Below the pieces are notes generated by a model, which did not search any database, was not told the origin of the DNA, and worked only from the letters and a program-made list of their open reading frames with translations. Below are positions 1 through 64,000 of a DNA stretch of 64,000 bases, piece by piece. The position numbers and the translations under genes were made by a program. Position 1 is the stretch's first letter. Each line of letters starts with the position of its first letter. Location: IMG/VR virus record IMGVR_UViG_3300020583_000010, positions 1-64,000 of that record. The stretch is one strand, 5' to 3'. The DNA comes from a virus.

Positions 1-56
1 TCGCAGACGCTCTCACTGGCATGAGCTTTGATCCGTGTCTCCTAAGCTAAGCCCGT

Positions 57-113
57 CCGTAAGTAGTACGGTGCTTCGGCAGGCGGCAGAACTACTTACG
101 GTGTTGTCTGCCG
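57..113 (-). ncRNA. Putative H-type pseudoknot in the transcript 3' of the mini-tmRNA
   Basis: Perfect 11-bp pairing 57-67/91-101 is interleaved with a 7-bp pairing 84-90/107-113. Confidence 0.45.
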
Positions 114-127
114 TTTTACGCGGAACG

Positions 128-204
128 TGGACGATTGGGGATTTGAACCCCGCTCCGTGATGTGCCGCGTGCGGCTTTCATCGCGTCGAAACCAGATATC
201 GCCC
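128..204 (-). ncRNA. ssrA-like: tmRNA tRNA-like domain only (mini-tmRNA, no mRNA-like domain)
   Basis: Acceptor GGGCGAT/ATCGTCC has G3-U70 and A73. It has the tmRNA D-loop motif CTGGTTTCGAC, a short P2 helix closed by a small hairpin, a GGA linker and T-arm GGGG-TTCAAAT-CCCC. Total 77 nt. Confidence 0.8.
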
Positions 205-284
205 TTTAGTTGTTCCACCAGAAGCCTATTGAGACTCCCGCGAACAATCTCCCTGGCAAGAGCTGAGGACTTACATCCTCTGCG

Positions 285-356
285 CGATTCGTACGGGTGT
301 TGATCCCGTGACCTCTGGCTTGACAAGCCAGTGCTCTACCGTTGAGCTAACGAACC
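285..356 (-). tRNA. tRNA-Asp(GTC), atypical T-loop ATCAACA
   Basis: Cloverleaf; anticodon arm CTGGC-TTGTCAA-GCCAG; G73. Confidence 0.9.
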
Positions 357-360
357 AAGT

Positions 361-421
361 GTTAAGCCTTTTACCTAGAAACTCAGCCTAGTGATCTGGA
401 ACGCCAGTGGAGTAGCTTAAC
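361..421 (-). ncRNA. Structured inter-tRNA spacer (three-way junction)
   Basis: Closing stem GTTAAGC/GCTTAAC encloses CTGG/CCAG and CTAG/CTAG hairpins. Confidence 0.45.
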
Positions 422-430
422 TGTCCAGCG

Positions 431-501
431 CAGCCTATCCCGGTACTGACCCGAGGACAACAGGTTGAGAACCTGCCGTGTTACCATTACACCAATAGGC
501 C
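431..501 (-). tRNA. tRNA-Glu(CTC), atypical T-loop GTCAGTA
   Basis: Cloverleaf; anticodon arm GCAGG-TTCTCAA-CCTGT. Confidence 0.88.
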
Positions 502-569
502 TTCACTAGGATAACGCGCCTAGTCGCGAGCCGTCACCGCTAGGTGTCACAAGCATGCCTTGTGGAGCG

Positions 570-641
570 CAGTCCCAGAGAGAATTGAACTCTCTCCTTC
601 GGTGTGAAAAACCGAGATCCTAGCCAATAGACGATGGGACC
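570..641 (-). tRNA. tRNA-Glu(TTC)
   Basis: Cloverleaf; TCGGT-TTTTCAC-ACCGA; T-loop TTCAATT. Confidence 0.92.
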
Positions 642-658
642 GTGTTATGAAATTATCG

Positions 659-958
659 TCAGTCTTGCAGAGGAGCCGGACCATTTTCATCGAAACGAAG
701 TTCCCACTTAGATGGCGTAGCCTTTACTGTAGAGCCGCTCAGCGAGCTTACCTTGTCTTGTATGTCATAGCTTACCAGAGCGGCTACTAAGCTGTCAAGT
801 GTTCCTGAGGCCACATGTTCGCGCCATACACCCTCCTCGTTAGGCTCTGGCAGCTCACGGTACAGGCGAAAGCTGTAGGCATCTGCATTGAGAAAGAATG
901 AGTAGGTGTCATTCTTAACCTTGATCACTGTGTACTTCGCGGCATCTGTCGATGTCAT
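659..958 (-). CDS. Hypothetical protein
   Basis: 99-aa ORF with an AGGAG RBS, fills the gap between tRNAs. Confidence 0.75.
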   Translation of the reverse strand: MTSTDAAKYTVIKVKNDTYSFFLNADAYSFRLYRELPEPNEEGVWREHVASGTLDSLVAALVSYDIQDKVSSLSGSTVKATPSKWELRFDENGPAPLQD

Positions 959-1005
959 TTACTCTCCTGTTCGCTGTTCGGGGAACCCCGAACACTAGGT
1001 TAACG

Positions 1006-1078
1006 CGCCCCTGGAGAGATTCGAACTCCCGGCCATGACCATAGAAGGGTCTTGCTCTGTCCGCTGAGCTACAGAGGC
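1006..1078 (-). tRNA. tRNA-Arg(TCT)
   Basis: Cloverleaf; anticodon loop CTTCTAT; T-loop TTCGAAT. Confidence 0.93.
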
Positions 1079-1097
1079 ATAGATATATGCTAGCACA

Positions 1098-1505
1098 TCA
1101 CTCGTCCGTCGTCAAGCCCAACTCTTGTTCCAACTGAGCATTGCGTTCTAACAATGCTGTATAGTCTAGTTTTTTCTCATACTTAGTCTTTGGAGCTGAG
1201 CGATCAAACCATATGGCCAGCAGGCTATGACATACAATTATGGAAATTCCAAGTCCGGTTACCGGCCAGAAAAGCCCGGAAACCAGGCACAGAGTTGTAG
1301 TTTTCTTGGCTTCATACTTAGTGAAGAAAGCTACGGGGTCTCTGACTTTGCTGTATCGGCTATCCATTCCTGACGATATGAAATATCCTAAAGTAGAAAG
1401 TGACTTAATTCTCTGCTCTCGCCTCACATTGAAGAACTGCTTTGCGAAGAATAACACTCCCGCAGAGTAACAAATTCCAAAGAATACAGGAGCTAGAATA
1501 ATCAT
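1098..1505 (-). CDS. Hypothetical membrane protein
   Basis: Two hydrophobic segments (one with LFWP) and a C-terminal coiled coil. Confidence 0.75.
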   Translation of the reverse strand: MIILAPVFFGICYSAGVLFFAKQFFNVRREQRIKSLSTLGYFISSGMDSRYSKVRDPVAFFTKYEAKKTTTLCLVSGLFWPVTGLGISIIVCHSLLAIWFDRSAPKTKYEKKLDYTALLERNAQLEQELGLTTDE

Positions 1506-1582
1506 TTAAAGTACCTTAGTCCTGTTGCTATAATCCCATACACACTGAATAACAGCGCTAGCCCTACTATAAGAAACACCAT
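1502..1582 (-). CDS. Leaderless 26-aa membrane microprotein (MVFLIVGLALLFSVYGIIATGLRYFK)
   Basis: ATG lies 6 nt after a -10 box; the stop overlaps the next start (ATGA); single transmembrane helix. Confidence 0.7.
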   Translation of the reverse strand: MVFLIVGLALLFSVYGIIATGLRYFK

Positions 1583-1588
1583 ATGAGC

Positions 1589-1617
1589 ATGGTATCACAA
1601 CTGGTCAGCAAAGTCAA
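1589..1617 (-). promoter_or_regulatory. Host sigma-A-type promoter
   Basis: TTGACT-N17-TACCAT with TGn extension. Confidence 0.75.
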
Positions 1618-2045
1618 CCCTGGCCGAGGAGAGGAGTGTCCGGAGACGAGATAAGCGTACTCTCAATGATGCGCATCAGCAGAGAAGCCGCCACCTTCTC
1701 GCCGTAGTTGCCTTCATCTTCAGTACCGCCAATAGTGTCTTTGAGAATATCTCGAAGTCTCAAGAGCTCAGATGGCTTAATATCCTCAGCTAGCAGTTTC
1801 TCTAAGAGCGAATCCCGTTCCGCGTAGGCCGCATGCGGCTGGTGTAGCACTTGTGCGAGGTCAAATGCTACGCCTTTCCACACAACATCAACTTTAGTCT
1901 CCAGTATGGCCATCCTGGTAGAGATCTCTATGGCTTCTTGTTGAGCTGCTCGTTCTATTGTTTTCTTGAAGTTGCGCTGAGACAGGTATATAGCACTCAG
2001 CGCCACGATGACGGACAGCACTGTAGCCAGTAGAGATATATCCAT
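1614..2045 (-). CDS. Membrane-anchored hypothetical protein
   Basis: N-terminal transmembrane helix followed by a helical region; coupled to the upstream gene. Confidence 0.75.
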   Translation of the reverse strand: MDISLLATVLSVIVALSAIYLSQRNFKKTIERAAQQEAIEISTRMAILETKVDVVWKGVAFDLAQVLHQPHAAYAERDSLLEKLLAEDIKPSELLRLRDILKDTIGGTEDEGNYGEKVAASLLMRIIESTLISSPDTPLLGQG

Positions 2046-2611
2046 CAGCTTTTGCCGCTCTCTTTAAGAGCATCTCTGAGCTGTTCTTTTATCTGTTTAA
2101 CACGACTGACTCTGGCGATAGCCAAGGTTGTTATAGATGAGGCCAGAGAAATAGCCCTAATCACACAGGCCAGTATAAGAACCATCACGGCTATAGAAGA
2201 CAGAATAGGGTAAATAGCGGGCTCTGGAAGGGATAAGCCCACTGCCAGGGTAGCATAGCAGTAGTAGCTAAACAGAGCAGCATACAGCCACAGACCTGTT
2301 ATCTCAAGTTTCCGTATTGCAAGAAGATTATGCTGAGCCATAGTGGCGAGAGACCAGATAAGGATCACGCTGGCGAACAGCAGTAGGCCAGACCATATGA
2401 ATAGGCCTACAGCACCATGATAGTAAGGAAGAGACAGTTGGTCTAAATGCTGTATATGCTGTAGTATAAGAGCGGCGGAGGACAGCAGCCCGAAGACCAC
2501 CAGAAACACTTCGAACGGCTCTGCCACAAAGCCTGAAGGAGTCAGCAGAAAAGATTTGAAAAATAGCCGCTGATGCAGAGACAGCTTCCCTGGTATAATG
2601 CTATTGCTCAT
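2045..2611 (-). CDS. Four-TM membrane protein (holin candidate)
   Basis: Four hydrophobic segments and a basic C-terminus. Confidence 0.7.
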   Translation of the reverse strand: MSNSIIPGKLSLHQRLFFKSFLLTPSGFVAEPFEVFLVVFGLLSSAALILQHIQHLDQLSLPYYHGAVGLFIWSGLLLFASVILIWSLATMAQHNLLAIRKLEITGLWLYAALFSYYCYATLAVGLSLPEPAIYPILSSIAVMVLILACVIRAISLASSITTLAIARVSRVKQIKEQLRDALKESGKS

Positions 2612-5600
2612 GAGTTTTCACATTCTCTTCGAACTCTTTAATAAGACAAGTATCGGTTTGACAGAAGGATTCACCTATAGCCTCAAGGCCTAAGCCCTGA
2701 TATATACCTGAAAGATCGACTGGCATAAGTTCGAACTCTGCTGCTTCGAAGTCTTCTTCAGAGATATGGGTATAGGGCATTTGCGGGTATACCTTATTTC
2801 CTGAGGGCAGGAAACTTACTGTTTTTAAGCTTCCATCGTACATTTTAAGTATCGTACCCACATGTTCTTTTTCTGTTTCCGGATCAAAAGTCAGAGTAAC
2901 TGAAACAGAGTTGTCAGACCAGTATCTTTGAAGTAGTACAGCAAGGTTAGCTTTCTCGAATAATGAAACATCCTGCTGTGATCTCTTAGCCTGGGACTTG
3001 ATGGGGAAGTAGACAACCACTGTCGTTTCTGGATTGGAGACATCAACTTCTACCTTATAACCGGAGTGCTTGAACAGGAATACCATAGGGTCGTCTTTGG
3101 CGAAACGAACAGCCCTGTTGAAGTATGCGCCGCCAGGACCCCAATGAGCGCCTGGAGAGGACCCCGCAAGAATGGAAACTGTATTATGGGATTTAACAGC
3201 TCCAGCATAGTACCAGTGAGTGTCTTCTACCTCAATGTCAAAAGTATCCATTTCCCCCATTGACTCAACTGCTGTAACTTTGCCAAAAATAGTATTGCAA
3301 CTCGTACGTCGTCTATGAGGAGACCAGGGAAGTTCGGGATGACGAGGATTAGACATTTTCCAACTGTGGCCCGTCATCATATTTAGGCGTTCAGGTACTG
3401 TATCCGGACCTAGACACATTAACCACATTGATTTCTCAGGTTGAAGGTTCTCTCCTTTAGTATTATGCGATCTTCCTAGAACAATGCCTACAGATAGTGC
3501 TACGTCCTGTACATGTCTTGCAAAATTCGCGCTAGCAGTTCCTAATATTATAATGTTCTCTTTTGATCTAGCCGCTACATGGCCATCTGCATCAATCAGT
3601 CCTGCCAAGAAGGCTAAAATAGTTTCATGACTAGAACGTCTAACAACTTCTGGGATTAAGTCAATATCATTAGCAAAATACTTCCATACGCCGTTCTTAA
3701 TCAACCAGTGCCAAAGCATTTTCGAGCCTATATCAAGAGTAAAAGCCCCTTCTCCGTGCTTATGGTGAATACTGGACTTGACTCCAAATACTTCCAAGAG
3801 AATGCGTTGCGCCTTTTCTAGATTTTCTATAATAGCATCTGTAAATCTGAGCCTGTACCTTCCCGGACTCATGGCACCGTCTCCCCATAGATATCCAAGT
3901 AGCCAGCCAATGTCGGGTGTCATAGACACCGGTTGAAGAATCTCTGTAGCGTCTCCACGCATAGATATCGCTCGGGAATCTAGTCTGTCTAATGGCGCTT
4001 CAGTCAAGGAGGTGTACACGCCTGGTATCACTTCTAAAACATCCCCAGACTGAAGTTCATCTGTACGAACCCAGGCATTGACAGTTGTCCATCGTGTTTT
4101 CTTAGATCGGTCATACCTGCGACTTACCCACCAGCGGTGGTTACCTGTACTCCTTACTTCCATTCCATAGGACATACGAACCGAAAAGACTTCGGCCTTT
4201 CCATTATCATAGGTCTTTGTAATTCTAGAAGAAGTGCCGTCTTGAGATGCTGAGTATCCGCTGAAAGGATGCCAAACTTCATTATTACTGTGACCAGAAG
4301 CAGTAAATATTTCTTCTAAGGTAAGAATTCCTTGATCCGTCGTAGTTAGAGCTTCCCACGGGCGGCAGCCACTGGGTTTTACTGTCGTCGTCTTTATGGA
4401 TTCTCGAACACAGAGCCACTCAGAGTACACCTCGTCATAGTACTGTACAGTTGCGTACGTAGAATCAAGCCATTGACGTAATTTGGTCATTCCATTAGTA
4501 TCTGTGAAGTCAGCTACACCCGAGACACTACAGCCGATACGACGATTCCGCTGCATAATGGCATTTGTTTTCTCCCAGTGAGTTGCCATTAGTGTTACTG
4601 TTTTAGCATACAAGAAAGCTAGCTTAGCAGTCTGCTGGAAATCTTTCAGATCTTTATGTCTATTCATGAATAACTCTACAAGAGTACAACACTCTCCTGA
4701 CTCCAATGTTTGCTCTGAGCAGGGGTTATACCCTTTAGCTCTGTGATCTTTGTTATTCACAGGGTCAATTAATCTACCATAGGCGCGGGATACATCCATC
4801 CACACTATGCCCGGTTCCCCATTCAGAGAGATAGCTTCAGTAAGATTAGATAGATCTTGGCCGACTTCTGCTAGTACCGAATTGTTTGAAATCCAGCCCC
4901 AGCCTGACTTACCGGGGTCTTCAGAGTACTTATTGCGAGCTGGGTAAATATCGGGATTCTTGAGATTGTGAAAGTTCTCATCGGTAACCTCACCAAGCAG
5001 TAGTTCAGCACTACGCCTAACATTGCCACTTACGACGCAAACCCCAATAAGGTTTCCTATGTCTGCAATTAATTCAACATCAAGCTCTGAAACTTCACCT
5101 TCTTCTAGGCGAGCTGTGAACAACTCATGCAGTTTCTCATGAAGGCGCTCTAGCGGAGCAGGGCCAGCAGAAGTACCGCCAAATGTCTTTATAAGATCAC
5201 CAGCCGGACGTACCTTAGAAGTGTCAAGGTATAGTAATGGCTTATTCGGCATCAGATAAGACTCAAGAAGTTTCTTGACTGATTCTACCCAACCTTCTCT
5301 AGTATCAGGCACTTGATATACTTCATATTCTGTAAGGCTAGGCTCATAAATTCTTAATCTCTTCTTGGAACCTAGCGTGTCAAATCCCACGCCAATACCG
5401 AGCATACTGGCTTCCATTAGAAATGTAAAAGGGCTTGACGGGTCTGCTCGGGTAATATCTTCGCTAGATATATATGAGCAGTTCTGAAGTGCCGCAGAAT
5501 TTCTATGCTCCATGACCAAAGAAGTACCCATCATCCATAGGCCTCGGCCTGGCGGCAACCATTTGAAATTGAACATACGATCATAGGCATCTTGAGCAGT

Positions 5601-5855
5601 ACGCTGAGCCTTATCAGCTCTCCATGGCAACCTATTCTGACGGCAATGGTCCTTTTGTATGGACATCATGCCCTCTATGACACGCTGGCAGACTTCCCAC
5701 CACTGCTCTTTCGTACCGTCTTCTTTAATCCTGCTGTACGTTCTGAGAAACGTAATCTCACCTAGTGAATTACCTCCGGCATCCTTGAACCCCCAGTCTA
5801 CCGGCTTGTCTTTGTAAGTTTCGATAAAGTCAGTGGGAAGCCGGAAACTGAACAC
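2601..5855 (-). CDS. nrdJ: Class II (B12-dependent) ribonucleotide reductase, intein-containing
   Basis: Motifs RTYSR, PPGRGLW, NPCSE, VKPSG/T and a C-terminal CxxxxC. Confidence 0.95.
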   Translation of the reverse strand: MFSFRLPTDFIETYKDKPVDWGFKDAGGNSLGEITFLRTYSRIKEDGTKEQWWEVCQRVIEGMMSIQKDHCRQNRLPWRADKAQRTAQDAYDRMFNFKWLPPGRGLWMMGTSLVMEHRNSAALQNCSYISSEDITRADPSSPFTFLMEASMLGIGVGFDTLGSKKRLRIYEPSLTEYEVYQVPDTREGWVESVKKLLESYLMPNKPLLYLDTSKVRPAGDLIKTFGGTSAGPAPLERLHEKLHELFTARLEEGEVSELDVELIADIGNLIGVCVVSGNVRRSAELLLGEVTDENFHNLKNPDIYPARNKYSEDPGKSGWGWISNNSVLAEVGQDLSNLTEAISLNGEPGIVWMDVSRAYGRLIDPVNNKDHRAKGYNPCSEQTLESGECCTLVELFMNRHKDLKDFQQTAKLAFLYAKTVTLMATHWEKTNAIMQRNRRIGCSVSGVADFTDTNGMTKLRQWLDSTYATVQYYDEVYSEWLCVRESIKTTTVKPSGCRPWEALTTTDQGILTLEEIFTASGHSNNEVWHPFSGYSASQDGTSSRITKTYDNGKAEVFSVRMSYGMEVRSTGNHRWWVSRRYDRSKKTRWTTVNAWVRTDELQSGDVLEVIPGVYTSLTEAPLDRLDSRAISMRGDATEILQPVSMTPDIGWLLGYLWGDGAMSPGRYRLRFTDAIIENLEKAQRILLEVFGVKSSIHHKHGEGAFTLDIGSKMLWHWLIKNGVWKYFANDIDLIPEVVRRSSHETILAFLAGLIDADGHVAARSKENIIILGTASANFARHVQDVALSVGIVLGRSHNTKGENLQPEKSMWLMCLGPDTVPERLNMMTGHSWKMSNPRHPELPWSPHRRRTSCNTIFGKVTAVESMGEMDTFDIEVEDTHWYYAGAVKSHNTVSILAGSSPGAHWGPGGAYFNRAVRFAKDDPMVFLFKHSGYKVEVDVSNPETTVVVYFPIKSQAKRSQQDVSLFEKANLAVLLQRYWSDNSVSVTLTFDPETEKEHVGTILKMYDGSLKTVSFLPSGNKVYPQMPYTHISEEDFEAAEFELMPVDLSGIYQGLGLEAIGESFCQTDTCLIKEFEENVKTHEQ
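3183..4367 (-). mobile_element. Intein with LAGLIDADG homing endonuclease in NrdJ (395 aa)
   Basis: KPSG|CRPWEA...KSHN|TVS junctions; LLGYLWGDG and FLAGLIDADG blocks. Confidence 0.93.
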
Positions 5856-5892
5856 AGAAATGTCCTCTTTTTAGATTGGAAGGTGCTACTAA

Positions 5893-5900
5893 ATAATCGA
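5893..5900 (-). promoter_or_regulatory. Putative phage-sigma promoter motif (TCGATTAT)
   Basis: Member of the recurring intergenic YCGATKAT family; upstream of nrdJ. Confidence 0.55.
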
Positions 5901-5930
5901 CGTTCTTAACCCATTTAACACCCTACTGGG

Positions 5931-6131
5931 TTAATCTTCACCTAAACATTCACTAACTTCTCGTCGGTCCACATTGTTCCAGCGTATCTCTTCCCAGCAA
6001 TTCTCCACACTGCACTCATCATCCCCGTAGCAAGTGCCGCAAGACTCACACCAACCATCGCAGTTGAAGCCTTCAGTATCAGAGATATAACCCTGACAAC
6101 CACTGGGATCTTTACAGGTCATAATAGTCAT
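5931..6131 (-). CDS. Small Cys-rich (Zn-binding) protein
   Basis: Multiple CxxC-like motifs; overlaps the upstream gene. Confidence 0.6.
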   Translation of the reverse strand: MTIMTCKDPSGCQGYISDTEGFNCDGWCESCGTCYGDDECSVENCWEEIRWNNVDRREVSECLGED

Positions 6132-6366
6132 GCTCCAAGATATACGTCCGGAACCAGGTTACCGCCTCAATCATATCCTGTACTGTAGCCTGATGAGAAC
6201 CAGGCCACCCCGGAGTGTTAATGTGATCAAACCTGTCTAGAATGGTCAACTGGATGAGGCCGATATCCCAGCCGTCATCCATGAGGGTCCCGAATAGCTC
6301 GCTGGGAGGAAGCCTGTAAAGTACTTCTAGGAAACGTCCTAGCATGCTGTACAAGGTCTCTGTCAT
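6112..6366 (-). CDS. Hypothetical protein
   Basis: Tightly packed minus-strand ORF. Confidence 0.7.
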   Translation of the reverse strand: MTETLYSMLGRFLEVLYRLPPSELFGTLMDDGWDIGLIQLTILDRFDHINTPGWPGSHQATVQDMIEAVTWFRTYILEHDYYDL

Positions 6367-6369
6367 AGT

Positions 6370-6681
6370 TTAATCTTCGGTATTGCTATCTTCTCGTGCC
6401 TTGTTTAGGTCTGGCAACTCCAACACTCTCTCATAAGCATACCTGGAGCTACTAGGATCTTCATCGTGCCACTCAATTGCACGCTCCTCTATGGGGGTGT
6501 CTCCGTAGTAGCCCTTAGTAGCCCAGAACCAGCCCGGCTTGAATGGCTTCTCAGTAACAACGATTGACACATCATACTTATCTCGTTCAAAGACTAATAT
6601 ATCGGCAGCGTTGGTTATCCTGATGGAGAAGGAGTCCCCCGCAAGAGAGTAAGCGGAGAAGGGATTAATAAACTCGGTCAT
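6370..6681 (-). CDS. Hypothetical protein
   Basis: ATGA overlap with the upstream gene. Confidence 0.7.
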   Translation of the reverse strand: MTEFINPFSAYSLAGDSFSIRITNAADILVFERDKYDVSIVVTEKPFKPGWFWATKGYYGDTPIEERAIEWHDEDPSSSRYAYERVLELPDLNKAREDSNTED

Positions 6682-6992
6682 AGTTTATAGAAACTCACAT
6701 TCTTCAGAGTAGGGTTACCACACTTCAAGCAGTGAAGCTTTTGTCTAGGAAACCTAGACAAGAATTTACTTATCTTCCAGGCTATTCGCAATAGACGGGT
6801 GTGCTTATTGCATAGATATACGGTGTCTCCATCGTGTTCACACCCTTGATACGAGAATACAGCAGCCCAAGTCGCTTTGCTGCTGCAAGTATACCCGGGC
6901 AAGAGCATGCCGAACTCACATACCTTGTCTAGATCATAGTCCTCTAAGAGGTCTATGTCAATACCTACATCAGGAACAACTAGAGTATCCAC
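6678..6992 (-). CDS. Zn-finger protein starting at GTG directly after tRNA-Gly (paralog of 13708-13992)
   Basis: Pattern CE..C...A.W..CEH..LC..H..CxxC. The longer ORF-track start at 7106 overlaps a tRNA. Confidence 0.7.
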   Translation of the reverse strand: MDTLVVPDVGIDIDLLEDYDLDKVCEFGMLLPGYTCSSKATWAAVFSYQGCEHDGDTVYLCNKHTRLLRIAWKISKFLSRFPRQKLHCLKCGNPTLKNVSFYKL

Positions 6993-6993
6993 G

Positions 6994-7065
6994 AGCTTCA
7001 TGCCGGACACGATCCGGCGACTACACTTTGGAAGAGTGTCATGTTTCCAACTACACCAATGAAGC
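6994..7065 (-). tRNA. tRNA-Gly(TCC), atypical T-loop ATCGTGT
   Basis: Acceptor GCTTCAT/ATGAAGC with U73; ACACT-CTTCCAA-AGTGT; T-stem GCCGG/CCGGC. Confidence 0.88.
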
Positions 7066-7068
7066 AAG

Positions 7069-7158
7069 CCCTCGGTGCTCCGCAGTTCGTGGCCGCAGAC
7101 CGACACCGAGGGGTGTGTCAGCCCGAAAGACGTTTAGGTACCCATCAATCCTTCAGGC
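7069..7158 (-). ncRNA. Structured spacer RNA (two long hairpins)
   Basis: 11-bp stem 7148-7158/7121-7131 begins at trailer position 75; 9-bp stem 7104-7112/7069-7077. Confidence 0.5.
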
Positions 7159-7159
7159 G

Positions 7160-7233
7160 TATCCCTAGAGAGATTCGAACTCCCGACCTGTTGATTCGTA
7201 ATCAACTGCTCTAATCCACTGAGCTATAGAGAT
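7160..7233 (-). tRNA. tRNA-Arg(ACG)
   Basis: GTTGA-TTACGAA-TCAAC; canonical T-arm. Confidence 0.95.
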
Positions 7234-7238
7234 ATTGT

Positions 7239-7294
7239 GATAGACCACAGTCTGCTTACGCCACCGCAGTGGATCAGCGAATCTATAGCCTATC
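7239..7294 (-). ncRNA. Structured spacer RNA
   Basis: 12-bp stem (with GU pairs) begins at trailer position 75 of tRNA-Phe; internal CCAC/GTGG hairpin. Confidence 0.5.
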
Positions 7295-7295
7295 G

Positions 7296-7368
7296 CGCGT
7301 CCACTAGGAATCGGACCTAGTTCTCCAGGGCTTCAACCCGGCGCTTGAACCATTTCAGCTTTGGACAC
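7296..7368 (-). tRNA. tRNA-Phe(GAA), T-loop TCCGATT
   Basis: CCGGG-TTGAAGC-CCTGG. Confidence 0.88.
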
Positions 7369-7372
7369 TCAG

Positions 7373-7444
7373 TTGGCGGCCAAGGAATCGAACCTTGTAC
7401 ACACTCCGTATCAGAGAGCTGCTCTACCATTGAGCTAGCCACCA
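7373..7444 (-). tRNA. tRNA-Ile(GAT)
   Basis: GCTCT-CTGATAC-GGAGT; canonical T-arm. Confidence 0.92.
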
Positions 7445-7445
7445 T

Positions 7446-7521
7446 TGGGGTGAGATGCCGGTACCGACCCGTGCGTCTCTTGAGTCACAGTCAAGGATTC
7501 TACCTTTGAACTAATCTCACC
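7446..7521 (-). tRNA. tRNA-His(GTG), G-1 and CCA encoded, T-loop GTCGGTA
   Basis: CTTGA-CTGTGAC-TCAAG; G-1:C73 pair. Confidence 0.88.
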
Positions 7522-7522
7522 G

Positions 7523-7601
7523 AACGATCTGAAAGAGTCGAACTTTTTACCACGTGGGTTGCAACCACGCCCCAGCTGCCCGCTAAGTTAGGTCAGACCG
7601 C
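7523..7601 (-). tRNA. tRNA-Cys(GCA) with enlarged D-arm
   Basis: CGTGG-TTGCAAC-CCACG; U73; T-loop TTCGACT. Confidence 0.8.
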
Positions 7602-7617
7602 ATTATTAAGTTATCCG

Positions 7618-7690
7618 TACGCCCACTCAGATTCGAACTGAGGTCTCGTAGATTAAAAGTCTAGTACACTGACCACTGTGCTATAGGCGC
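7618..7690 (-). tRNA. tRNA-Lys(TTT)
   Basis: Anticodon loop CTTTTAA; canonical T-arm. Confidence 0.92.
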
Positions 7691-7711
7691 GCTAGTTCTA
7701 TTTAATTATCG

Positions 7712-7784
7712 TACACCCAGAGGGACTCGAACCCCCGACCCGAAGATTAAGAATCTCCTACTCTACCAACTGAGCTATAGGTGC
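7712..7784 (-). tRNA. tRNA-Lys(CTT)
   Basis: Anticodon loop TTCTTAA; canonical T-arm. Confidence 0.95.
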
Positions 7785-7836
7785 AAGTGTCCATGTAGAC
7801 GACCCTGGTCGTGGTACCTTGTCGGCCTTCTACTTC

Positions 7837-7865
7837 ATCTTACCACATGACCACACCCTGGGCAA
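7837..7865 (-). promoter_or_regulatory. Host sigma-A-type promoter for the tRNA array
   Basis: TTGCCC-N17-TAAGAT with TGn. Confidence 0.7.
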
Positions 7866-7894
7866 GACTTATTTCTCTGGCTAGGACTGAGCCA

Positions 7895-7969
7895 TGGAGC
7901 CCCATGAAGGAGTCGAACCCTCATCACCTGATTACAAAACAGGTGCACTCGCCGTTGTGCTAATAGGGC
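7895..7969 (-). tRNA. tRNA-Thr(TGT), CCA encoded
   Basis: Anticodon loop TTTGTAA; ends in TCCA. Confidence 0.92.
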
Positions 7970-7977
7970 GTATTAAA

Positions 7978-8172
7978 TTATTCTACTTCAGCCTCTTCAA
8001 CTGAAGTAGGTACAATCCTAGTTCTAACTTCTGGAGGGTCATAGTAACTGTCGGCTGTTATATACTGAGAAGGGAGTCGTAAAGTAGGCGCCCAATCAGA
8101 CCAGTCGTCATAGCAAGGATGAGCACGCCAGCTCCACTCAACAGTGTATGAAGCTAGGACTGTCTTCGCCAC
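7978..8172 (-). CDS. Hypothetical protein
   Basis: 64-aa ORF with a GGAAGG RBS, between tRNAs. Confidence 0.6.
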   Translation of the reverse strand: MAKTVLASYTVEWSWRAHPCYDDWSDWAPTLRLPSQYITADSYYDPPEVRTRIVPTSVEEAEVE

Positions 8173-8197
8173 TTTGCTGCCTTCCTATTATATAGCG

Positions 8198-8270
8198 TAC
8201 CTGAGGTCAGATTTGAACTGACACTGTCTTCCTTCTAAGGAAGTGTCTCCTACCGTTGGACTACCCAGGC
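8198..8270 (-). tRNA. tRNA-Leu(TAG)-like, short variable arm, 6-nt anticodon loop
   Basis: CTTCC-TTAGAA-GGAAG; scaffold matches the Leu(CAA) at 13994. Confidence 0.7.
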
Positions 8271-8280
8271 ATTAGAAGTA

Positions 8281-8385
8281 GTAGACCCGTATGTGACTCA
8301 CGCGCCCTTACTCCTAGGCTACGGTGTTCCCAAATGCGTTAGAGCATCTACAATTGCTCAGCTTCGGTAGTCGGCTAGGCTGAGC
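8281..8385 (-). ncRNA. Structured spacer RNA
   Basis: GCTCAGC/GCTGAGC hairpin plus a domain closed by GTAGA/TCTAC with internal CCGTA/TACGG pairing. Confidence 0.4.
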
Positions 8386-8390
8386 GGGAG

Positions 8391-8462
8391 CAGGGAATGA
8401 GAGGTTCGAACTCCCGACGCGCGGCTTTGGAGACCGCCGCTCTACCGCTGAGCTAATTCCCA
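8391..8462 (-). tRNA. tRNA-Trp(CCA)
   Basis: GCGGT-CTCCAAA-GCCGC; G73. Confidence 0.93.
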
Positions 8463-8466
8463 AAGA

Positions 8467-8578
8467 TGCTGGCAGATAGCCCCGAGACTAGTAAAAGGCA
8501 GATGCCTAAACCCTTACGGGTTCTCGTTCCTCGTACAGGCCGTGTTTCACTATTCCTTACCGCCCATTCAGGCCAGCA
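8467..8578 (-). ncRNA. ~112-nt structured RNA closed by a terminal stem
   Basis: TGCTGGC/GCCAGCA closing stem; internal AACCC-GTAA-GGGTT and AGGCA/TGCCT hairpins inside CGAGA/TCTCG. Confidence 0.5.
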
Positions 8579-8596
8579 ACTATATTTAGTTATAAG

Positions 8597-8669
8597 TCCG
8601 GAACCGGGGAGTCGAACCCCGTTTATCCTCATCCCAAATGAGGCGGATTAGCCGTCTTCCTCGTTCCGA
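8597..8669 (-). tRNA. tRNA-Pro(TGG)
   Basis: CCTCA-TTTGGGA-TGAGG; canonical T-arm. Confidence 0.88.
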
Positions 8670-8672
8670 GGG

Positions 8673-8790
8673 AGAAGACTGGCAGAGCCTTCGTATATTC
8701 GTTCAGCCTCACAGTGGCTACCTGTGGTTTCACATCGGGAGCTATCCTCGACGGCCTACTAGACATCTACTCGGGTTGCCAGTATCTTCC
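8673..8790 (-). ncRNA. ~118-nt structured RNA closed by a terminal stem
   Basis: GGAAGA(TA)CTGGCA pairs with TGCCAGTCTTCT; begins at position 75 of the upstream tRNA-like RNA. Confidence 0.5.
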
Positions 8791-8791
8791 G

Positions 8792-8862
8792 TGATAGGTA
8801 GGGAATCGAACCCTCCGCATATCTGCGTAGCCCGTTCTAGCGCTAACTAGGACTCGCCTATC
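8792..8862 (-). ncRNA. tRNA-like RNA lacking a D-arm and canonical anticodon
   Basis: Acceptor-like GATAGG/CCTATC with A73-CG trailer; T-arm AGGG-TTCGATT-CCCT; two internal hairpins. Confidence 0.65.
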
Positions 8863-8871
8863 TCACTGCTA

Positions 8872-9216
8872 TCAGAAGTGTAACAGTCCTTCAGCATCTA
8901 GTTTATTTACAACTTCTTCCGTTACCTCTATCACGCGCCATGGTCGGAAATCACGGTCACTTAAATGGTTCTTGGCCTTCATTCCTACCAGCATAAGGGC
9001 TCCAGCTTTGTCGGCTGCCCTTACATAAGTAATACATGGCTCATAAATCCTGTAATACTTACCATCACGCTTAACCTTAACTACATTAGTAGTTAAGACC
9101 TGATATTCTACTTGCCAAATCTTCATTTCTTCTGGACTGCTGACTTTTTCTACTAGACTTACTTCGCCTTCACTATTAACTTCTTCGTGACGGCTAACTT
9201 TTTCTGAGCTACTCAT
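8872..9216 (-). CDS. Hypothetical protein
   Basis: 114-aa ORF with an AAGGAG RBS. Confidence 0.75.
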   Translation of the reverse strand: MSSSEKVSRHEEVNSEGEVSLVEKVSSPEEMKIWQVEYQVLTTNVVKVKRDGKYYRIYEPCITYVRAADKAGALMLVGMKAKNHLSDRDFRPWRVIEVTEEVVNKLDAEGLLHF

Positions 9217-9274
9217 TTATTACTCCTTGCTAGCAACTTGGGTCCATTTAGGCCCATTCTTTAGTTACTGTGCG

Positions 9275-9348
9275 TAGCGGGAATGGGAGTCGAACCCATG
9301 TAGTTGGCTTATGAGGCCACGCCGGAACCACCTCCGGTCTATCCCGCA
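9275..9348 (-). tRNA. tRNA-Met(CAT), initiator-like 1:72 mismatch
   Basis: Anticodon loop CTCATAA; acceptor TGCGGGA/TCCCGCT. Confidence 0.85.
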
Positions 9349-9351
9349 CTG

Positions 9352-9636
9352 CTAGATGTAGGATCTCGGCCGACTCGGAAAACTCCTCGACATGAGGTCC
9401 TGCCGTGCTCCCCTACATCTAGTTTGTCAATCACAGTTGTGCCGAGCAACTCATTGACTCTGGGCTATATGCCTAACTCTTTCGAGTTGGTAGGGATAGT
9501 TCTCCAGCTATTAAGTTAGTGTCCGGTAGGTTAGCTCGGTCATGACTCCGAGGGTCACCGGACTGGAGCGCTGTGCCGATAGCGGCCAGTCTTTCACTCT
9601 TTATATTCTCCATTTCAGAGGTTGATAGCCTCTGAT
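9352..9636 (-). ncRNA. Multi-hairpin non-coding leader or ncRNA set between the promoter and tRNA-Met
   Basis: Perfect 11-bp stem 9352-9362/9412-9422 and at least five other hairpins; no credible minus-strand ORF. Confidence 0.55.
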
Positions 9637-9642
9637 GTCTCT

Positions 9643-9671
9643 ATTCTAGCATCGGCAGCCCGTTCTGTCAA
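9643..9671 (-). promoter_or_regulatory. Host sigma-A-type promoter for the ncRNA/tRNA array
   Basis: TTGACA-N17-TAGAAT with TGn. Confidence 0.85.
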
Positions 9672-10246
9672 GTGCTGGTTAGAATCTTCTTCTGCCTGAT
9701 CTCGTCCCGCAGTTTCTTCAAACCCCCGAAGTACGTACTTTCGGGCATTCCTTCTAGAGGAAGGATTTCCTTGAGCTGGTACCCTTCCATTCGCCGCCCT
9801 AGTACTCTAGGGAACTTAGGATTTATCTTCTCAGCCAGTTCTAACATTCTGTCTATCTCATTGTTTATGAAACAGATAGAGTCAGGGTCCCACTCGAAGT
9901 CCGTAGCCTCATCGTGAGCCTCTTCTAGAGGATAAGTATTATTTACTATGAACTTCTTAGCCCGGACAGTGTCAGAGCGGCCTTCACGGCTTCTCAGGCC
10001 ATCAATAATGCGTTGTTTTATCATCGTACAGATATACCCGTTAAGCTTGTAACCTTTGTCAGGACTGAAGTTAATCAAAGCCTGCCAGAGAGCCTCATAG
10101 GCGTCTGAGTACATCAGCCAGGGGTCCCGAACATATGTCTTAGAGAACTCAGTGCGAATTATAGCAAAGACTGCTCCTTGATGCTTTCTTATAGCATCAT
10201 TTATCTCTGAGCAGCACTCGCACTTAGGAGTTGACATTCTCTTCAT
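9668..10246 (-). CDS. Sigma-70-family factor (divergent)
   Basis: Region-2-like ALWQALINFSPDKG..YI..MIKQRIIDGLR; region-4-like EGYQLKEI...LKKLR. Confidence 0.75.
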   Translation of the reverse strand: MKRMSTPKCECCSEINDAIRKHQGAVFAIIRTEFSKTYVRDPWLMYSDAYEALWQALINFSPDKGYKLNGYICTMIKQRIIDGLRSREGRSDTVRAKKFIVNNTYPLEEAHDEATDFEWDPDSICFINNEIDRMLELAEKINPKFPRVLGRRMEGYQLKEILPLEGMPESTYFGGLKKLRDEIRQKKILTST

Positions 10247-10484
10247 CTATATGTGATCTTTCCCAGATTTCGTATTCATCGGCTTCACAGTCGTCACAGA
10301 TCGTGTCATCTGCGGGCACATGACCGCCGCATTCCGGGCACTCACGACACAGGGGTAACCCCATCTGAGCAAACTCAGGATCTGTACATATGTAACAACT
10401 GTCACTGTAGACCACTGGAACAGAGACTACATCATCTAAAAGAAGATGGTAAGCCGGATCACTAGGTTTCATTGGAAGACTCAT
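10224..10484 (-). CDS. Zinc-ribbon protein
   Basis: Several CxxC pairs. Confidence 0.7.
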   Translation of the reverse strand: MSLPMKPSDPAYHLLLDDVVSVPVVYSDSCYICTDPEFAQMGLPLCRECPECGGHVPADDTICDDCEADEYEIWERSHIDEENVNS

Positions 10485-10747
10485 GCCTCAGCCCACTGAC
10501 TTGTGTTAGCCAGAGCACTATAGTCCCAGCCCTTCATGAAAATCTCATTAAGCTTGGCTGCATACTCTTGTGCCATCTTCTCAGGAATCAGCCTAGACAT
10601 ATCAGGATCTTGGATAGCAGCAGCCAACGGTGCAAAGTTTATCTTAGTTATCTGCGTGCTGATAACCGTTCCGTCAAAAGCGACAGCATCTTCCCAGATC
10701 TTGAAGTCTTTTGCCCGGTATCGCAGCGAGTAAGCGCCTTCAATCAT
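10481..10747 (-). CDS. Hypothetical protein
   Basis: GAGGAG RBS; downstream of a promoter. Confidence 0.7.
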   Translation of the reverse strand: MIEGAYSLRYRAKDFKIWEDAVAFDGTVISTQITKINFAPLAAAIQDPDMSRLIPEKMAQEYAAKLNEIFMKGWDYSALANTSQWAEA

Positions 10748-10770
10748 TAGTGTCTCCTCTCTAGGCTTCT

Positions 10771-10799
10771 AGCGTATCACCTAGGCACTACTATGTCAA
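10771..10799 (-). promoter_or_regulatory. Host sigma-A-type promoter
   Basis: TTGACA-N17-TACGCT with TGn. Confidence 0.75.
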
Positions 10800-10802
10800 G
10801 TC

Positions 10803-11504
10803 TCACGCATAAGGCTCTAGAGGGATATCCTGATAAGTAGCCGGAGCTATTGCTCTGAGCTGACTGAGTAGTTCTGTAGCCAGCTCTAGTATCTCAGCGT
10901 CAGCGTGGATATTATATCGTTTCCCCAGGACATCTCTCCAGGCTCTGTGGTTTGCTGTCACCGTCATAGCCACCGGGGCGCAGTTGGGAAGTACTGACCT
11001 CGCGGCTTCGCGCGCCTGCTTACGGGTCTTGCCGTCGTGGACAAGCTGGTCTGCCAGCACCTGATAAGCCACAAGAGCACGTGTATACTGGTCCTCAATG
11101 ATCTTTTCCATTGAAGCATTACCTCTGATGGCCGGAGGTATTACGGGTCTGGTATTACTGTAATCCACATAACGCTGGCTCTCCACACTAAAGCTCACAT
11201 GTCGATGTCTAGTCAGCTCTGCTAAGAGACTTCGGCTCACGCCTTCGATATAAAAAGTAGCGGAAGCATGCTCTAAAACGCTGAAGTGCTGCTGTTTAAG
11301 TATGTTAGCTAAATAACTCTCATCAGTGGCAGTCTTAGGGTTAGGCATTTCCCAGGAAAGATAGCATGATCTGCCGCCGAAGTGGGCTAAACGGTCTGCA
11401 CTGTCGCCCTCATTAAGAGCATGGTAACGGTCAAACTCTGTGCCTTCGATAGGCCAGAAGTTGTCTTCGCCTATCAGAGTAGAAGCTAGCAAAGTCACGC
11501 GCAT
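10803..11504 (-). CDS. thyX: Flavin-dependent thymidylate synthase
   Basis: Motifs HFSVLEH, RHRHVSFSVESQRY (RHRx7S) and AREAARSVLP. Confidence 0.95.
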   Translation of the reverse strand: MRVTLLASTLIGEDNFWPIEGTEFDRYHALNEGDSADRLAHFGGRSCYLSWEMPNPKTATDESYLANILKQQHFSVLEHASATFYIEGVSRSLLAELTRHRHVSFSVESQRYVDYSNTRPVIPPAIRGNASMEKIIEDQYTRALVAYQVLADQLVHDGKTRKQAREAARSVLPNCAPVAMTVTANHRAWRDVLGKRYNIHADAEILELATELLSQLRAIAPATYQDIPLEPYA

Positions 11505-12147
11505 TTGTATTCCTTTGATAGTATGTTATCGCTAGAGTATCCAGTAACATGTCTAGTGGCGGAATCTCGCCATCCCAGTACCAGCTCATTCCGAAGACGC
11601 TCTTATTGGTGTCTTCGAGCATGTGGAAACCCGGAAGGCCCTTAAAATGTGGGAGCATCAACCAGTAAGCACGACTATAGTTCTCCTCCCCGTAAAAAGT
11701 AAGATAGCCGCTGTTTGGAAAGCCTTGACAAGAGCACCAGGTAGTAACTCCCTGCTGCCATAGCCATCGGAGGACTGGGTAAAGCTTCTCATCTACAGCA
11801 GTAGGTCTTAGAGCATAGTCATCAAAAGCAGCAGCTAATAGTCCATTAACAGCAGGAACTACTACGATAGAATGATCACCAGCTATAAGATTCTCACAGT
11901 CATACCCTGTGATGTTCTTGACTGCTGCTCTCTTAGTGTGCTCTTTACGGAACTTAGGAAGTTTACTCCAGTCTACAACTGGAGGACTCTCAGGCCATAT
12001 ATCATCGGAGAGAGCGCCCTGATCTATAGGCTTAACACTAGCACTCCATAAAAAGGCAGCCTTGGCAGTCCACACTTCTCTTTGCTCAGTACTGAGGCTT
12101 TCTAAATCTGAGTAATCCCAATCTATGTCATCTGAAGTTCCTGTCAT
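11431..12147 (-). CDS. Hypothetical protein (TxxSCQG motif)
   Basis: 238-aa ORF with an ATGA overlap. Confidence 0.7.
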   Translation of the reverse strand: MTGTSDDIDWDYSDLESLSTEQREVWTAKAAFLWSASVKPIDQGALSDDIWPESPPVVDWSKLPKFRKEHTKRAAVKNITGYDCENLIAGDHSIVVVPAVNGLLAAAFDDYALRPTAVDEKLYPVLRWLWQQGVTTWCSCQGFPNSGYLTFYGEENYSRAYWLMLPHFKGLPGFHMLEDTNKSVFGMSWYWDGEIPPLDMLLDTLAITYYQRNTNARDFASFYSDRRRQLLAYRRHRV

Positions 12148-12431
12148 CGTTCAAGACCTTCCAGCCACGTATAGCCATCAGGCCTGTTACCGCCCCACGC
12201 GTCCCTATGCTGTGGGTTCCGGAACCATGTGGAAGGACATGGAGCCACAGCCTCATACAGACCATTAGTATCAACTCCCCACGGAATACCTAACTCATCA
12301 TCTTCTCCGGTAAAGGCAATACGCGCGGCTTCTCTATACTCTTGATACTGAGGATACCGGTCACAGTATATGCACTTTGACGGTGCATGCAGAATTGAAG
12401 GGTCACAGTGTGGCATAGTAGGAAGCGTCAT
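12144..12431 (-). CDS. Hypothetical protein
   Basis: HC..H..CxxC motif; ATGA overlap. Confidence 0.7.
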   Translation of the reverse strand: MTLPTMPHCDPSILHAPSKCIYCDRYPQYQEYREAARIAFTGEDDELGIPWGVDTNGLYEAVAPCPSTWFRNPQHRDAWGGNRPDGYTWLEGLER

Positions 12432-12994
12432 ACTAGGATAGCTCCCTTATCTACAAGGAGTTTGGCCACTCCATAAGGAGTTGCATAACCTGTCCACTGT
12501 CCTGGGAATAGAGGTTTTCCGGCCTTACTGTATGCGATAGCTGCCAAGGTACTACAGATAATGTGACCTTCATCATCTATGTAGTCATGCAGTCCTGGCA
12601 CTGGAATATGGAATCTGTGTGCAGCTATTGAGAAGTAGTCAAGTGACGAGTATGGAGCACCCACCATGGCTTCGGCATACTTTACAATATTCAGACCTGT
12701 AGCTTTATCAATGCCTAGAAGTCCGGTGCTGAACAGGATAGGACGGCCGTCTAGGTACTCTGAGATAGGCGCTATGCGAGCTCCGCCTACCTCTGCCTCA
12801 ATCAGAGTTGTGGCATCTCTTACTACAGCTACATGTGAGAAGACACTGAGTTTCTTAGCTTCAACGCTGAACGGATGAAACAGCCGGTTACTATTGAGCA
12901 GTTCGCCGAAACCTATAAGTTTTCCAACCTCACCAGTGATATGTGTAGCTAGGAGGTCGCCGGGCTGTAATGCCTCTGGAACCGTAGTTGTCAT
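12428..12994 (-). CDS. Permuted papain-like NlpC/P60 (YiiX/YaeF-type) amidase
   Basis: LQPGDLL, SHVAV, IEA, GAPY and ICSTL in the permuted order (His before Cys). Confidence 0.8.
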   Translation of the reverse strand: MTTTVPEALQPGDLLATHITGEVGKLIGFGELLNSNRLFHPFSVEAKKLSVFSHVAVVRDATTLIEAEVGGARIAPISEYLDGRPILFSTGLLGIDKATGLNIVKYAEAMVGAPYSSLDYFSIAAHRFHIPVPGLHDYIDDEGHIICSTLAAIAYSKAGKPLFPGQWTGYATPYGVAKLLVDKGAILV

Positions 12995-13122
12995 AGGGTA
13001 CTGTGCTCCTCGTCAGCATAGAGAAGCACTCCTGGCTCCTCGCAAATGAAACAGATCGAGCGGCGTTCAGGAAATTCTTTCCATTGAATTCCTTCACATT
13101 CAGGACATGCAAAGTCTACCAT
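12991..13122 (-). CDS. Small zinc-ribbon protein
   Basis: MVDFACPEC..CFIC; ATGA overlap. The longer ORF-track start overlaps the regulator gene. Confidence 0.5.
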   Translation of the reverse strand: MVDFACPECEGIQWKEFPERRSICFICEEPGVLLYADEEHSTL

Positions 13123-13147
13123 GTCATAGCTTGAAGCAGTTACTCGT

Positions 13148-13684
13148 TCAGCTACTCTGGTTTGCGGGTACAAGGCCGCTGGCAATCTCTGCGAGCTCAA
13201 GTTCAATCGACGCCTCACGAATGACTTGTGATGGAGGACAGCCAAGCGCTTCAGATATCTTGGGTAGAGCATGCGATGACAAATCCTTCCGGCCACGTTC
13301 TACATCAGAGAGGTGAGCGATAGAAATGAAAGCAATCTTAGAGAACTCACGCATAGTGAATCCGAGAGCTAAGCGCCGCTGCCTGATAACAGAACCAAGA
13401 GCTGTACTAAAACTGTACTCACTCGGCTTCGATGTATGACTCTTCCTCTTTCGAGGTTCTGGATTACGGCTGATCTTTCCGTGAAATTCTCCTCCAGCGA
13501 CTCCGGTAAACCCCTCATACACTGCCTCCCCGCACAGCTTCTTAATGGGACACGAATTACAGTATGGGGCCCACTTCCTGGCTTCTAGCTCTTTCGCTGA
13601 GGAAGGAAAGAAGATTTCAGGGTCAGAAACATCTCTGCACATAGCTTCATCAGAATGGGATATAGTAAAGGTTACCGGAATCAT
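13148..13684 (-). CDS. WhiB-like Fe-S domain fused to a ClgR-like XRE HTH
   Basis: C..DPEIFFP..CxxCP....C..GVAGG, then IRQRR..TMRE..ISIAHLSDVERGRKDLSS. Confidence 0.85.
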   Translation of the reverse strand: MIPVTFTISHSDEAMCRDVSDPEIFFPSSAKELEARKWAPYCNSCPIKKLCGEAVYEGFTGVAGGEFHGKISRNPEPRKRKSHTSKPSEYSFSTALGSVIRQRRLALGFTMREFSKIAFISIAHLSDVERGRKDLSSHALPKISEALGCPPSQVIREASIELELAEIASGLVPANQSS

Positions 13685-13690
13685 GTACTC

Positions 13691-13719
13691 ACCTTAGCAA
13701 GTTCTTGTCACTTTGTCAA
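13691..13719 (-). promoter_or_regulatory. Host sigma-A-type promoter (leaderless)
   Basis: TTGACA-N17-TAAGGT with TGn; 6 nt to ATG. Confidence 0.8.
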
Positions 13720-13992
13720 GGGCTCGAACCATACATCTTCCACTGGAGTGTACACACCCATATCGTTGCATTCTCCGCACACTATCTCCTCTAGAAGGAA
13801 GTTTGTATTATGATACATATCCCATTGTTCTAAATAGTGGTTACGGCATAGAAAAGTAGGATCAGAGTGCTCACAGTCTGAGACATAGTAAGCTACCCAT
13901 TCAGCTTGAGACTGACAGCTCTCCATCTCACAGGATGGTCTGAAGTTGAGATGTGATATCTCGTCTAAAGTAACATCTGGTTGCTGTTTCAC
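13708..13992 (-). CDS. Zn-finger protein starting at GTG directly after tRNA-Leu(CAA) (paralog of 6678-6992)
   Basis: CE..C..AEW..CEH..LC..H..CxxC. The ORF-track start at 14052 lies inside the tRNA. Confidence 0.7.
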   Translation of the reverse strand: MKQQPDVTLDEISHLNFRPSCEMESCQSQAEWVAYYVSDCEHSDPTFLCRNHYLEQWDMYHNTNFLLEEIVCGECNDMGVYTPVEDVWFEPLTK

Positions 13993-13993
13993 G

Positions 13994-14066
13994 TACCCCG
14001 AGCCGGATTCGAACCGGCGCTGTGCAGGACTTGAATCTGCCGCCTCTACCACTGGGCTACCGGGGC
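13994..14066 (-). tRNA. tRNA-Leu(CAA), short variable arm
   Basis: GCAGA-TTCAAGT-CCTGC; canonical T-arm. Confidence 0.88.
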
Positions 14067-14070
14067 TTGT

Positions 14071-14280
14071 TTATTTTACTAGCTGATAGTTACTTCCACA
14101 TAATATAGGATTTTGATCTCCCTTATTATGTCCATTCTGTATCTCACCAACGTACCACAGTCCAGAAGCATTCTTATACTGTGCTACTATCTTCCACTGT
14201 GTGTCAGACTGTGTGTCACTAGGATAGTTAGGGTCAGGAGCCAGCTGTACAATATCTCCGACTTTCCATACTGCTGTCAT
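14071..14280 (-). CDS. Small SH3-like hypothetical protein
   Basis: MTAVWKVGDIVQL with an AAGGA RBS; the longer start overlaps a tRNA. Confidence 0.65.
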   Translation of the reverse strand: MTAVWKVGDIVQLAPDPNYPSDTQSDTQWKIVAQYKNASGLWYVGEIQNGHNKGDQNPILCGSNYQLVK

Positions 14281-14305
14281 AACTATCCTTACTACTAGAT
14301 TAAAG

Positions 14306-14379
14306 TAGGCCCTGAGCGGATTGAACGCTCCTCTAAGATGGATATAAGCCACCTTCTGACCACCAGCCAGCCAAGGCCC
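14306..14379 (-). tRNA. tRNA-Ile(TAT), atypical D-arm
   Basis: AGGTGG-CTTATAT-CCATCT; acceptor GGGCCTT/AGGGCCT with A73; T-arm GAGCG-TTCAATC-CGCTC. Confidence 0.8.
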
Positions 14380-14402
14380 AAGAGCCCCTAAGGGCTAATT
14401 AA

Positions 14403-14696
14403 TCAGATTTTGATCTGCGCCTGATTAAGGGTTACGCTTAGACGAGTCGCCATCTCGGCCAGCAGAATGAAGGGAACTGATACCGCAGAAGGAATTCTGA
14501 CGCTCTTAGAAGAAACGTCAAACTCCAGTTGAAACTTCGGATAAGTATCATTTACTACCTTCACTGAAGACAACTGAGGATTTCCTTTCTCATCATCCTC
14601 ATAGCCTTTGCTGACCTTTACAAGTGGCTTAGCCTCAGGCTCTTCATTCTGAACCTTGAAACTAGGAGCGTTGGAAGACGCTGATGCAGATGCCAT
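14403..14696 (-). CDS. Hypothetical protein
   Basis: AAGGA RBS; packed operon. Confidence 0.7.
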   Translation of the reverse strand: MASASASSNAPSFKVQNEEPEAKPLVKVSKGYEDDEKGNPQLSSVKVVNDTYPKFQLEFDVSSKSVRIPSAVSVPFILLAEMATRLSVTLNQAQIKI

Positions 14697-14706
14697 ATGT
14701 TATTCC

Positions 14707-14904
14707 TTACTTGGTTAGCTGAGCAACGCGCTCGGCTAGCTGGGGTACGGTAAATGACTTTCCTACCTTACCGGCTACGTACTGTTGTACGAATACTGGA
14801 GTAGTCAGCTCAGCAGCTACACTGAGAGCCTCCGCCATAGTGTCAGCCTCTCCCATACGAATAGCAGGCTTAGAGTCTGACAGGACTAGATACATCTTAC
14901 GCAT
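14707..14904 (-). CDS. Hypothetical protein
   Basis: AAGGAG RBS. Confidence 0.7.
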   Translation of the reverse strand: MRKMYLVLSDSKPAIRMGEADTMAEALSVAAELTTPVFVQQYVAGKVGKSFTVPQLAERVAQLTK

Positions 14905-15192
14905 TCATGCTCCTTTTGTAGTCCCGGAATTACCAGCCGGGTAGTTCTTGTTGTTCCACTTATCTACTAGAATCTGAGTTCTCTTATCTTTAGACTCTGA
15001 CCAGGCCCACCCGCACCCGCCGTTATCAGGATGATCTACCATATGCTGCTCACGTACTCCTAGGTACTGCATAATAGTACCTAGAGTATATGGAAAAGTT
15101 TGACTAACTGAACCGTCTGGGTTCTCTGCAATCTTAGGACTTTTCCAGTCAGTGAGACTACGTTCGCACTTTGGACACCGATCTCGACTCAT
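14905..15192 (-). CDS. Hypothetical protein (N-terminal CxxC)
   Basis: Leaderless start after a promoter. Confidence 0.75.
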   Translation of the reverse strand: MSRDRCPKCERSLTDWKSPKIAENPDGSVSQTFPYTLGTIMQYLGVREQHMVDHPDNGGCGWAWSESKDKRTQILVDKWNNKNYPAGNSGTTKGA

Positions 15193-15198
15193 GCTTAG

Positions 15199-15227
15199 AT
15201 ATTAGCATGTCTCGGGCCACTTGTCAA
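15199..15227 (-). promoter_or_regulatory. Host sigma-A-type promoter (leaderless)
   Basis: TTGACA-N17-TAATAT with TGn; 6 nt to ATG. Confidence 0.85.
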
Positions 15228-15228
15228 G

Positions 15229-15411
15229 TTACTGTACCCGGCAGACTTCCAGCTCATCACCAGGTGCCAAGTCAAGCATGATGGAGGCGAAGAACTTGGA
15301 CGCCGAACTTTCCACGGAGTCTGGTTCCTCATAGGTACCGACTATGCTCTCGTGGCCTTCGTGAGTGTATATAGTCCAAGTATAAGTAGGATTAGTCATC
15401 TGTGCTGCCAC
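15229..15411 (-). CDS. Hypothetical protein
   Basis: Small packed ORF. Confidence 0.6.
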   Translation of the reverse strand: MAAQMTNPTYTWTIYTHEGHESIVGTYEEPDSVESSASKFFASIMLDLAPGDELEVCRVQ

Positions 15412-15577
15412 TTCCTATACGCCACAGGAAGACGCCTCTAGCCTCGTCCCAGGTGTCATAAATCCCTACTGGTCTATGACGAAAAGTATCCTCAAACAGT
15501 ACCACTTCTTCGAGTTCCCACTTCTTCGAGCCGTTAGGTTGAAAGATAGCATAGTGTACAACTCTGGCATAGCTCAT
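15392..15577 (-). CDS. Hypothetical protein
   Basis: Small packed ORF. Confidence 0.6.
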   Translation of the reverse strand: MSYARVVHYAIFQPNGSKKWELEEVVLFEDTFRHRPVGIYDTWDEARGVFLWRIGSGSTDD

Positions 15578-15585
15578 AAAAAGTC

Positions 15586-15972
15586 CTAGGGGAGCCGTTC
15601 TATGCCGAAATCACCATCGACATCCATACTATATACGATCGACTTCACTCCGGCCAGATGTATAGCCTTATAGCAGGAAAGACACGGCCTTGCCAGTCTT
15701 CTCTTCCCGAACTTGGAGACGCGCACAACATAAAGTACAGCACCTTCAGCACGGTCAGCCTGGTAGGTCAGCTTCCGCAGCGCATGAGCCTCAGCATGAA
15801 CTGTGGTCCCAGGACCTCCCTCAAGAATCCTCGGATCATTCTTAGGGACATTGAAGGCCTTAGCGATTACAGAGGAGCCTCTAGCCACAACACAGCCCAG
15901 CCTCCAGCGGCTGTGTGGTGACTCTTCAGCAACCGCTGTTGCCAGCCTCAAGAACTGCTCGTGTCGTGCCAT
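15586..15972 (-). CDS. Zn-dependent deaminase (dCMP/cytidine/TadA superfamily)
   Basis: HAE and PCxxC motifs. Confidence 0.88.
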   Translation of the reverse strand: MARHEQFLRLATAVAEESPHSRWRLGCVVARGSSVIAKAFNVPKNDPRILEGGPGTTVHAEAHALRKLTYQADRAEGAVLYVVRVSKFGKRRLARPCLSCYKAIHLAGVKSIVYSMDVDGDFGIERLP

Positions 15973-15978
15973 GAGAGA

Positions 15979-16007
15979 ATATTAGCACAGGTGCTGTGCG
16001 TGGTCAA
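15979..16007 (-). promoter_or_regulatory. Host sigma-A-type promoter (leaderless)
   Basis: TTGACC-N17-TAATAT with TGn; 6 nt to ATG. Confidence 0.8.
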
Positions 16008-16222
16008 GCCTTGTTCTCTTTGGCCTGTCTTTGGAGTTTCTTATTATGTCTCTCGGCCTTAAGAACTTGCTTGTCTACGGGAATATAACTGTCAGACTGC
16101 TCAGGAATCCAACCATAAGGATGATCTATCGGATCATCTTCCCAAATATTCACAGGCCCATCAATCTCCCCGAACTCGTCATCATACTCATCGAGCTCGG
16201 ACTGCCAGTCGAACTTCGCCAT
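16004..16222 (-). CDS. Hypothetical protein
   Basis: Likely start MAKFDW, coupled to the upstream stop. Confidence 0.6.
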   Translation of the reverse strand: MAKFDWQSELDEYDDEFGEIDGPVNIWEDDPIDHPYGWIPEQSDSYIPVDKQVLKAERHNKKLQRQAKENKA

Positions 16223-16443
16223 TACCTGTGATCCTCTATTACAAACCCTGGTGGTTTCGGCTGTTCCCGTCCCCATCCTGTTCCATTGAATTTAACTCCC
16301 GGAGGAGTCCACACACGTTTAGTATCAGGAGAGCCGCACTCTTCACAGTCTACCATAGGAATATCTTCTAGTATACTCCGTGACAACTCGAACTGGTTGT
16401 CGCACTGCTGACATTTATACTCATATACCGCCATGATAATCAC
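16222..16443 (-). CDS. FmdB-family zinc-ribbon protein
   Basis: YEYKCxxC...CxxCGS...FNGTGW. Confidence 0.85.
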   Translation of the reverse strand: MIIMAVYEYKCQQCDNQFELSRSILEDIPMVDCEECGSPDTKRVWTPPGVKFNGTGWGREQPKPPGFVIEDHR

Positions 16444-16446
16444 ACT

Positions 16447-16728
16447 CTACCATGAGGGGTGTTCATAGTCAAACGCGCTGTCCGGCTGTTCAACTTCTCT
16501 GAAGTCCACAGTCACATATTCTATACTGCGAAAAGGCACATAGGTGATGTTCTCGCTCACCGGAAACTGAAAAGATCCTTCTTTCCCCTCTAAGAACTGC
16601 AGTATAGCCTTTTTTAGAGTGCCGTTCACATAGTCTTTTGTTCCGGGAACATAGTCACTTTTCACATAACTGGTTGATTTCAGTTGTAGCCTTAGAGAGT
16701 ATTCGTACTTCGGCTCTTCAGAGCTCAT
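16447..16728 (-). CDS. Hypothetical protein
   Basis: AAGGAAG RBS. Confidence 0.7.
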   Translation of the reverse strand: MSSEEPKYEYSLRLQLKSTSYVKSDYVPGTKDYVNGTLKKAILQFLEGKEGSFQFPVSENITYVPFRSIEYVTVDFREVEQPDSAFDYEHPSW

Positions 16729-16740
16729 GTCTTCCTTAAT

Positions 16741-16784
16741 AATAACGAGGGGCGCTCAAGCTGACCATTTCCTGAGCGCCTCTC
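16741..16784 (-). terminator. Putative intrinsic terminator after the endolysin
   Basis: 12-bp stem followed by GTTATTATT. Confidence 0.5.
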
Positions 16785-16895
16785 CCCGTACTCTAACCAT
16801 CCGGGCGGTAGCGTTTTGCACAAAGTGCGCCCGATTAACGACGCCTCTGGGATTACCAAAGGGCCACAAGGACTGGTAGTCAACAGTCTCAAGTC

Positions 16896-17810
16896 TTAAT
16901 AAGCCACAGCGCCAACTGGGAAGTTTCCTGTATCTTTACGCTCTACGGTAACATGAGAGTTGGTAGCAGAGTCTATATTGAAGTCTCTGAAACCTTTAGG
17001 AACATCTCCATCATTGTTGTCTCCGCAGAGCACTAGAGCACCAGCACCACTCCATGCTACTACTCTAACATTGGCGATACCCCCATCCCCGACAGTCAGC
17101 CGGAAATGGCTCTTGTTAATGGTGGGGAAGTTGTACAGCCCAGGATGGACGGAAAGGGGTTCTACTTGCTGCATGTCGTCCTCCTCGGACGTTGTTGGAA
17201 CTGGTGCGGGAACTGGAACCGGGGGAGGTGTAGAGGTGCCCAATGCAGAACCCCCTACTTGCCACCCTCCGAAGTTTGAAGCATCTGCATAATCAGTATC
17301 GACGTTTCCGCCGAGTCCGAAATTAACCTGAACAAGCTGAGCATCTTGCGTACTTGATCCGCCAGTCCAGTCTGTAGACATTGTGCGCCAACCCCACTTG
17401 GCCAGGCCACTGCTCACCATATACTGAACCATAGCGGCTGATCCGTATACACCGATCTGTGCTACAGGAATTATAGAAGCTATACCTTGAAAGTATGCTG
17501 CCTGAGTGGAAGGGTCTACATCTTCATCAATGCTGAAGTATATAGGATAACCGGAAGGCATCCCGCAGGCCGTAGCTTGGGATATAGCACTTTGTGCGTC
17601 AGAAGCTCCCTGACCGTAAGAACCACCCTGTCCGGATGACTCCCAGTTGGACACAATGAGAAGACCCCAACTGGTAAGTTGCTGAGCCTCTGCTAAAGTC
17701 AGGTTCTTAGATGGGTCAGGTGATAGGTAGCGTACTACGAACTGCACGCCTGCGAGGTCTGAAGCGCTGCTTGGCCGCCAAAAGCTGTAATCATATCCGT
17801 TAATGGTCAT
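16896..17810 (-). CDS. Endolysin, GH25-like/DUF1906 catalytic domain with Pro/Thr linker and C-terminal domain
   Basis: Motifs GYDYS, FVVRYLS, PIYFSIDED and IGVYGS. Confidence 0.85.
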   Translation of the reverse strand: MTINGYDYSFWRPSSASDLAGVQFVVRYLSPDPSKNLTLAEAQQLTSWGLLIVSNWESSGQGGSYGQGASDAQSAISQATACGMPSGYPIYFSIDEDVDPSTQAAYFQGIASIIPVAQIGVYGSAAMVQYMVSSGLAKWGWRTMSTDWTGGSSTQDAQLVQVNFGLGGNVDTDYADASNFGGWQVGGSALGTSTPPPVPVPAPVPTTSEEDDMQQVEPLSVHPGLYNFPTINKSHFRLTVGDGGIANVRVVAWSGAGALVLCGDNNDGDVPKGFRDFNIDSATNSHVTVERKDTGNFPVGAVAY

Positions 17811-17846
17811 CGAGAACTTCTCCAGTTAGTTGGTCTCTCCATATTT

Positions 17847-17854
17847 ATCATCGA
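17847..17854 (-). promoter_or_regulatory. Putative late promoter motif (TCGATGAT)
   Basis: Intergenic YCGATKAT upstream of the endolysin. Confidence 0.6.
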
Positions 17855-17876
17855 CTAGCGACTTTTGCAGGCAGAC

Positions 17877-18614
17877 TTAAGATGCACTACTTTCAAGAAT
17901 TTTAAGCAGTACAGCAACTGCTCTGGAGTGGCGTTCAATTACATCAGAGTCTGCCATACTTAACATGGCTGCTATCTTTTTAAGATCGAAACCACTATAG
18001 TAGTGCAGTACTATTATCAATCTATTCTCATATGCTAAGTCTCTCACAGCATCAGCGAAAGAAGCTAGCATGAAGTTTACTGCCGCTGACGACTCGGTAT
18101 TCCTGTCCTCAGCCAATTGCAGACCAGACTGTTCTCCCGACTCCGTATCCAACCCTTGCATGGCCACATCTAGAGAGATAGGAGCCCTGGAGAGGCCTAT
18201 AAAAGTATCCCTGACTTCTTTCTCTGTGAGGCCAGTAAGTTCTGCCAACTGGGAGTAATTATAGTCTTCTGAAGATGAATTTAGTATCTGGTTTATCTTT
18301 CTGGATCTCTCCCGCATCGACCTTGTTGCGTGATCTACCTTACGCAAGTAGTCTATGATAGCGCCTTTAGTTCTGCGAGCAGCGACCGTGGGAAAATACT
18401 TAGTATTCATCGGGTCAAACTCACGCTCTTCACAGTACTGCGGCCAACGGGCGCACACCTCAACGAGAGCCAGAAGCGCTATACTTCGCAACTCTTCTAG
18501 GTCAAGAGCATGCGGAGCTGTTTTATACACTTTCAGTGCCGCGCTATAAGCTAGTCCTAAGTTCTTCTCTATTAGAAATTCCCACTTAGGGTCTACTTTT
18601 AAATCCGCATCCAT
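17877..18614 (-). CDS. RNA polymerase sigma factor, FliA/WhiG-like
   Basis: Region 2 RTKGAIIDYLRKVD..RSMR; region 3 ELTGLTEKEV..ISLD; region 4 LHYYSGFDLKKIA. Confidence 0.88.
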   Translation of the reverse strand: MDADLKVDPKWEFLIEKNLGLAYSAALKVYKTAPHALDLEELRSIALLALVEVCARWPQYCEEREFDPMNTKYFPTVAARRTKGAIIDYLRKVDHATRSMRERSRKINQILNSSSEDYNYSQLAELTGLTEKEVRDTFIGLSRAPISLDVAMQGLDTESGEQSGLQLAEDRNTESSAAVNFMLASFADAVRDLAYENRLIIVLHYYSGFDLKKIAAMLSMADSDVIERHSRAVAVLLKILESSAS

Positions 18615-18615
18615 A

Positions 18616-20208
18616 CTAACTCACGATCATTTGCATAAGTACTTCCGGTGACAATTGTTCAAACAGTTCTGACTCTGAGTTCCAAACATGGTCAATTAGA
18701 GCACTCTCAAGTTCCAATTTCTGCATATAATGCTCTTCTTGCGTATCTCTATTCAGGAGAGTATGAACATATACAGTATTGAATCTCGAACCTTGACGTG
18801 AAATTCTGCCTGCCAGCTGTGTCATGCGAGCCGGGTTCAAAATCAAGTCTAAGCAGATTAAGTGTCTTGCTACCTGAAGGTTAAGTGATGACTCAAGACT
18901 CTGAGTGCCTAGTAATACCTTACAGGAAGGATCATCCCAGAAGCGCTGTACGGACTCATTGCGTCTATTGGCATTGCTGTCCATGCCTGATATGGTAACA
19001 TAAGGTATGCCAGCAGAGTCTAATCTGGCCTGAGCTGCCCTGATCATGGAAAGGTTGTGAATGAACAACAATGTCTTCTCATCAGCCAAGTCCCCTTGCA
19101 GCTTATCTAGTGTCCAGTCAAGCTTAGAGCTGGTTCCTGGACCATCATCTTCTCCTAAGGCTGCGAGGCCAGTACAGGTCGCAGCAGCCTTCATCCATAT
19201 AGTCACAGCCTCAATGGTCTTCATCTCAGACAGTTTCCCTGACTTTATGATCTTTAAGATGCCATCTTGGATTTCTTTGTACTTTGCCCTCTGGGCCGGA
19301 TACAGTTCAAGCCACACAGTAGAGGGGACAATAGCTGGCATATCTACATCATCAAGATCTGCTGGAGTTCTACGTAAGGCCATTGGAGACAGTTTCTGCT
19401 TGAAATCAGCTAAATTCTGATAACCTGTAATCTTCTTAGTGGTCATTATACGGCCACCGCGCACAGGGAGCTGTATGCGCTGCTGAACAGTATATGTATT
19501 TAAGAACCTTGTTTCACTGCCGAACAACTCACGGCCGCCTATGGCCTCTAAAGTAGAGTGGAGCTCTACTAGCTTCTTTTGGAGCGGTGTAGCATTGGCA
19601 ATATAGACATATTTAGCATGACGCGCTACTCGTTTAAGGTTAACAGCTATCTTGTTTTTGCGATGCCTAAGAGAGTCAACATCATCAATCACAAGAGCAG
19701 TTATATCCAACTGATCGAATGCTTCATTATCTCTGTTGAAAGTCTCTCGTCCAATGACATATATCTCCCAGTCGGATAACATAAGATCCAGCCGTTTACG
19801 CGCGTTACCTTCAGCCGCTACTGTTCTGACTAGAGGCATCATGCGATTCAGCTCTTTGGCCCACTGCTTGACCGCTGGTGCCCGGCATACCACTACCGAC
19901 TTCCCCAGATTCCCATGTTCTTTAAGCATTGCTAACGATAGGGCAATTGACAGTGTCTTGCCCACTCCGGTACCGTCTGCCAGCAACGCGTGGCCGCGCG
20001 TATACAACCATGCAGCTCCGACACGCTGGTGAGCTTTGGGGAGCATCCCACAGTCTCTGCAAGAGTACTCTACAGAGGTGTGGCGAGAGCACGGGTCATA
20101 GTTCCAGTGCTTGAGAATGGGGAGATCGAAGTCTTTGGCCTGCTGAATCCTTAGGGCGAGGCGAGTTCTTTCCCCGGGAAGCAGCTTAGAAAGATCTGGG
20201 AGTGTCAT
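18616..20208 (-). CDS. SNF2-family helicase/ATPase
   Basis: ADGTGVGKT, ATPLQ, LNLQ and QLAGRISR; Walker B reads DDVD. Confidence 0.9.
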   Translation of the reverse strand: MTLPDLSKLLPGERTRLALRIQQAKDFDLPILKHWNYDPCSRHTSVEYSCRDCGMLPKAHQRVGAAWLYTRGHALLADGTGVGKTLSIALSLAMLKEHGNLGKSVVVCRAPAVKQWAKELNRMMPLVRTVAAEGNARKRLDLMLSDWEIYVIGRETFNRDNEAFDQLDITALVIDDVDSLRHRKNKIAVNLKRVARHAKYVYIANATPLQKKLVELHSTLEAIGGRELFGSETRFLNTYTVQQRIQLPVRGGRIMTTKKITGYQNLADFKQKLSPMALRRTPADLDDVDMPAIVPSTVWLELYPAQRAKYKEIQDGILKIIKSGKLSEMKTIEAVTIWMKAAATCTGLAALGEDDGPGTSSKLDWTLDKLQGDLADEKTLLFIHNLSMIRAAQARLDSAGIPYVTISGMDSNANRRNESVQRFWDDPSCKVLLGTQSLESSLNLQVARHLICLDLILNPARMTQLAGRISRQGSRFNTVYVHTLLNRDTQEEHYMQKLELESALIDHVWNSESELFEQLSPEVLMQMIVS

Positions 20209-20214
20209 TAAGGT

Positions 20215-20243
20215 AGAGTACCATACAGCACAGAGCTAGTCAA
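20215..20243 (-). promoter_or_regulatory. Host sigma-A-type promoter (leaderless) for the helicase-sigma operon
   Basis: TTGACT-N17-TACTCT with TGn; 6 nt to ATG. Confidence 0.8.
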
Positions 20244-20379
20244 GTTTCGACCGTCTTGACTTCCTGACGCTCGTTCGTGCTGCTTTAGCCACAGCTGCGG
20301 CATAGGCAACATCTTTTCTGAAATCCTCATCTGCCTCTCTAAGGATTTCATTAAACCTTGTATAATCTACTTCTCCCAT
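20236..20379 (-). CDS. 47-aa protein with basic C-terminus
   Basis: GGAGG RBS; MGEVDYTRFNEILREADEDFRKDVAYAAAVAKAARTSVRKSRRSKLD. Confidence 0.6.
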   Translation of the reverse strand: MGEVDYTRFNEILREADEDFRKDVAYAAAVAKAARTSVRKSRRSKLD

Positions 20380-20427
20380 TTGAACCTCCACTATATAATC
20401 ATTAGTTAACTAATGAATTAAGCAGGA

Positions 20428-21942
20428 TTATGTAGTGGTTTCATACATAAATTGCATGACTAATTGCTGGTTAGCAGTGGAAGCAGCCCAACTGAATGGA
20501 GTACTCTGGCTGCCTGCGAAGTTAGCCGCCCCAGCTGTAGTAGGTGGATATAGAGTAGTCGCAACACTAGAAACATTGTTAAGCAGCACTGTTCCTGCAT
20601 AAAGAGACCCGGTAGAGGTCGCCCCTATAACGGTACCTGCTGCTATTCTCGCCGAGTTAGCGGGAGAGAAAGGAAGAGTGAACTGCCAAGTACCGGTACC
20701 ATACGTTGTTGTTGTACCTGATATCAGTGTTATATTGATGAATATAAGGCGCCCATACTTTATATAAGAGCCAGTAAGTGTTCCGTTGCCTATAGCCGGA
20801 TTTGTTCCGCTGGCTCCCCAGATTACTGGCGCAAAAGAAACACTGGCAGCTCCAACAAATGGAGAAGCGTTCGCGTTTGTTAAATCTAATTGTTTGTTAT
20901 TGAGGATAGCAACATTACCAGAACTGTTAACTGACGCTACTGTTACACCATTTTGCTGGAAGTCTGCCACGTCAACTGTTGAGCCAGCTGGTGTGTTAGC
21001 AGTTAAAGGTACATCTCCCGAGGCTGTAGGAGAGATGACGTGTGGCCGGAATCCTGTTAAAGAACCATAGCTAGTTATCTTCCAGACTACAGTGCTTCCT
21101 ATCATGAAGTCAGCTACATCCACTGATGTACCAGTAGGCCCCGTCACTGAAAGCGCTGTGGTACTCAGTCCGGACGGGGCTACAGCAGCTGTGGCTGCCG
21201 ACAGACCAGTACCTGTCAGGACGCCTGCACTGGTAACCTTCCAGAAGGTAGCTCCATTTATCTGGAGGTCTATGATATCTGCTGTCGAGCCAGAAGGGAT
21301 ATTGCCAGTCAGCGGTACTCTTGAGGAAGATGTGGGAGAGGCATTAATATAGGCAAGATTGTTGAAAGAATACCCACCCATATTGACATTCCCGGTAGGT
21401 GCCCCGAACGAGTTCAAAGGCGCCCCGGCAGGATTAATCAGTGTTCCTGCTGGCCATGTGCCATTAGCTTTAGGCCCATAGAAGTACTGGGTAGCGGTAT
21501 TTATCCAGAAGTCTCCGTTGTTGCCTTGAGCCGATGTAGGAGCCGATGTACTGTTCCATATAGTGTTGAACACTGGAGGAGATGGCTGGATTTGAGAAAA
21601 CCCGCTGTTCAATGATGGGTCTATTTGCACAGTACTGTAAAATCCCTGAGGATAGCTTTCCTGTGCCCCGGACCCGTATACTACGAACCATTGAACATTG
21701 AATACTCCTGTATTATTAGTATCACCGGATTGCCACGAGTAGCTTACTTGGCCGTTTACAGCACTGACAACAGTAGCTGTACGGTTTATCACGTTGCCGA
21801 AGAAGGTATTAGTCATGCGGAAATAAACAGTGGCACCTGTTAAGTTAGCAACTGTGCCGAACTGATCGATAAGTGTGGCAGTTATAATAGGAAGAGTGTC
21901 ACTCTGCTTTATATAGAACACTGAAGGTGTCATAGTTGCCAT
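20428..21942 (-). CDS. Tail fibre / receptor-binding protein with BppU-like N-terminus
   Basis: IKQSDTLP..NLTGATV N-domain; G..GDFWINT motif; beta-rich repeats. Confidence 0.8.
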   Translation of the reverse strand: MATMTPSVFYIKQSDTLPIITATLIDQFGTVANLTGATVYFRMTNTFFGNVINRTATVVSAVNGQVSYSWQSGDTNNTGVFNVQWFVVYGSGAQESYPQGFYSTVQIDPSLNSGFSQIQPSPPVFNTIWNSTSAPTSAQGNNGDFWINTATQYFYGPKANGTWPAGTLINPAGAPLNSFGAPTGNVNMGGYSFNNLAYINASPTSSSRVPLTGNIPSGSTADIIDLQINGATFWKVTSAGVLTGTGLSAATAAVAPSGLSTTALSVTGPTGTSVDVADFMIGSTVVWKITSYGSLTGFRPHVISPTASGDVPLTANTPAGSTVDVADFQQNGVTVASVNSSGNVAILNNKQLDLTNANASPFVGAASVSFAPVIWGASGTNPAIGNGTLTGSYIKYGRLIFINITLISGTTTTYGTGTWQFTLPFSPANSARIAAGTVIGATSTGSLYAGTVLLNNVSSVATTLYPPTTAGAANFAGSQSTPFSWAASTANQQLVMQFMYETTT

Positions 21943-21959
21943 AATTATTCCAATTCAGG

Positions 21960-22295
21960 CTATAGATGCTTTACTATGGTCAATAAGTCATAACCATGTA
22001 AGGGGTATGTTGATGTAGCCGCAGTATTCCAAGTCACTAGCCACTCCACTGCATATACTCCAGGAACTTGGGTGTCGCTTAGAACCCAGTTGTAGGTTAC
22101 TGCCCCAGCAGCTGCATTAGTTATGGTCGCTGCTCCTCCTATTGTGTGTCCTAGTAAAACATTTGAAGCTATAAACTGAACACTGGTAGCCGTTGTAAGA
22201 TTCACAATAATATTAGTATTGTCATCTGTTAAAACCGCTGAAGTAACAGGTAAAGTGTCATTCTGGCCAATAATAATCAGAGGCGTATAACTCAT
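21960..22295 (-). CDS. BppU-like baseplate protein
   Basis: Similar to the N-domain of 20428-21942. Confidence 0.75.
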   Translation of the reverse strand: MSYTPLIIIGQNDTLPVTSAVLTDDNTNIIVNLTTATSVQFIASNVLLGHTIGGAATITNAAAGAVTYNWVLSDTQVPGVYAVEWLVTWNTAATSTYPLHGYDLLTIVKHL

Positions 22296-22332
22296 ATTAG
22301 CCTCCTACAGTTCTCTTCAATAATCGGTGCTG

Positions 22333-25300
22333 TCATTTCTTAACAACTACAGTGTACTGGTTTATAGAAGGCGCTGAATTAAAGGTTACAGTAAGTTGAT
22401 TAATTGAACTTGCTGTAACTGTGTATGTGGTAGCCCCAGGTACTAACATAGCTCCAGTAGAGTTAATGAGAACTGTAACTGTCACACTCTGAGTATTTAA
22501 CCCGTGTCCTATGAAGAAGGCAGAAGTTACTCCGTCTCCTACAATCTGCGTGAAAGTATTATCAGTTAAACTGTTTGAAGACTGCTGAACAACCACAGAA
22601 GAAGCACCGGATGCCGGAATAACCTGGGTATCAGCATTAGCTCCAATCTTCTGGAGAAGCACATTAAGACGCTCTACATACAGCTGAATACGGGTTTCCA
22701 GAGTCAACTCCACGCTAACGAAATCTTGAGTACCATCTATTGAGATAGAAGCGCCTACTACGCGGACCTTGTCTATATCTACGAGGTTGGCATTCTGAAC
22801 ACCGATCCAGTCTCCTATGTGGTAGTCCAAGAACACAGTGTGGCCAGGGTACTCTGCTGGAACCTGCAAAGTTCTTTGGCTGACCTCATACTGGAACTCA
22901 TTAACAGTAGCATTAGCCATTTGACTCAGTGTAGGGATATCTGTAGCTTGAGAGGATTCTACATACTTCTCTCTTTGATTCCACTTCACTTCAGAAGCTC
23001 CTGAAGTCTGGTACACTATATTACCCGTACCGTCTGAAACTACCACGTAGTTAGCTATCTGGTCTCTTGTGCGTGTTCTAGTGTGTGTTATTATCTCTCC
23101 GCTAGAGTGGAATACTACCGTTGAAGATAGATCATTTCCCATGCTGCCATCATTAGCTGCTACCAATTGGAAGTTAGGAAGCATCAGCCAATCACCATTA
23201 AATGCTGTTAGTGAAGCCTCAAACTGTGTCTCAAGATCAGTGCCATTAGCTATCACAAGAGAGGCAGTGTCTGTCCATGGCACCTGGAAGGAATCCTCGA
23301 ACATGGTGAATGTGGGGTTGATAATAGGTATTGTAGTTCTAGTTTGAGACTGCTCCAGCAGATCAAGCCACAGTGCCGCATTAGGCATTTCTAAGTAGAT
23401 GTTGGACAATCCTGCACCATTACCCTGAGACAGGTTGTAATTAGAAGCCGAGCCTGGATTTACTGTAGCTGCTACTTGGCCGTTAGATCTTACAGCAGGT
23501 GTTCCAGAGGAATTTATATTGCCGACTTCCATAGGACTAAATCCTGAAGTAGCACCGTAGCCGCCATAGTACCAGCAAGTAAAAGCAAGTTGGACTTTCT
23601 TAGCATTCCACGCGTATGCCATACTCCCCTGGTTAGTCCATGTGCCACCGTCTGGCGATGTATCAAAGAAGAATACCCCATTGAATTCTCGTATTCTCCA
23701 GTAGTTATGCTGTACAGGATCATATGTTGAAGTCAGGTATATACTAGACTGCACACCATTGTTGAATACTCGTGCCCACAGTCTTTGGTTACTCTCCTGG
23801 CAGTCGAGCTCCATCATTACATAGTTAGTAGTAGGACTCGCTGCTGAAGACAGCATCATCGCGTTAGACGTGAAAGGAGTGTATTCATAAAGTAGAGCAG
23901 TGTCTACGAGGAAATTACTGGCACCTGTCCCGCTGTTCACAGAACACACAAGATTAACATTGGCGAGAGAGCCTGTGCGGATAGAGGCCTGTATCAATGA
24001 CCACTCTCCGATAGTAGCTACCACACTGCCAGGATAGCCTAATTTAGAGTTAGTACTGTCATACACAGTACAGGTAGGCTGACCTGAAGTCTTAACTTTA
24101 ACCCAGGCATTGAATTGGTAGTAGGTTATAGGGTTCAGGGCTGGTACTGTCTGCTCTATACCCTGATGGGCACCTGTAGCCACCACTTGTGCACAAAATC
24201 CATCCCCGTCGAAAGAGTCCGCAGTATACACAGCTGCTGTTGCTCCTACAGTCTGTGCACCACTATTGTTAGTATCCCAGCCTTCCAGACCTAACTGGAA
24301 TGAATAGTTAGCTATTACATTTGTAGGCTGTATAGGCATATTTAGTGGTGTGATCTGAGCTGAGATAGCTGATGAGGTAACATCATAATTACCACCAGCG
24401 AGTGCCGGGGACACCGCATATGTAGTATTAGTACCTGCTATAGCAGCCCTGCTGTTGGCCACGTCTACATATACCTGACCGGCATTAATAGCAGCGGGCG
24501 ATGTCAAGTTCCAGAATACTGGATTAAGAGAGGACAGCTGGAAAGTGTCAGCCACTGCGGATATCTTAAATACCTCATTAGGGAATCCCGGCGGTACAGC
24601 CTCTGCCCACTGGAGCATGCGTGCTGTCCCAGCTCCTGATATAGTCACAGGCTGAGCTTCAGACGATGCGTCTACAATGGTCTCTACTACATCAGTCCCG
24701 AGAAACTCAAAGATAGGCTGACCATTATAAATAGCCTGCCACACATTCTCATCATCTATTAGATCAGTGCCAGGACCTCCAGTGCTCAGGGTTTCTAAGA
24801 AGACTGTGTCACTTCGGTCTATTACGACCTGACCAGCTCCTTCATTATTCAGAGCTATGTTAAATGACAGAGACTGATAGCGTGGTATAGTAGTCATATA
24901 GGTGTAAGTGCGGCCAGAGTAAACCTTTAACTCCCATCCTACTCCCTGCACGTAGTTACTTGACAGTGCCCCATTATACATAGAACTATATGAGCATAGA
25001 GCAAAAGGCAGAGTAGAAGGGAGCATTCCTGGTAATTCTGGAGTAAGGAAGGATGCCCCAGCAGATGATGTAGAAAAAAGTCCATAATTTGTAAATGAGC
25101 CAGGCAGGTATCCTGGAATAGAAGCCGAGAATGGTATATCACTCTCTGAAGGACCTCCAGGAGTTACAGGAATTGGAGTTACTGAGCTCGCGGCACTCGC
25201 GATCACAGCAGCCAGACCGGCGCTAGCATCTACCTCAATTACAGATGAGCCAGATGAAGTGGTAGCCGAAGCAGTCCCGGGGTTTGCGTCTACCTCAACT

Positions 25301-26394
25301 GTGGCATTGAACGCCGCTGCTCCCGCTGAGGCTCCTCCTGGGTGAGCACTACTGCCAGTAGTCACTGTGGCATTGAACGCCGCTGCTCCCGCTGAGGCTC
25401 CTCCTGGCGTAGCTCCCACGAGAGGGGTAGCGGGATTGGCTGAAGCAGCGGCAGAGGCTTGGCCTACATTAGTGACATCTACTTCTACCTTAGGTTGTGA
25501 AGCTCCGGCAGAGGCAGTTGCAGTTGCCGGAGTTGCTCCAACTGCCGGAGTCGGAGTTTGTGCTGAAGCAGATACAGCCCCTGTAGAAGGAAGAACACCC
25601 GCTGCTGGAGTTGGCGAGTAGGCAGAAGTAGGTGCAGAAGCATTGCCAGCAGTTGGAGAAGCCGCAGAAAGAGGGTTAGGAAGATAGACTGTAGGGTTAC
25701 GCAATGCCATAGGACCGACATTACGGCGATTAGACTCTTTTCGGGGATAAGTCGGGTTAAAGTTACCAGCGGAAGCAGGAGCAGCCGCATTATACGCAGC
25801 AACCACGCCTTGCCATAGAACACTGTCACCCAGTGTCCATGTGTGCGCATTAGAACCACTGCTAATCAGATCAGCACACGCTGCCGCCCAATATCCAGAA
25901 CCATTCGTATTCACGAACTGCTGGGTTCCTGGGCCAGTATAAGTTATAGTTTCAGGATTTAGAGATGTGTTGTCAAAGAACCCACCGAAGCACAGGACAC
26001 CAGTAGCTGATCCAGTGGTGACAGATGTGCTAGTATTCGTCCCACTGTTAGTGGAAGCTGGAGCGCCAGGCTGCACACCACTATATTCTATGCCACCTAT
26101 CATAATAGTTGTGGCGGAGCCGGTGGTCACCGTGACGGTGTATGAACCTGAAGCCGGAAGTGTGATGCCATTTGCCCGGTAGATATGAATTCCAGGCGAT
26201 GTTGCAGGCTGAATGTCTAAGGTGAAGGTGGTGGGACTGACACCATTGTCAATGACTGATGAAATAGTACCATTGGTCTGAATGAAAATAAGTATGGTAT
26301 TACCAGCAGTAGGGTTAACACTCCATGCGGTGGACTGAGAAGTAGCACTTCCGATGATGCCAAGAGTACTTATTTGGCCTCTTACTATACTCAT
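22333..26394 (-). CDS. Large minor tail / baseplate hub protein with carbohydrate-binding-like domains
   Basis: Ser/Thr/Gly-rich N-domain, Ala/Pro/Thr linker, NVIANYSFQLGLEGW CBM-like start and a tail-hub-like C-terminal region. Confidence 0.8.
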   Translation of the reverse strand: MSIVRGQISTLGIIGSATSQSTAWSVNPTAGNTILIFIQTNGTISSVIDNGVSPTTFTLDIQPATSPGIHIYRANGITLPASGSYTVTVTTGSATTIMIGGIEYSGVQPGAPASTNSGTNTSTSVTTGSATGVLCFGGFFDNTSLNPETITYTGPGTQQFVNTNGSGYWAAACADLISSGSNAHTWTLGDSVLWQGVVAAYNAAAPASAGNFNPTYPRKESNRRNVGPMALRNPTVYLPNPLSAASPTAGNASAPTSAYSPTPAAGVLPSTGAVSASAQTPTPAVGATPATATASAGASQPKVEVDVTNVGQASAAASANPATPLVGATPGGASAGAAAFNATVTTGSSAHPGGASAGAAAFNATVEVDANPGTASATTSSGSSVIEVDASAGLAAVIASAASSVTPIPVTPGGPSESDIPFSASIPGYLPGSFTNYGLFSTSSAGASFLTPELPGMLPSTLPFALCSYSSMYNGALSSNYVQGVGWELKVYSGRTYTYMTTIPRYQSLSFNIALNNEGAGQVVIDRSDTVFLETLSTGGPGTDLIDDENVWQAIYNGQPIFEFLGTDVVETIVDASSEAQPVTISGAGTARMLQWAEAVPPGFPNEVFKISAVADTFQLSSLNPVFWNLTSPAAINAGQVYVDVANSRAAIAGTNTTYAVSPALAGGNYDVTSSAISAQITPLNMPIQPTNVIANYSFQLGLEGWDTNNSGAQTVGATAAVYTADSFDGDGFCAQVVATGAHQGIEQTVPALNPITYYQFNAWVKVKTSGQPTCTVYDSTNSKLGYPGSVVATIGEWSLIQASIRTGSLANVNLVCSVNSGTGASNFLVDTALLYEYTPFTSNAMMLSSAASPTTNYVMMELDCQESNQRLWARVFNNGVQSSIYLTSTYDPVQHNYWRIREFNGVFFFDTSPDGGTWTNQGSMAYAWNAKKVQLAFTCWYYGGYGATSGFSPMEVGNINSSGTPAVRSNGQVAATVNPGSASNYNLSQGNGAGLSNIYLEMPNAALWLDLLEQSQTRTTIPIINPTFTMFEDSFQVPWTDTASLVIANGTDLETQFEASLTAFNGDWLMLPNFQLVAANDGSMGNDLSSTVVFHSSGEIITHTRTRTRDQIANYVVVSDGTGNIVYQTSGASEVKWNQREKYVESSQATDIPTLSQMANATVNEFQYEVSQRTLQVPAEYPGHTVFLDYHIGDWIGVQNANLVDIDKVRVVGASISIDGTQDFVSVELTLETRIQLYVERLNVLLQKIGANADTQVIPASGASSVVVQQSSNSLTDNTFTQIVGDGVTSAFFIGHGLNTQSVTVTVLINSTGAMLVPGATTYTVTASSINQLTVTFNSAPSINQYTVVVKK
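25298..25407. repeat. Exact 44-bp direct repeat, 66-bp period, inside the tail gene
   Basis: 25298-25341 equals 25364-25407 (PGGASAGAAAFNATV twice). Confidence 0.9.
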
Positions 26395-26454
26395 GACAGT
26401 CCACCTCCTAGGCTATTAAAGACAGTCGAGTGATAGACCTCCTTAACTCACTGT

Positions 26455-27045
26455 TTAGTTAAGCCCATACACAAACATCTGGAGAAGCTGGATTGAGTTA
26501 GTGGCAGCCGCTGAGAAAGTGGCATTCATATTGAAGTAGAGAGGGCTTGTCTGATCTACCCCAGTAAATGTTCCTGGCTGAGCTGATCCTCCCCATACTT
26601 CAGCAGTAAATGGAGAAGCTAGACCCTTGTATGAAGTAAACTCGCCTACACCTCGGCCACCCATAGTAGCAGCACCAGAGGAATCATTGAATACTATATC
26701 TGCTTCAAATCTCCAGAAGTTATTGGAAGCTGATGCCGCAAGCGCTGTGACAGCCGTAGCAGCCAGTACAGTGCCTCCAGAAACACCGCCAGCAGCAGTG
26801 GTTCCTCTGAGAGTCATAGTCAAGTTACCTTGGGATGAGGCAGCAGTAGTAATAATCCCTTTAGCTACAACCCGAATAGACCTGCGGGAAGTTGGTGGAA
26901 AGGTTAAGAAACTTCCTGGTAGGAGAGCCTGAGTTCCCATAGCACTTGTATTGTTAAGGTTAGTCTCAGCGGCAGCAGTCACAGCCGTGCCTGCTGTATA
27001 TGTAGAGTATAGTAGCTCTACATTGGTTCCGGTCAAGAATGACAT
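26455..27045 (-). CDS. Virion structural protein
   Basis: Ala/Thr/Gly-rich; in the tail module. Confidence 0.75.
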   Translation of the reverse strand: MSFLTGTNVELLYSTYTAGTAVTAAAETNLNNTSAMGTQALLPGSFLTFPPTSRRSIRVVAKGIITTAASSQGNLTMTLRGTTAAGGVSGGTVLAATAVTALAASASNNFWRFEADIVFNDSSGAATMGGRGVGEFTSYKGLASPFTAEVWGGSAQPGTFTGVDQTSPLYFNMNATFSAAATNSIQLLQMFVYGLN

Positions 27046-27057
27046 ATTAAAATCCTA

Positions 27058-27549
27058 TTATGTAGTAGTGACACGGAAGATGCCATTGGCGTTCCAGATA
27101 ATACTGAAGTTTCCAGCTGTTACACTCTGTGCGCCACCGAAGTAGTTAAAGCAAATACCCTGGTTGGCAACAGTTCCTCCAGAGACTGAGGAATCATATA
27201 CAAGAGTTCCATAGGCGTTTGAAATAGTAACACCAGTAGCGGCTACAGTAGAGGCAGTGAATTGTTCATAACCAGTGCCATTACTGAATGCGTTACCACT
27301 GAGAGTCTGACCACCGGCGCTCCAGCCAGTTCCTGTTACTTCATTACCTGATACCCACTGACCTGCACCATAAGCTGAGTTAGCTAAAGTGTCATCCTTA
27401 TTAGGAGTAGCAGAGTTATTAAACAGTGCTGCTTTAATTGTGTCAGCTGTTAATGATGTGAACCCTGTAGGTTTTGTGCCATTCGTTACTGTCACAAATA
27501 AAGGATTAATTACAAACTGTGTGAATACTGAACTAGCAGACCAAGCCAT
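27058..27549 (-). CDS. Virion structural (tail) protein
   Basis: DTIKAALF..NEVTGTGW.AGG..F.I.W...GIF pattern. Confidence 0.75.
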   Translation of the reverse strand: MAWSASSVFTQFVINPLFVTVTNGTKPTGFTSLTADTIKAALFNNSATPNKDDTLANSAYGAGQWVSGNEVTGTGWSAGGQTLSGNAFSNGTGYEQFTASTVAATGVTISNAYGTLVYDSSVSGGTVANQGICFNYFGGAQSVTAGNFSIIWNANGIFRVTTT

Positions 27550-27563
27550 GTTAAGTCACTTCC

Positions 27564-27878
27564 TTAATTTCCCATAGGAATGAGTGCGCAGTCAGGAAAC
27601 ACGGCTACATCATTTCGCCCATCTGCATACTTCGTATTAACAGCCATTACCGGCCGACCTTCAGTATCTGTGTTCACGGTAGAACTACCTATGTAGTCTG
27701 CACGCTCCACTGCTTCAACTACACAGTCAGTGCCTGCCGGTACGAGCGGAGCAGTAAGACCTCTGAGGCCAGCGCATGAATGAAAGCGAGAATGAGGTAA
27801 AGCCTCATTTGTCACATCAACTACTGAGCAATTAGGGCATTCCCACTGCTGAGAAGTATTTAATATAGGCAGATCCAT
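27564..27878 (-). CDS. Hypothetical protein (WECPNC..FH.C)
   Basis: ORF in the tail module. Confidence 0.7.
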   Translation of the reverse strand: MDLPILNTSQQWECPNCSVVDVTNEALPHSRFHSCAGLRGLTAPLVPAGTDCVVEAVERADYIGSSTVNTDTEGRPVMAVNTKYADGRNDVAVFPDCALIPMGN

Positions 27879-27934
27879 ATCAGTCCAACCGTCGAGATAT
27901 CTACGTTACTATCATCGGATACATGCTTATACTC

Positions 27935-28840
27935 TTACGTTATTCCATACAGCCAAGCTTCCCCTGACAGGAAAGCTGAGGAGGCTCCGGAAGGTCCTAT
28001 AGCAATTGCTGAGATCATAGCGGAAGTCTGCCAGGAACCTTTGATATCAAGAGCACTGGCTGTTGATCCGCCATCAGTGGCATAGGAATGACAATGGAAG
28101 TGCTTTACTGCCGCGCTACTCGCGTAGTAAGGGATATCAATGTAGCCCGTACCTCCCAGACGGGTAGAGTAGTTAGTGTTCCACAGAAGGCCAGCCGCCG
28201 GAGCTCCTCCAGATGTAGTACCTGTAAGAGTCGTGACAGAGGAAGAACCTAGCTGAGAGTACATACCAACCCAGTTCGAAGAGACTGATAAGTTATTTAC
28301 CTTAAGATTTACGACATCTACACCATTCTGTATGGAACCTCCTGTACCATTACCGAGTAAGACATATACAATCCTTAGGTGATTATAAGTTGTAGGAATA
28401 GAGTTAAACAGCAATGAACCGCTAACCGGGGCTGCATTAGCTTGGAGGAGTTGAACAGTACCTCCACCCCAAGCGTTAGAAGGTAGTCCGTGTGCTCCTG
28501 AGGTAGGTGTATTAAGATTTATGTGCCACTGGGGTTCTGCCAAGTCAATTTGAGCAAATCCAGGTATTATATTAGTACCCTGGCTATGAGATAGTGGATT
28601 AGTTCCGTCATATCCCCGGGTAATCATATATGGACTACTAGAAGTTCCTGCACCCGATGTGACTAATCCTACTTCTTCATTAGCTGTGCCCGGTTCGAAT
28701 CTCACTGCAAAAGGAAATGATAAAGGCCAGTTCACTGTCGCTTGAACAGCTACAGCATTTGTGCTATCACTTATGCCTCCAGTATTGATAATAGTAGAAC
28801 CCTGAGCTAAGTTACTATAGTATCGATTCTGAGTAGTCAT
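27935..28840 (-). CDS. Minor tail protein (paralog A)
   Basis: MTTQNRYYSN..TRGYDGT..DLAEPQ. Confidence 0.8.
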   Translation of the reverse strand: MTTQNRYYSNLAQGSTIINTGGISDSTNAVAVQATVNWPLSFPFAVRFEPGTANEEVGLVTSGAGTSSSPYMITRGYDGTNPLSHSQGTNIIPGFAQIDLAEPQWHINLNTPTSGAHGLPSNAWGGGTVQLLQANAAPVSGSLLFNSIPTTYNHLRIVYVLLGNGTGGSIQNGVDVVNLKVNNLSVSSNWVGMYSQLGSSSVTTLTGTTSGGAPAAGLLWNTNYSTRLGGTGYIDIPYYASSAAVKHFHCHSYATDGGSTASALDIKGSWQTSAMISAIAIGPSGASSAFLSGEAWLYGIT

Positions 28841-28849
28841 ATTTATCCT

Positions 28850-29773
28850 CTAGTACGCATATAGTTCGAAAATGGAACTAGCCACAAACTGTGACCCTGT
28901 ACCAGTGAACTGCGGGAATAAAGTAATCGAAGACACAGCTCCGGTAACCTGTGAACAGACACCTCCGCCTTGCAAGGCATAACTATTAGCTAGCGTTGCT
29001 CCATCTGCTGTAGATGACTGAAAGTTATAACCTTTTGCCCAGACTGACTCTGTGAATCCTGGAATATCTATTATCGTTCTAGACGCAATGCTAGTTCCCA
29101 CATTGGAAGTCCAGCATAGTCCACAGACTCCCTGTGTCTGAGACACGTCTGCATGATTCGCTGAACTTCCTGAATTACTGGTCGCTAAACTATAGCCATC
29201 CCCATAGTTGGCCCCGGTGTACCCATTCAACTGAATCATCAGGTTCTCAATATTCGCTGAAGTATAAGATGTTTTACACTTAGCAAGAATCGTAAGATTA
29301 GAGCAACTAGATGGAATAGTTGAAAACATTGTAGAGGTGAAACTTACCGTGCTGGCGGGAGAGGCCAATACCTGTTGGTTGACCAGGGTCATCGTTCCAC
29401 CGAGCCATGCTGAGGCTGGCAGGCCATGCGCGCCAGATGCTGAACCTGTGAGGTTTATGTGCTGTTGAGGCTCAGCCAGGTCCAGTTGGCAAATCTTAGG
29501 TACTACAAGATCATTAAGGTTATGCGGCTGTGCTGTAGTATCGTCAAATCCTCTTGTGACAATATAAGGATTAATAGCAGAGCCGCTGCCTGAAGTAACT
29601 TCTACTAGTTCTTCTGTGACTGTTCCGGCTGCTATACTTAAAACAAAAGGAAAAGAAGTAGGCCAGTTAACATTAGAAGAAGTCTGTACATTAGTCTGTA
29701 CATTATTAAGTCCGCTAGAGTTAGACAGATAAGCAGCTTGGCCAAGATTAGTGTAGTAGCGGTTCTGAGTCAT
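28850..29773 (-). CDS. Minor tail protein (paralog B)
   Basis: MTQNRYYTN..TRGFDDT..DLAEPQ; tandem paralog. Confidence 0.8.
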   Translation of the reverse strand: MTQNRYYTNLGQAAYLSNSSGLNNVQTNVQTSSNVNWPTSFPFVLSIAAGTVTEELVEVTSGSGSAINPYIVTRGFDDTTAQPHNLNDLVVPKICQLDLAEPQQHINLTGSASGAHGLPASAWLGGTMTLVNQQVLASPASTVSFTSTMFSTIPSSCSNLTILAKCKTSYTSANIENLMIQLNGYTGANYGDGYSLATSNSGSSANHADVSQTQGVCGLCWTSNVGTSIASRTIIDIPGFTESVWAKGYNFQSSTADGATLANSYALQGGGVCSQVTGAVSSITLFPQFTGTGSQFVASSIFELYAY

Positions 29774-29824
29774 CGACTAGCCTCCCAGGGCTCTCTGTGT
29801 CCATATAACCATCGGATCTTAACT

Positions 29825-30715
29825 CTACGCGTATGGTGGTTGGAAAGATACAGAGGCATAGCCGGTGTCTCCAGTGTTAGAAGAAGATAGAGACAACTGG
29901 TTAACACCAGGATTATAGCTCATCCATCTTTTAGTACCTGAATGAGTAATGCTACCCGATAGATTAGCGCCATCTGAAGTTCTATTAGCTATAAAGTTAG
30001 AAACATCAAAAGTTACGGAATCCCCGCCCGCTATAGCAGTGTTCAACTGAATCCAAGTGTCTGGGTTAGGAGTTGTATTAGTCAGTCGCGGGTATAGCAG
30101 AGGGCCATAGAGTACCACAATATTATTCTGGTATGCTGCTATGTCATCACCTGTGTTTATAACAGTAGTTACTGTATTTAGATTAACCTGTTCAGTTATT
30201 GGAGGGCCATAGAAATAAGGATCTGCCAGAAGAAGGTCAATGGAGAAAGTTCCTGAATCGGCGTTTGGACCTTGAGTGGTTAACTGCATGTTTCCTGCCA
30301 CCTCTGCCATAGCAGTAGCAGAGACTAGGGTAGGAACTCCCATTGGAACACCTGTGTTCACGGGGAGAGTGTATTCCCATTGCCTAGTTAATGGAAACTG
30401 CGCACCTCCAACATTGTAGAATATGTTCTTTAAAGTCTGAACATTATCACTGAACTGAAGGTGCGTATTAAAAGCAGGATGACCGGTAGAAGGATCTATT
30501 CCACAAGTCCACATATTCAGTGTTATAGTCCTGCTGTCTGGATATTTAGGTCTGTAGATCTGTCCAGGAATATAGGCTACTTGAATGTTGTTACCACGCA
30601 TTATGGGCAGTGTTCTGCCGTCACCAAAGGTAGTTATATTCCAAGAATACTTATTAAGAGAAATACCATTGGCTATCCATGCTTCTTTAGTAGTATCTCC
30701 TATATCATAAGGCAT
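29825..30715 (-). CDS. Distal tail protein (Dit)
   Basis: Directly after the tape measure; RTITL, ADPYFYG, NTGD and PGVNQL motifs. Confidence 0.85.
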   Translation of the reverse strand: MPYDIGDTTKEAWIANGISLNKYSWNITTFGDGRTLPIMRGNNIQVAYIPGQIYRPKYPDSRTITLNMWTCGIDPSTGHPAFNTHLQFSDNVQTLKNIFYNVGGAQFPLTRQWEYTLPVNTGVPMGVPTLVSATAMAEVAGNMQLTTQGPNADSGTFSIDLLLADPYFYGPPITEQVNLNTVTTVINTGDDIAAYQNNIVVLYGPLLYPRLTNTTPNPDTWIQLNTAIAGGDSVTFDVSNFIANRTSDGANLSGSITHSGTKRWMSYNPGVNQLSLSSSNTGDTGYASVSFQPPYA

Positions 30716-30737
30716 TGGTCCTCCAGGACTCTAGTCA

Positions 30738-33700
30738 TCAGCCTCGTACTCCCTGTACTCTTACTCTCGACAGAGCCGACTGGTAAGACTCAGTCACACG
30801 CTCAGGTATAGCATTATGGATATTGAAGTTCTCAATATGAACTCCAGGACCAGAACGTCCCCCATCTGCACTAGAACCCGCAGTAGACTTAAGAGAGCCT
30901 ATGGTCTTATTTACAATACCTCCTGTGGCATAGCCAGGACTTGCAAATGACCCGATTCCGCCTGCGAACCCTCCGATTGAATAGCCCTTAGGAGGCAGAT
31001 TAGCATTGGCTTGCTGGACATTCTGGATACTGTTCGAGGTTAAGAGTATTGATTTACCCTGCTTCATTGTCCAAGAACCTAACTCAGTGGACACACACCA
31101 CACATCTTCACTTACTATTTCTTCAACAGCCAAGTAAGACTTAGAAATTCTGGGTACGGCCTGGTGTATAGTACCTGAAGGTATAGTACCTGAAGGCTTT
31201 CTACCATCAGTTCCCGCATTTAAAGTATTACGTCTGGGCTGATAACCCTCAAGATAAACGGCTAGAGCAATGCCATCTTGCACTTCTCCATCTGTCTGTA
31301 CAATAGAATAAACATCTGTTCCTCGTTTGCCTGTTTTACTCTTTACTTTGTATCCTTCTGCTTCAATAACACCGTGTAGCCATGCACTGCGCTGCTCTGA
31401 GGACATGGACAATACAAAGTTAATCGTGTCTTCATTGTGCTTGTAGCCAGAACGCCGAAGAAGGTCATTAATGTACTTTGTACTGAAAGTGAACTCATGA
31501 CGTTCCAGGTACCCATTCTTACGTGGAAGATAGACATGCTCCTTGAACGGAATATTTCCTTCCTCCATCATAGATCTGAGACGCTTCACGTGCTCGGGTT
31601 TAGCTTGATATAGAGTGCAACGTTTATTAAAGTTAGTCTTGCTCTTAGGGTCAGAGCGCCGGACTGTGCCATCTCCTGTGATCCATCCCAGAAGTTCAGC
31701 CTCAGCTGTAGTGATGTCTAGACCTTCAACTGTTCTGTGCGGCGATGAAACTACCAAATAGTCTCTAGGCCCAATGTCTACCGTCATCATCTTCTGACGT
31801 GTATGATGAATCTTCTTAGAACTAATTAAACCATGTACCCTGTTGCGATGTAGCCCAACGCCCTTTAGAGTCTTAAAATTATCCTTGTCACAAATGTCAC
31901 ACTTAAGATCATGAGAATCTCCCTTGTACTCATGATCAACTATCCAACGGTGGTTGGGCGTACACTTGACCTCAAGTTGAGAGTTCGACAGCTTGACGAG
32001 TGGTGCATCCTCATAGAAGTGTACCTGGGTGATCTTTGTCCACTCATTGTTACCGGTTTCGAAGTTGTAGCCGACTGTTTCATCACCCACTTGTACCTTA
32101 TCATATGTGAGCCATCCGCGCTTTGTTAGAATCATAGTATCCAGTGGGACACATCCGTAAGTAGCCTCGATATAGCGGATAGCCGCTGCTACGTTGGCAA
32201 TCGGATTCAAAAGGTCATCCGGCAGAGATGACACGCGGTAAGCCTCAAAAGTAGGCTTGATAACCTGAGCCAACCCCTCAGAAGGTGTACCTGCTGCTGC
32301 GTTAGAGTCAGAGTTGTTTACCGCTGAAGCATTCCATCCTGACTCTCTCTGAATAAGAGTATTAAGTCCTGCCTCCCACACACCCCATGAAGAAGTAGGG
32401 ACGCCAGCCGCCTGTAGTGCGGCATCAATAATGCCCTTCTGGCTTCCTGATGGAATTACTCCACCTATATCATTGTACTTCTTATCTTGAGCTGTAAGGA
32501 AAGAATCAATGGCTGCCTTAAATCCTAGAGCACCTGTTTTTAGAACAGACTCAGGAACACTCTTAGGGTCTGACAGTGTATTAACAGCAGGAGATGCGAA
32601 AGTGTTCCAGCCTGCGTCAAAGGCGCCCTTCATAGCGCCTAATACAAGGCCCTTGATGAAAGACTCTGCTGCCCCGAGACCAGTAGTTGTACTCTGGTTA
32701 GGATTCGACTGCTGCTGCTTTGTAAGCTGGCCAGGAGTGGGTACTGAACCACCAGGATTTGTAACAGGACCATTTCCTGTGGGACTTGTAGGATTAGTTA
32801 TCGGACCTCCGCCAGCAAGTCCTGGAACTCCGCCTCCACTAGCAAACTTAGGACTACCGCCAGCGCCTCCTGTGAGGCGCTGCTGTGTCATAACACCTAA
32901 GAATGTCTGATTACTGTCTCCTGAACTGATAAGATTCTTATCAGCATGGTTCAACCAGTGCAGCATATCACTGCCTAGAGCCTGAGCTGCCTTCTTGCGA
33001 ATTACAAACTCACCAGGTGTTAGTCTGGCCAGTGTAGAGTCGCTGGTATCAGTCTCTCCCAGGTTACCCTGGACATGTCCACCGGCAGCTAGCTTACTCA
33101 CATCATTAATGTGAGGAGCGCCTGGGATAACTCCAATAACATCGTCAATAAAGTGAATAACTGGATTGATTACTCCAGTTATGACTGAGTTTATAGCACC
33201 CTTGAAAGCCCCTTCAATACTGCTACCTAGCCCACTAAGGAAAGTCGAGATGGGTTGAATTACCTTTGAGGTAAAGAACCCTGATACTGAGTCAAACCAG
33301 TGTGGAATAGTTTGACTAAAGAAGCTGGGAATAGTATTCATAATGAAGTCTTTAATAGGATTATAGACATCATTTGTAAAGAAGCCGCCCACAGTGGAGA
33401 ACCACTTAGGTATTGTGGTTGTAAAGAAGCTTACAAAATCATTAGTGATCCAATTCTTTATAGGTGTGTAAACCTGTTGTGTGAACCAAGATTCTACTGT
33501 GGAGAACCATTTAGGTATAGTTGTAGTAAAGAACGATACGAAGTCGTTAGAAACCCAGTTCTTTATAGGTGTGTAAACCTGTTGTGTGAACCACTTGCCT
33601 ACGGTACTAAACCAGCTAGGTATAGTTGTAGTAAAGAACGATACGAAGTCTTTAGAAACCCAGTTCTTCACAGGGGTATAGACATCTTGTGTGAACCATT

Positions 33701-36700
33701 TACCTGCTGTGCTAAACCACTGTGGGATAGTAGAGGTAAAGAACGATACGAAGTCTTTAGAAACCCAGTTCTTCACGGGAGTATAGACATTCCTAGTGAA
33801 AGCACCCCCAGCACTTTCAAACCAATGAGGTATAGTAGAAGTAAAGAATCCAACAAAGTCTCTAGATACCCAGTTCTTCACCGGAGTGTAGACATCTCGC
33901 ATAAAGCTAGCTGAAGCTGTTCTAAACCAGTTGGGAATAGTAGTCGTGAAGAAGCCGACGAAGTCTCTAGATACCCAGTTCTTCACCGGAGTATAAGCAT
34001 CCCGCATAAACCAGCTGCCCACACTCTTAAACCAGCCAGAGATAGAACTGTTGGCAGCCTTTTCCCAGCCTGCATTTCCAGTAAAGAAGTCTCCTATAGC
34101 TTTATTCGCTGCTTTCTCCCAGCCTGACTTATCTGTGAAGAAGTTAGCTACAGCAGTATTAGAAGCTTTCTGCCATCCCTGATTTCCAGTAAAGAAATCC
34201 TTGATGGCCCGATTAGAAGCCTTTTCCCACTGAGTATCATCAGTGAAGAAGTTCTTAATAGCTATACCTTCAACATCTCGCACAGCCTTGGCTATTTGTC
34301 CTAGCTCTGAAGAGTCTGAAGTGGGACCTCCTGGGGTTCCTGGTGATCCAGGCTGCGCCTGCTGAGCAGGTACATAACCCTTCTGGCCTGGTCTTCCCTG
34401 CGCTGGAATATAAGGAGTAGCAGGTACTGAAGGAGTACCTGGGGAGTTTAACTTGTCCTGCTCCTGGCGTAGAGCCGACTTAGGATTAGTGACTCCGGTA
34501 ACTAAGTAAGCAACAAGAGCCGCACCTAGCGCAGTCGCGATTATACCAGCGGCAGCATCTCCAATAGTGAATTTGCCGCCATCTAGCGCATTCTTGTCAG
34601 CGGCAACACCTTCCTTATCTGCGGCAGTACCTTGTCCCGTAGCGGCTGTCAACTGCTTGTTTGCGGCATCCAACATTGTATCAGCCGCTGTCTGCATCTT
34701 TCCAGCAGTCGAGGTGTCTGCAACGCCCCCACCTGGAAGATTAACCCCAGGAAGTTTATTGAGCATGTCAACAAGACCAGACCACTTAGCAGAGGCTAGA
34801 TCTGAAAGCTTTCCAACAAGCGATAGCAGAGACGCTGAAACTACTACAGTAGCCATAACCCCGAACAGAGATGAAAGACCTGCCATCAGGTCTTTATTAG
34901 AATCCAACCACCTAAAGAAAGTATCCAGCGGATGAATAACTACATCAAGAGCTATCTGGGAAATATCATGGAAAATCTTTGACATTGTAGGCAGCGCACC
35001 AGCTACTATATCTGTCAAAGTCTTAAGTACAGGCTTAAGACCTTCAGCTATGCTAGCCACATCTGTTAGAATATTACCCAAGAACTTCAAGAACTCAGGT
35101 TTTACTAGCGCCCCAAATAGATCTACTAAAGCCTTGGCAATCTTTCCTAGGCCAGACAGGAAAGTCTCAGTGTCTGTTACCCATACCTTGAAGTTGACCT
35201 TATTTGCGTCATCTGCAATAGTATTAAGACCCTTACCTATACCGGTAAGGATGAAGTTACCTATAGGAGCTAGACCAGAACCCCAGTTATCAAATATGCG
35301 AGCTACGCCCCTGGCTATGTTCCCTACCTCAGCCAGTGCAATCATCATCTGGTTGAAGAAGTCTTTAAAACCACCATTCTTAGCAGTGGCATTAGAAACA
35401 TTTACCATACCTTGAGTAAATGTATCAAACCACTTAGCAATTATCACAGTGTATGGAGCTGCGGCAGTTGCCACTGTTCCCAGAACAGTCAGTAAATTAG
35501 TCACTGTATGACCGAAGGACACAAGACCATTAGCAGCAGCTTCAGAGATTGTAGTAAACTCTGAGCTCTTCATAAAGCTTATAAAGCCTTGAAGGATAGG
35601 TTGTAAAGCTTGACCGATAGCCTTAGACATATTAACTAAAGCAGTTGTTATCGGAGGAACAATGTCTTTAAGACCACCCAAAGGCCCGGCGATACCAGAC
35701 GCCAGGTTGGTAGCCATCTGGGGTACTACTTTTGATATATCATCAAATGCGCTTTGGAAAGCCTTCAGATCTTTAGCCACCTGCTGTATGGGTGTGCTGA
35801 AACTCTCGAACTGGGTCTGCGCCTGCCCTGAAACAAAACCTAAAGTGCCAGTTAAATCTTTAAAGGCAGCCTCTATCGGACCTATAGATAATTGCAGAGC
35901 TTTGAGAGCCTCTATCATTCCAACGACTACTGGAAGGAAAGTGGCAAATACACCGACAAGAGGTGAAAGCGCTCCAATAAGTCCACCAATAGCGGCGCCT
36001 AGACCAACTATAGCAGAAGCAATAGTTGGAATCAATGTGGCAAATACCATTAATGGAGCTATAAAACTAACTAGAGAACCTAGGGAACCTAAAATTCCAG
36101 ATACTCCTGCGTTAGCAGCTCCACCAAGACTACCAAGAATACCACCTATCCCGCCGCCAGAACCGCCTTCTGAAGAGGCAGCAGCAGATAGCCGCATAAA
36201 GTCTGCCGCCAGATCGTCTAGCCCACTCTTTAGATTTTTACCCATGCCCCACAGGTTTTGCCAACTGGCTGTAGTGTCATCTGCTGCTTTCTTAGCAGCC
36301 AGTTGCTTAACATTAAGTTTATCTAAGGCATCGCTATCAGCATTAATAGCTACAGTTGAGGCTGTTAGTTTAGCTATCATCGCATCTATAGTAGACGTGA
36401 GATCAGGATAAGTCTTCTTTAAAGAAAGTAAAGAATTTACAAGGCTCTGATTCTTTGTTATAGCTTGATCAGAGTTTACAGTGCCTTTTGCAATAGAAGT
36501 ATTAAGGTCATTCATTGCTTTCTGAATACCGGTTAGAGCAGTATTTGCAAATACCGTATCCAGAGTCTTCAGATTAGACAGTGAAGCAACATTAGCATCT
36601 ATCTTTGTGCGGTTATCATCAAGTATAGTTGAGAATTTAGCCATCTGACCTAGCACTGAATCAATACCAGATACAGTCTTATCAGAAGCTCCTGTAACTT

Positions 36701-38798
36701 CTCCAGCAGAAGCAGCAAGTTTATCTAGACTACTCTTAGCCTCATCAGTGGTCATCGTCCCCTTGGAGACCGCTGTTGCTACGTCATCATACCCCTTTTG
36801 AAGGTCAGAGAGGGATTGCTTAGCAGAACTCTCTGCCAGCTCGCTTACTACTGTCTGTGACTTATTATATTTGTCTAAGTCATCTGCACTCTTAATTACT
36901 GATGAGGACAGTGTGTCAAAGCGAGCTCTAAGTTCATTTACTGCTGATACTGCCTGTGGATCATCTAAAGCAGTTGCCGCTGTTGCCAGTTGTTTAAGCT
37001 GAGGAGCAGTTTTAAGCATCGAACTAGACAAACTACCCAGGTCTACATCGCCTCTTTGTACGGCGCTGGCCCAGTCGACTAATTTACTTCTCAGGTCTTC
37101 TAACTTAGTCTGGAAGTTAAGAGTATTAGTACCTGTTTTTTCAGCATCATCTCCGAACTTTAGAAATTCATCCCCGGCATTACTCATACCGGCTTTCATT
37201 TCTTGAAGCCGGGTACCTAGACTATCGAGCTCCGGACCAGTATCTGTTATCCAGGCGCGAGCTGCCGGGTTATCAAGGCCTTCTGCTGAGGACTGTATAG
37301 CCTTGTAATTCTTCTGTATTGTAGAAAACTGAGTTAACAGTTGATCACTAAAGCCACTACCGATAGACTTCTCAAGTTGAGAGATCTTTGTATCTACCTT
37401 GTCCATCTGCGTAGCGAGGTCAGCACCCGCAGCGGTAGAAGCTCTGAAGGCAGGAGGCAGAACATCAGCAGCTGTACCTACATCTTCAGTATCTTTTTTA
37501 ACTCCTTGAAGCGTATTTGCTAGGTCTTCCGCATCCCTACTAGCTCCAGTAAATGCGCCAGGCGCTGTAGACATTTCTGGAGAAACATTCTGTGCCGCTC
37601 TCGCAGCAGATGCTGCCTTAGCTTCAGCAGAAAGCATTCCCCCTTCTTGAGTCAACTTGGCCGCATTAGCCTCTGCTTGGGCTCTTAAAGCAGCCGCTGC
37701 ATCCTGTTCTGCCTGAGACGCGTACTTATCAGAGGCAACAGCAGGACGTGGAGGACGCTCTCCCACCATAGAGGATACTGGAGCCTCAGCTCTAGCATTA
37801 GCAACTTTTTGGGCTTCTTGATAATCTTTGAATGCTTGCTGACTTGCAGTAAGAGAATTGGTAGCGTCATCTGCGCTATTAGCTACCTTACTAAGATCAT
37901 CACTAACACCCTTTAGAGGAGAACTAGAGCTAGCAGCAGAGTTAGCAGCATCTGTAATACCCTTACTGAAATCAGATGCACTACTCTTTGTCTCGTCTAG
38001 CGAGCTGCTTAGAGCATCTGACTTGTCCTTCGCTGTTTCCATGCCCAGGCTGGAGTCTTCCAGGGCAGCATTCATCAACTCTGAACTTGTCTTAGAGTCA
38101 GCAAGTGCCGCACTTAAAGCATCTGTTCCCAGAGTTGATTTCTGAGCAGCTTCATTAAGATTACTAAGTCCACTACTGGCAACTGTAGACAGAGCGGTAT
38201 CTAGAAGGCTAGCTCCGCTGGCAGAGTCTGTCAGCGAGCTCTTTAGGTCAGTGGCACTTAGTTTGGATTTATCCAGAGCCGCAGCAGCATCTGTAATGCC
38301 CTTATCTAGATCAGAGGCTGCCTTGGCTGTATCTTCATAAGATGTAGCTAAGTCATCAACTGTCTTTTTAGTGCTAGCCAACGCTGTGTTATCTTGAAGA
38401 CGAGCCTGCGTCTGGTTCTTCATATCCTGAAGAGCCTGATCAGCAGTTAATCGTCCGCCTGTCTTAGCCTGGTATAGACGCTGCCAAGACGGAGTTTCCT
38501 GGCTATCACGGAAGTTCTTAGCATCCTGAGGAGTATTAAAACCTTGATTTACTGCCCTATTATAGAGATCAGTACTCTGGGCTGCCTTAATAGCATCTAG
38601 AGCGCTTTTGCTAAACGCATCGGACTTTAACTTCTCAGCGTCTGAAGCAGCCTTATCAGAGTCAGCTATTTCTTTATTAGCTCCAGCTGCATTAGCCTTA
38701 AGGGAATCAATAGCAGCATTAGCCTCGGCAACCTTGAGCATCAAGTCATCAAAGTCGGCAGTGGCGCGATAAATTACGTCAAAAGGCGTGGTCGCCAG
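30738..38798 (-). CDS. Tape measure protein with C-terminal lytic transglycosylase domain and intein (start CTG 38798 or TTG/ATG 38744)
   Basis: About 2670 aa, helical Ala-rich with W/F repeats; RESGWN..GLAQV..NVAAAIRY SLT motifs. Confidence 0.93.
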   Translation of the reverse strand: MATTPFDVIYRATADFDDLMLKVAEANAAIDSLKANAAGANKEIADSDKAASDAEKLKSDAFSKSALDAIKAAQSTDLYNRAVNQGFNTPQDAKNFRDSQETPSWQRLYQAKTGGRLTADQALQDMKNQTQARLQDNTALASTKKTVDDLATSYEDTAKAASDLDKGITDAAAALDKSKLSATDLKSSLTDSASGASLLDTALSTVASSGLSNLNEAAQKSTLGTDALSAALADSKTSSELMNAALEDSSLGMETAKDKSDALSSSLDETKSSASDFSKGITDAANSAASSSSPLKGVSDDLSKVANSADDATNSLTASQQAFKDYQEAQKVANARAEAPVSSMVGERPPRPAVASDKYASQAEQDAAAALRAQAEANAAKLTQEGGMLSAEAKAASAARAAQNVSPEMSTAPGAFTGASRDAEDLANTLQGVKKDTEDVGTAADVLPPAFRASTAAGADLATQMDKVDTKISQLEKSIGSGFSDQLLTQFSTIQKNYKAIQSSAEGLDNPAARAWITDTGPELDSLGTRLQEMKAGMSNAGDEFLKFGDDAEKTGTNTLNFQTKLEDLRSKLVDWASAVQRGDVDLGSLSSSMLKTAPQLKQLATAATALDDPQAVSAVNELRARFDTLSSSVIKSADDLDKYNKSQTVVSELAESSAKQSLSDLQKGYDDVATAVSKGTMTTDEAKSSLDKLAASAGEVTGASDKTVSGIDSVLGQMAKFSTILDDNRTKIDANVASLSNLKTLDTVFANTALTGIQKAMNDLNTSIAKGTVNSDQAITKNQSLVNSLLSLKKTYPDLTSTIDAMIAKLTASTVAINADSDALDKLNVKQLAAKKAADDTTASWQNLWGMGKNLKSGLDDLAADFMRLSAAASSEGGSGGGIGGILGSLGGAANAGVSGILGSLGSLVSFIAPLMVFATLIPTIASAIVGLGAAIGGLIGALSPLVGVFATFLPVVVGMIEALKALQLSIGPIEAAFKDLTGTLGFVSGQAQTQFESFSTPIQQVAKDLKAFQSAFDDISKVVPQMATNLASGIAGPLGGLKDIVPPITTALVNMSKAIGQALQPILQGFISFMKSSEFTTISEAAANGLVSFGHTVTNLLTVLGTVATAAAPYTVIIAKWFDTFTQGMVNVSNATAKNGGFKDFFNQMMIALAEVGNIARGVARIFDNWGSGLAPIGNFILTGIGKGLNTIADDANKVNFKVWVTDTETFLSGLGKIAKALVDLFGALVKPEFLKFLGNILTDVASIAEGLKPVLKTLTDIVAGALPTMSKIFHDISQIALDVVIHPLDTFFRWLDSNKDLMAGLSSLFGVMATVVVSASLLSLVGKLSDLASAKWSGLVDMLNKLPGVNLPGGGVADTSTAGKMQTAADTMLDAANKQLTAATGQGTAADKEGVAADKNALDGGKFTIGDAAAGIIATALGAALVAYLVTGVTNPKSALRQEQDKLNSPGTPSVPATPYIPAQGRPGQKGYVPAQQAQPGSPGTPGGPTSDSSELGQIAKAVRDVEGIAIKNFFTDDTQWEKASNRAIKDFFTGNQGWQKASNTAVANFFTDKSGWEKAANKAIGDFFTGNAGWEKAANSSISGWFKSVGSWFMRDAYTPVKNWVSRDFVGFFTTTIPNWFRTASASFMRDVYTPVKNWVSRDFVGFFTSTIPHWFESAGGAFTRNVYTPVKNWVSKDFVSFFTSTIPQWFSTAGKWFTQDVYTPVKNWVSKDFVSFFTTTIPSWFSTVGKWFTQQVYTPIKNWVSNDFVSFFTTTIPKWFSTVESWFTQQVYTPIKNWITNDFVSFFTTTIPKWFSTVGGFFTNDVYNPIKDFIMNTIPSFFSQTIPHWFDSVSGFFTSKVIQPISTFLSGLGSSIEGAFKGAINSVITGVINPVIHFIDDVIGVIPGAPHINDVSKLAAGGHVQGNLGETDTSDSTLARLTPGEFVIRKKAAQALGSDMLHWLNHADKNLISSGDSNQTFLGVMTQQRLTGGAGGSPKFASGGGVPGLAGGGPITNPTSPTGNGPVTNPGGSVPTPGQLTKQQQSNPNQSTTTGLGAAESFIKGLVLGAMKGAFDAGWNTFASPAVNTLSDPKSVPESVLKTGALGFKAAIDSFLTAQDKKYNDIGGVIPSGSQKGIIDAALQAAGVPTSSWGVWEAGLNTLIQRESGWNASAVNNSDSNAAAGTPSEGLAQVIKPTFEAYRVSSLPDDLLNPIANVAAAIRYIEATYGCVPLDTMILTKRGWLTYDKVQVGDETVGYNFETGNNEWTKITQVHFYEDAPLVKLSNSQLEVKCTPNHRWIVDHEYKGDSHDLKCDICDKDNFKTLKGVGLHRNRVHGLISSKKIHHTRQKMMTVDIGPRDYLVVSSPHRTVEGLDITTAEAELLGWITGDGTVRRSDPKSKTNFNKRCTLYQAKPEHVKRLRSMMEEGNIPFKEHVYLPRKNGYLERHEFTFSTKYINDLLRRSGYKHNEDTINFVLSMSSEQRSAWLHGVIEAEGYKVKSKTGKRGTDVYSIVQTDGEVQDGIALAVYLEGYQPRRNTLNAGTDGRKPSGTIPSGTIHQAVPRISKSYLAVEEIVSEDVWCVSTELGSWTMKQGKSILLTSNSIQNVQQANANLPPKGYSIGGFAGGIGSFASPGYATGGIVNKTIGSLKSTAGSSADGGRSGPGVHIENFNIHNAIPERVTESYQSALSRVRVQGVRG
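31032..32153 (-). mobile_element. Intein (374 aa) with LAGLIDADG domain and C2H2 finger
   Basis: TYG|CVPLDT..CTPNHRW..LLGWITGDG..HGVIEAEG..VWCVST..TSN|S. Confidence 0.9.
33300..34260 (-). repeat. Tape measure tandem repeats (35-aa/105-bp and 18-aa units)
   Basis: VYTPVKNWVSxDFVxFFTxTIPxWF and WEKAxNxAIxxFFT units. Confidence 0.85.
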
Positions 38799-38811
38799 GA
38801 ACGCTTACCAC

Positions 38812-39273
38812 TTAAACCACCTCCCCTAACGAGTTGTCTAGTATATCAATGACGAGTTTAATATGATCTCCACTAAAGTACTCATTACCTTTTACAGGAA
38901 GCACTCCTGCGAGTTTAAAAGTGTCTTTAATATGATTTTCAATATGTAAAGCTTTTCCCTCGGGGAGATTCTCAAAAACCCGAATTATAGTAGAGTATCC
39001 AGCAATCTTATGCTTTGAGTTTCTACCGGAACAGGCATTGCAGATAGAGTGTCCTTGTTGCACAGCATTTGGTGAGCACTTGACTTCGTGTCCTTTTTTA
39101 CACCTGATAGAATGTCTGAGTGTAGAATTAATATACTCTGGTTCAAGGAGTTCTGCGCCCGCTTCCTGTAAAGCGCTATAAAATGCCTCAGCGGCTCTTC
39201 TCTTACTATCAATAGCACTCTGTCTGGGATATGACGACTTAACTAACATATCGCCTGGCACACTAGTTGACAT
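38812..39273 (-). CDS. Truncated zinc-ribbon/GIY-YIG(T5orf172)-like protein
   Basis: One C..GH..C..C unit plus the PVKGNEYF tail shared with 51208-52092. Confidence 0.65.
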   Translation of the reverse strand: MSTSVPGDMLVKSSYPRQSAIDSKRRAAEAFYSALQEAGAELLEPEYINSTLRHSIRCKKGHEVKCSPNAVQQGHSICNACSGRNSKHKIAGYSTIIRVFENLPEGKALHIENHIKDTFKLAGVLPVKGNEYFSGDHIKLVIDILDNSLGEVV

Positions 39274-39303
39274 CAGGCTACCTTCCCGCGTCCAGCGCTA
39301 CTA

Positions 39304-39337
39304 ATAAGAAACCCGACAGCATTAAGCTGTCAGGCTC
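39304..39337 (-). terminator. Putative intrinsic terminator
   Basis: GAGCCTGACAGC-TTAAT-GCTGTCGGGTTTC-TTATT. Confidence 0.55.
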
Positions 39338-39367
39338 TTTGAGGACCCACTTAAAACATCGGTACAA

Positions 39368-39994
39368 CTACCAGATCTCAGGTGGTCCTTCAGGAAGATC
39401 TTCCCATCCTAAGCCGGTCTGGTTCACAGACTCTGGAGCATCTGCAAACTCAGTGGGCGCTCCCAGAGGAGCCCACATAGGCTGAGGGCCATCCGGGAGG
39501 TTATCCAGCTGTCCTACATCCCCTTCAAACTTCTGGACACCGGTGTCCAACTTTCCCCCACCCAGCAGAGTTGTTAGATCACTCACTGAAAGAGAACTTG
39601 TCTTATTCTCTTCCGCCTCTTTAAATTTGGCCTCAGCTGGAGTATCAAGACTAATATTATCAAGAGCCCTGTGAAACTTCTCTCCATCTTCAGGATTAGC
39701 ATACTGCCCAATACTGGCTACAGTATGAGCTAAAGTCTTAACAGACCATGTCATATATTGTCTGTTTCTGAAATCCTCATAATAATGGCGCTCAGAGATT
39801 GCAGCAGTCATCATTCGTATTTCTTTGATAGACAGATCTTTAGCTGTTTCTAGAGTATATCCGCTGTAAGAACTTAAGATAAGGTCGAAGGCTCTGACGA
39901 AACCTCCGAGGTACTCTGAGCCGGAGAACTCTGGGGTGTATCTAGTTGCCCTGTCTTCTGAGCCAGACTGAGCAACTTCATCACTTTTTTTCCC
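39368..39994 (-). CDS. Tail assembly chaperone, -1 frame (gpT-like part)
   Basis: The -1 frame is open from the slippery site through ORF 39368-39814. Confidence 0.85.
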   Translation of the reverse strand, partial: GKKSDEVAQSGSEDRATRYTPEFSGSEYLGGFVRAFDLILSSYSGYTLETAKDLSIKEIRMMTAAISERHYYEDFRNRQYMTWSVKTLAHTVASIGQYANPEDGEKFHRALDNISLDTPAEAKFKEAEENKTSSLSVSDLTTLLGGGKLDTGVQKFEGDVGQLDNLPDGPQPMWAPLGAPTEFADAPESVNQTGLGWEDLPEGPPEIW

Positions 39995-40431
39995 AAGGCA
40001 GCCAGATCAGCTGACTCACGTCTCACAATAGCCTCAATAAGGTCAACCATGTCTTCGGGATCGGGATTAGACAATGTTTGAGCTACATGCTGCTGAAGGG
40101 CAGCATTGTCTTCACGAGTCTTCTTGTCTGTTCCTTTACGAAGATCAGCAGGTTCTACCATATCATATAGGAATCCAACAACCTCATCAAAAGAATCTGG
40201 AATACTGACACCTATGAAAGCTACTAGTCTTCCTAGAATCTCATCTTCTGACCCGGCCAGTAGACCAGCAGTACCTTGTGCGGCCATGAGCTGCATAGCA
40301 GGACCATGAGTAAGAATCTTAAGGAGTTTGAAGAACTGACGAGCCTTTAGATCTACAAGGCGCAGTCTAGTCCCGTCACTAAGAGTAAGGACATCATCAG
40401 ACGGAGTTAACACATCTAGCTCATTGGACAT
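39874..40431 (-). CDS. Tail assembly chaperone (gpG-like)
   Basis: Between the major tail and tape measure genes; contains the slippery site. Confidence 0.85.
   Translation of the reverse strand: MSNELDVLTPSDDVLTLSDGTRLRLVDLKARQFFKLLKILTHGPAMQLMAAQGTAGLLAGSEDEILGRLVAFIGVSIPDSFDEVVGFLYDMVEPADLRKGTDKKTREDNAALQQHVAQTLSNPDPEDMVDLIEAIVRRESADLAALGKKVMKLLSLAQKTGQLDTPQSSPAQSTSEVSSEPSTLS
39984..39994 (-). other. Programmed -1 frameshift site GGGAAAAAAAG
   Basis: G GGA AAA slippery heptamer in the correct frame. Confidence 0.85.
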
Positions 40432-40493
40432 ATTTTCCAGCCTTCTTGGCTACATTAAGGAAGATTGTATTCAGTTGTGTCTAATATAATCGG

Positions 40494-40531
40494 CAAAGCA
40501 AGAAAACCCCTCCGAAGAAGGGTTTTCTTTG
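40494..40531 (-). terminator. Intrinsic terminator after the major tail gene
   Basis: AAGAAAACCCTTC-TTCG-GAGGGGTTTTCTT. Confidence 0.8.
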
Positions 40532-40560
40532 GCTTAAAAATAGCCTTTGACCTGCAATGA

Positions 40561-41166
40561 TTACGTAGGATTTCCGCTTCCATATGAGGCGGTAGTACCA
40601 CCGGTAAGGTTACCAGGAGATAGAACAACTCGACCAATAGTCGGATTAGTAAGGGCTACGCCTTGCTCGTCATTATTCGAGTATAGTGCAGTACCTGAGC
40701 AGTTGAAGTTAAGACCAGTCTTGTAAGCGGGACCAGTGAAGTTAATTGGGTTGAACTGCACCTTATACAGGATAATGTCAAATGTCAACTGCTTACTACT
40801 TGAGTCCTTAGCAGTTGAACGAAGACGCATTGACTGTGTAGGCTGGTTAAGAGAAGCCAAGTCCCACAGAGGCATCGAGTAGTAGTCTGATGGGGCGGTA
40901 CCAGATGAACCGATTGTAACTCCGGTGATCAGTGAGTACATAGCCCAAGGTACGAACCCGGTCTCAATAGTCACTGTGGCATAGTCAGACCATACCCAAC
41001 GCGATAGAACTCGGTCATTACCAGTGTTATCATACTGGCTGATGTTAGCAGATAGGGTACCTGTACGGACACCGTAAATTGCCTGCTGATCAGCACCTGT
41101 AGTGCCATTCAGAATAGAGGCTGCGGAAAGCGAGAAGGCCTCTGAGTTGCCACTAAATGCTGCCAT
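40561..41166 (-). CDS. Major tail (tube) protein
   Basis: Position before the chaperones; size; followed by a strong terminator. Confidence 0.8.
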   Translation of the reverse strand: MAAFSGNSEAFSLSAASILNGTTGADQQAIYGVRTGTLSANISQYDNTGNDRVLSRWVWSDYATVTIETGFVPWAMYSLITGVTIGSSGTAPSDYYSMPLWDLASLNQPTQSMRLRSTAKDSSSKQLTFDIILYKVQFNPINFTGPAYKTGLNFNCSGTALYSNNDEQGVALTNPTIGRVVLSPGNLTGGTTASYGSGNPT

Positions 41167-41238
41167 TAGTGTTCCTCACCTTAGAAAGAGTCAAGTTGAG
41201 GCTCCAAGCCTCTCCTTCCTATAATCGGCATAAGATAA

Positions 41239-41496
41239 TTAGTCTTCTAGGCCTGATATAAGCTCATCAGTACCATCCTCATACTGAATACAGGTTTCCC
41301 AAAGTTCCCCGTTGATAGCATAGCGGTGTAGGACTCGAAAGATACCCTGTCCTTTTTTCCTCCGTGCTCTAGCACAGTCAGAGCATGCTAACTCCATCAA
41401 GTTTCCATTTGTTACTACTGGCTTATCTCCGTCAGCCACTACTTTTAGAAAAAGCCTATTAGGAGAATTAGGGCATCGCACATCGAACTCAGGCAT
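41239..41496 (-). CDS. Small Cys-containing protein
   Basis: RCP..ACSDC..VLHRY. Confidence 0.7.
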   Translation of the reverse strand: MPEFDVRCPNSPNRLFLKVVADGDKPVVTNGNLMELACSDCARARRKKGQGIFRVLHRYAINGELWETCIQYEDGTDELISGLED

Positions 41497-42664
41497 CTCT
41501 TGCTACTCTCTTTCTAGTATCATGTAGCAACTTTGCCTCAGTGTACTTGTCTCTCACTTCATGACCTTTTCCTGGTACTAGATCTGGAAGTCTTCGGAAG
41601 AAATCATCCATTACCCGATCCCAGGAACACATTTCAGGAATAAGTTTCGCACCAGTCATACCTTTCTGCTTCACTTCCTCGCGGTTTCTAAAGCAGTGAA
41701 GCATTAGGGCTTTAAGGTGATCTTTATCTGCCTTAGCCCACTTACAGTTAAGTAAATCTCTACCAGGGACGCCAAATGGTTCAAGTTCATAATTAAGAGG
41801 ATAGGCATACTGTGTATGAAGCCATTGCTGATGGCCTCCCCAATCTGTGGCTACTACTGACCCTCCGGTAGAAAGCATCTCCAATGCTGGAAGATTCTTT
41901 CCTTCCCCATAAGAAGGCGCTAGCAGTACGTGACCACTCTTATAGAACTCATGCATCTCGTAGTCATCGAATGTTCTGTAGTGCACGCGTAGCTTAGGAA
42001 TAGCATCTTCTATCATAGGAGGAAGACTAGAGACAGTAGTATGAAGATGAAACTCCGCTGGTTCGAACTCTACAGGGTATTCTGTTTTAAGTTCAGCGAA
42101 GGCCTCTATGGCTACGAATGGATTCTTCCGAAGGCCCAATTGTCCATTCATTATAAAACTGAATCTCTTACCGTGCCAATTACGCTCCATGTATGGCCAT
42201 AGTTTATCATTATAACCTCCCTGTAGAGTGCCCATAGGCAGCTTTGGAGCGCGTGCTTGAAATGCGCCTACAGAAACATCAGAGTAGCCGAAAAGAGCAT
42301 CAAAGTCACTTGTGCGCTTTTTAAATGTAGAGCGCCCAACAAGATTTCCTAGGGTGCTGAACTCCCACATTGACCATCCAACTATAACATCAGTAGCTGC
42401 TTTTTGTTCTTTAGTGGCGCCGAGCATACTAGGATCAACATGGTGAATCATGAGGTCGAATGGTGCTTCTAGGTGTTTTGTTAAAAGATTAGCCACACCC
42501 TTAGGAAGAGGAGGCTGAAGGTTTATGGGCTGTAAGTAGACATCAATACCTTTTAGCATCAGAGCATCAGCCATATCGATTAGGTCACTACCATACCCTG
42601 AGTATCTTGAAAATGGCCCAACCAGCAGGACCTTCAGCGGTCCTTCATTCATTAATGTCATCAC
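41489..42664 (-). CDS. GT-B fold glycosyltransferase (GT4-like)
   Basis: SGYG, RKN and PSYGEGKNLPALE (Ex7E), ATDWGG. Confidence 0.9.
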   Translation of the reverse strand: MMTLMNEGPLKVLLVGPFSRYSGYGSDLIDMADALMLKGIDVYLQPINLQPPLPKGVANLLTKHLEAPFDLMIHHVDPSMLGATKEQKAATDVIVGWSMWEFSTLGNLVGRSTFKKRTSDFDALFGYSDVSVGAFQARAPKLPMGTLQGGYNDKLWPYMERNWHGKRFSFIMNGQLGLRKNPFVAIEAFAELKTEYPVEFEPAEFHLHTTVSSLPPMIEDAIPKLRVHYRTFDDYEMHEFYKSGHVLLAPSYGEGKNLPALEMLSTGGSVVATDWGGHQQWLHTQYAYPLNYELEPFGVPGRDLLNCKWAKADKDHLKALMLHCFRNREEVKQKGMTGAKLIPEMCSWDRVMDDFFRRLPDLVPGKGHEVRDKYTEAKLLHDTRKRVARDA

Positions 42665-42703
42665 GGCCTCCAGGGCTCTTAGGATGTTCTATTTTAGAAT
42701 CGG

Positions 42704-43228
42704 TTAAGACTGAAAAAAGGCAGTCTGTAATCCATATGACACTGTGCCTATAACTAAGTCATCTTCCGAATTCAACTTAGGCATAAATGCTATATCCCCT
42801 AACCGGTATGATCTCCAGACTGGCTGGGTTCCGAACATTACAACTTCACTGCTGGTGAAGTTCAAGTAGGAGTCCATAATATTGTACAAATAGTCAGCAG
42901 CAAGACGAGCATCTCTAGGTCGTGTAACTTTACCATCCATACCACGTGGTGGATCTGCCCATATTTCTATTGTAAGCTTTGGGAACCTCTCAGTTGTCTG
43001 AGGAGAAGGAGTTCCCCATGTCCCTGAGCCTTTAACTACGATAGCGGTTACTGGATTTTCTGGCCATTTTGCTGAGATACCATTCATATTCTGAATAATC
43101 TCTTCTTGGAAGATGAATGGTGTGCCATTATCATACTGGCCTACCAGATTAGTTATCTGAGGTATGCTTAACAGGTATTTAGTACACCCTTTAACATGAT
43201 CATCTGGATAAGGAAAGTTCAATTGCAT
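42704..43228 (-). CDS. Tail terminator / completion protein
   Basis: Position and size in the head-tail joining module. Confidence 0.6.
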   Translation of the reverse strand: MQLNFPYPDDHVKGCTKYLLSIPQITNLVGQYDNGTPFIFQEEIIQNMNGISAKWPENPVTAIVVKGSGTWGTPSPQTTERFPKLTIEIWADPPRGMDGKVTRPRDARLAADYLYNIMDSYLNFTSSEVVMFGTQPVWRSYRLGDIAFMPKLNSEDDLVIGTVSYGLQTAFFQS

Positions 43229-43797
43229 CAGGCACCTCCAATATAAAATCCGCTAGAACTTGGTTTACTAGTGCCACTAGGATTTGCCAGGCCTTTAGCT
43301 AAGTGTGCTTTAAGAATCGTCTGTACTCTATTTTTCTGGTATGCCGCTGATTTCTCAACAGATCTTGCAGCTACCTTTGAGTTACCAAGCAGTGAAGGAG
43401 CTTCTGCTGTCAATTCTTGTGTTCTTGAGTTAGAGAAGAAGTTTATTATCTCTTTAATGATGCGAGATGGAATATTCGCATAAGCAGGAGCAAAGAAGAA
43501 GTGAGTTCCTCCACGAGCCAATTCAAACACACCGTAGTACGCTGGGTCTCTAGGCATGCCTGGCGCTGCTCCACCTACCTTGATAGTTCCCTGCCAGCCA
43601 CCAGGATAGGCAGGGGAATCCCAAGTAGTGGTAGACTTTAAGGAACCTGTCTCTATATGAATCAGCGCAAAGACTTCTGCTGCCATTGTTGCAAATATCT
43701 CAGCAAAAGAAGTCATAGTTCTAACATCTGGAGCATCTAAGAGACGATGTAATTCGTCTTTAACCTGTCGGTCATCCACTGAGATATTTATCTTCAT
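43228..43797 (-). CDS. HK97 gp10-like neck protein
   Basis: ETGSLKS..YGVFE..G.H.FF.PA motif. Confidence 0.7.
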   Translation of the reverse strand: MKINISVDDRQVKDELHRLLDAPDVRTMTSFAEIFATMAAEVFALIHIETGSLKSTTTWDSPAYPGGWQGTIKVGGAAPGMPRDPAYYGVFELARGGTHFFFAPAYANIPSRIIKEIINFFSNSRTQELTAEAPSLLGNSKVAARSVEKSAAYQKNRVQTILKAHLAKGLANPSGTSKPSSSGFYIGGA

Positions 43798-43799
43798 GG

Positions 43800-44270
43800 T
43801 TATCTGGTTATCTCGCCGAGCTCTACACCCGGGAACAGATTATTGTCTATTGCCTTCTCAGTTATCTGGGCCTCAATATGAGTTATACCTAACACATCCT
43901 GGGCACCTTCAGGTATAGCCATTATTTGAAATGTAGAACCTACATAGGCTCCTTTTACAACAACTAGGAGATCATTAGCTCTAACTGCGTCTCTCTTAGG
44001 AGGAATATCATAGAATACTGTTCCCGCACGGGGTATGGGACTACCTGCCTCGTAGGGAGGAGCCGTTTGAATTCCTGTGCGAACAAACTGGATATCCAAT
44101 CGGCATTTCATTTTTCCGGGACTTCGAAGGAACCTATCAGCCAGGTCAGAACTTCTTTGGTAATTGAGTACAGGAGCTCCATCTTCTATTCCGGGGCCAT
44201 TACCCATACTAAGGCGCCAGACCTCCACAGTACTCGAATAGAGATATCTTATGTTGGAGTTTCTAGCCAT
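43800..44270 (-). CDS. Head closure / stopper protein
   Basis: Position; VRANDLL..HIE pattern. Confidence 0.65.
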   Translation of the reverse strand: MARNSNIRYLYSSTVEVWRLSMGNGPGIEDGAPVLNYQRSSDLADRFLRSPGKMKCRLDIQFVRTGIQTAPPYEAGSPIPRAGTVFYDIPPKRDAVRANDLLVVVKGAYVGSTFQIMAIPEGAQDVLGITHIEAQITEKAIDNNLFPGVELGEITR

Positions 44271-44272
44271 GG

Positions 44273-44854
44273 CTACGATCCCATGGTGAAGTTACCAGTG
44301 AAGCCGTCTCCACCGTCTCCACTGATAGTGCCGAAACCTAGTAGCCCGTCTCTGTTATGCTCAGCTGGTCCTGTCAGTTTGTGCTCATCTGTAAAGTGAT
44401 CATGATCAATCCATACACTGTCATCATCCCACTTCATGGTTAGAGCACTGCTGAACACTCCGCCCATTTGTGTACGGAGAGCTAAGAACCGGACCGCGTA
44501 GTCAAACATGACTATGCCGGTGGACTCACCCTTAAGGGCATTAGACTGAGCATTACCACGAATATATGATACAGGCTTAGACCATGAAACTGAACCGGCA
44601 TTTTGACTCTGAAACGGGCTGAACTCTGCATCCTTGTAGGGCTGCTGTAGTACAAGAACATCAGCGAAGGCTAGAATACCCATCTGGGCCAACTGCTGTT
44701 GAAAAGGATCTACAGGCCAATCCATAAGCTCTGTCAACAACATAAACACCACAGTAGCCTCCACCAAAGCAAAGTCTGCATAAGGCGGGTAATCTTCCAG
44801 GTCTCTTCCAGAGAATTGAGCCAGCTGAGCTACAGTAAAAGTCGGAAAAGCCAT
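44273..44854 (-). CDS. Head-tail adaptor protein
   Basis: TVAQLA N-terminus; Q.AGSVSWS motif. Confidence 0.65.
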   Translation of the reverse strand: MAFPTFTVAQLAQFSGRDLEDYPPYADFALVEATVVFMLLTELMDWPVDPFQQQLAQMGILAFADVLVLQQPYKDAEFSPFQSQNAGSVSWSKPVSYIRGNAQSNALKGESTGIVMFDYAVRFLALRTQMGGVFSSALTMKWDDDSVWIDHDHFTDEHKLTGPAEHNRDGLLGFGTISGDGGDGFTGNFTMGS

Positions 44855-44868
44855 TAGCGGCAGTCTCT

Positions 44869-45276
44869 CTACTTAGGAACTCCTCGGCCACGCTCAAGTT
44901 CTTTTTTAGCTTCGGCCTCTAAATAATCTCTTGAGATAGAAAGGCCGTGCATATTAGAAACTCCGCGATAGTCGAATCTCTCATTTGGACTGACTTTATA
45001 ATTTACAATAGGGTTAGGAATGGTAGAAGGACCAGTTTTAAACTTTACCTTTCCCCACTGCGCTTCCTGCTCTTCTTCTGTAAGCTCTAGCCAAGACTTA
45101 CCATGGATGTCTTTAGTGCGCTCAAACTCTGGTGAGTCTTTGCCTACTTCTAACTCCTGCCCGGCTAACCAGCTATATCCAAAAGCGGTTAATCCATCTT
45201 CTACAAAATGAATGAGGATTGTCTCTGGCTTAACTACTTTACTTGCAGTATTTGCTGCTCTAGGCGCTGCTGGCAT
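44869..45276 (-). CDS. Hypothetical virion-associated protein
   Basis: AGGAGG RBS; after the capsid gene. Confidence 0.7.
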   Translation of the reverse strand: MPAAPRAANTASKVVKPETILIHFVEDGLTAFGYSWLAGQELEVGKDSPEFERTKDIHGKSWLELTEEEQEAQWGKVKFKTGPSTIPNPIVNYKVSPNERFDYRGVSNMHGLSISRDYLEAEAKKELERGRGVPK

Positions 45277-45293
45277 TATGGCCTCCTGGGCTC

Positions 45294-45566
45294 TTATGAG
45301 GTACTTGCGAATCTGACACTGAATGTAATACTTGACGCTGTTGTATTACGAATATACAACTCTGCCCCACCGGCAGCAAAAGGGCCACCTGTGACTGGAT
45401 AAGTCGGAGTACTCACTGAAGATGAAGGAACCTGAACAAGGCCACTTGCCCCTCCGCCGAATATCTCGAATACTCCAGCAGTGGCTGTAATACTTGTGGT
45501 AGCGAATAAACCAACCGTAGTGCTAGCGGCTAGTGTGACTGAACCGACATAATTTGTAGCAGCCAT
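45294..45566 (-). CDS. Small beta-rich virion protein
   Basis: Ser/Thr/Ala-rich; has its own late motif and RBS. Confidence 0.7.
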   Translation of the reverse strand: MAATNYVGSVTLAASTTVGLFATTSITATAGVFEIFGGGASGLVQVPSSSVSTPTYPVTGGPFAAGGAELYIRNTTASSITFSVRFASTS

Positions 45567-45666
45567 AATGACTCCTTAAAGATTAATCTCTATCTTATAA
45601 TCGGAATAGGCACTTAGTCATGTAATCTGTAACTTCACATATCTTATTTATAAAGTCTGGATATGA

Positions 45667-45696
45667 CAAAATCCCCTATATCTCAAGGGGACTTTG
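45667..45696. terminator. Terminator after the major capsid gene
   Basis: CAAAATCCCCT/AGGGGACTTTG hairpin with T tracts. Confidence 0.7.
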
Positions 45697-45723
45697 CTTT
45701 TGCTACTAAATCATAAATGCAGG

Positions 45724-46827
45724 TCAGCCTGCATTCGAGCAGTAGATAAACTGCTCAGGTCTTTCGACTATAGGGAGGTACTGTAGCTCCATTAGAACCA
45801 CTCGGGCTGACGGGTCTTTCTCTAGCCAAGACTTGGTGAACTTGCCGTACACATCGTCTCCGGCCTCAAGGTCAGGAGACTTACCATAGACCATGGTCAC
45901 TGGCTGTCCCTGAGTGTAGTTGCCTAGGAAGACTTCTGGGTTACCAGAGGTACCATCACCGACGAAACGAGTGTTGTTACCAGCTGTGTTAGTGTACAGC
46001 TCGTCTACTGCATGCCAGTCAAGTCCCATGAATCCTGGTAGGCCCTGACCCTTGTAGTAGGCATCCTTCATAGTGTCAGAAAGAAGCCCACCAACAGCTG
46101 CGGCACCAAGACTGCTTGGTGAGTTAGGAGCAGCATTAGTCTGAATTGAAGAAGTAGCACCACCAGTGTTAAGTGAGACTGTAGCGACACCACGGTTTAC
46201 CCACGCGTCAATGATCTTCTGCACTGTTACAGAAGAACAGTAGGCGTCAGTAGCAGGTACACGACCGTGGGTCTCGACTAGACGCTTCCACGCGAACACG
46301 TCATCTACGATGTTCTGAGGAGTGGCACTTGACCACACTACCGCAGGACTCACTAGATGAGAACTTGGGAACTGGTAGTTAATTGTAACACTTGAACCAT
46401 CCTGGTAAGCAATGGTTGAAGAGCCGCGAAGAGCATTCCAGAGCAGGTATTCCTGCTCAAGGTCGATAGAGTCAGACATTCCCTGAAGTTCACGCATAAC
46501 CTTGCGCTCAGCGTTAGTCTGGTTGATAGTGCCAGGCTCACGAAGCCAACGTAGAAGCTGACCCTGAAAGGTCTTCTTGATACGTGAGTAAGCTAGTTTG
46601 GCATAGCCAGAGCTGTTACCAAGTTGGTTCTGAAGAATGGCCTCGGCGCCGGGAACATTGAACCCGGCAAGCTGACGAGCACCCTTCTCGATGTCCCAAG
46701 CTACATAGTCAGGACCATCAGAGGGGCGTGATGGAATAGTGTTTAGAAGTGCAAGGTCCTGCGGTGTCACAAATTTCTGGACAACGCGGTTCAGAACCAT
46801 GGGTTCCAAAAGGGAAATATCTGGCAC
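45724..46827 (-). CDS. Major capsid protein (lambda gpE-like, HK97 fold)
   Basis: Size, synteny, EYLLWNALRG and a C-terminal KSW..KDP..LP.V..P motif. Confidence 0.88.
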   Translation of the reverse strand: MPDISLLEPMVLNRVVQKFVTPQDLALLNTIPSRPSDGPDYVAWDIEKGARQLAGFNVPGAEAILQNQLGNSSGYAKLAYSRIKKTFQGQLLRWLREPGTINQTNAERKVMRELQGMSDSIDLEQEYLLWNALRGSSTIAYQDGSSVTINYQFPSSHLVSPAVVWSSATPQNIVDDVFAWKRLVETHGRVPATDAYCSSVTVQKIIDAWVNRGVATVSLNTGGATSSIQTNAAPNSPSSLGAAAVGGLLSDTMKDAYYKGQGLPGFMGLDWHAVDELYTNTAGNNTRFVGDGTSGNPEVFLGNYTQGQPVTMVYGKSPDLEAGDDVYGKFTKSWLEKDPSARVVLMELQYLPIVERPEQFIYCSNAG

Positions 46828-46977
46828 AGTTTTCTCTTTTCCGTGAGGAAAGTGACTAAGGTTATAATTACCGTAAAACAGTAACCCGGCACTCTGTGCC
46901 TACCTTATATATCGGAGTAGTATTGCAAAGCTGTCGATTATGTGTTAAACTTCGTAATAAACTACAAAAGGAAAGTA

Positions 46978-47619
46978 ATGGGCACTAGAGCAGAGCGTTT
47001 ATGGGATAAGTCAGATAGAGATTGCATAGTGTGCGGGGATACTTACACACCAGTAAGACACTCACAAAAGTTCTGTCCACCCCCTAAACGGTGCAGGTAT
47101 ACCAATAAAGCTCGTTTATTGTCTAGAAATTCTAATCCTCATCCTCTTATATGTAAAGACTGCGGAAAAGACTTTATGCCTAGAGCCTCAAATCAATATA
47201 CTTGTGGGATGAATTGCCCTGGAAGGCCTCAAAGATTTAAGAAATGTGCCAATGCTTTCTGTAGTAAGAAATTTGCGATCAGCAGGAATGGCTCAGCTAC
47301 TCGCCAAATATTCTGCTCGACTAGTTGTAGAAATAAAGAAGAGGCATTCCGTAAGTATAAGATGACATCTAGAGACTACCTTAAGATGTTAAAAGCTCAG
47401 GGAGGAAATTGCCTAGCGTGTGGCGAACAACCTGAGGAAGGAAGGCGCCTAGTAGTTGCTCATGACCACAGTTGCTGCCCAGGACAATATAACTGTGGTA
47501 CGTGCATAAAAGGGTTACTCCATATTGAGTGCAATATCCTGGAGGGGCTATTTACAGATAACCCTAATCGGCTGGTGAAAGCAGCAACGCACTTCATGTC
47601 CAGTATAAAGTACAGATAA
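46978..47619 (+). CDS. Endonuclease VII-like HNH protein with N-terminal Zn-finger repeats
   Basis: CxxCG..F..QxFC repeats; QGGNCLACG..AHDH..C..C.KGLL..ECN. AAGGA RBS before ATG 46978. It is the only clear plus-strand gene. Confidence 0.85.
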   Translation: MGTRAERLWDKSDRDCIVCGDTYTPVRHSQKFCPPPKRCRYTNKARLLSRNSNPHPLICKDCGKDFMPRASNQYTCGMNCPGRPQRFKKCANAFCSKKFAISRNGSATRQIFCSTSCRNKEEAFRKYKMTSRDYLKMLKAQGGNCLACGEQPEEGRRLVVAHDHSCCPGQYNCGTCIKGLLHIECNILEGLFTDNPNRLVKAATHFMSSIKYR

Positions 47620-47623
47620 AATG

Positions 47624-47657
47624 CAAAATCCCGCTACCTGTTAAGTAGCGGGATCTT
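47624..47657. terminator. Terminator between convergent genes
   Basis: Perfect 10-bp stem ATCCCGCTAC/GTAGCGGGAT. Confidence 0.75.
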
Positions 47658-47671
47658 ACAGTGGGAAGATC

Positions 47672-48163
47672 TTAGAAGTAGAAGTACCCGACAGAGTTGT
47701 CTAGGCGTCCTACTAGCTTAGTGATAGCATTAGCATCTAGGCCAGACACAACCTGGTAGTTTACAACACCACGGTCCACAACAAGTCCGAAGACTGCCTG
47801 GGCTGGAGTACCGGAGGCTGTACCGCCGGTATCAACACCGTTGCGAAGGAAGCCTACAGGAATCTGAAGACCTGGATCACTCGCACTAGAGCTGTATACT
47901 CCGTACATGTACTGATTTACACCAGCAGCTGTGTACTGAGCAATTACAGTTCCAGTAGGGATAATTCCCTGACCCGGAGCAAGCATAGCTCCACGCTCGC
48001 GCCAGCCACCCTTAGTTGAAGCTAGAAGCTCCAGGACCGCAGGGGCGTGGAAGGCATCACCAAAAGTGCTACCATATGTGTGAAGAGGATCGGTAAACCC
48101 GGGAACCGGGATAACTGGGTAGGAGTCGCCCGGTGTGTATGAAGGCGGAGTTGGAGCAGGCAT
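47672..48163 (-). CDS. Head decoration protein (lambda gpD-like)
   Basis: Between protease and capsid; GIIPTGTVI..Y..Y motif. Confidence 0.75.
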   Translation of the reverse strand: MPAPTPPSYTPGDSYPVIPVPGFTDPLHTYGSTFGDAFHAPAVLELLASTKGGWRERGAMLAPGQGIIPTGTVIAQYTAAGVNQYMYGVYSSSASDPGLQIPVGFLRNGVDTGGTASGTPAQAVFGLVVDRGVVNYQVVSGLDANAITKLVGRLDNSVGYFYF

Positions 48164-48196
48164 AGTTTATATTCCCTATTCCCTTAGTAGGCGACT

Positions 48197-49369
48197 TTAC
48201 TTGGCAAAGTTCTTGGTATAGCGCTCTACTTCAGCGTCAATATCAAGTTCTTCTTGCTGGGCTGCTGGAGCCTGTTCCTGTCCTGCCATACTGCCAAGTT
48301 TAACAAGTGGCTCAGAAGGAATCAACTTATCGAACATCTCAGGATTAGTTAGACGTAGATCAACATAAGTATCCTTCTGGTGAGGAAGAATATAGCCTTC
48401 ATTAATCAGAGCCTGAACAATGTGCCCGGCACGATCCTTTTCCAAGGTCTCGATACGAGCTGAAAGAGATACTTTCTCCTGGGCTAGTTCAGCAATAGCG
48501 CCGACTAGTGTCTCAGTATCTACAGTATTATCAGTACTAGAAAGCTCAAGGGTCTCAGCAAGCTGAGTAGCAAGCTGGTTAGAGAGCTCCGTAGCAGCGG
48601 ATGCCTCTTCAGCCTGAGCCTGAAGAGCCTCGACATCAATGCCGTGGTTCTCAAGCAGAGCTGCAATCAACTCGTCAAGAGTCATTGGGATCTCCTCAGT
48701 AGGCGTAGACGCCTGGAGCGTCTCATCAATCAAACTATCGGCAGGTTCTTGCAACTCTTCAGAAACTTCAGTAATTTCCTGTGTTTCTTCGGCTATTGCG
48801 GCAGTATATACAACTATATCAGTGTCTTCACTTGAATTAGAAGCTGAAATAAGTTCTTTGTAGTCTTCAAGTCCAGTGACATAAGGACGATTAGTGATAG
48901 CCACATGAAGAAGAGTTGGTCCTACTTTTTCGCCAGTCCTAGTATCAGTATAGTTAGTACTTAACATAGCTGAAGCACCTAGCCATGTCTTTCCCATTTT
49001 ATCCTTCGCATCAGCCCTGCGCGCATCAATTACTGCGTAAACTTTCCCATTACGCTCGCGGACTTCTACTACTTCCCCTACATTACGGTCTGGGTCTTCT
49101 GAATGCAAATTCTGTGCATCAGCAAGTGGAACTTGCACTATATCGCAAATACCATCATCAAAGTTCTTTCTCAACTTGGAGATAAACTCATCATCAATAT
49201 TGATTTCGGCTTTAGTTACAGGGTGAATAAGAATTCCCTTATTCAATATATGCTTCTCAAATAATGTTCCATTTTTAGTGCGGGCAAGTTCAACCCATTC
49301 ACTGTCTTCAGAAGGGAACACTGAGAGTTCGACCCTATCAGCCTGTGGTGTTGTTACCTTCTTGGACAT
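48197..49369 (-). CDS. Prohead protease/scaffold (Mu gpI-like)
   Basis: LLHVAITNRPYV motif; acidic helical C-terminus. Confidence 0.85.
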   Translation of the reverse strand: MSKKVTTPQADRVELSVFPSEDSEWVELARTKNGTLFEKHILNKGILIHPVTKAEINIDDEFISKLRKNFDDGICDIVQVPLADAQNLHSEDPDRNVGEVVEVRERNGKVYAVIDARRADAKDKMGKTWLGASAMLSTNYTDTRTGEKVGPTLLHVAITNRPYVTGLEDYKELISASNSSEDTDIVVYTAAIAEETQEITEVSEELQEPADSLIDETLQASTPTEEIPMTLDELIAALLENHGIDVEALQAQAEEASAATELSNQLATQLAETLELSSTDNTVDTETLVGAIAELAQEKVSLSARIETLEKDRAGHIVQALINEGYILPHQKDTYVDLRLTNPEMFDKLIPSEPLVKLGSMAGQEQAPAAQQEELDIDAEVERYTKNFAK

Positions 49370-49412
49370 AGGAACTCCTTGTAAAGTCTACTACTAGAAT
49401 TTATCGGACATC

Positions 49413-51215
49413 TTAGTGCCCTCTATCTCGTTCTTTTCTGCGTTCTTTTTCCTGCTGCAACTTAGATTTAGGACTCTGTACTTCTATCTTGGCCTTTGGC
49501 TTGGTATTTCCAGGATTCTTTTCAGTAGCCGCAGCAGCTCTTTTGACAGCAGGATGTGGGGCAGCGGACACTTTCTTAGCTTGAGTTACTTTTTTAGCAG
49601 CTGATACTTTTTTCGCTGCTGGAGGTTTAGAAGTCGTTGCCTTAGCAGGTACAGCCTGTGTGCTTGTAGACTTTGCTCCGGGAACTGGGGGTGTCACTTT
49701 AGGAGGTGGCAGTGGTTGACCGTTAGGTCCTATCCCCTGCTGCTGAGCAGCAAGAGGGTCGGCTGCTGCCTCAAGAGCATTATTCTGCTGAACAAGATTA
49801 GTTTTGAATGTAAGTTGCTGAAGTTGATCATTCTGCTGGTTCTGTTTAGCAAACTGACTTTGCAGAGTGTCAGCATCAAGGTTAAGACCAACATCTTCAG
49901 CCCACTTGAGCTGGAGTGCCTGTGAGATCTCAGGTGCGATATTAGTTTCAGGAGCTATAGCAATCTGACTGAAGGCTGCCTGAATAGCGTCCTTCTGCTC
50001 ATCAGTGAAAGGTCCCCAATGGAAGGTAGGATAATTTCCAGTACCGAAATTCCAGTCAATGAACCTAGGTATCAACTGATTATTTATCATGGAAGCCACA
50101 TCATCCATGATAGTCTCAAGCATCTGAATGAATAATGTATCATCCTGTGAGCTGAAGTTCACTAATGGACTTTTGCCTCCAGTATCATTTCCATCAAAGA
50201 AACTTGCTAACACAGACTCAGACATCATATGGTTGTGGTACTCAATAGCTGGCATAAAGTCAAACTTGCCAGACTCCTGCAAGGATGTAACAGTCCAGTC
50301 AATAGGAACCGCCATCCACTGCTGTGACCCTAACTCACTCAAGGCACGAAGGAAGTGATCTTTATCTGCCTTATTTGGGTTTGGTGGCATAGTACCTATA
50401 CGAGTACCCAGAGCACCCTTCTGTGCTGCTAGGTGCATCAAGTACTCTAACTTCTTCTTCTTGTCATAATGCCAGAAAGCTGTCGCGAACATAGATACCC
50501 CATATAGAGGGTCTATCTCAGAGTTGCAGACATACATCATCATATCATCTGCTGGAAGTTCTACATCTATGTACCGGTTATTCACATAAGCTATCTGACG
50601 CCATCCGGCGAATTCATTATTATCATTAGTCAAGTAATGAACAGTCTCTGAAGGACGATAAGACGCCTTACGCAGAGTTATTTTGCCAGCTAGAGGACCT
50701 TGTTTAGGTACCCAGTATACTAACTCAAAAGCGGAGAACCCGTAGAATACTCCAAGTAATACTTGAGATATAAGCTGATTAATAGGAACTACCATTCCAC
50801 CAGACGCCGGGGGCATGTTCAACATCAGATCAATAAAGCTGGCCTCTTCTTCGCCTCCCTCAACTCCTGATATTGGCAGTATAGTAGATGTTTTAAGACT
50901 AGATCTGATAGGAAGAGTAATTAGACGGTATAATGCTTGAGCATGTCCATCAGTCTTAAGCATTGCCTCAAGCTGGGCAACCTTTACTTTCTCTTTATTC
51001 CATACCTCATGGAGACCATGATACATGGTAGAGAAAGGCCATGAGTATGTAACACCACGCTCGAAGTTTAATTCCTTCTTACGTGGCTTTGGCAAAATAA
51101 CACCAGCATCTCCAATAACACCCATGTTACTAGGTCCGGTTATCCCGGAATTTGCGAAACCTCTGTTTTCGGCATTTGTAGCGAGGTTTACAATCTCTTC
51201 TTCACTATCAGGCAC
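49413..51215 (-). CDS. Portal protein (Mu gp29/DUF935-like) with Lys/Ala/Pro-rich tail
   Basis: YGFSAFELVY, PLYG.S and INNQLIP..IDWNF. Confidence 0.88.
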   Translation of the reverse strand: MPDSEEEIVNLATNAENRGFANSGITGPSNMGVIGDAGVILPKPRKKELNFERGVTYSWPFSTMYHGLHEVWNKEKVKVAQLEAMLKTDGHAQALYRLITLPIRSSLKTSTILPISGVEGGEEEASFIDLMLNMPPASGGMVVPINQLISQVLLGVFYGFSAFELVYWVPKQGPLAGKITLRKASYRPSETVHYLTNDNNEFAGWRQIAYVNNRYIDVELPADDMMMYVCNSEIDPLYGVSMFATAFWHYDKKKKLEYLMHLAAQKGALGTRIGTMPPNPNKADKDHFLRALSELGSQQWMAVPIDWTVTSLQESGKFDFMPAIEYHNHMMSESVLASFFDGNDTGGKSPLVNFSSQDDTLFIQMLETIMDDVASMINNQLIPRFIDWNFGTGNYPTFHWGPFTDEQKDAIQAAFSQIAIAPETNIAPEISQALQLKWAEDVGLNLDADTLQSQFAKQNQQNDQLQQLTFKTNLVQQNNALEAAADPLAAQQQGIGPNGQPLPPPKVTPPVPGAKSTSTQAVPAKATTSKPPAAKKVSAAKKVTQAKKVSAAPHPAVKRAAAATEKNPGNTKPKAKIEVQSPKSKLQQEKERRKERDRGH

Positions 51216-52092
51216 TTATATACTCCTTAACTAATTTCTTAACTTTAGAAGTTAAGGAAATGTCAAAGTACTCTAATCCTTTTACAGGTTCCTGACCATC
51301 TAGTTTTAATTCCCTGAGTACATACAACTCTGTCTGTCTAGCTTTCCCTTCTTCTAGTACTGGAGAAAGGTATGTTACTATTTGAAATCCAACCTCCCTG
51401 TGCCTCTTTAGCCTTCTGTTCGCATCACCTGAAGTAATTCCTACTTTAACTAATTCTTCATCTTCATTAACTACTATATAAACTCGATTCCATAACTTGC
51501 CTACACAAGTCAGGCATATCCCCTGACCCCCTAAGACCGAGTGAGCATCCACAAAGCAGTTATGTCCTTCGGCACATGTAACTTCATAACTGTAATGAGT
51601 TCCTCTCCAGGCACTATAGTTAGGTGAAGCTCCTAGTTCTTGCATCCTCTGTAGAAACTTTACTTCAGTGGAGGCAACACGTTTCTTACTGTAACAAACT
51701 TTACAGTGTCTATTTCGTGACAGAGTACCTGGATATTTTCTAGTTACATGTCCTTCACTACATCTGACAGCATACGATGTCTTCGATCCTGTATATTCAT
51801 CAAACTCAGGAGTATATCCATATAGAGTCAACTGAGTTAGAAACTTATCTTCGCCTTTTCTTAACTGTCTAGAATTTGCGCAGCGGAGACAAGGAGATTT
51901 GCCAGAAAATAAGTTCATAGCTGTCGGATAGCAGTAGTGCCCGTCAGAGCAAAGTACTTTGTAATGACTGGCGGCCTTAGTGTACTCAGTGTCTAAAAGA
52001 CTATGACCATTCTGCTCCAATAGATTCTTGAGTTTGTTATACTGAGATACTTTTACTTCTGGGTTAATTGGCATAGTCTCTCCTCTCAACAT
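51208..52092 (-). CDS. Free-standing GIY-YIG (T5orf172-like) endonuclease with zinc-ribbon repeats
   Basis: Three C..GH..C..C units; VYI..VKVGIT..RRL..E..EYF. Confidence 0.8.
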   Translation of the reverse strand: MLRGETMPINPEVKVSQYNKLKNLLEQNGHSLLDTEYTKAASHYKVLCSDGHYCYPTAMNLFSGKSPCLRCANSRQLRKGEDKFLTQLTLYGYTPEFDEYTGSKTSYAVRCSEGHVTRKYPGTLSRNRHCKVCYSKKRVASTEVKFLQRMQELGASPNYSAWRGTHYSYEVTCAEGHNCFVDAHSVLGGQGICLTCVGKLWNRVYIVVNEDEELVKVGITSGDANRRLKRHREVGFQIVTYLSPVLEEGKARQTELYVLRELKLDGQEPVKGLEYFDISLTSKVKKLVKEYISA

Positions 52093-52123
52093 AATCCGGC
52101 CTACACTAGTATATCATCGGTTA

Positions 52124-54412
52124 TCACCAATCTCCGGCATAATACTCACTAGGAGGTTCCCATACTTCCCCAGAAATAGGGATATTAAAATCAATATCCA
52201 TATGATCGAAACTATTACTACTGAAAGCTGACTCTGAATGAGTTCCCATAATAAACTCTGGTGCTGTATAATAGGCTCTTGCCCCCATGGGATCTTCTTC
52301 TCCCCCCATCATTATAGCGCCGACAGCAGAGCAAGCCAGTGCATCTGCCTGGTCTTTTGAACTAAATGTGGTATGGTCCACTTTTCCGTTCGGCTTCTTT
52401 GTCAGACAGAATAATTCTACCTTAAGAGAATCATTATCTGGCAAACTTATTCTTTGAGACTCCATCAGGTCTCTCAATGCTTTCCAAGGTTCTTCAGATC
52501 TGTCTGTAGAAATTAAAGGAGACTGTATTCCCATAGCCTCGAATGTCTGTCTCGACTCCACGCTGTTGTGTACAAACACACCAGCAGACAGGGCAAAGTT
52601 GTGATGACCTTCAACTGTAAGATCATATACGTCTTCAGGAGAAGATGACCTAATAGCAACTACTTTATGATTATTTATACTGCACCCCTGACCGAACTCT
52701 CTTAACTTATAGTAAGGCATCAAACTTTGGCCCAGTTCTAGATTTTGAGCTTCTAAATATGCCCCATCACGCAGCATAAATGGATGATCTGAGGTACACT
52801 TTATCTTGGCTCCATTATCAAGTTCTACCTCTAACATATCCTCACGAAAACCAGTTTTCCAAGCTTTAGTACACTTACCAGGTACCATTTTTCCGTCTTT
52901 AAATGCATATAACCAGAATGGATCTGAGTCTTCCAACTCTTTTAGAGTTTTAGTAGACCCGTCTAATAAAGGAATCTCTGTATCCCCTGAAAGACAGTTG
53001 TACCCATCATAGGAGAACTGCGGTATATGAAAACCTCTTCGACGTAGTGCCCCCCATAACTCTCTAGCCCAGCGGATCTGGATCTCACGAGGTGGGCTGA
53101 CTGTAATATCTGCCTCAAAAGCTATAACAAAATCAGTGGTCACTATAACCTCTGGCTCAAAGATTGTCTTAGGACCATCTTCTGTTATAACTTCCTTGTC
53201 TACCATACTGGTACGTACAACATGAGACATGGCCACCCCGGCTTTGTCTCCTGTGAGAGCTAGGTCGGCATGCATAGCATATCGAGCACCCACAATAGGA
53301 TAGAAGTCATCCCTGAATATAAACTTGGGAGTCCATGTTCGCCCACCCTCCGAGTAATACTCTACTGTTACTGCTGGCTGCTCTTCCTTCCTTATACAAG
53401 CTTCAATAGCCATTGTGTTCTTGAAATAAGGATCAGCCGCGTGTTTCGGCTTGCACTCGTACTTAGCCTCTGCCTGTGTTTTATTACGCTGATACTGGGC
53501 ATCAAAGTCTTTTTTAGAACGGTTAGGATTTACTTCCCACGTTGGGAAAGGTCCCGACACATACCACTTAGAAGACTTACCTTGTCTTATCTTATTCTTA
53601 TTTCCTTCTTCGGTCAAATTCTGAATAGTGGAACCTAAGTATCTTGGATAACTAATGAATATCTGTTTGAAGACTTCTGGGAACCTTGTACTTGAAGAAG
53701 ATTCCATCATATTCATAATATGCTCAGCAGTATTCTCGGCCTCGCGGGCAGTAGCAAGTCTAGTTTTGGCTACATCTGCCTGAGTCTTGAAACCATCGAT
53801 CTCATCACACACACCAAAAAGAAGGTTAAGCCCCTCCTGGGATTCTGCCTTAGAATGCCCAGAAATTGCTATTAAACTTTTATCGAAGATAATCTGTCCA
53901 TTAGTGACATCTACTCTATCTTTAAACCAACCTCTATTAACATTCTTCTTTAGTGGGTTAAAGAAAGCCTTTTGTGCCTGGTCGGCATTAATAGCAATGT
54001 TCAACATATGAACATCGTCATCTTCAGGTATTTTATAGTATAATTGAGGATCTTTAAGGCACATGAATAGATAAGCTGCTCTAAGCAGGGCAAACCGCAC
54101 ACTAGAATCTTTTCCGCCGCCCTTACCCCACTGAGCCACAAGGTAATTTACTAATCTTATATCTTCATCCCAATAGGAATAGTGTGTGGCTAATCTAGGG
54201 TACAGGCCTGGAAAGTATATTCTCTCTGCATGTCTGATAAAGTCAGTCTGTATAGGGCTGGGTGTGAAACCTCGCATCCCCAGATACTTTTTATCCTGAA
54301 GAAATACATCAAGAGGTACTGGTATCTCTGTAAGTAGGTCCTCTAGTGAAGACTCTTTTACAGCAGTTGTAGTAGGTTTAGGTAGAGTAAATAACTCATC
54401 AAATTTCGACAC
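52124..54412 (-). CDS. terL: Terminase large subunit, intein-containing
   Basis: GKGGGKD Walker A, CDEID Walker B, and HADLA..D and KDQADA nuclease motifs. Confidence 0.92.
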   Translation of the reverse strand: MSKFDELFTLPKPTTTAVKESSLEDLLTEIPVPLDVFLQDKKYLGMRGFTPSPIQTDFIRHAERIYFPGLYPRLATHYSYWDEDIRLVNYLVAQWGKGGGKDSSVRFALLRAAYLFMCLKDPQLYYKIPEDDDVHMLNIAINADQAQKAFFNPLKKNVNRGWFKDRVDVTNGQIIFDKSLIAISGHSKAESQEGLNLLFGVCDEIDGFKTQADVAKTRLATAREAENTAEHIMNMMESSSSTRFPEVFKQIFISYPRYLGSTIQNLTEEGNKNKIRQGKSSKWYVSGPFPTWEVNPNRSKKDFDAQYQRNKTQAEAKYECKPKHAADPYFKNTMAIEACIRKEEQPAVTVEYYSEGGRTWTPKFIFRDDFYPIVGARYAMHADLALTGDKAGVAMSHVVRTSMVDKEVITEDGPKTIFEPEVIVTTDFVIAFEADITVSPPREIQIRWARELWGALRRRGFHIPQFSYDGYNCLSGDTEIPLLDGSTKTLKELEDSDPFWLYAFKDGKMVPGKCTKAWKTGFREDMLEVELDNGAKIKCTSDHPFMLRDGAYLEAQNLELGQSLMPYYKLREFGQGCSINNHKVVAIRSSSPEDVYDLTVEGHHNFALSAGVFVHNSVESRQTFEAMGIQSPLISTDRSEEPWKALRDLMESQRISLPDNDSLKVELFCLTKKPNGKVDHTTFSSKDQADALACSAVGAIMMGGEEDPMGARAYYTAPEFIMGTHSESAFSSNSFDHMDIDFNIPISGEVWEPPSEYYAGDW
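52565..52996 (-). mobile_element. Mini-intein (144 aa, no endonuclease) in TerL
   Basis: DGYN|CLSGDT..CTSDHPF..VYDLTV..HNF..VHN|S. Confidence 0.93.
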
Positions 54413-54427
54413 TTTGGGCTCACGGCC

Positions 54428-54538
54428 TCAGTTATTAGGTTTCTTTTTCTTGGTAGCAGATGTAAAGAATTTACGAACACGTTTACGAACCAGAAGTCTA
54501 CCTGGACGTCCTTTAATTACTCTTGACTGCTTGGCCAC
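54428..54538 (-). CDS. 36-aa highly basic microprotein
   Basis: GTG overlaps the upstream stop; MAKQSRVIKGRPGRLLVRKRVRKFFTSATKKKKPNN fills the gap before terL. Confidence 0.6.
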   Translation of the reverse strand: MAKQSRVIKGRPGRLLVRKRVRKFFTSATKKKKPNN

Positions 54539-55182
54539 TACTTACTGTCACTGACTTTGATACCCTGCTTCTTAGCGGCAGATACTATTCGTGCCTTAAC
54601 AGAAGCCCAAGTAACACCATTAAGAGGATACTTTTTCTTCACATCTTCATGGTCTATATAACCTAGTGCAGCATGAATATGGTCCGGGTCTAGAGGAAAC
54701 TTTCCATTCTTTGGGTCTCCATATTCAACAGGTCCATACGGTTTAGGACTGCCCTTACTTTTTGACTTAACTGCTGCTAAAGCAACTACTTCATCTAGAG
54801 GACTGGAAAGTTTAACTGCTCCTGGGTGAGCACTTGTCTCATTATTATGAGGTAGGTAATGGTGGAACTGCATAAGATCCATAGCAGCCCGTGCTCTGTT
54901 GTCATGCGGAGCAGTCATGGCACCAGAAGGGTGATGAATTCCAATGAATTTCTTCTTCTTAGTGGCTACTACATGACCTATTTTCATCGCCCCGTGATTA
55001 ACATTGCCTGTAGGTCCCATGGTAAGACCCATAGCATGCATGTTCTCGTTGTCTTCCCACTCATCATGGTCTGTCTGAAGTATAGTATTATCCGGCTCAT
55101 CTGTGGGCTCACTGACAGTAGACTTGGCAGCCTTCTGGCTTTTAGCCAGTTCTAGGATCTGCTCTAGATTATCAGAGGACAT
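54538..55182 (-). CDS. Hypothetical capsid-associated protein
   Basis: C-terminal YGDP..KFPLD..HIHAAL.Y..RI..AAKK.GI domain. Confidence 0.7.
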   Translation of the reverse strand: MSSDNLEQILELAKSQKAAKSTVSEPTDEPDNTILQTDHDEWEDNENMHAMGLTMGPTGNVNHGAMKIGHVVATKKKKFIGIHHPSGAMTAPHDNRARAAMDLMQFHHYLPHNNETSAHPGAVKLSSPLDEVVALAAVKSKSKGSPKPYGPVEYGDPKNGKFPLDPDHIHAALGYIDHEDVKKKYPLNGVTWASVKARIVSAAKKQGIKVSDSK

Positions 55183-55215
55183 AACTTTACTCCAAGCTGC
55201 GAGACATTGTCTGTT

Positions 55216-55656
55216 TTAACCATCGGACTTGGCAATTAGATTAGCTACAAAGTGCTCAGCTTCGAAGTCTGAAGCATTAGCATAGTGAGCACCGCCATGA
55301 CCGCGATGATGAAATTGGCAGAGCCACTCAAGATTTATTGCAGACTCTATCCATTTTCCAAGCTCATCTGGATTACTAACTCCAGGATACTGTTTTTCTA
55401 GAAATTCTAAGTTTACACTATTCTGGAGTGCCCACTCTATGTGAGAATGATGGAGTTCTAGTGGAAGGTCTAGCGTACAGTCTGAAAAGTCTCCGCGCCT
55501 CTTACCCACAGAGCACTGGTATATTTCTGGATTGTTCTTAGTTACTCTATGATAGTGGTCAAAGTCTCGATAGTTAGGATCACTCTCTCTTGCGCCGTGT
55601 TCTGGATAGTGAACGATGTAGTGATCAGACTTAGCCTGATCATGTGCAGCTACCAA
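55216..55656 (-). CDS. HNH-like His/Cys-rich protein
   Basis: LELHH..NLEWLC..HH..G.H. Confidence 0.65.
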   Translation of the reverse strand: MVAAHDQAKSDHYIVHYPEHGARESDPNYRDFDHYHRVTKNNPEIYQCSVGKRRGDFSDCTLDLPLELHHSHIEWALQNSVNLEFLEKQYPGVSNPDELGKWIESAINLEWLCQFHHRGHGGAHYANASDFEAEHFVANLIAKSDG

Positions 55657-56024
55657 CTTATCCCCGCATTCACAACTACTGAACCTTCCATAAGTTTAGT
55701 TATGACTCCTGAGCCAGATTCAACTAGCAGGGCATACTTACCAGTAAAGTAAGTCATTGCCGTAGTGGCGGCAGCTGTCGCAGTGATCTCTATGGTACCT
55801 GCGGCTCCACCTAATATTAAAGACGTATTAGGAGCTGTAGTTCCATCATTTGTAATAGTCAGTATGGGAGATTTATTTATCAAATCTGTCACTACATGAA
55901 GTCGAGCGGAATACCCTGTTAAGTTTACTGGGTTATTATTACTGTCTAGCCACGTGTAAACATAATCATAAGAAGACCCTTGTTCAAATGCAATATTCAT
56001 CAGTGTTACAGGTGTGCTAGACAT
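55650..56024 (-). CDS. BppU-like virion protein
   Basis: EQGS..W..PVNLTGYSARL..Y.L..LMEG.V.V. Confidence 0.7.
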   Translation of the reverse strand: MSSTPVTLMNIAFEQGSSYDYVYTWLDSNNNPVNLTGYSARLHVVTDLINKSPILTITNDGTTAPNTSLILGGAAGTIEITATAAATTAMTYFTGKYALLVESGSGVITKLMEGSVVVNAGISW

Positions 56025-56364
56025 TATTTACCCCCGTGAGCTGCTGACTTCAGTGCTGACCACTCAGCCAAAGCTTTCTTAGCCGCTGCCTGAGTGTCAG
56101 GATGAATCTTCTTTTCGCCACCCATAGGTTTACCAGCAGCCCAGCCCTTGACCACATTGACAGCTATGGCGATAGCCTCTGACTCACTATGACCATGAGA
56201 AATTAGAGCATTTGCTATATGCTCGGTCGTCAAATGTAAGGAGGTAAGTGCCACGGCTTTGGTTTTGTCTTTTTCCATAATGGCTTAGAACCAACTGGCT
56301 GTAGCGTACTAGCTTTCTGCATACTATCTGCTGCGAGCAGTACCTTTTCTAAATCTCCTGACAT
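56024..56364 (-). pseudogene. Virion-associated gene split by an apparent 8-nt insertion (or recoded)
   Basis: ORF 56230-56364 (GGAGG RBS) ends ..WHLPPYI-stop. Removing TGACGACC (56225-56232) fuses it to EHIANALISHGHSESEAIAIAVN. Confidence 0.55.
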
Positions 56365-56519
56365 AAGGCATCACCTCCCAGCATCAGATTTTAAATACTT
56401 CTATCTTCGAGATAATCGGCTAAATCTCTTAATGCCTGAGGACTGTCATACTGCAACCCAGCTAGAAAATCCCTAGTAACAGCGCTCTTACTAGGGATAA
56501 TCGGATATACCTATGCCGT

Positions 56520-57200
56520 CTACCTGTGCTCTTCGAAGGTAGCTGCTACTGTAGCAGGGTACATCTCTGGAGTAGTGTGAACTCCTTCAAGCTCTCCTAT
56601 ATGGCAAGATCTGCTGACCCCCGGATGAACAAATGGGTTTACAGACTTAGCCAGCCTAGAGAGATTCCAATCCCAGCCAGCCTCAGCTCCATTAGCCAGT
56701 CCAGTAGAGTAGTCATGGTCCCATGTGTCCCTTATATGATGTTCCCAAGACTCTTTCCAGGTTCCCCACACTAAAACTTCGAATCTTCTCTCTAGCCTTA
56801 GCTCATCCTGGGTTCCGGCTAGGTTGTAAGTATGTGAGCATATTCCTAAAACATCACTCGGAGTATATACTCTTTTAGCTCTGCCAAAGTACTCCAATAT
56901 GTCATCTGACACTATTATGTCTTCTTCAGCTAGAATAGTGAAGTCAGATCCATTATTAAATGAGTAGTTAAGAGCTCTCCAAGGATTACCAAGAACCCCA
57001 TGCTTGTGGGTATTCTCGTGTATAGTAATGTTTAAGGTAGACTCTTCCATTACTCTAAGCATCTCTGACTGTCTATCACTTGGATCTAAGAATATATCAA
57101 TTTCTGTATTCTCTATTCCGCGTACCCTAGCCCAGCTCTCTAAAGACCTTCTAAGGTAAGGTGCACGTCTATGAGCTGTAAATACTATATTAATGCTCAA
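56520..57200 (-). CDS. GT-A fold glycosyltransferase
   Basis: VFTAHRR..YL, LAEEDIIV, WGTW, GWDW and SRS.HIG. Confidence 0.85.
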   Translation of the reverse strand: MSINIVFTAHRRAPYLRRSLESWARVRGIENTEIDIFLDPSDRQSEMLRVMEESTLNITIHENTHKHGVLGNPWRALNYSFNNGSDFTILAEEDIIVSDDILEYFGRAKRVYTPSDVLGICSHTYNLAGTQDELRLERRFEVLVWGTWKESWEHHIRDTWDHDYSTGLANGAEAGWDWNLSRLAKSVNPFVHPGVSRSCHIGELEGVHTTPEMYPATVAATFEEHR

Positions 57201-58453
57201 AGTTGTTCACCTAGAGGCACATAAGTAATAGTAGAAGAAATGTGTACTATGTACCTAAAGGGATCTACTACTACGCTGCCTTCAGGAAATTTTAGATACT
57301 CAAATGCAGAATGCTTTGTACCCACTAAGTATACGGCAGGTTTATTGAGTGCACTCTCTACACTTTCAGCACCATCTATATACGGGTCTACTTGAGTAGA
57401 GTCTCTTCCCATATAAGATAAAAGATTTCCTACCAGTGTTGCTGGTGAACCGTTTACTAGGTTAGACTCTGGCTTATAGGCCTTACCCAGAATAACTACG
57501 GGCAGTTCTCTACTATCGGAGTAAGAGTACAGCAGGTCAGCTAACCACTGAGCCTGGTCTTCACGAGCTTTCGAGACAAACTCGAAAGGGTCAGCTGACA
57601 ACTCTAAAGTGTCAGCAAGCCAGGACATTGCTATATTATCCCTTGGGTGACAAGAACCACCATCCCCCATCCCTCCGCGCATATAGGTTGGACTTATTAC
57701 ACGCTCTGTAGCTAGGGAAAGTCCATCAATAACGCTGTCACAGTCTGCTCCTATCTTGTGACAGATCTCCATCATAGTGTTTCCAAATACTACCTTCATA
57801 GAGATAAAGCAGTTGTAGGCTACTTTAGTCAATTCTGCTGACTTTATATCCATTATGCATACTGGACGATCATGCACTGTAGAATAGATAGACTTTAATA
57901 GGTTAACGGAACTGTTATCGAAGTTATCATGCCCCACTAATACAAACTCTGGGTTAAGAAAGTCATTAATAGTCGTTCCCATAGCTATAAAGAATGGGTT
58001 ATAAACTAAGTCTACATAAGTATTAAGAACTGGTTTTATATAGGTGTCCATAGACCCTGGCAGTGCAGTTGATATAATTACAAGAGTTATATTCTTCTTT
58101 AGTTCTGCTGCTGCCGCACTTATAGATTTTGCAGCAGTAGATAGCCATGTGTAATTGAAATCCTTCTTCTCAGTAGGCATCAAGGTTTCGCCGCCATAAG
58201 CAGAATCGTGTGGTGTCTGTACGGCGCAAAATACAATATCAACTTCGCGCACCACATCTGCTACTGTACTACAAAGAGTCAGATTATCAAGACTTAACTC
58301 AGATAATCCATTCTCAAAAGGGTTATCATGTAAGACGGCTATATTTTCAGGCGCTATGTCATATCCATATATGATATGACCGCCCTTATCTGCCAGAGCT
58401 AGAGCACAAGGAAGCCCAAGCTTTCCTAAACCTACCCAACCAATACTAGTCAT
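57197..58453 (-). CDS. UDP-glucose/GDP-mannose 6-dehydrogenase family
   Basis: GLGKLG Rossmann motif, VQTP, AELTKVAYN, GGSCHPRD and LGKAYKP. Confidence 0.93.
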   Translation of the reverse strand: MTSIGWVGLGKLGLPCALALADKGGHIIYGYDIAPENIAVLHDNPFENGLSELSLDNLTLCSTVADVVREVDIVFCAVQTPHDSAYGGETLMPTEKKDFNYTWLSTAAKSISAAAAELKKNITLVIISTALPGSMDTYIKPVLNTYVDLVYNPFFIAMGTTINDFLNPEFVLVGHDNFDNSSVNLLKSIYSTVHDRPVCIMDIKSAELTKVAYNCFISMKVVFGNTMMEICHKIGADCDSVIDGLSLATERVISPTYMRGGMGDGGSCHPRDNIAMSWLADTLELSADPFEFVSKAREDQAQWLADLLYSYSDSRELPVVILGKAYKPESNLVNGSPATLVGNLLSYMGRDSTQVDPYIDGAESVESALNKPAVYLVGTKHSAFEYLKFPEGSVVVDPFRYIVHISSTITYVPLGEQL

Positions 58454-59010
58454 ATCACGCCGTCTATCTTATTAGTCCTGAAGTAGTAATGATACATTAT
58501 ACTGTCTACATAATGCTGAGTTTTAATTATCTTCTTAGCTCTCAGAGCCGAAGCCCATCTGCTGTCTTCGCCATCACCACCTGATAATTTCACAGTGGAA
58601 GCTAAGTCTTTACGAATAGGATTTAAATGACTTAAATCCCTATAGTACCCTTTATTATCTTCCCACCAAGAGTCGTATTCTAGCGAGTGATACGTCGGTT
58701 TTTGAGGGTTGCCGTCTATGTACAATTGCAACTGAAAGCCAATATAGTCTACACTACTCAGGTTTGGATATATCTGTTCTACATAATCTTCGGCTACCAA
58801 ATCGTCATCATCTATAAAATTAACATAAGACCCATTAGCGGAGTCTAATAGGTCTTGGCGATTCTCACCCAGTGATATGCTAGTATCATTAGTTTTCACT
58901 GCTAGTTCTATGTCTTGGTATCCTTTTATCTGAGGCTCTAAGACTTCCAACAGCCTAGATAGAAAATCAACTCTCGAAGGCTGAGTTAAAATTAATAAAG
59001 ACCATTTCAT
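58450..59010 (-). CDS. GT2-family glycosyltransferase
   Basis: SLLILT..R, ANGSYVNFIDDDD and GED..W. Confidence 0.88.
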   Translation of the reverse strand: MKWSLLILTQPSRVDFLSRLLEVLEPQIKGYQDIELAVKTNDTSISLGENRQDLLDSANGSYVNFIDDDDLVAEDYVEQIYPNLSSVDYIGFQLQLYIDGNPQKPTYHSLEYDSWWEDNKGYYRDLSHLNPIRKDLASTVKLSGGDGEDSRWASALRAKKIIKTQHYVDSIMYHYYFRTNKIDGVI

Positions 59011-59693
59011 TAGAATGCTGCAATGAACTCTCTAAGCTTCTCAGCATCTAGTTCTCTGTCTCTTTGCATTGACTCATACTTTCCTGTCACGTCATCCGCC
59101 CAATGTCTCACTAGTCTCTCCTGGTGTGTCTTGTCCCAGGTACCTTTACCGGCACAAGGATGCATATGCTCTGTATAAAGGTCTGGTAGAAATACTTTAC
59201 GGCCTATTCTTACTGCTAAGTCAGTCAACCATGTGTCATTGAAGTCTGAGGAAAAGTATGGAGGCACAAAGTACCCTAAAGCCTCTGTCCAGTTTCTATG
59301 AAGGAAGCTATGAGTTGCCAGTGCCTCCCCCTGAATACCATCCTCACCATGAACTAATACTATCTTATCAGGAACTTTTGCGAATTCTGCCTTGACTTGG
59401 CTGTCCCAGTGCGCAGTTCGGAATACTATGTCATCACCACAGTGCATATTTATCTCGGAATTAGAATACTCATAACACTTATTCCACATCTCAGATAATA
59501 CTATGCGTGGTCCTAGGACCACTGTACAGTCTAACTTCCATATCATATCAGCGGATGCTCTGTCATCTTCATCCACATAAAATATGAACTCTACTTCGTT
59601 ATCTGATGTAGATCTAGCGCTATCAACCATACGCTTTATATTATCAGGGCGCTCTCTAGTTGGCGTAAGTAAAGAAATAGTCACTTTGTCCAA
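59010..59693 (-). CDS. GT2-family glycosyltransferase
   Basis: ISLLTPTRER, VDEDD, GDDIVF..WD and EH.H. Confidence 0.88.
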   Translation of the reverse strand: MDKVTISLLTPTRERPDNIKRMVDSARSTSDNEVEFIFYVDEDDRASADMIWKLDCTVVLGPRIVLSEMWNKCYEYSNSEINMHCGDDIVFRTAHWDSQVKAEFAKVPDKIVLVHGEDGIQGEALATHSFLHRNWTEALGYFVPPYFSSDFNDTWLTDLAVRIGRKVFLPDLYTEHMHPCAGKGTWDKTHQERLVRHWADDVTGKYESMQRDRELDAEKLREFIAAF

Positions 59694-60319
59694 GTCTTTC
59701 CACCACCGTGGCCGTAGTCATCACAGTCATCATAGGTAGTCTTATATGCACTACGAGAGGCATGATGAAACACTACAAGCCCTTCTGGATTCATAAAGCC
59801 TTTAGACGCCTGTGATCCTGTTACCTGCAATTCATATTTCACTGTTTCAATAGTGTTTGTACTAAATGAACCAACAAACAACTCAGGAACCATTCCAAGA
59901 CCTTCTACCTCAGAAAGGTTGGTGTCTCTCCATCGCAGTGTGTTAAAAAGTGAGAATCTACGTTCCCCTTTAGTCAACCCATACCCTCGCTGAACTCCGC
60001 TACCCCACCATTCCCCGAAGTGTAGTCCTTCTCCAAGAACTTTGGCTAAGTCTTTGCCATTCTTCTCTACCCAGGAAGCAAATCCAAAGTTATCATCACC
60101 GGGATAGATCAACCGCTTGCGAGATTGGGCAGTCACTCTATAAGTAGAACCACCTACAGTTACTACACCTCTGTCATCTCCCCAGTCCATCATATCATCA
60201 TATGGAATTAAAGGAGTAACATGAACACCGGCATTTGTTCCATCGATTTTTTCCGTAATTGTCATGTCACGATTAAGCCGTGCCAGACTTGGAAATCCTA
60301 CAAACTCTACTTCAGACAT
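59681..60319 (-). CDS. ATP-dependent RNA ligase (Rnl2-like adenylyltransferase domain)
   Basis: TEKIDGTN, FGEWWG and EGLVV motifs. Confidence 0.88.
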   Translation of the reverse strand: MSEVEFVGFPSLARLNRDMTITEKIDGTNAGVHVTPLIPYDDMMDWGDDRGVVTVGGSTYRVTAQSRKRLIYPGDDNFGFASWVEKNGKDLAKVLGEGLHFGEWWGSGVQRGYGLTKGERRFSLFNTLRWRDTNLSEVEGLGMVPELFVGSFSTNTIETVKYELQVTGSQASKGFMNPEGLVVFHHASRSAYKTTYDDCDDYGHGGGKTWTK

Positions 60320-61376
60320 TATTCTCCTTCATAATATCCATCAGCATGACTACACCCATACTAAGGGCGGAAGTATCGTCCGCCATACGAAGTTTTATCT
60401 TAAGATCCCACATTACCCGCATTGCTGCGAATAAAACAGGAGAGGGTATGCGTGCAGCTAGTCTCTCTCTTATCTTAAGAGAGGTGGCTTTATGGGTGGT
60501 CTGTCCGCCTTCTTTAATAACCATTATGTCTCTTATAACCTGTACTAGAGAGTTTAGCACAGAAGTAGGATTACCACTAGTAGTTACTTGATTGTCTAAT
60601 AACTCAAAAGATTTTATAGTGTTTCCCTCTACTACAGCCTCTAATAGATGAGGTGCGTAGTCTGGATTTCCAAACAGCTCTTCATACTGAGCAATAGTAA
60701 CTATATTAGATCTACTTATCTGATCTAAAGTCATCAGTGCATCCCTTAGAGCCCCATCAGCCCTATCTGCTATTCTAATAATAACCTCATCTTGGATCTC
60801 TAACTTCTCTACTTGATTAATCTCATAGAGGCGTCTAGCTATAATTTCTGGGGATACCTGATGGAATTGAAAAGTCATACAACGACTTCTAATTGTCTTT
60901 ATTATCTTGTCTGATTCAGTACTGACTAGTATAAATACTACATTGTCTGGACATTCTTCCAGAGTCTTTAAAAGCGCATTAGAGGCTGCCGTAGAAAGGC
61001 CATGCGCCTCGTCCAGCACCAGTACTTGACAAGTACCTGGTACCGCGTATAGAATCTCTTCCTGGAGTCTTCTAATGTCCGCCACTAGCCCGTTAGTGGA
61101 TGCGTCTATCTCTCTATAGCTCATAGAAGAGTCTTCAAATACTGCCTGGCATGAGTCACACTTACCACACGGTAAGTCACCTTCAGCCTCGCAGTTAAGA
61201 GCAGCCCCTAATACTCTGGCAGTCGAGGTCTTTCCACACCCTCTCGGACCAGTGAGCAGCATTACGGGAGGAGTAACGCCCTTCTCCACCATCTTCTTTA
61301 ATAACTGAGCGACTGCTTTCTGACCTACTATCTCATCAAAGTTCTTGGGTCTATAAGACAAAGCTAAACTTTGCAC
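60312..61376 (-). CDS. dnaX: DNA polymerase III gamma/tau-like clamp loader
   Basis: YRP..F.EIVGQ, GPRGCGKT, PCGKCDSC, DEAH and SRC. Confidence 0.95.
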   Translation of the reverse strand: MQSLALSYRPKNFDEIVGQKAVAQLLKKMVEKGVTPPVMLLTGPRGCGKTSTARVLGAALNCEAEGDLPCGKCDSCQAVFEDSSMSYREIDASTNGLVADIRRLQEEILYAVPGTCQVLVLDEAHGLSTAASNALLKTLEECPDNVVFILVSTESDKIIKTIRSRCMTFQFHQVSPEIIARRLYEINQVEKLEIQDEVIIRIADRADGALRDALMTLDQISRSNIVTIAQYEELFGNPDYAPHLLEAVVEGNTIKSFELLDNQVTTSGNPTSVLNSLVQVIRDIMVIKEGGQTTHKATSLKIRERLAARIPSPVLFAAMRVMWDLKIKLRMADDTSALSMGVVMLMDIMKENNV

Positions 61377-61385
61377 ACTTACCTC

Positions 61386-62060
61386 CTAGAACTCCTGAGC
61401 TACTGTGTATCCATTGCTGTCTAATGAGTATCTATAAGCTTTATCTGCAACTTCTGCAAAGTCTTTTTGGTGTGTGACCATTATTATTTGAACTTTGGCT
61501 TTGTCTACTACCTCTCGTAGAAACTCTGCGAGGACAGGTAGATATGAGTCTGACACGTGTGCAAAAGTCTCATCAAGTACAATGATAGCAGATTTTCTGG
61601 ACTTGTCAAGCAGAAGTACTACTAGTCTAAGTAGAAAGCCAGCTACGGCCGCTATACCTCCGCCCATAGCACTTAGAATGTCCGCCTCTCTGACTCTTCC
61701 GTCTGGAAGAGTTGTCTGTATCAAGAACTCAACTACTGGAGTTTTTCCTTTCACTGACTGCTGTACCTTGAAGTTAAGATTACTACCGAATATCTTCTGT
61801 AGCCCCTGGCTGACTAATAATTCTATCTGTTCTTGGGCTTCTCTCTGCCTGTCCTCGCCTAACTGAGATAATATACCTGCTGCTTTCTCCATAGATTCTG
61901 AAATTCTAGTAAGTTCTTCTATTTCTGTCTTTAATCTAGTATTAGTCTCAGTTACTACTTTTGCTGCTCCAATATCCTGCATTAGCTGCTGCTTTTTATC
62001 AGAGTACAGAGATATTGCCTGCAAACTGCGGTATGACGGCATATATACGTTTCTCCTCAT
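61386..62060 (-). CDS. Rad50/SbcC-like ABC ATPase, C-terminal half (start uncertain)
   Basis: Coiled coil, AMGGG signature, IVLDE Walker B and VTH; no Walker A. Confidence 0.85.
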   Translation of the reverse strand: MRRNVYMPSYRSLQAISLYSDKKQQLMQDIGAAKVVTETNTRLKTEIEELTRISESMEKAAGILSQLGEDRQREAQEQIELLVSQGLQKIFGSNLNFKVQQSVKGKTPVVEFLIQTTLPDGRVREADILSAMGGGIAAVAGFLLRLVVLLLDKSRKSAIIVLDETFAHVSDSYLPVLAEFLREVVDKAKVQIIMVTHQKDFAEVADKAYRYSLDSNGYTVAQEF

Positions 62061-63105
62061 CCTTCAACAACAGAAGTGACTTTCTTGACTTGGTGTCATC
62101 TCCTAGATAGAAATGGCACTCAGTAGACTCAACTGCCCTTACTAAGGAAGTCAGATACTTGTGGTTAATTACTAGTTGTCTATCTTTTCCTGTCCATGTG
62201 GACGGAATAGTATCTGAACACGTGTTGCCGAAGTTGTCTCTAGAGGTAACAGTTACAGACTTAGAAGACAAGTATAAACCTATGGCGTCAGTCTTGGTAT
62301 CTGCATTTATACGGACTCTATCAACTGCTTTTAGTATCTCAGCATGACTAACTATAAACTCTTGCTTATTTTCAAGAGCTGGCCGTAGAAGAATCTGTTC
62401 TACATTTGGAAAACTAGATGCCAATTTCTTAGTTAGCACACAAGTGTTTCCTGCCATGTAGATACAGTGATTAGGAGAATCTGCTAATCCCACAGTAGTT
62501 ATATTGTCATCTTTAACCAATTCCCACACTAGATTTACTGACGAATGTGGGATAGAAGCACTGAAGTCTCTTGGAAATGAATCTCCGAGGGAAGCCTGCG
62601 ACAACCTCGATCCGTCACAAGCAGTCATAGACCCTTTCCGTATGCTCAGCATCCGCAGTGTAGGACGTAGAGGACTGTCAGCTATAGACTTTCGTGTTGC
62701 TCTTATAGCTGACCTGAAACTATCAGCCGACATTTCTACTTGTGGCTTTACTAGCTTTGGAATTTTCGGGAACTCTACTGTGGGTACCTTTATAGTCCAA
62801 GAAGTCATGTCGGCAACTATGGTGACAACAGTACTCTCTAGTGTAAGTTGCAGAAGTCCCTGTGGCGCTAATCTCACAATATCTCTAAGTTTTCCCGCAG
62901 GCACTAGAAAATGGAAAGCCTCCTCAAATTTACCTGGCAGACTAGTTATAACCGTATTTGCCTGGTCAGATGCTGTTACTGTTATCTTATCTTTTTGGAC
63001 TACTACTTTAAAGCACTCAAGGGCCGGGTGACCTTGAGATACAGCACCATAGGCCACATCAATAAGTTGTTTAAAATCTGTTTTAGATATATAAAGATCA
63101 GACAT
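61999..63105 (-). CDS. dnaN: DNA sliding clamp (Pol III beta-like)
   Basis: 368 aa; TASD, FP, ACDGSRL, FPNVEQI and IN.KYL. Confidence 0.88.
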   Translation of the reverse strand: MSDLYISKTDFKQLIDVAYGAVSQGHPALECFKVVVQKDKITVTASDQANTVITSLPGKFEEAFHFLVPAGKLRDIVRLAPQGLLQLTLESTVVTIVADMTSWTIKVPTVEFPKIPKLVKPQVEMSADSFRSAIRATRKSIADSPLRPTLRMLSIRKGSMTACDGSRLSQASLGDSFPRDFSASIPHSSVNLVWELVKDDNITTVGLADSPNHCIYMAGNTCVLTKKLASSFPNVEQILLRPALENKQEFIVSHAEILKAVDRVRINADTKTDAIGLYLSSKSVTVTSRDNFGNTCSDTIPSTWTGKDRQLVINHKYLTSLVRAVESTECHFYLGDDTKSRKSLLLLKDEEKRIYAVIPQFAGNISVL

Positions 63106-63346
63106 CTGCTAATTTCTCTTCAGCTTCGGTCAATAGTGTCTCTACCATATTTTCTTTTTCTTTTAAAAGTTCAGTCAACTCAGTTATTGTAGATATGCCA
63201 TACTTTTCTTTAAGTTGTTTTGTTATTGAGTCTAACTGATCTGTAGCAGTATCTCTGGCTGCCTCTGCCTTCAATCTTGCCAGCTTATGCCTGTCTGCTC
63301 TCTTCTTAAGATCTTCTATACGCTTCTCAGCATCTACTATGTCCAA
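63098..63346 (-). CDS. Small coiled-coil protein
   Basis: Heptad-rich; packed in the operon. Confidence 0.7.
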   Translation of the reverse strand: MDIVDAEKRIEDLKKRADRHKLARLKAEAARDTATDQLDSITKQLKEKYGISTITELTELLKEKENMVETLLTEAEEKLADV

Positions 63347-63972
63347 CTTACTCTCCCGTCGCTCTGGCGCTTAAACTTCTCACACGCATGTGAGACATCA
63401 CAATAGTTTAAGCAGCCAGAGTCACTTTCTTTTGGGGAGACATCGTTTCTCCAAATACTGTGAGCATAATCTATTATCTTATGCATTAAGTTAAGCTCAT
63501 GCTGCTCAGTTATCTCTAGTGGCTTTATCTTCTCTTGGCACATTGGCTGTATTAGAGCCGTCTTACTAGGAGCTCTTCTGTACTTGCCTTTTACCATGAC
63601 ATGGTAAAATACCAGCTGAGCTATAGTTGTCTTGTAATAATTTTCATTCTCTGTCGCCTTTAAATCATAGATCGCCAGCAGTTCTGGCGCATCTATGAAT
63701 ATGTCCAGAATGCCAATCATCTGAATTTTACGCGGTGTACCGTCTAATCCTGGAATAATTATATCTGTCTTTAGATGCTTATCAGCTTCCACATCAGGCA
63801 GATACGGTACGACCAAAGAGTTTAATAAAGGAACTGAATTATCTAGAAGGGTTTTACACCACTCAATAGACTCTTGTTTGTCCGTTCCACTCTTCCATCT
63901 TACTATACCTGACCCACTTTCCAACTGTTCTTGCTGACAGAGGCTTACAAACTCCTCAACACGATCTGCCAT
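63337..63972 (-). CDS. Cas4/RecB-like PD-(D/E)xK exonuclease (N-terminus probably beyond the window)
   Basis: GILD..IYDLK..QLVFY..C...C.....C; the frame stays open to the window edge. Confidence 0.85.
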   Translation of the reverse strand: MADRVEEFVSLCQQEQLESGSGIVRWKSGTDKQESIEWCKTLLDNSVPLLNSLVVPYLPDVEADKHLKTDIIIPGLDGTPRKIQMIGILDIFIDAPELLAIYDLKATENENYYKTTIAQLVFYHVMVKGKYRRAPSKTALIQPMCQEKIKPLEITEQHELNLMHKIIDYAHSIWRNDVSPKESDSGCLNYCDVSHACEKFKRQSDGRVSWT

Positions 63973-64000
63973 ACTCCAGGAGTCACGGTTATCATCCTGT

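Follow-up and report, generated by a model that had tools for sequence, protein, structure and literature searches.

Two related zinc-finger genes of an uncultured soil phage begin directly at the 3' ends of tRNA genes

Background

What happens to the expression of a gene whose start codon follows the end of a tRNA gene with no nucleotide in between? The question arises in a window of 64,000 nucleotides (positions 1 to 64,000 of IMG/VR record IMGVR_UViG_3300020583_000010) from the 126-kb genome of an uncultured soil phage with 25 tRNA genes. Here two related small zinc-finger genes each start with GTG directly 3' of a tRNA gene (Table 1). An initial annotation proposed that cleavage after C74 matures the tRNA and also creates a 5'-GUG message, coupling expression of this family to tRNA processing. 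Our main reading, to which we assign a probability of roughly 0.5, is that the tRNA 3' cut creates the mRNA 5' end and that the terminal GUG is translated without a Shine-Dalgarno (SD) sequence. The juxtaposition, the paralogy and the start codons on which the proposal was built hold up, but its extension to the family as a whole is too broad.

Table 1. Features at and around the two tRNA-gene junctions. Positions are those of the window unless marked as genome positions.
Feature	Position	Strand	Remarks
tRNA-Gly(UCC)	6993..7065	minus	N73 = U at 6994, C74 at 6993; CCA not encoded; ARAGORN, Rfam
tRNA-Leu(CAA)	13993..14066	minus	74 nt, short variable region; N73 = A at 13994, C74 at 13993
Zinc-finger family gene 1	6678..6992	minus	104 aa; GTG 6992-6990 = tRNA positions 75-77
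Zinc-finger family gene 2	13708..13992	minus	94 aa; GTG 13992-13990 = tRNA positions 75-77
Gene after gene 1	6370..6681	minus	ATG (6681) overlaps gene 1 TGA (ATGA); no SD, -2.2 kcal/mol
Upstream ORF	14071..14280	minus	69 aa; AAGGA SD-like motif upstream
WhiB-like + HTH gene	13148..13684	minus	23 nt past gene 2; own SD, -6.9 kcal/mol
Promoter-like site	9643..9671	minus	TTGACA-17-TAGAAT, 11/12, TG-extended
Promoter-like site	15199..15227	minus	ATG 15192 six nt past -10 box, leaderless layout; ORF 14905..15192
Promoter-like site inside gene 1	6933..6961	minus	TTGACA-17-TATGAT, 11/12
Further paralogue	genome 114950-115261	plus	no adjoining tRNA
Further paralogue	genome 118133-118438	plus	no adjoining tRNA

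Results

Anatomy of the junctions

ARAGORN calls both tRNAs, with anticodons tcc and caa, at the positions of Table 1. In its cloverleaves the 7-bp acceptor stem leads into t,c in tRNA-Gly and into a,c in tRNA-Leu, and the Rfam RF00005 matches (55.8 and 49.1 bits, respectively, against a gathering score of 29) end at N73 (6994 and 13994). By these scores the two are ordinary tRNAs, and they are probably used as such too. On the minus strand the junctions read ...gaagc-t-c followed by GTG at 6992-6990 for gene 1, and ...cggggt-a-c followed by GTG at 13992-13990 for gene 2, both in frame with the ORFs that end at 6678 and 13708. The two programs and the sequence itself thus confirm the U73-C74 and A73-C74 ends with an immediately following GTG that had been annotated initially. 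At two independent tRNAs a tRNA gene therefore abuts a start codon on the same strand with zero spacing, and in neither gene is there space for a leader.

ATG or GTG ORFs of at least 90 codons open at 895 of 252,050 positions; for 25 tRNA ends and a single fixed offset, 0.089 such ORFs are expected. The probability of two or more is 0.0036, a value computed before counting the membership of both genes in one four-member family. The remaining seven tRNA-to-gene junctions have gaps of 24-88 nt, measured to the likely start. It might be argued that the adjacency is a historical by-product without a role in expression, the genes having been inserted or squeezed at tRNA ends and being poorly translated or starting inside the tRNA. 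Tight packing of genes and tRNAs in this phage fits such a view (the TAA of the upstream ORF lies 4 nt before tRNA-Leu, which is placed between two ORFs with gaps of 4 nt and 0 nt), as does the interleaving of small ORFs with tRNAs in Streptomyces phage Alone3. Two matches at one exact offset, however, speak against chance, and the starts and proteins discussed below bear on the same point.

Start codons and the homologue P0010

Public gene calls place both starts inside the tRNAs, at ATG 7001 in P0003 (107 aa) and at GTG 14052 in P0006 and P0009 (114 aa), in line with the by-product view. Yet tRNA maturation would destroy these starts, which have anti-SD duplex energies of -4.9 and -3.1 kcal/mol, and the 94-aa product from GTG 13992 is also present in the public collection. 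Among canonical in-frame starts outside the tRNAs, only the two abutting GTGs keep the conserved N-terminal motif together with the invariant first Cys. GTG 6992 and GTG 13992 are supported as the real starts of genes 1 and 2: the N-termini of the family and the Met of a homologue, P0010, align with them.

P0010 comes from another metagenome, is known from its protein only and is 49% identical to the gene 1 product. Its Met18 aligns with GTG 6992. Its first 13 residues match an out-of-frame translation of the tRNA-Gly in the window at 9/13 positions (E=1e-4), and the first 17 can be given codons compatible with an anticodon arm and a T arm, as can only 5 of 200,000 random 17-mers. The P0010 gene call thus appears to read through a homologous tRNA-Gly ahead of the Met. 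These alignments indicate that the junction of tRNA-Gly and gene has persisted over about 50% protein divergence, whereas ATG 7001 has not, which counts against this start for gene 1. The start of P0010 would lie one base further from the tRNA than GTG 6992 (the codon of Ser17 could be TCN or AGY), so that the exact offset seems to vary between the window and P0010. Near-identical relatives retain the gene 2 junction. The expectation that homologues start at tRNA position 75 does not carry over exactly to P0010; of the 23 distant relatives listed, 21 lack an N-terminal extension.

The protein family

The family comprises four copies in the genome and about 23 distant relatives; a profile search gives 27 matches at E<=1e-3. 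The paralogy of the two tRNA-linked proteins is borne out by BLASTP (12/30 identities, E=2e-5) and by an alignment of all four paralogues with 12 invariant columns, including five Cys and a C-E-H triplet. A phmmer comparison of gene 2 with the paralogue at genome 118133 gives E=2.2e-8. In the family alignment C25 and C61 never vary, while W42 and a further four Cys are at least 90% conserved. All conserved Cys/His columns are kept in the proteins of genes 1 and 2, which again argues against a mere by-product; so does the coupling of the next gene to gene 1 through ATGA. Altogether we find the by-product explanation quite improbable.

The two paralogues without a tRNA carry ordinary ribosome-binding sites (anti-SD energies of -12.8 and -4.6 kcal/mol). 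The tRNA link is specific to genes 1 and 2 and not family-wide, and a coupling to tRNA processing can concern these two genes but not the paralogues with their own SD.

Neither the gene 1 nor the gene 2 product has a Pfam match at E<=0.01. The nearest PHROGs are phrog_5905 for gene 2 (E=1.2e-6) and phrog_2857 for gene 1 (E=5e-4). An AlphaFold2 model of the gene 1 product has a pLDDT of 88.3. In a comparison with solved structures for a B-box or RING-like zinc-finger fold, the best VIA-align match is the Lsr2 dimerisation domain (Z 4.6), and a B-box is matched at Z 4.3 (41 residues, rmsd 1.9). No solved chain reaches Z>=5 in VIA-align, and Foldseek on PDB returns none at E<=0.001. Uncharacterised proteins make up the best fold matches; those with a name are from actinobacteriophages, a further pointer to the host group.

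Ribosome binding at the two GTGs

The anti-SD duplex energy amounts to -1.9 kcal/mol before GTG 6992 and to -5.9 kcal/mol before GTG 13992, the latter owing to an acceptor-stem GGGG at a distance of 3 nt; for reference, values of -6 or lower are found at 13% of internal control positions against 58% of the best gene starts. The absence of an SD claimed initially is therefore clear for gene 1 but arguable for gene 2. On unprocessed RNA an SD-like contact through this GGGG is possible for gene 2. The first 25 nt of the two messages take 4.9 and 4.2 kcal/mol to unfold, compared to a random median of 6.5.

Given these values, the same GTGs might be used on a precursor that is unprocessed or processed at the 5' end only, with ribosomes loading internally and the folded tRNA serving as a structured 5' UTR, so that excision is unnecessary. 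The open sequence past both starts and the GGGG are compatible with this, and the one-base difference in offset between the window and P0010 suits no exact 5' end. Nonetheless, the GGGG is paired within the acceptor stem, gene 1 has no SD, and each start lies 2 nt from the 7-bp acceptor helix, so that a 30S footprint would presumably fit there only if the tRNA melted. In addition, leadered starts required an SD in a mycobacterial reporter described in PMC4633059. We regard loading on the precursor as unlikely, though not negligible.

C74 and the site of the cut

All 25 phage tRNA genes have C74, and CCA is encoded by one. Position 75 is G in 15 of them, T in nine, C in one (the CCA case) and A in none. 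Alone3 likewise has C74 in 30/30 tRNAs. CCA-encoding tRNAs are described as cut between the two Cs in P. acnes (PMC3848588) and in S. coelicolor (PMC4681348), a precedent for cleavage past C74. For S. coelicolor tRNAs without encoded CCA, processing no more than a few bases downstream is described and trimming is proposed (PMC4681348), and similar cuts downstream of tRNAs are described for P. acnes (PMC3848588). If a downstream cut followed by exonuclease trimming were the way of the host, the message would lose its start codon. Each transcript would then give rise to the tRNA or keep the gene start intact, but not both, with the junction acting as a switch. These observations favour such mutual exclusion, but it gives no account of how the uncut RNA is translated, and a universal C74 with G or T next to it speaks for a cut at a defined place, the tRNA end, and not for a loose one. 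A switch of this kind is very unlikely in our view.

A cut at the tRNA end itself, as in the main reading, could equally fall after N73 and leave a 1-nt leader. Such a cut has a possible parallel in mycobacterial RNase E, which cleaves RNCNU on the 5' side of the C (PMC10641625); C74-G-U at the junctions fits the last three positions of this motif. In Caulobacter, leaderless translation drops by about half with each added 5' base (PMC8459731). For mycobacteria a 5' ATG or GTG is reported to be necessary and sufficient, leadered starts needing an SD (PMC4633059), and a review states that leaderless translation requires a 5' phosphate (PMC9031893).

Transcripts and promoters

The promoter-like site at 9643..9671 lies upstream of the tRNA array whose last members are tRNA-Gly and gene 1, and contigs of the RNA libraries (runs X3 and X4) have ends at 9641 and 9627. 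Ten terminator-like sites are found in 5800..15200, one of them on the minus strand (14522..14496), so that none separates the promoter at 9671 from gene 1. The site at 15199..15227 is a candidate transcript head for tRNA-Ile, tRNA-Leu and gene 2. None of the contig pieces listed from four metatranscriptome runs (Logan) covers 6992 or 13992. Given its ATGA overlap and missing SD, the gene following gene 1 is probably translationally coupled to it.

Leaderless layouts, with an ATG 4-7 nt past a -10 box and ORFs of 83-100 codons, occur at 5 of the 45 promoter-like sites, which agrees with the five leaderless promoters annotated initially and suggests that the phage relies on leaderless translation. 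At the junctions themselves neither tRNA has a -10-like hexamer or a TANNNT within its final 14 nt, and no promoter-like site is called about 6-8 nt before GTG 6992 or GTG 13992. A leaderless mRNA made by a promoter at both junctions was rejected, as there is no -10 box at the required distance.

The strong promoter-like site inside gene 1 may be an internal promoter or may match by chance. As a working promoter it might yield a shorter product from ATG 6908 or serve the downstream genes only, and thereby account for gene 1 (not gene 2). It is one of eight sites scoring 11/12 genome-wide and shares its form with the likely early promoters. However, the product from ATG 6908 would be without the first Cys, which is invariant in 25/25 family members, and the Tyr codon in the -10 box corresponds to Ser in P0010, which makes conservation of the box improbable. 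The main model could moreover hold alongside an internal promoter. As a replacement for it, this is the least probable of the explanations considered.

Discussion

According to the main reading, both tRNAs and the genes behind them would be co-transcribed in long minus-strand transcripts, and the host endonuclease acting on tRNA 3' ends would cut at the tRNA end. A cut after C74 would leave a truly leaderless 5'-P-GUG, and the alternative cut after N73 a 5'-P-C-GUG with its 1-nt leader. One cut would thus both mature the tRNA and make the 5' end of the downstream mRNA. The actinobacterial 70S ribosome would then translate from the terminal GUG without an SD, and gene 1 would hand ribosomes to the next gene via the ATGA overlap.

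The host is probably actinobacterial. The gene past gene 2 matches HTH_3 at 36.4 bits and Whib at 23.5 bits (just below the cut-off of 23.6), and the best-listed ThyX matches are from Streptomyces and Mycobacterium phages (53-57% identity). The likely host group is known to translate 5'-GUG messages well.

Should the cut prove real, it would account for the invariant C74 in the phage tRNA genes as well as the mis-starts of gene callers inside tRNAs (P0003, P0006/P0009 and P0010, three database products). It would also define a compact expression module that needs neither promoter nor SD. A broader and more tentative idea, possible but not one we favour, is that tRNA genes of actinobacteria phages double as mRNA-processing signals, a GUG at position 75 coupling tRNA maturation to a leaderless message. 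The host cut would then be marked by the universal C74 and the G or T next to it, and the zinc-finger protein and coupled genes would be made only when and where the phage tRNAs mature.

Comparison with known systems

In plant mitochondria, t-elements are described in which tRNAs or tRNA-like structures define mRNA ends via tRNA-processing enzymes (PMC1920247), as proposed here; unlike these t-elements, the phage elements score as ordinary tRNAs. The proposed messages also resemble the actinobacterial leaderless mRNAs made by transcription initiation, whose 5'-terminal AUG or GUG is translated with no SD (PMC4633059, PMC4681348). The difference is that the junctions have no -10 box, and the 5' end would be formed by RNA cleavage and carry a monophosphate.

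Co-transcripts of tRNA and mRNA that are parted by tRNA processing exist in E. coli (the tufB operon and secG-leuU), where the genes keep a leader with an SD, whereas the phage junctions have no spacer. MazF, a stress toxin that cuts at ACA sites, leaves a 5'-OH, in contrast to the housekeeping tRNA-processing cut proposed for the phage, which would leave a 5' phosphate. Leaderless mRNAs generated by MazF have been described in E. coli and are said in a review not to be reproducible (PMC9031893). The phage case shares with them that an endonuclease and not a promoter is proposed to create the leaderless message. In the literature searched we found no bacterial or phage report of a tRNA-end/start-codon arrangement.

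In animal mitochondria, tRNA genes punctuate the transcript and the mRNAs are leaderless (the Ojala-Montoya-Attardi model). As in that system, the tRNA genes of the phage abut coding sequences on one strand without an SD, and tRNA excision would set the mRNA 5' end at or beside the start codon, here as read from the DNA. The phage differs in being a virus of bacteria, in involving two of its 25 tRNAs, in starting with GUG and in the enzymes, which would be bacterial (RNase P and a 3' endonuclease). If the cut is real, the mitochondrial rule by which tRNA excision makes the neighbouring message translatable would have an instance in a virus of bacteria, and the broader idea, if true, would amount to a mitochondrial-style punctuation that evolved independently in a virus.

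Two tRNA genes continue directly into coding sequence

The source record is a single virus sequence of 126,028 bp (G+C 46.4%, 25 tRNA genes, CheckV completeness 94), of which the window forms the first 64 kb. Within it the Rfam matches to tRNA-Gly(UCC) and tRNA-Leu(CAA) end at 6994 and 13994, the discriminator base (N73), so that 6993 and 13993 are position 74 of the respective tRNA. In both cases the next three bases are GTG. The initial annotation placed a GTG directly after C74 of these two tRNAs, and ARAGORN, Rfam and the sequence itself all agree with this. Both GTG codons are in frame with the open reading frames that we refer to as gene 1 and gene 2. tRNA-Leu is in fact wedged between two reading frames: the stop codon of the preceding reading frame lies 4 nt upstream, and gene 2 follows with a gap of 0. 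This junction anatomy is solid.

Coordinates of the features discussed (the gathering score of the Rfam tRNA model is 29 bits)
Feature	Position	Strand	Details
tRNA-Gly(UCC)	6993..7065	minus	ARAGORN; 7-bp acceptor stem, then U-C; Rfam 55.8 bits
Gene 1	6678..6992	minus	104 aa
tRNA-Leu(CAA)	13993..14066	minus	ARAGORN; 7-bp acceptor stem, then A-C; Rfam 49.1 bits
Gene 2	13708..13992	minus	94 aa
Promoter-like site heading the tRNA array whose last members are tRNA-Gly and gene 1	9671..9643	minus	strong; TTGACA-17-TAGAAT with TG
Promoter-like site inside the gene 1 coding sequence	6961..6933	minus	TTGACA-17-TATGAT; 11/12 sigma-70-like
Promoter-like sites with leaderless layout (genome positions)	113678, 115743	plus	-10 box, then ATG
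Promoter-like sites with leaderless layout (genome positions; 15227 lies in the window)	83833, 77971, 15227	minus	-10 box, then ATG
Third paralogue (genome)	114950-115261	plus	tRNA-free
Fourth paralogue (genome)	118133-118438	plus	tRNA-free
Second tRNA-Gly(TCC) (genome)	94857-94928	plus	
Additional tRNA	7449-7520	minus	Rfam 40.6 bits; missed by ARAGORN; directly upstream of tRNA-Ile(GAT)

Gene 1 and the gene that follows it share the bases ATGA (6678-6681, minus strand), in which the start codon of the latter overlaps the stop codon of the former; the Shine-Dalgarno (SD) energy of that next gene is -2.2 kcal/mol, which amounts to no SD. This implies that gene 1 is being translated and suggests that the next gene is translationally coupled to it.

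Could two such junctions arise by chance? On the two strands together, an ATG or GTG reading frame of at least 90 codons starts at 895 of 252,050 positions. The expected number at one fixed offset among the 25 tRNA ends is thus 0.089, and the probability of finding at least two is 0.0036, a value that leaves aside the membership of both genes in one family of four. Seven other tRNAs have a probable gene start within 150 nt, located 24-88 nt past position 74 and in five of the seven cases accompanied by an SD-like motif; spacings thus fall at zero or at 24 nt and more. For the second tRNA-Gly the likely start is an ATG at +40 and not the in-frame GTG at +7. The Streptomyces phage Alone3, the sole cultured phage with any DNA match, has small genes among its 30 tRNAs with spacers of 13 nt or more. 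A GTG occupies position 75 after two of these 30 tRNAs, opening only 25 and 3 codons, which shows that the zero-gap gene layout is not general. As GTG makes up about 23% of the rough gene starts in this phage, the presence of two GTG starts is by itself only weak evidence.

Position of the translation start

Family members start 5-8 residues ahead of a conserved acidic/Leu motif and the invariant first Cys. Upstream of this Cys, gene 1 has just two canonical in-frame starts, GTG 6992 and ATG 7001 (inside the acceptor stem), and gene 2 likewise has two, GTG 13992 and GTG 14052 (deep in the tRNA). Automatic gene calls in databases take the starts within the tRNAs (database proteins P0003 of 107 aa, and P0006 and P0009 of 114 aa), and the 94-aa product from GTG 13992 is on record too.

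The strongest evidence comes from P0010, a homologue of 121 aa from a 5,030-nt metagenome contig with 49% identity to gene 1. In the alignment Met18 falls on the GTG 6992 codon, and the 17 residues ahead of it do not look like protein. Residues 1-13 match an out-of-frame translation of the tRNA-Gly in the window at 9 of 13 positions (E=1e-4), and the 17 residues could be encoded by an RNA that has a 5-bp anticodon stem, U33, a purine at 37, a 5-bp T stem and U55-C56, constraints that only 5 of 200,000 random 17-mers satisfy together. The implied anticodon is UCC or UUC. Read in this way from its codons, P0010, from a clearly different phage, appears to lie directly behind a homologous tRNA. 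ATG 7001, which the initial annotation named as a competing start, is not conserved in P0010 and we disfavour it. The expectation that homologues would also start at tRNA position 75 holds in part: P0010 is tRNA-adjacent as judged from the protein, but its ATG falls by codon count at position 76, one base further out, with Ser17 encoded by TCN or AGY.

Searches for the DNA of relatives yielded little. A megablast of 6600-14400 against phages gave only a 74-nt tRNA match in two records, and tblastn searches of phages with gene 1, gene 2, P0010, the protein P0017 and the WhiB-like protein came back empty. No related locus was confirmed in viral contigs (queried with gene 2, gene 1, the WhiB-like protein, P0010 and the protein P0026) or in metagenome contigs (queries: alignment A2 and P0010). 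The assessment of the P0010 junction, and of two relatives of 119,609 and 120,795 nt, therefore uses protein sequence only.

The tRNAs themselves have some peculiarities. The T loop of tRNA-Gly(UCC) (6994-7065, minus strand) reads ATCGTGT, with A54 and T58, against the usual TTCRANY; in the tRNA deduced from P0010, position 58 is the usual A. tRNA-Leu(CAA) is just 74 nt long with a short variable region, where bacterial tRNA-Leu usually has a long arm; the Alone3 tRNA-Leu genes are likewise 74-75 nt (record L002, 9601-9674 and 9714-9788).

Ribosome binding and promoters

Both starts had been described as lacking an SD. This is true for GTG 6992 (-1.9 kcal/mol), whereas GTG 13992 reaches -5.9 kcal/mol owing to a GGGG in the acceptor stem, 3 nt away and base-paired in the tRNA. 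An energy of -6 or lower occurs at 58% of the best gene starts and at 13% of the internal positions used as controls, and the two tRNA-free paralogues have -12.8 and -4.6 kcal/mol. The cost of unfolding the first 25 nt of the two messages, 4.9 and 4.2 kcal/mol, is below the random median of 6.5 but not distinctive.

The 3' end of neither tRNA holds a -10-like hexamer, which excludes a promoter-made 5' end. The five leaderless promoters reported earlier are recovered: in 5 of 45 promoter-like sites the -10 box is followed at 4-7 nt by an ATG that opens 83-100 codons, and two of the five flank the tRNA-free paralogues. This layout clearly points to leaderless translation elsewhere in the phage. 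No minus-strand terminator-like site was called between the strong promoter-like site heading the tRNA array and gene 1. The site inside gene 1 either acts as an internal promoter, driving the genes downstream, or resembles one by coincidence; a protein expressed from it would be missing the invariant first Cys.

The approximately 290 nt between the strong promoter-like site at 9671..9643 and tRNA-Met are covered more deeply than any other feature in two metatranscriptome contig sets (depth 27.9 for 9369-9641, 16.8 for 9346-9627), with ends adjoining that site. This stretch (9346-9671, minus strand) may be an abundant leader or small RNA. Overall, four metatranscriptome runs carry the phage in small shares (0.07-0.16). 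Among the contig pieces listed from these runs none covers 6861-7121 or bridges 13992, which is neutral with respect to processing; what lies near 13992 is limited to 18-nt pieces (14002-14019) of chimeric records. Neighbouring sequence does occur in the RNA libraries, on contigs at 6612-6762, 13368-13525 and 13478-13655, with DNA carry-over possible.

Possible cut sites and proposed mechanism

C74 is present in all 25 tRNA genes (in the window for instance at 284, 430, 569, 1005, 6993, 7159 and 14305), and in 30 of 30 tRNAs of Alone3. A full CCA is encoded only by tRNA-Thr (7895-7969). Position 75 is G in 15 cases, T in nine, C in one (the CCA case) and never A. The invariant C74 looks like a processing determinant for a host tRNA 3' endonuclease or CCA-adding enzyme. 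The tRNA-linked genes start with GTG; ATG is the start codon of the five leaderless genes behind promoters and of the two paralogues with an SD. GTG at the tRNA junctions, together with the one-base shift of the P0010 ATG, weakly fits a rule that position 75 is not A.

Differential RNA-seq studies of the actinobacteria P. acnes (PMC3848588) and S. coelicolor (PMC4681348) describe endonucleolytic cleavage after C74, which separates the two C residues of an encoded CCA, and mycobacterial RNase E is described as cutting 5' of cytidines in RN|CNU (PMC10641625). C74-G75-U76 fits the C-N-U part of the latter motif. We propose that one long minus-strand transcript would hold the tRNAs and the following gene, and that excision of the tRNA would leave a downstream RNA starting at or adjoining the GUG. 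A cut after C74, as initially suggested, would yield exactly 5'-P-GUG; an RNase E-type cut before C74 would yield a tRNA that ends in N73 and can receive CCA, together with a message that begins C-GUG. The two cuts are possible alike. No CCA-adding enzyme of family PF01743 was found in this phage (0 matches), so the host enzyme would finish the tRNA. If the host were instead to cut a few bases downstream and then trim back, the message would lose its start codon.

Published work on leaderless initiation bears on either product. In mycobacteria a 5' ATG or GTG is reported as necessary and sufficient, with leadered starts needing an SD (PMC4633059); a review states that E. coli leaderless translation needs a 5' phosphate (PMC9031893); and in Caulobacter each extra 5' base is reported to about halve initiation (PMC8459731). 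Taken together, we give roughly even odds to a mitochondrial-style tRNA punctuation mechanism at both junctions.

The putative zinc-finger family and the likely host

Genes 1 and 2 had been called paralogous, and BLASTP bears this out (12/30 identities, E=2e-5). A scan of all genome ORFs adds two more paralogues; an alignment of all four keeps 12 columns unchanged, among them five Cys, one Trp and a C-E-H triplet. Searching 1.84 billion representative proteins with a profile returns 27 matches at E<=1e-3: the clusters of the four paralogues, 21 proteins with lengths of 82-131 aa, and two long proteins made of multiple repeats, which were excluded. In the resulting 25-sequence alignment two Cys are invariant, and four further Cys plus the Trp are at least 90% conserved.

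The AlphaFold2 model of a family protein has a mean pLDDT of 88.3. Among solved structures, Foldseek finds nothing in the PDB at E<=0.001 and a wide VIA-align search gives no convincing match (best Z 4.6; a B-box at Z 4.3). The top matches among predicted viral structures are uncharacterised proteins (best E=1.9e-4), and the named ones come from Gordonia, Mycobacterium, Microbacterium and Arthrobacter phages. Pfam yields only a sub-threshold Zn_ribbon_NOB1 (E=0.049). These fold matches and the conserved Cys suggest an actinophage protein that is small and probably binds zinc. The 'tail fiber' label of a phrog_2857 match (E=5e-4) was not adopted for the gene product.

The DNA originates from soil metagenomes. 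We infer an actinobacterial host because a WhiB-like N-terminal domain (23.5 bits against a cut-off of 23.6) is fused to an HTH domain in one gene, the best-listed ThyX matches are Streptomyces and Mycobacterium phages (53-57% identity) and the fold relatives with names come from actinophages.

The initial annotation saw the junctions as coupling expression of the whole family to tRNA processing. Genes 1 and 2 do have such junctions, but two of the four paralogues lack an upstream tRNA and 21 of the 23 distant relatives listed have no N-terminal extension. The link thus belongs to these genes and not to the family.

Relation to known systems

Our literature search found no description of leaderless mRNAs made by tRNA excision in bacteria or phages. 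The closest known system is the tRNA punctuation of animal mitochondria with its leaderless mRNAs, followed by the t-elements of plant mitochondria and the promoter-made leaderless mRNAs of actinobacteria.
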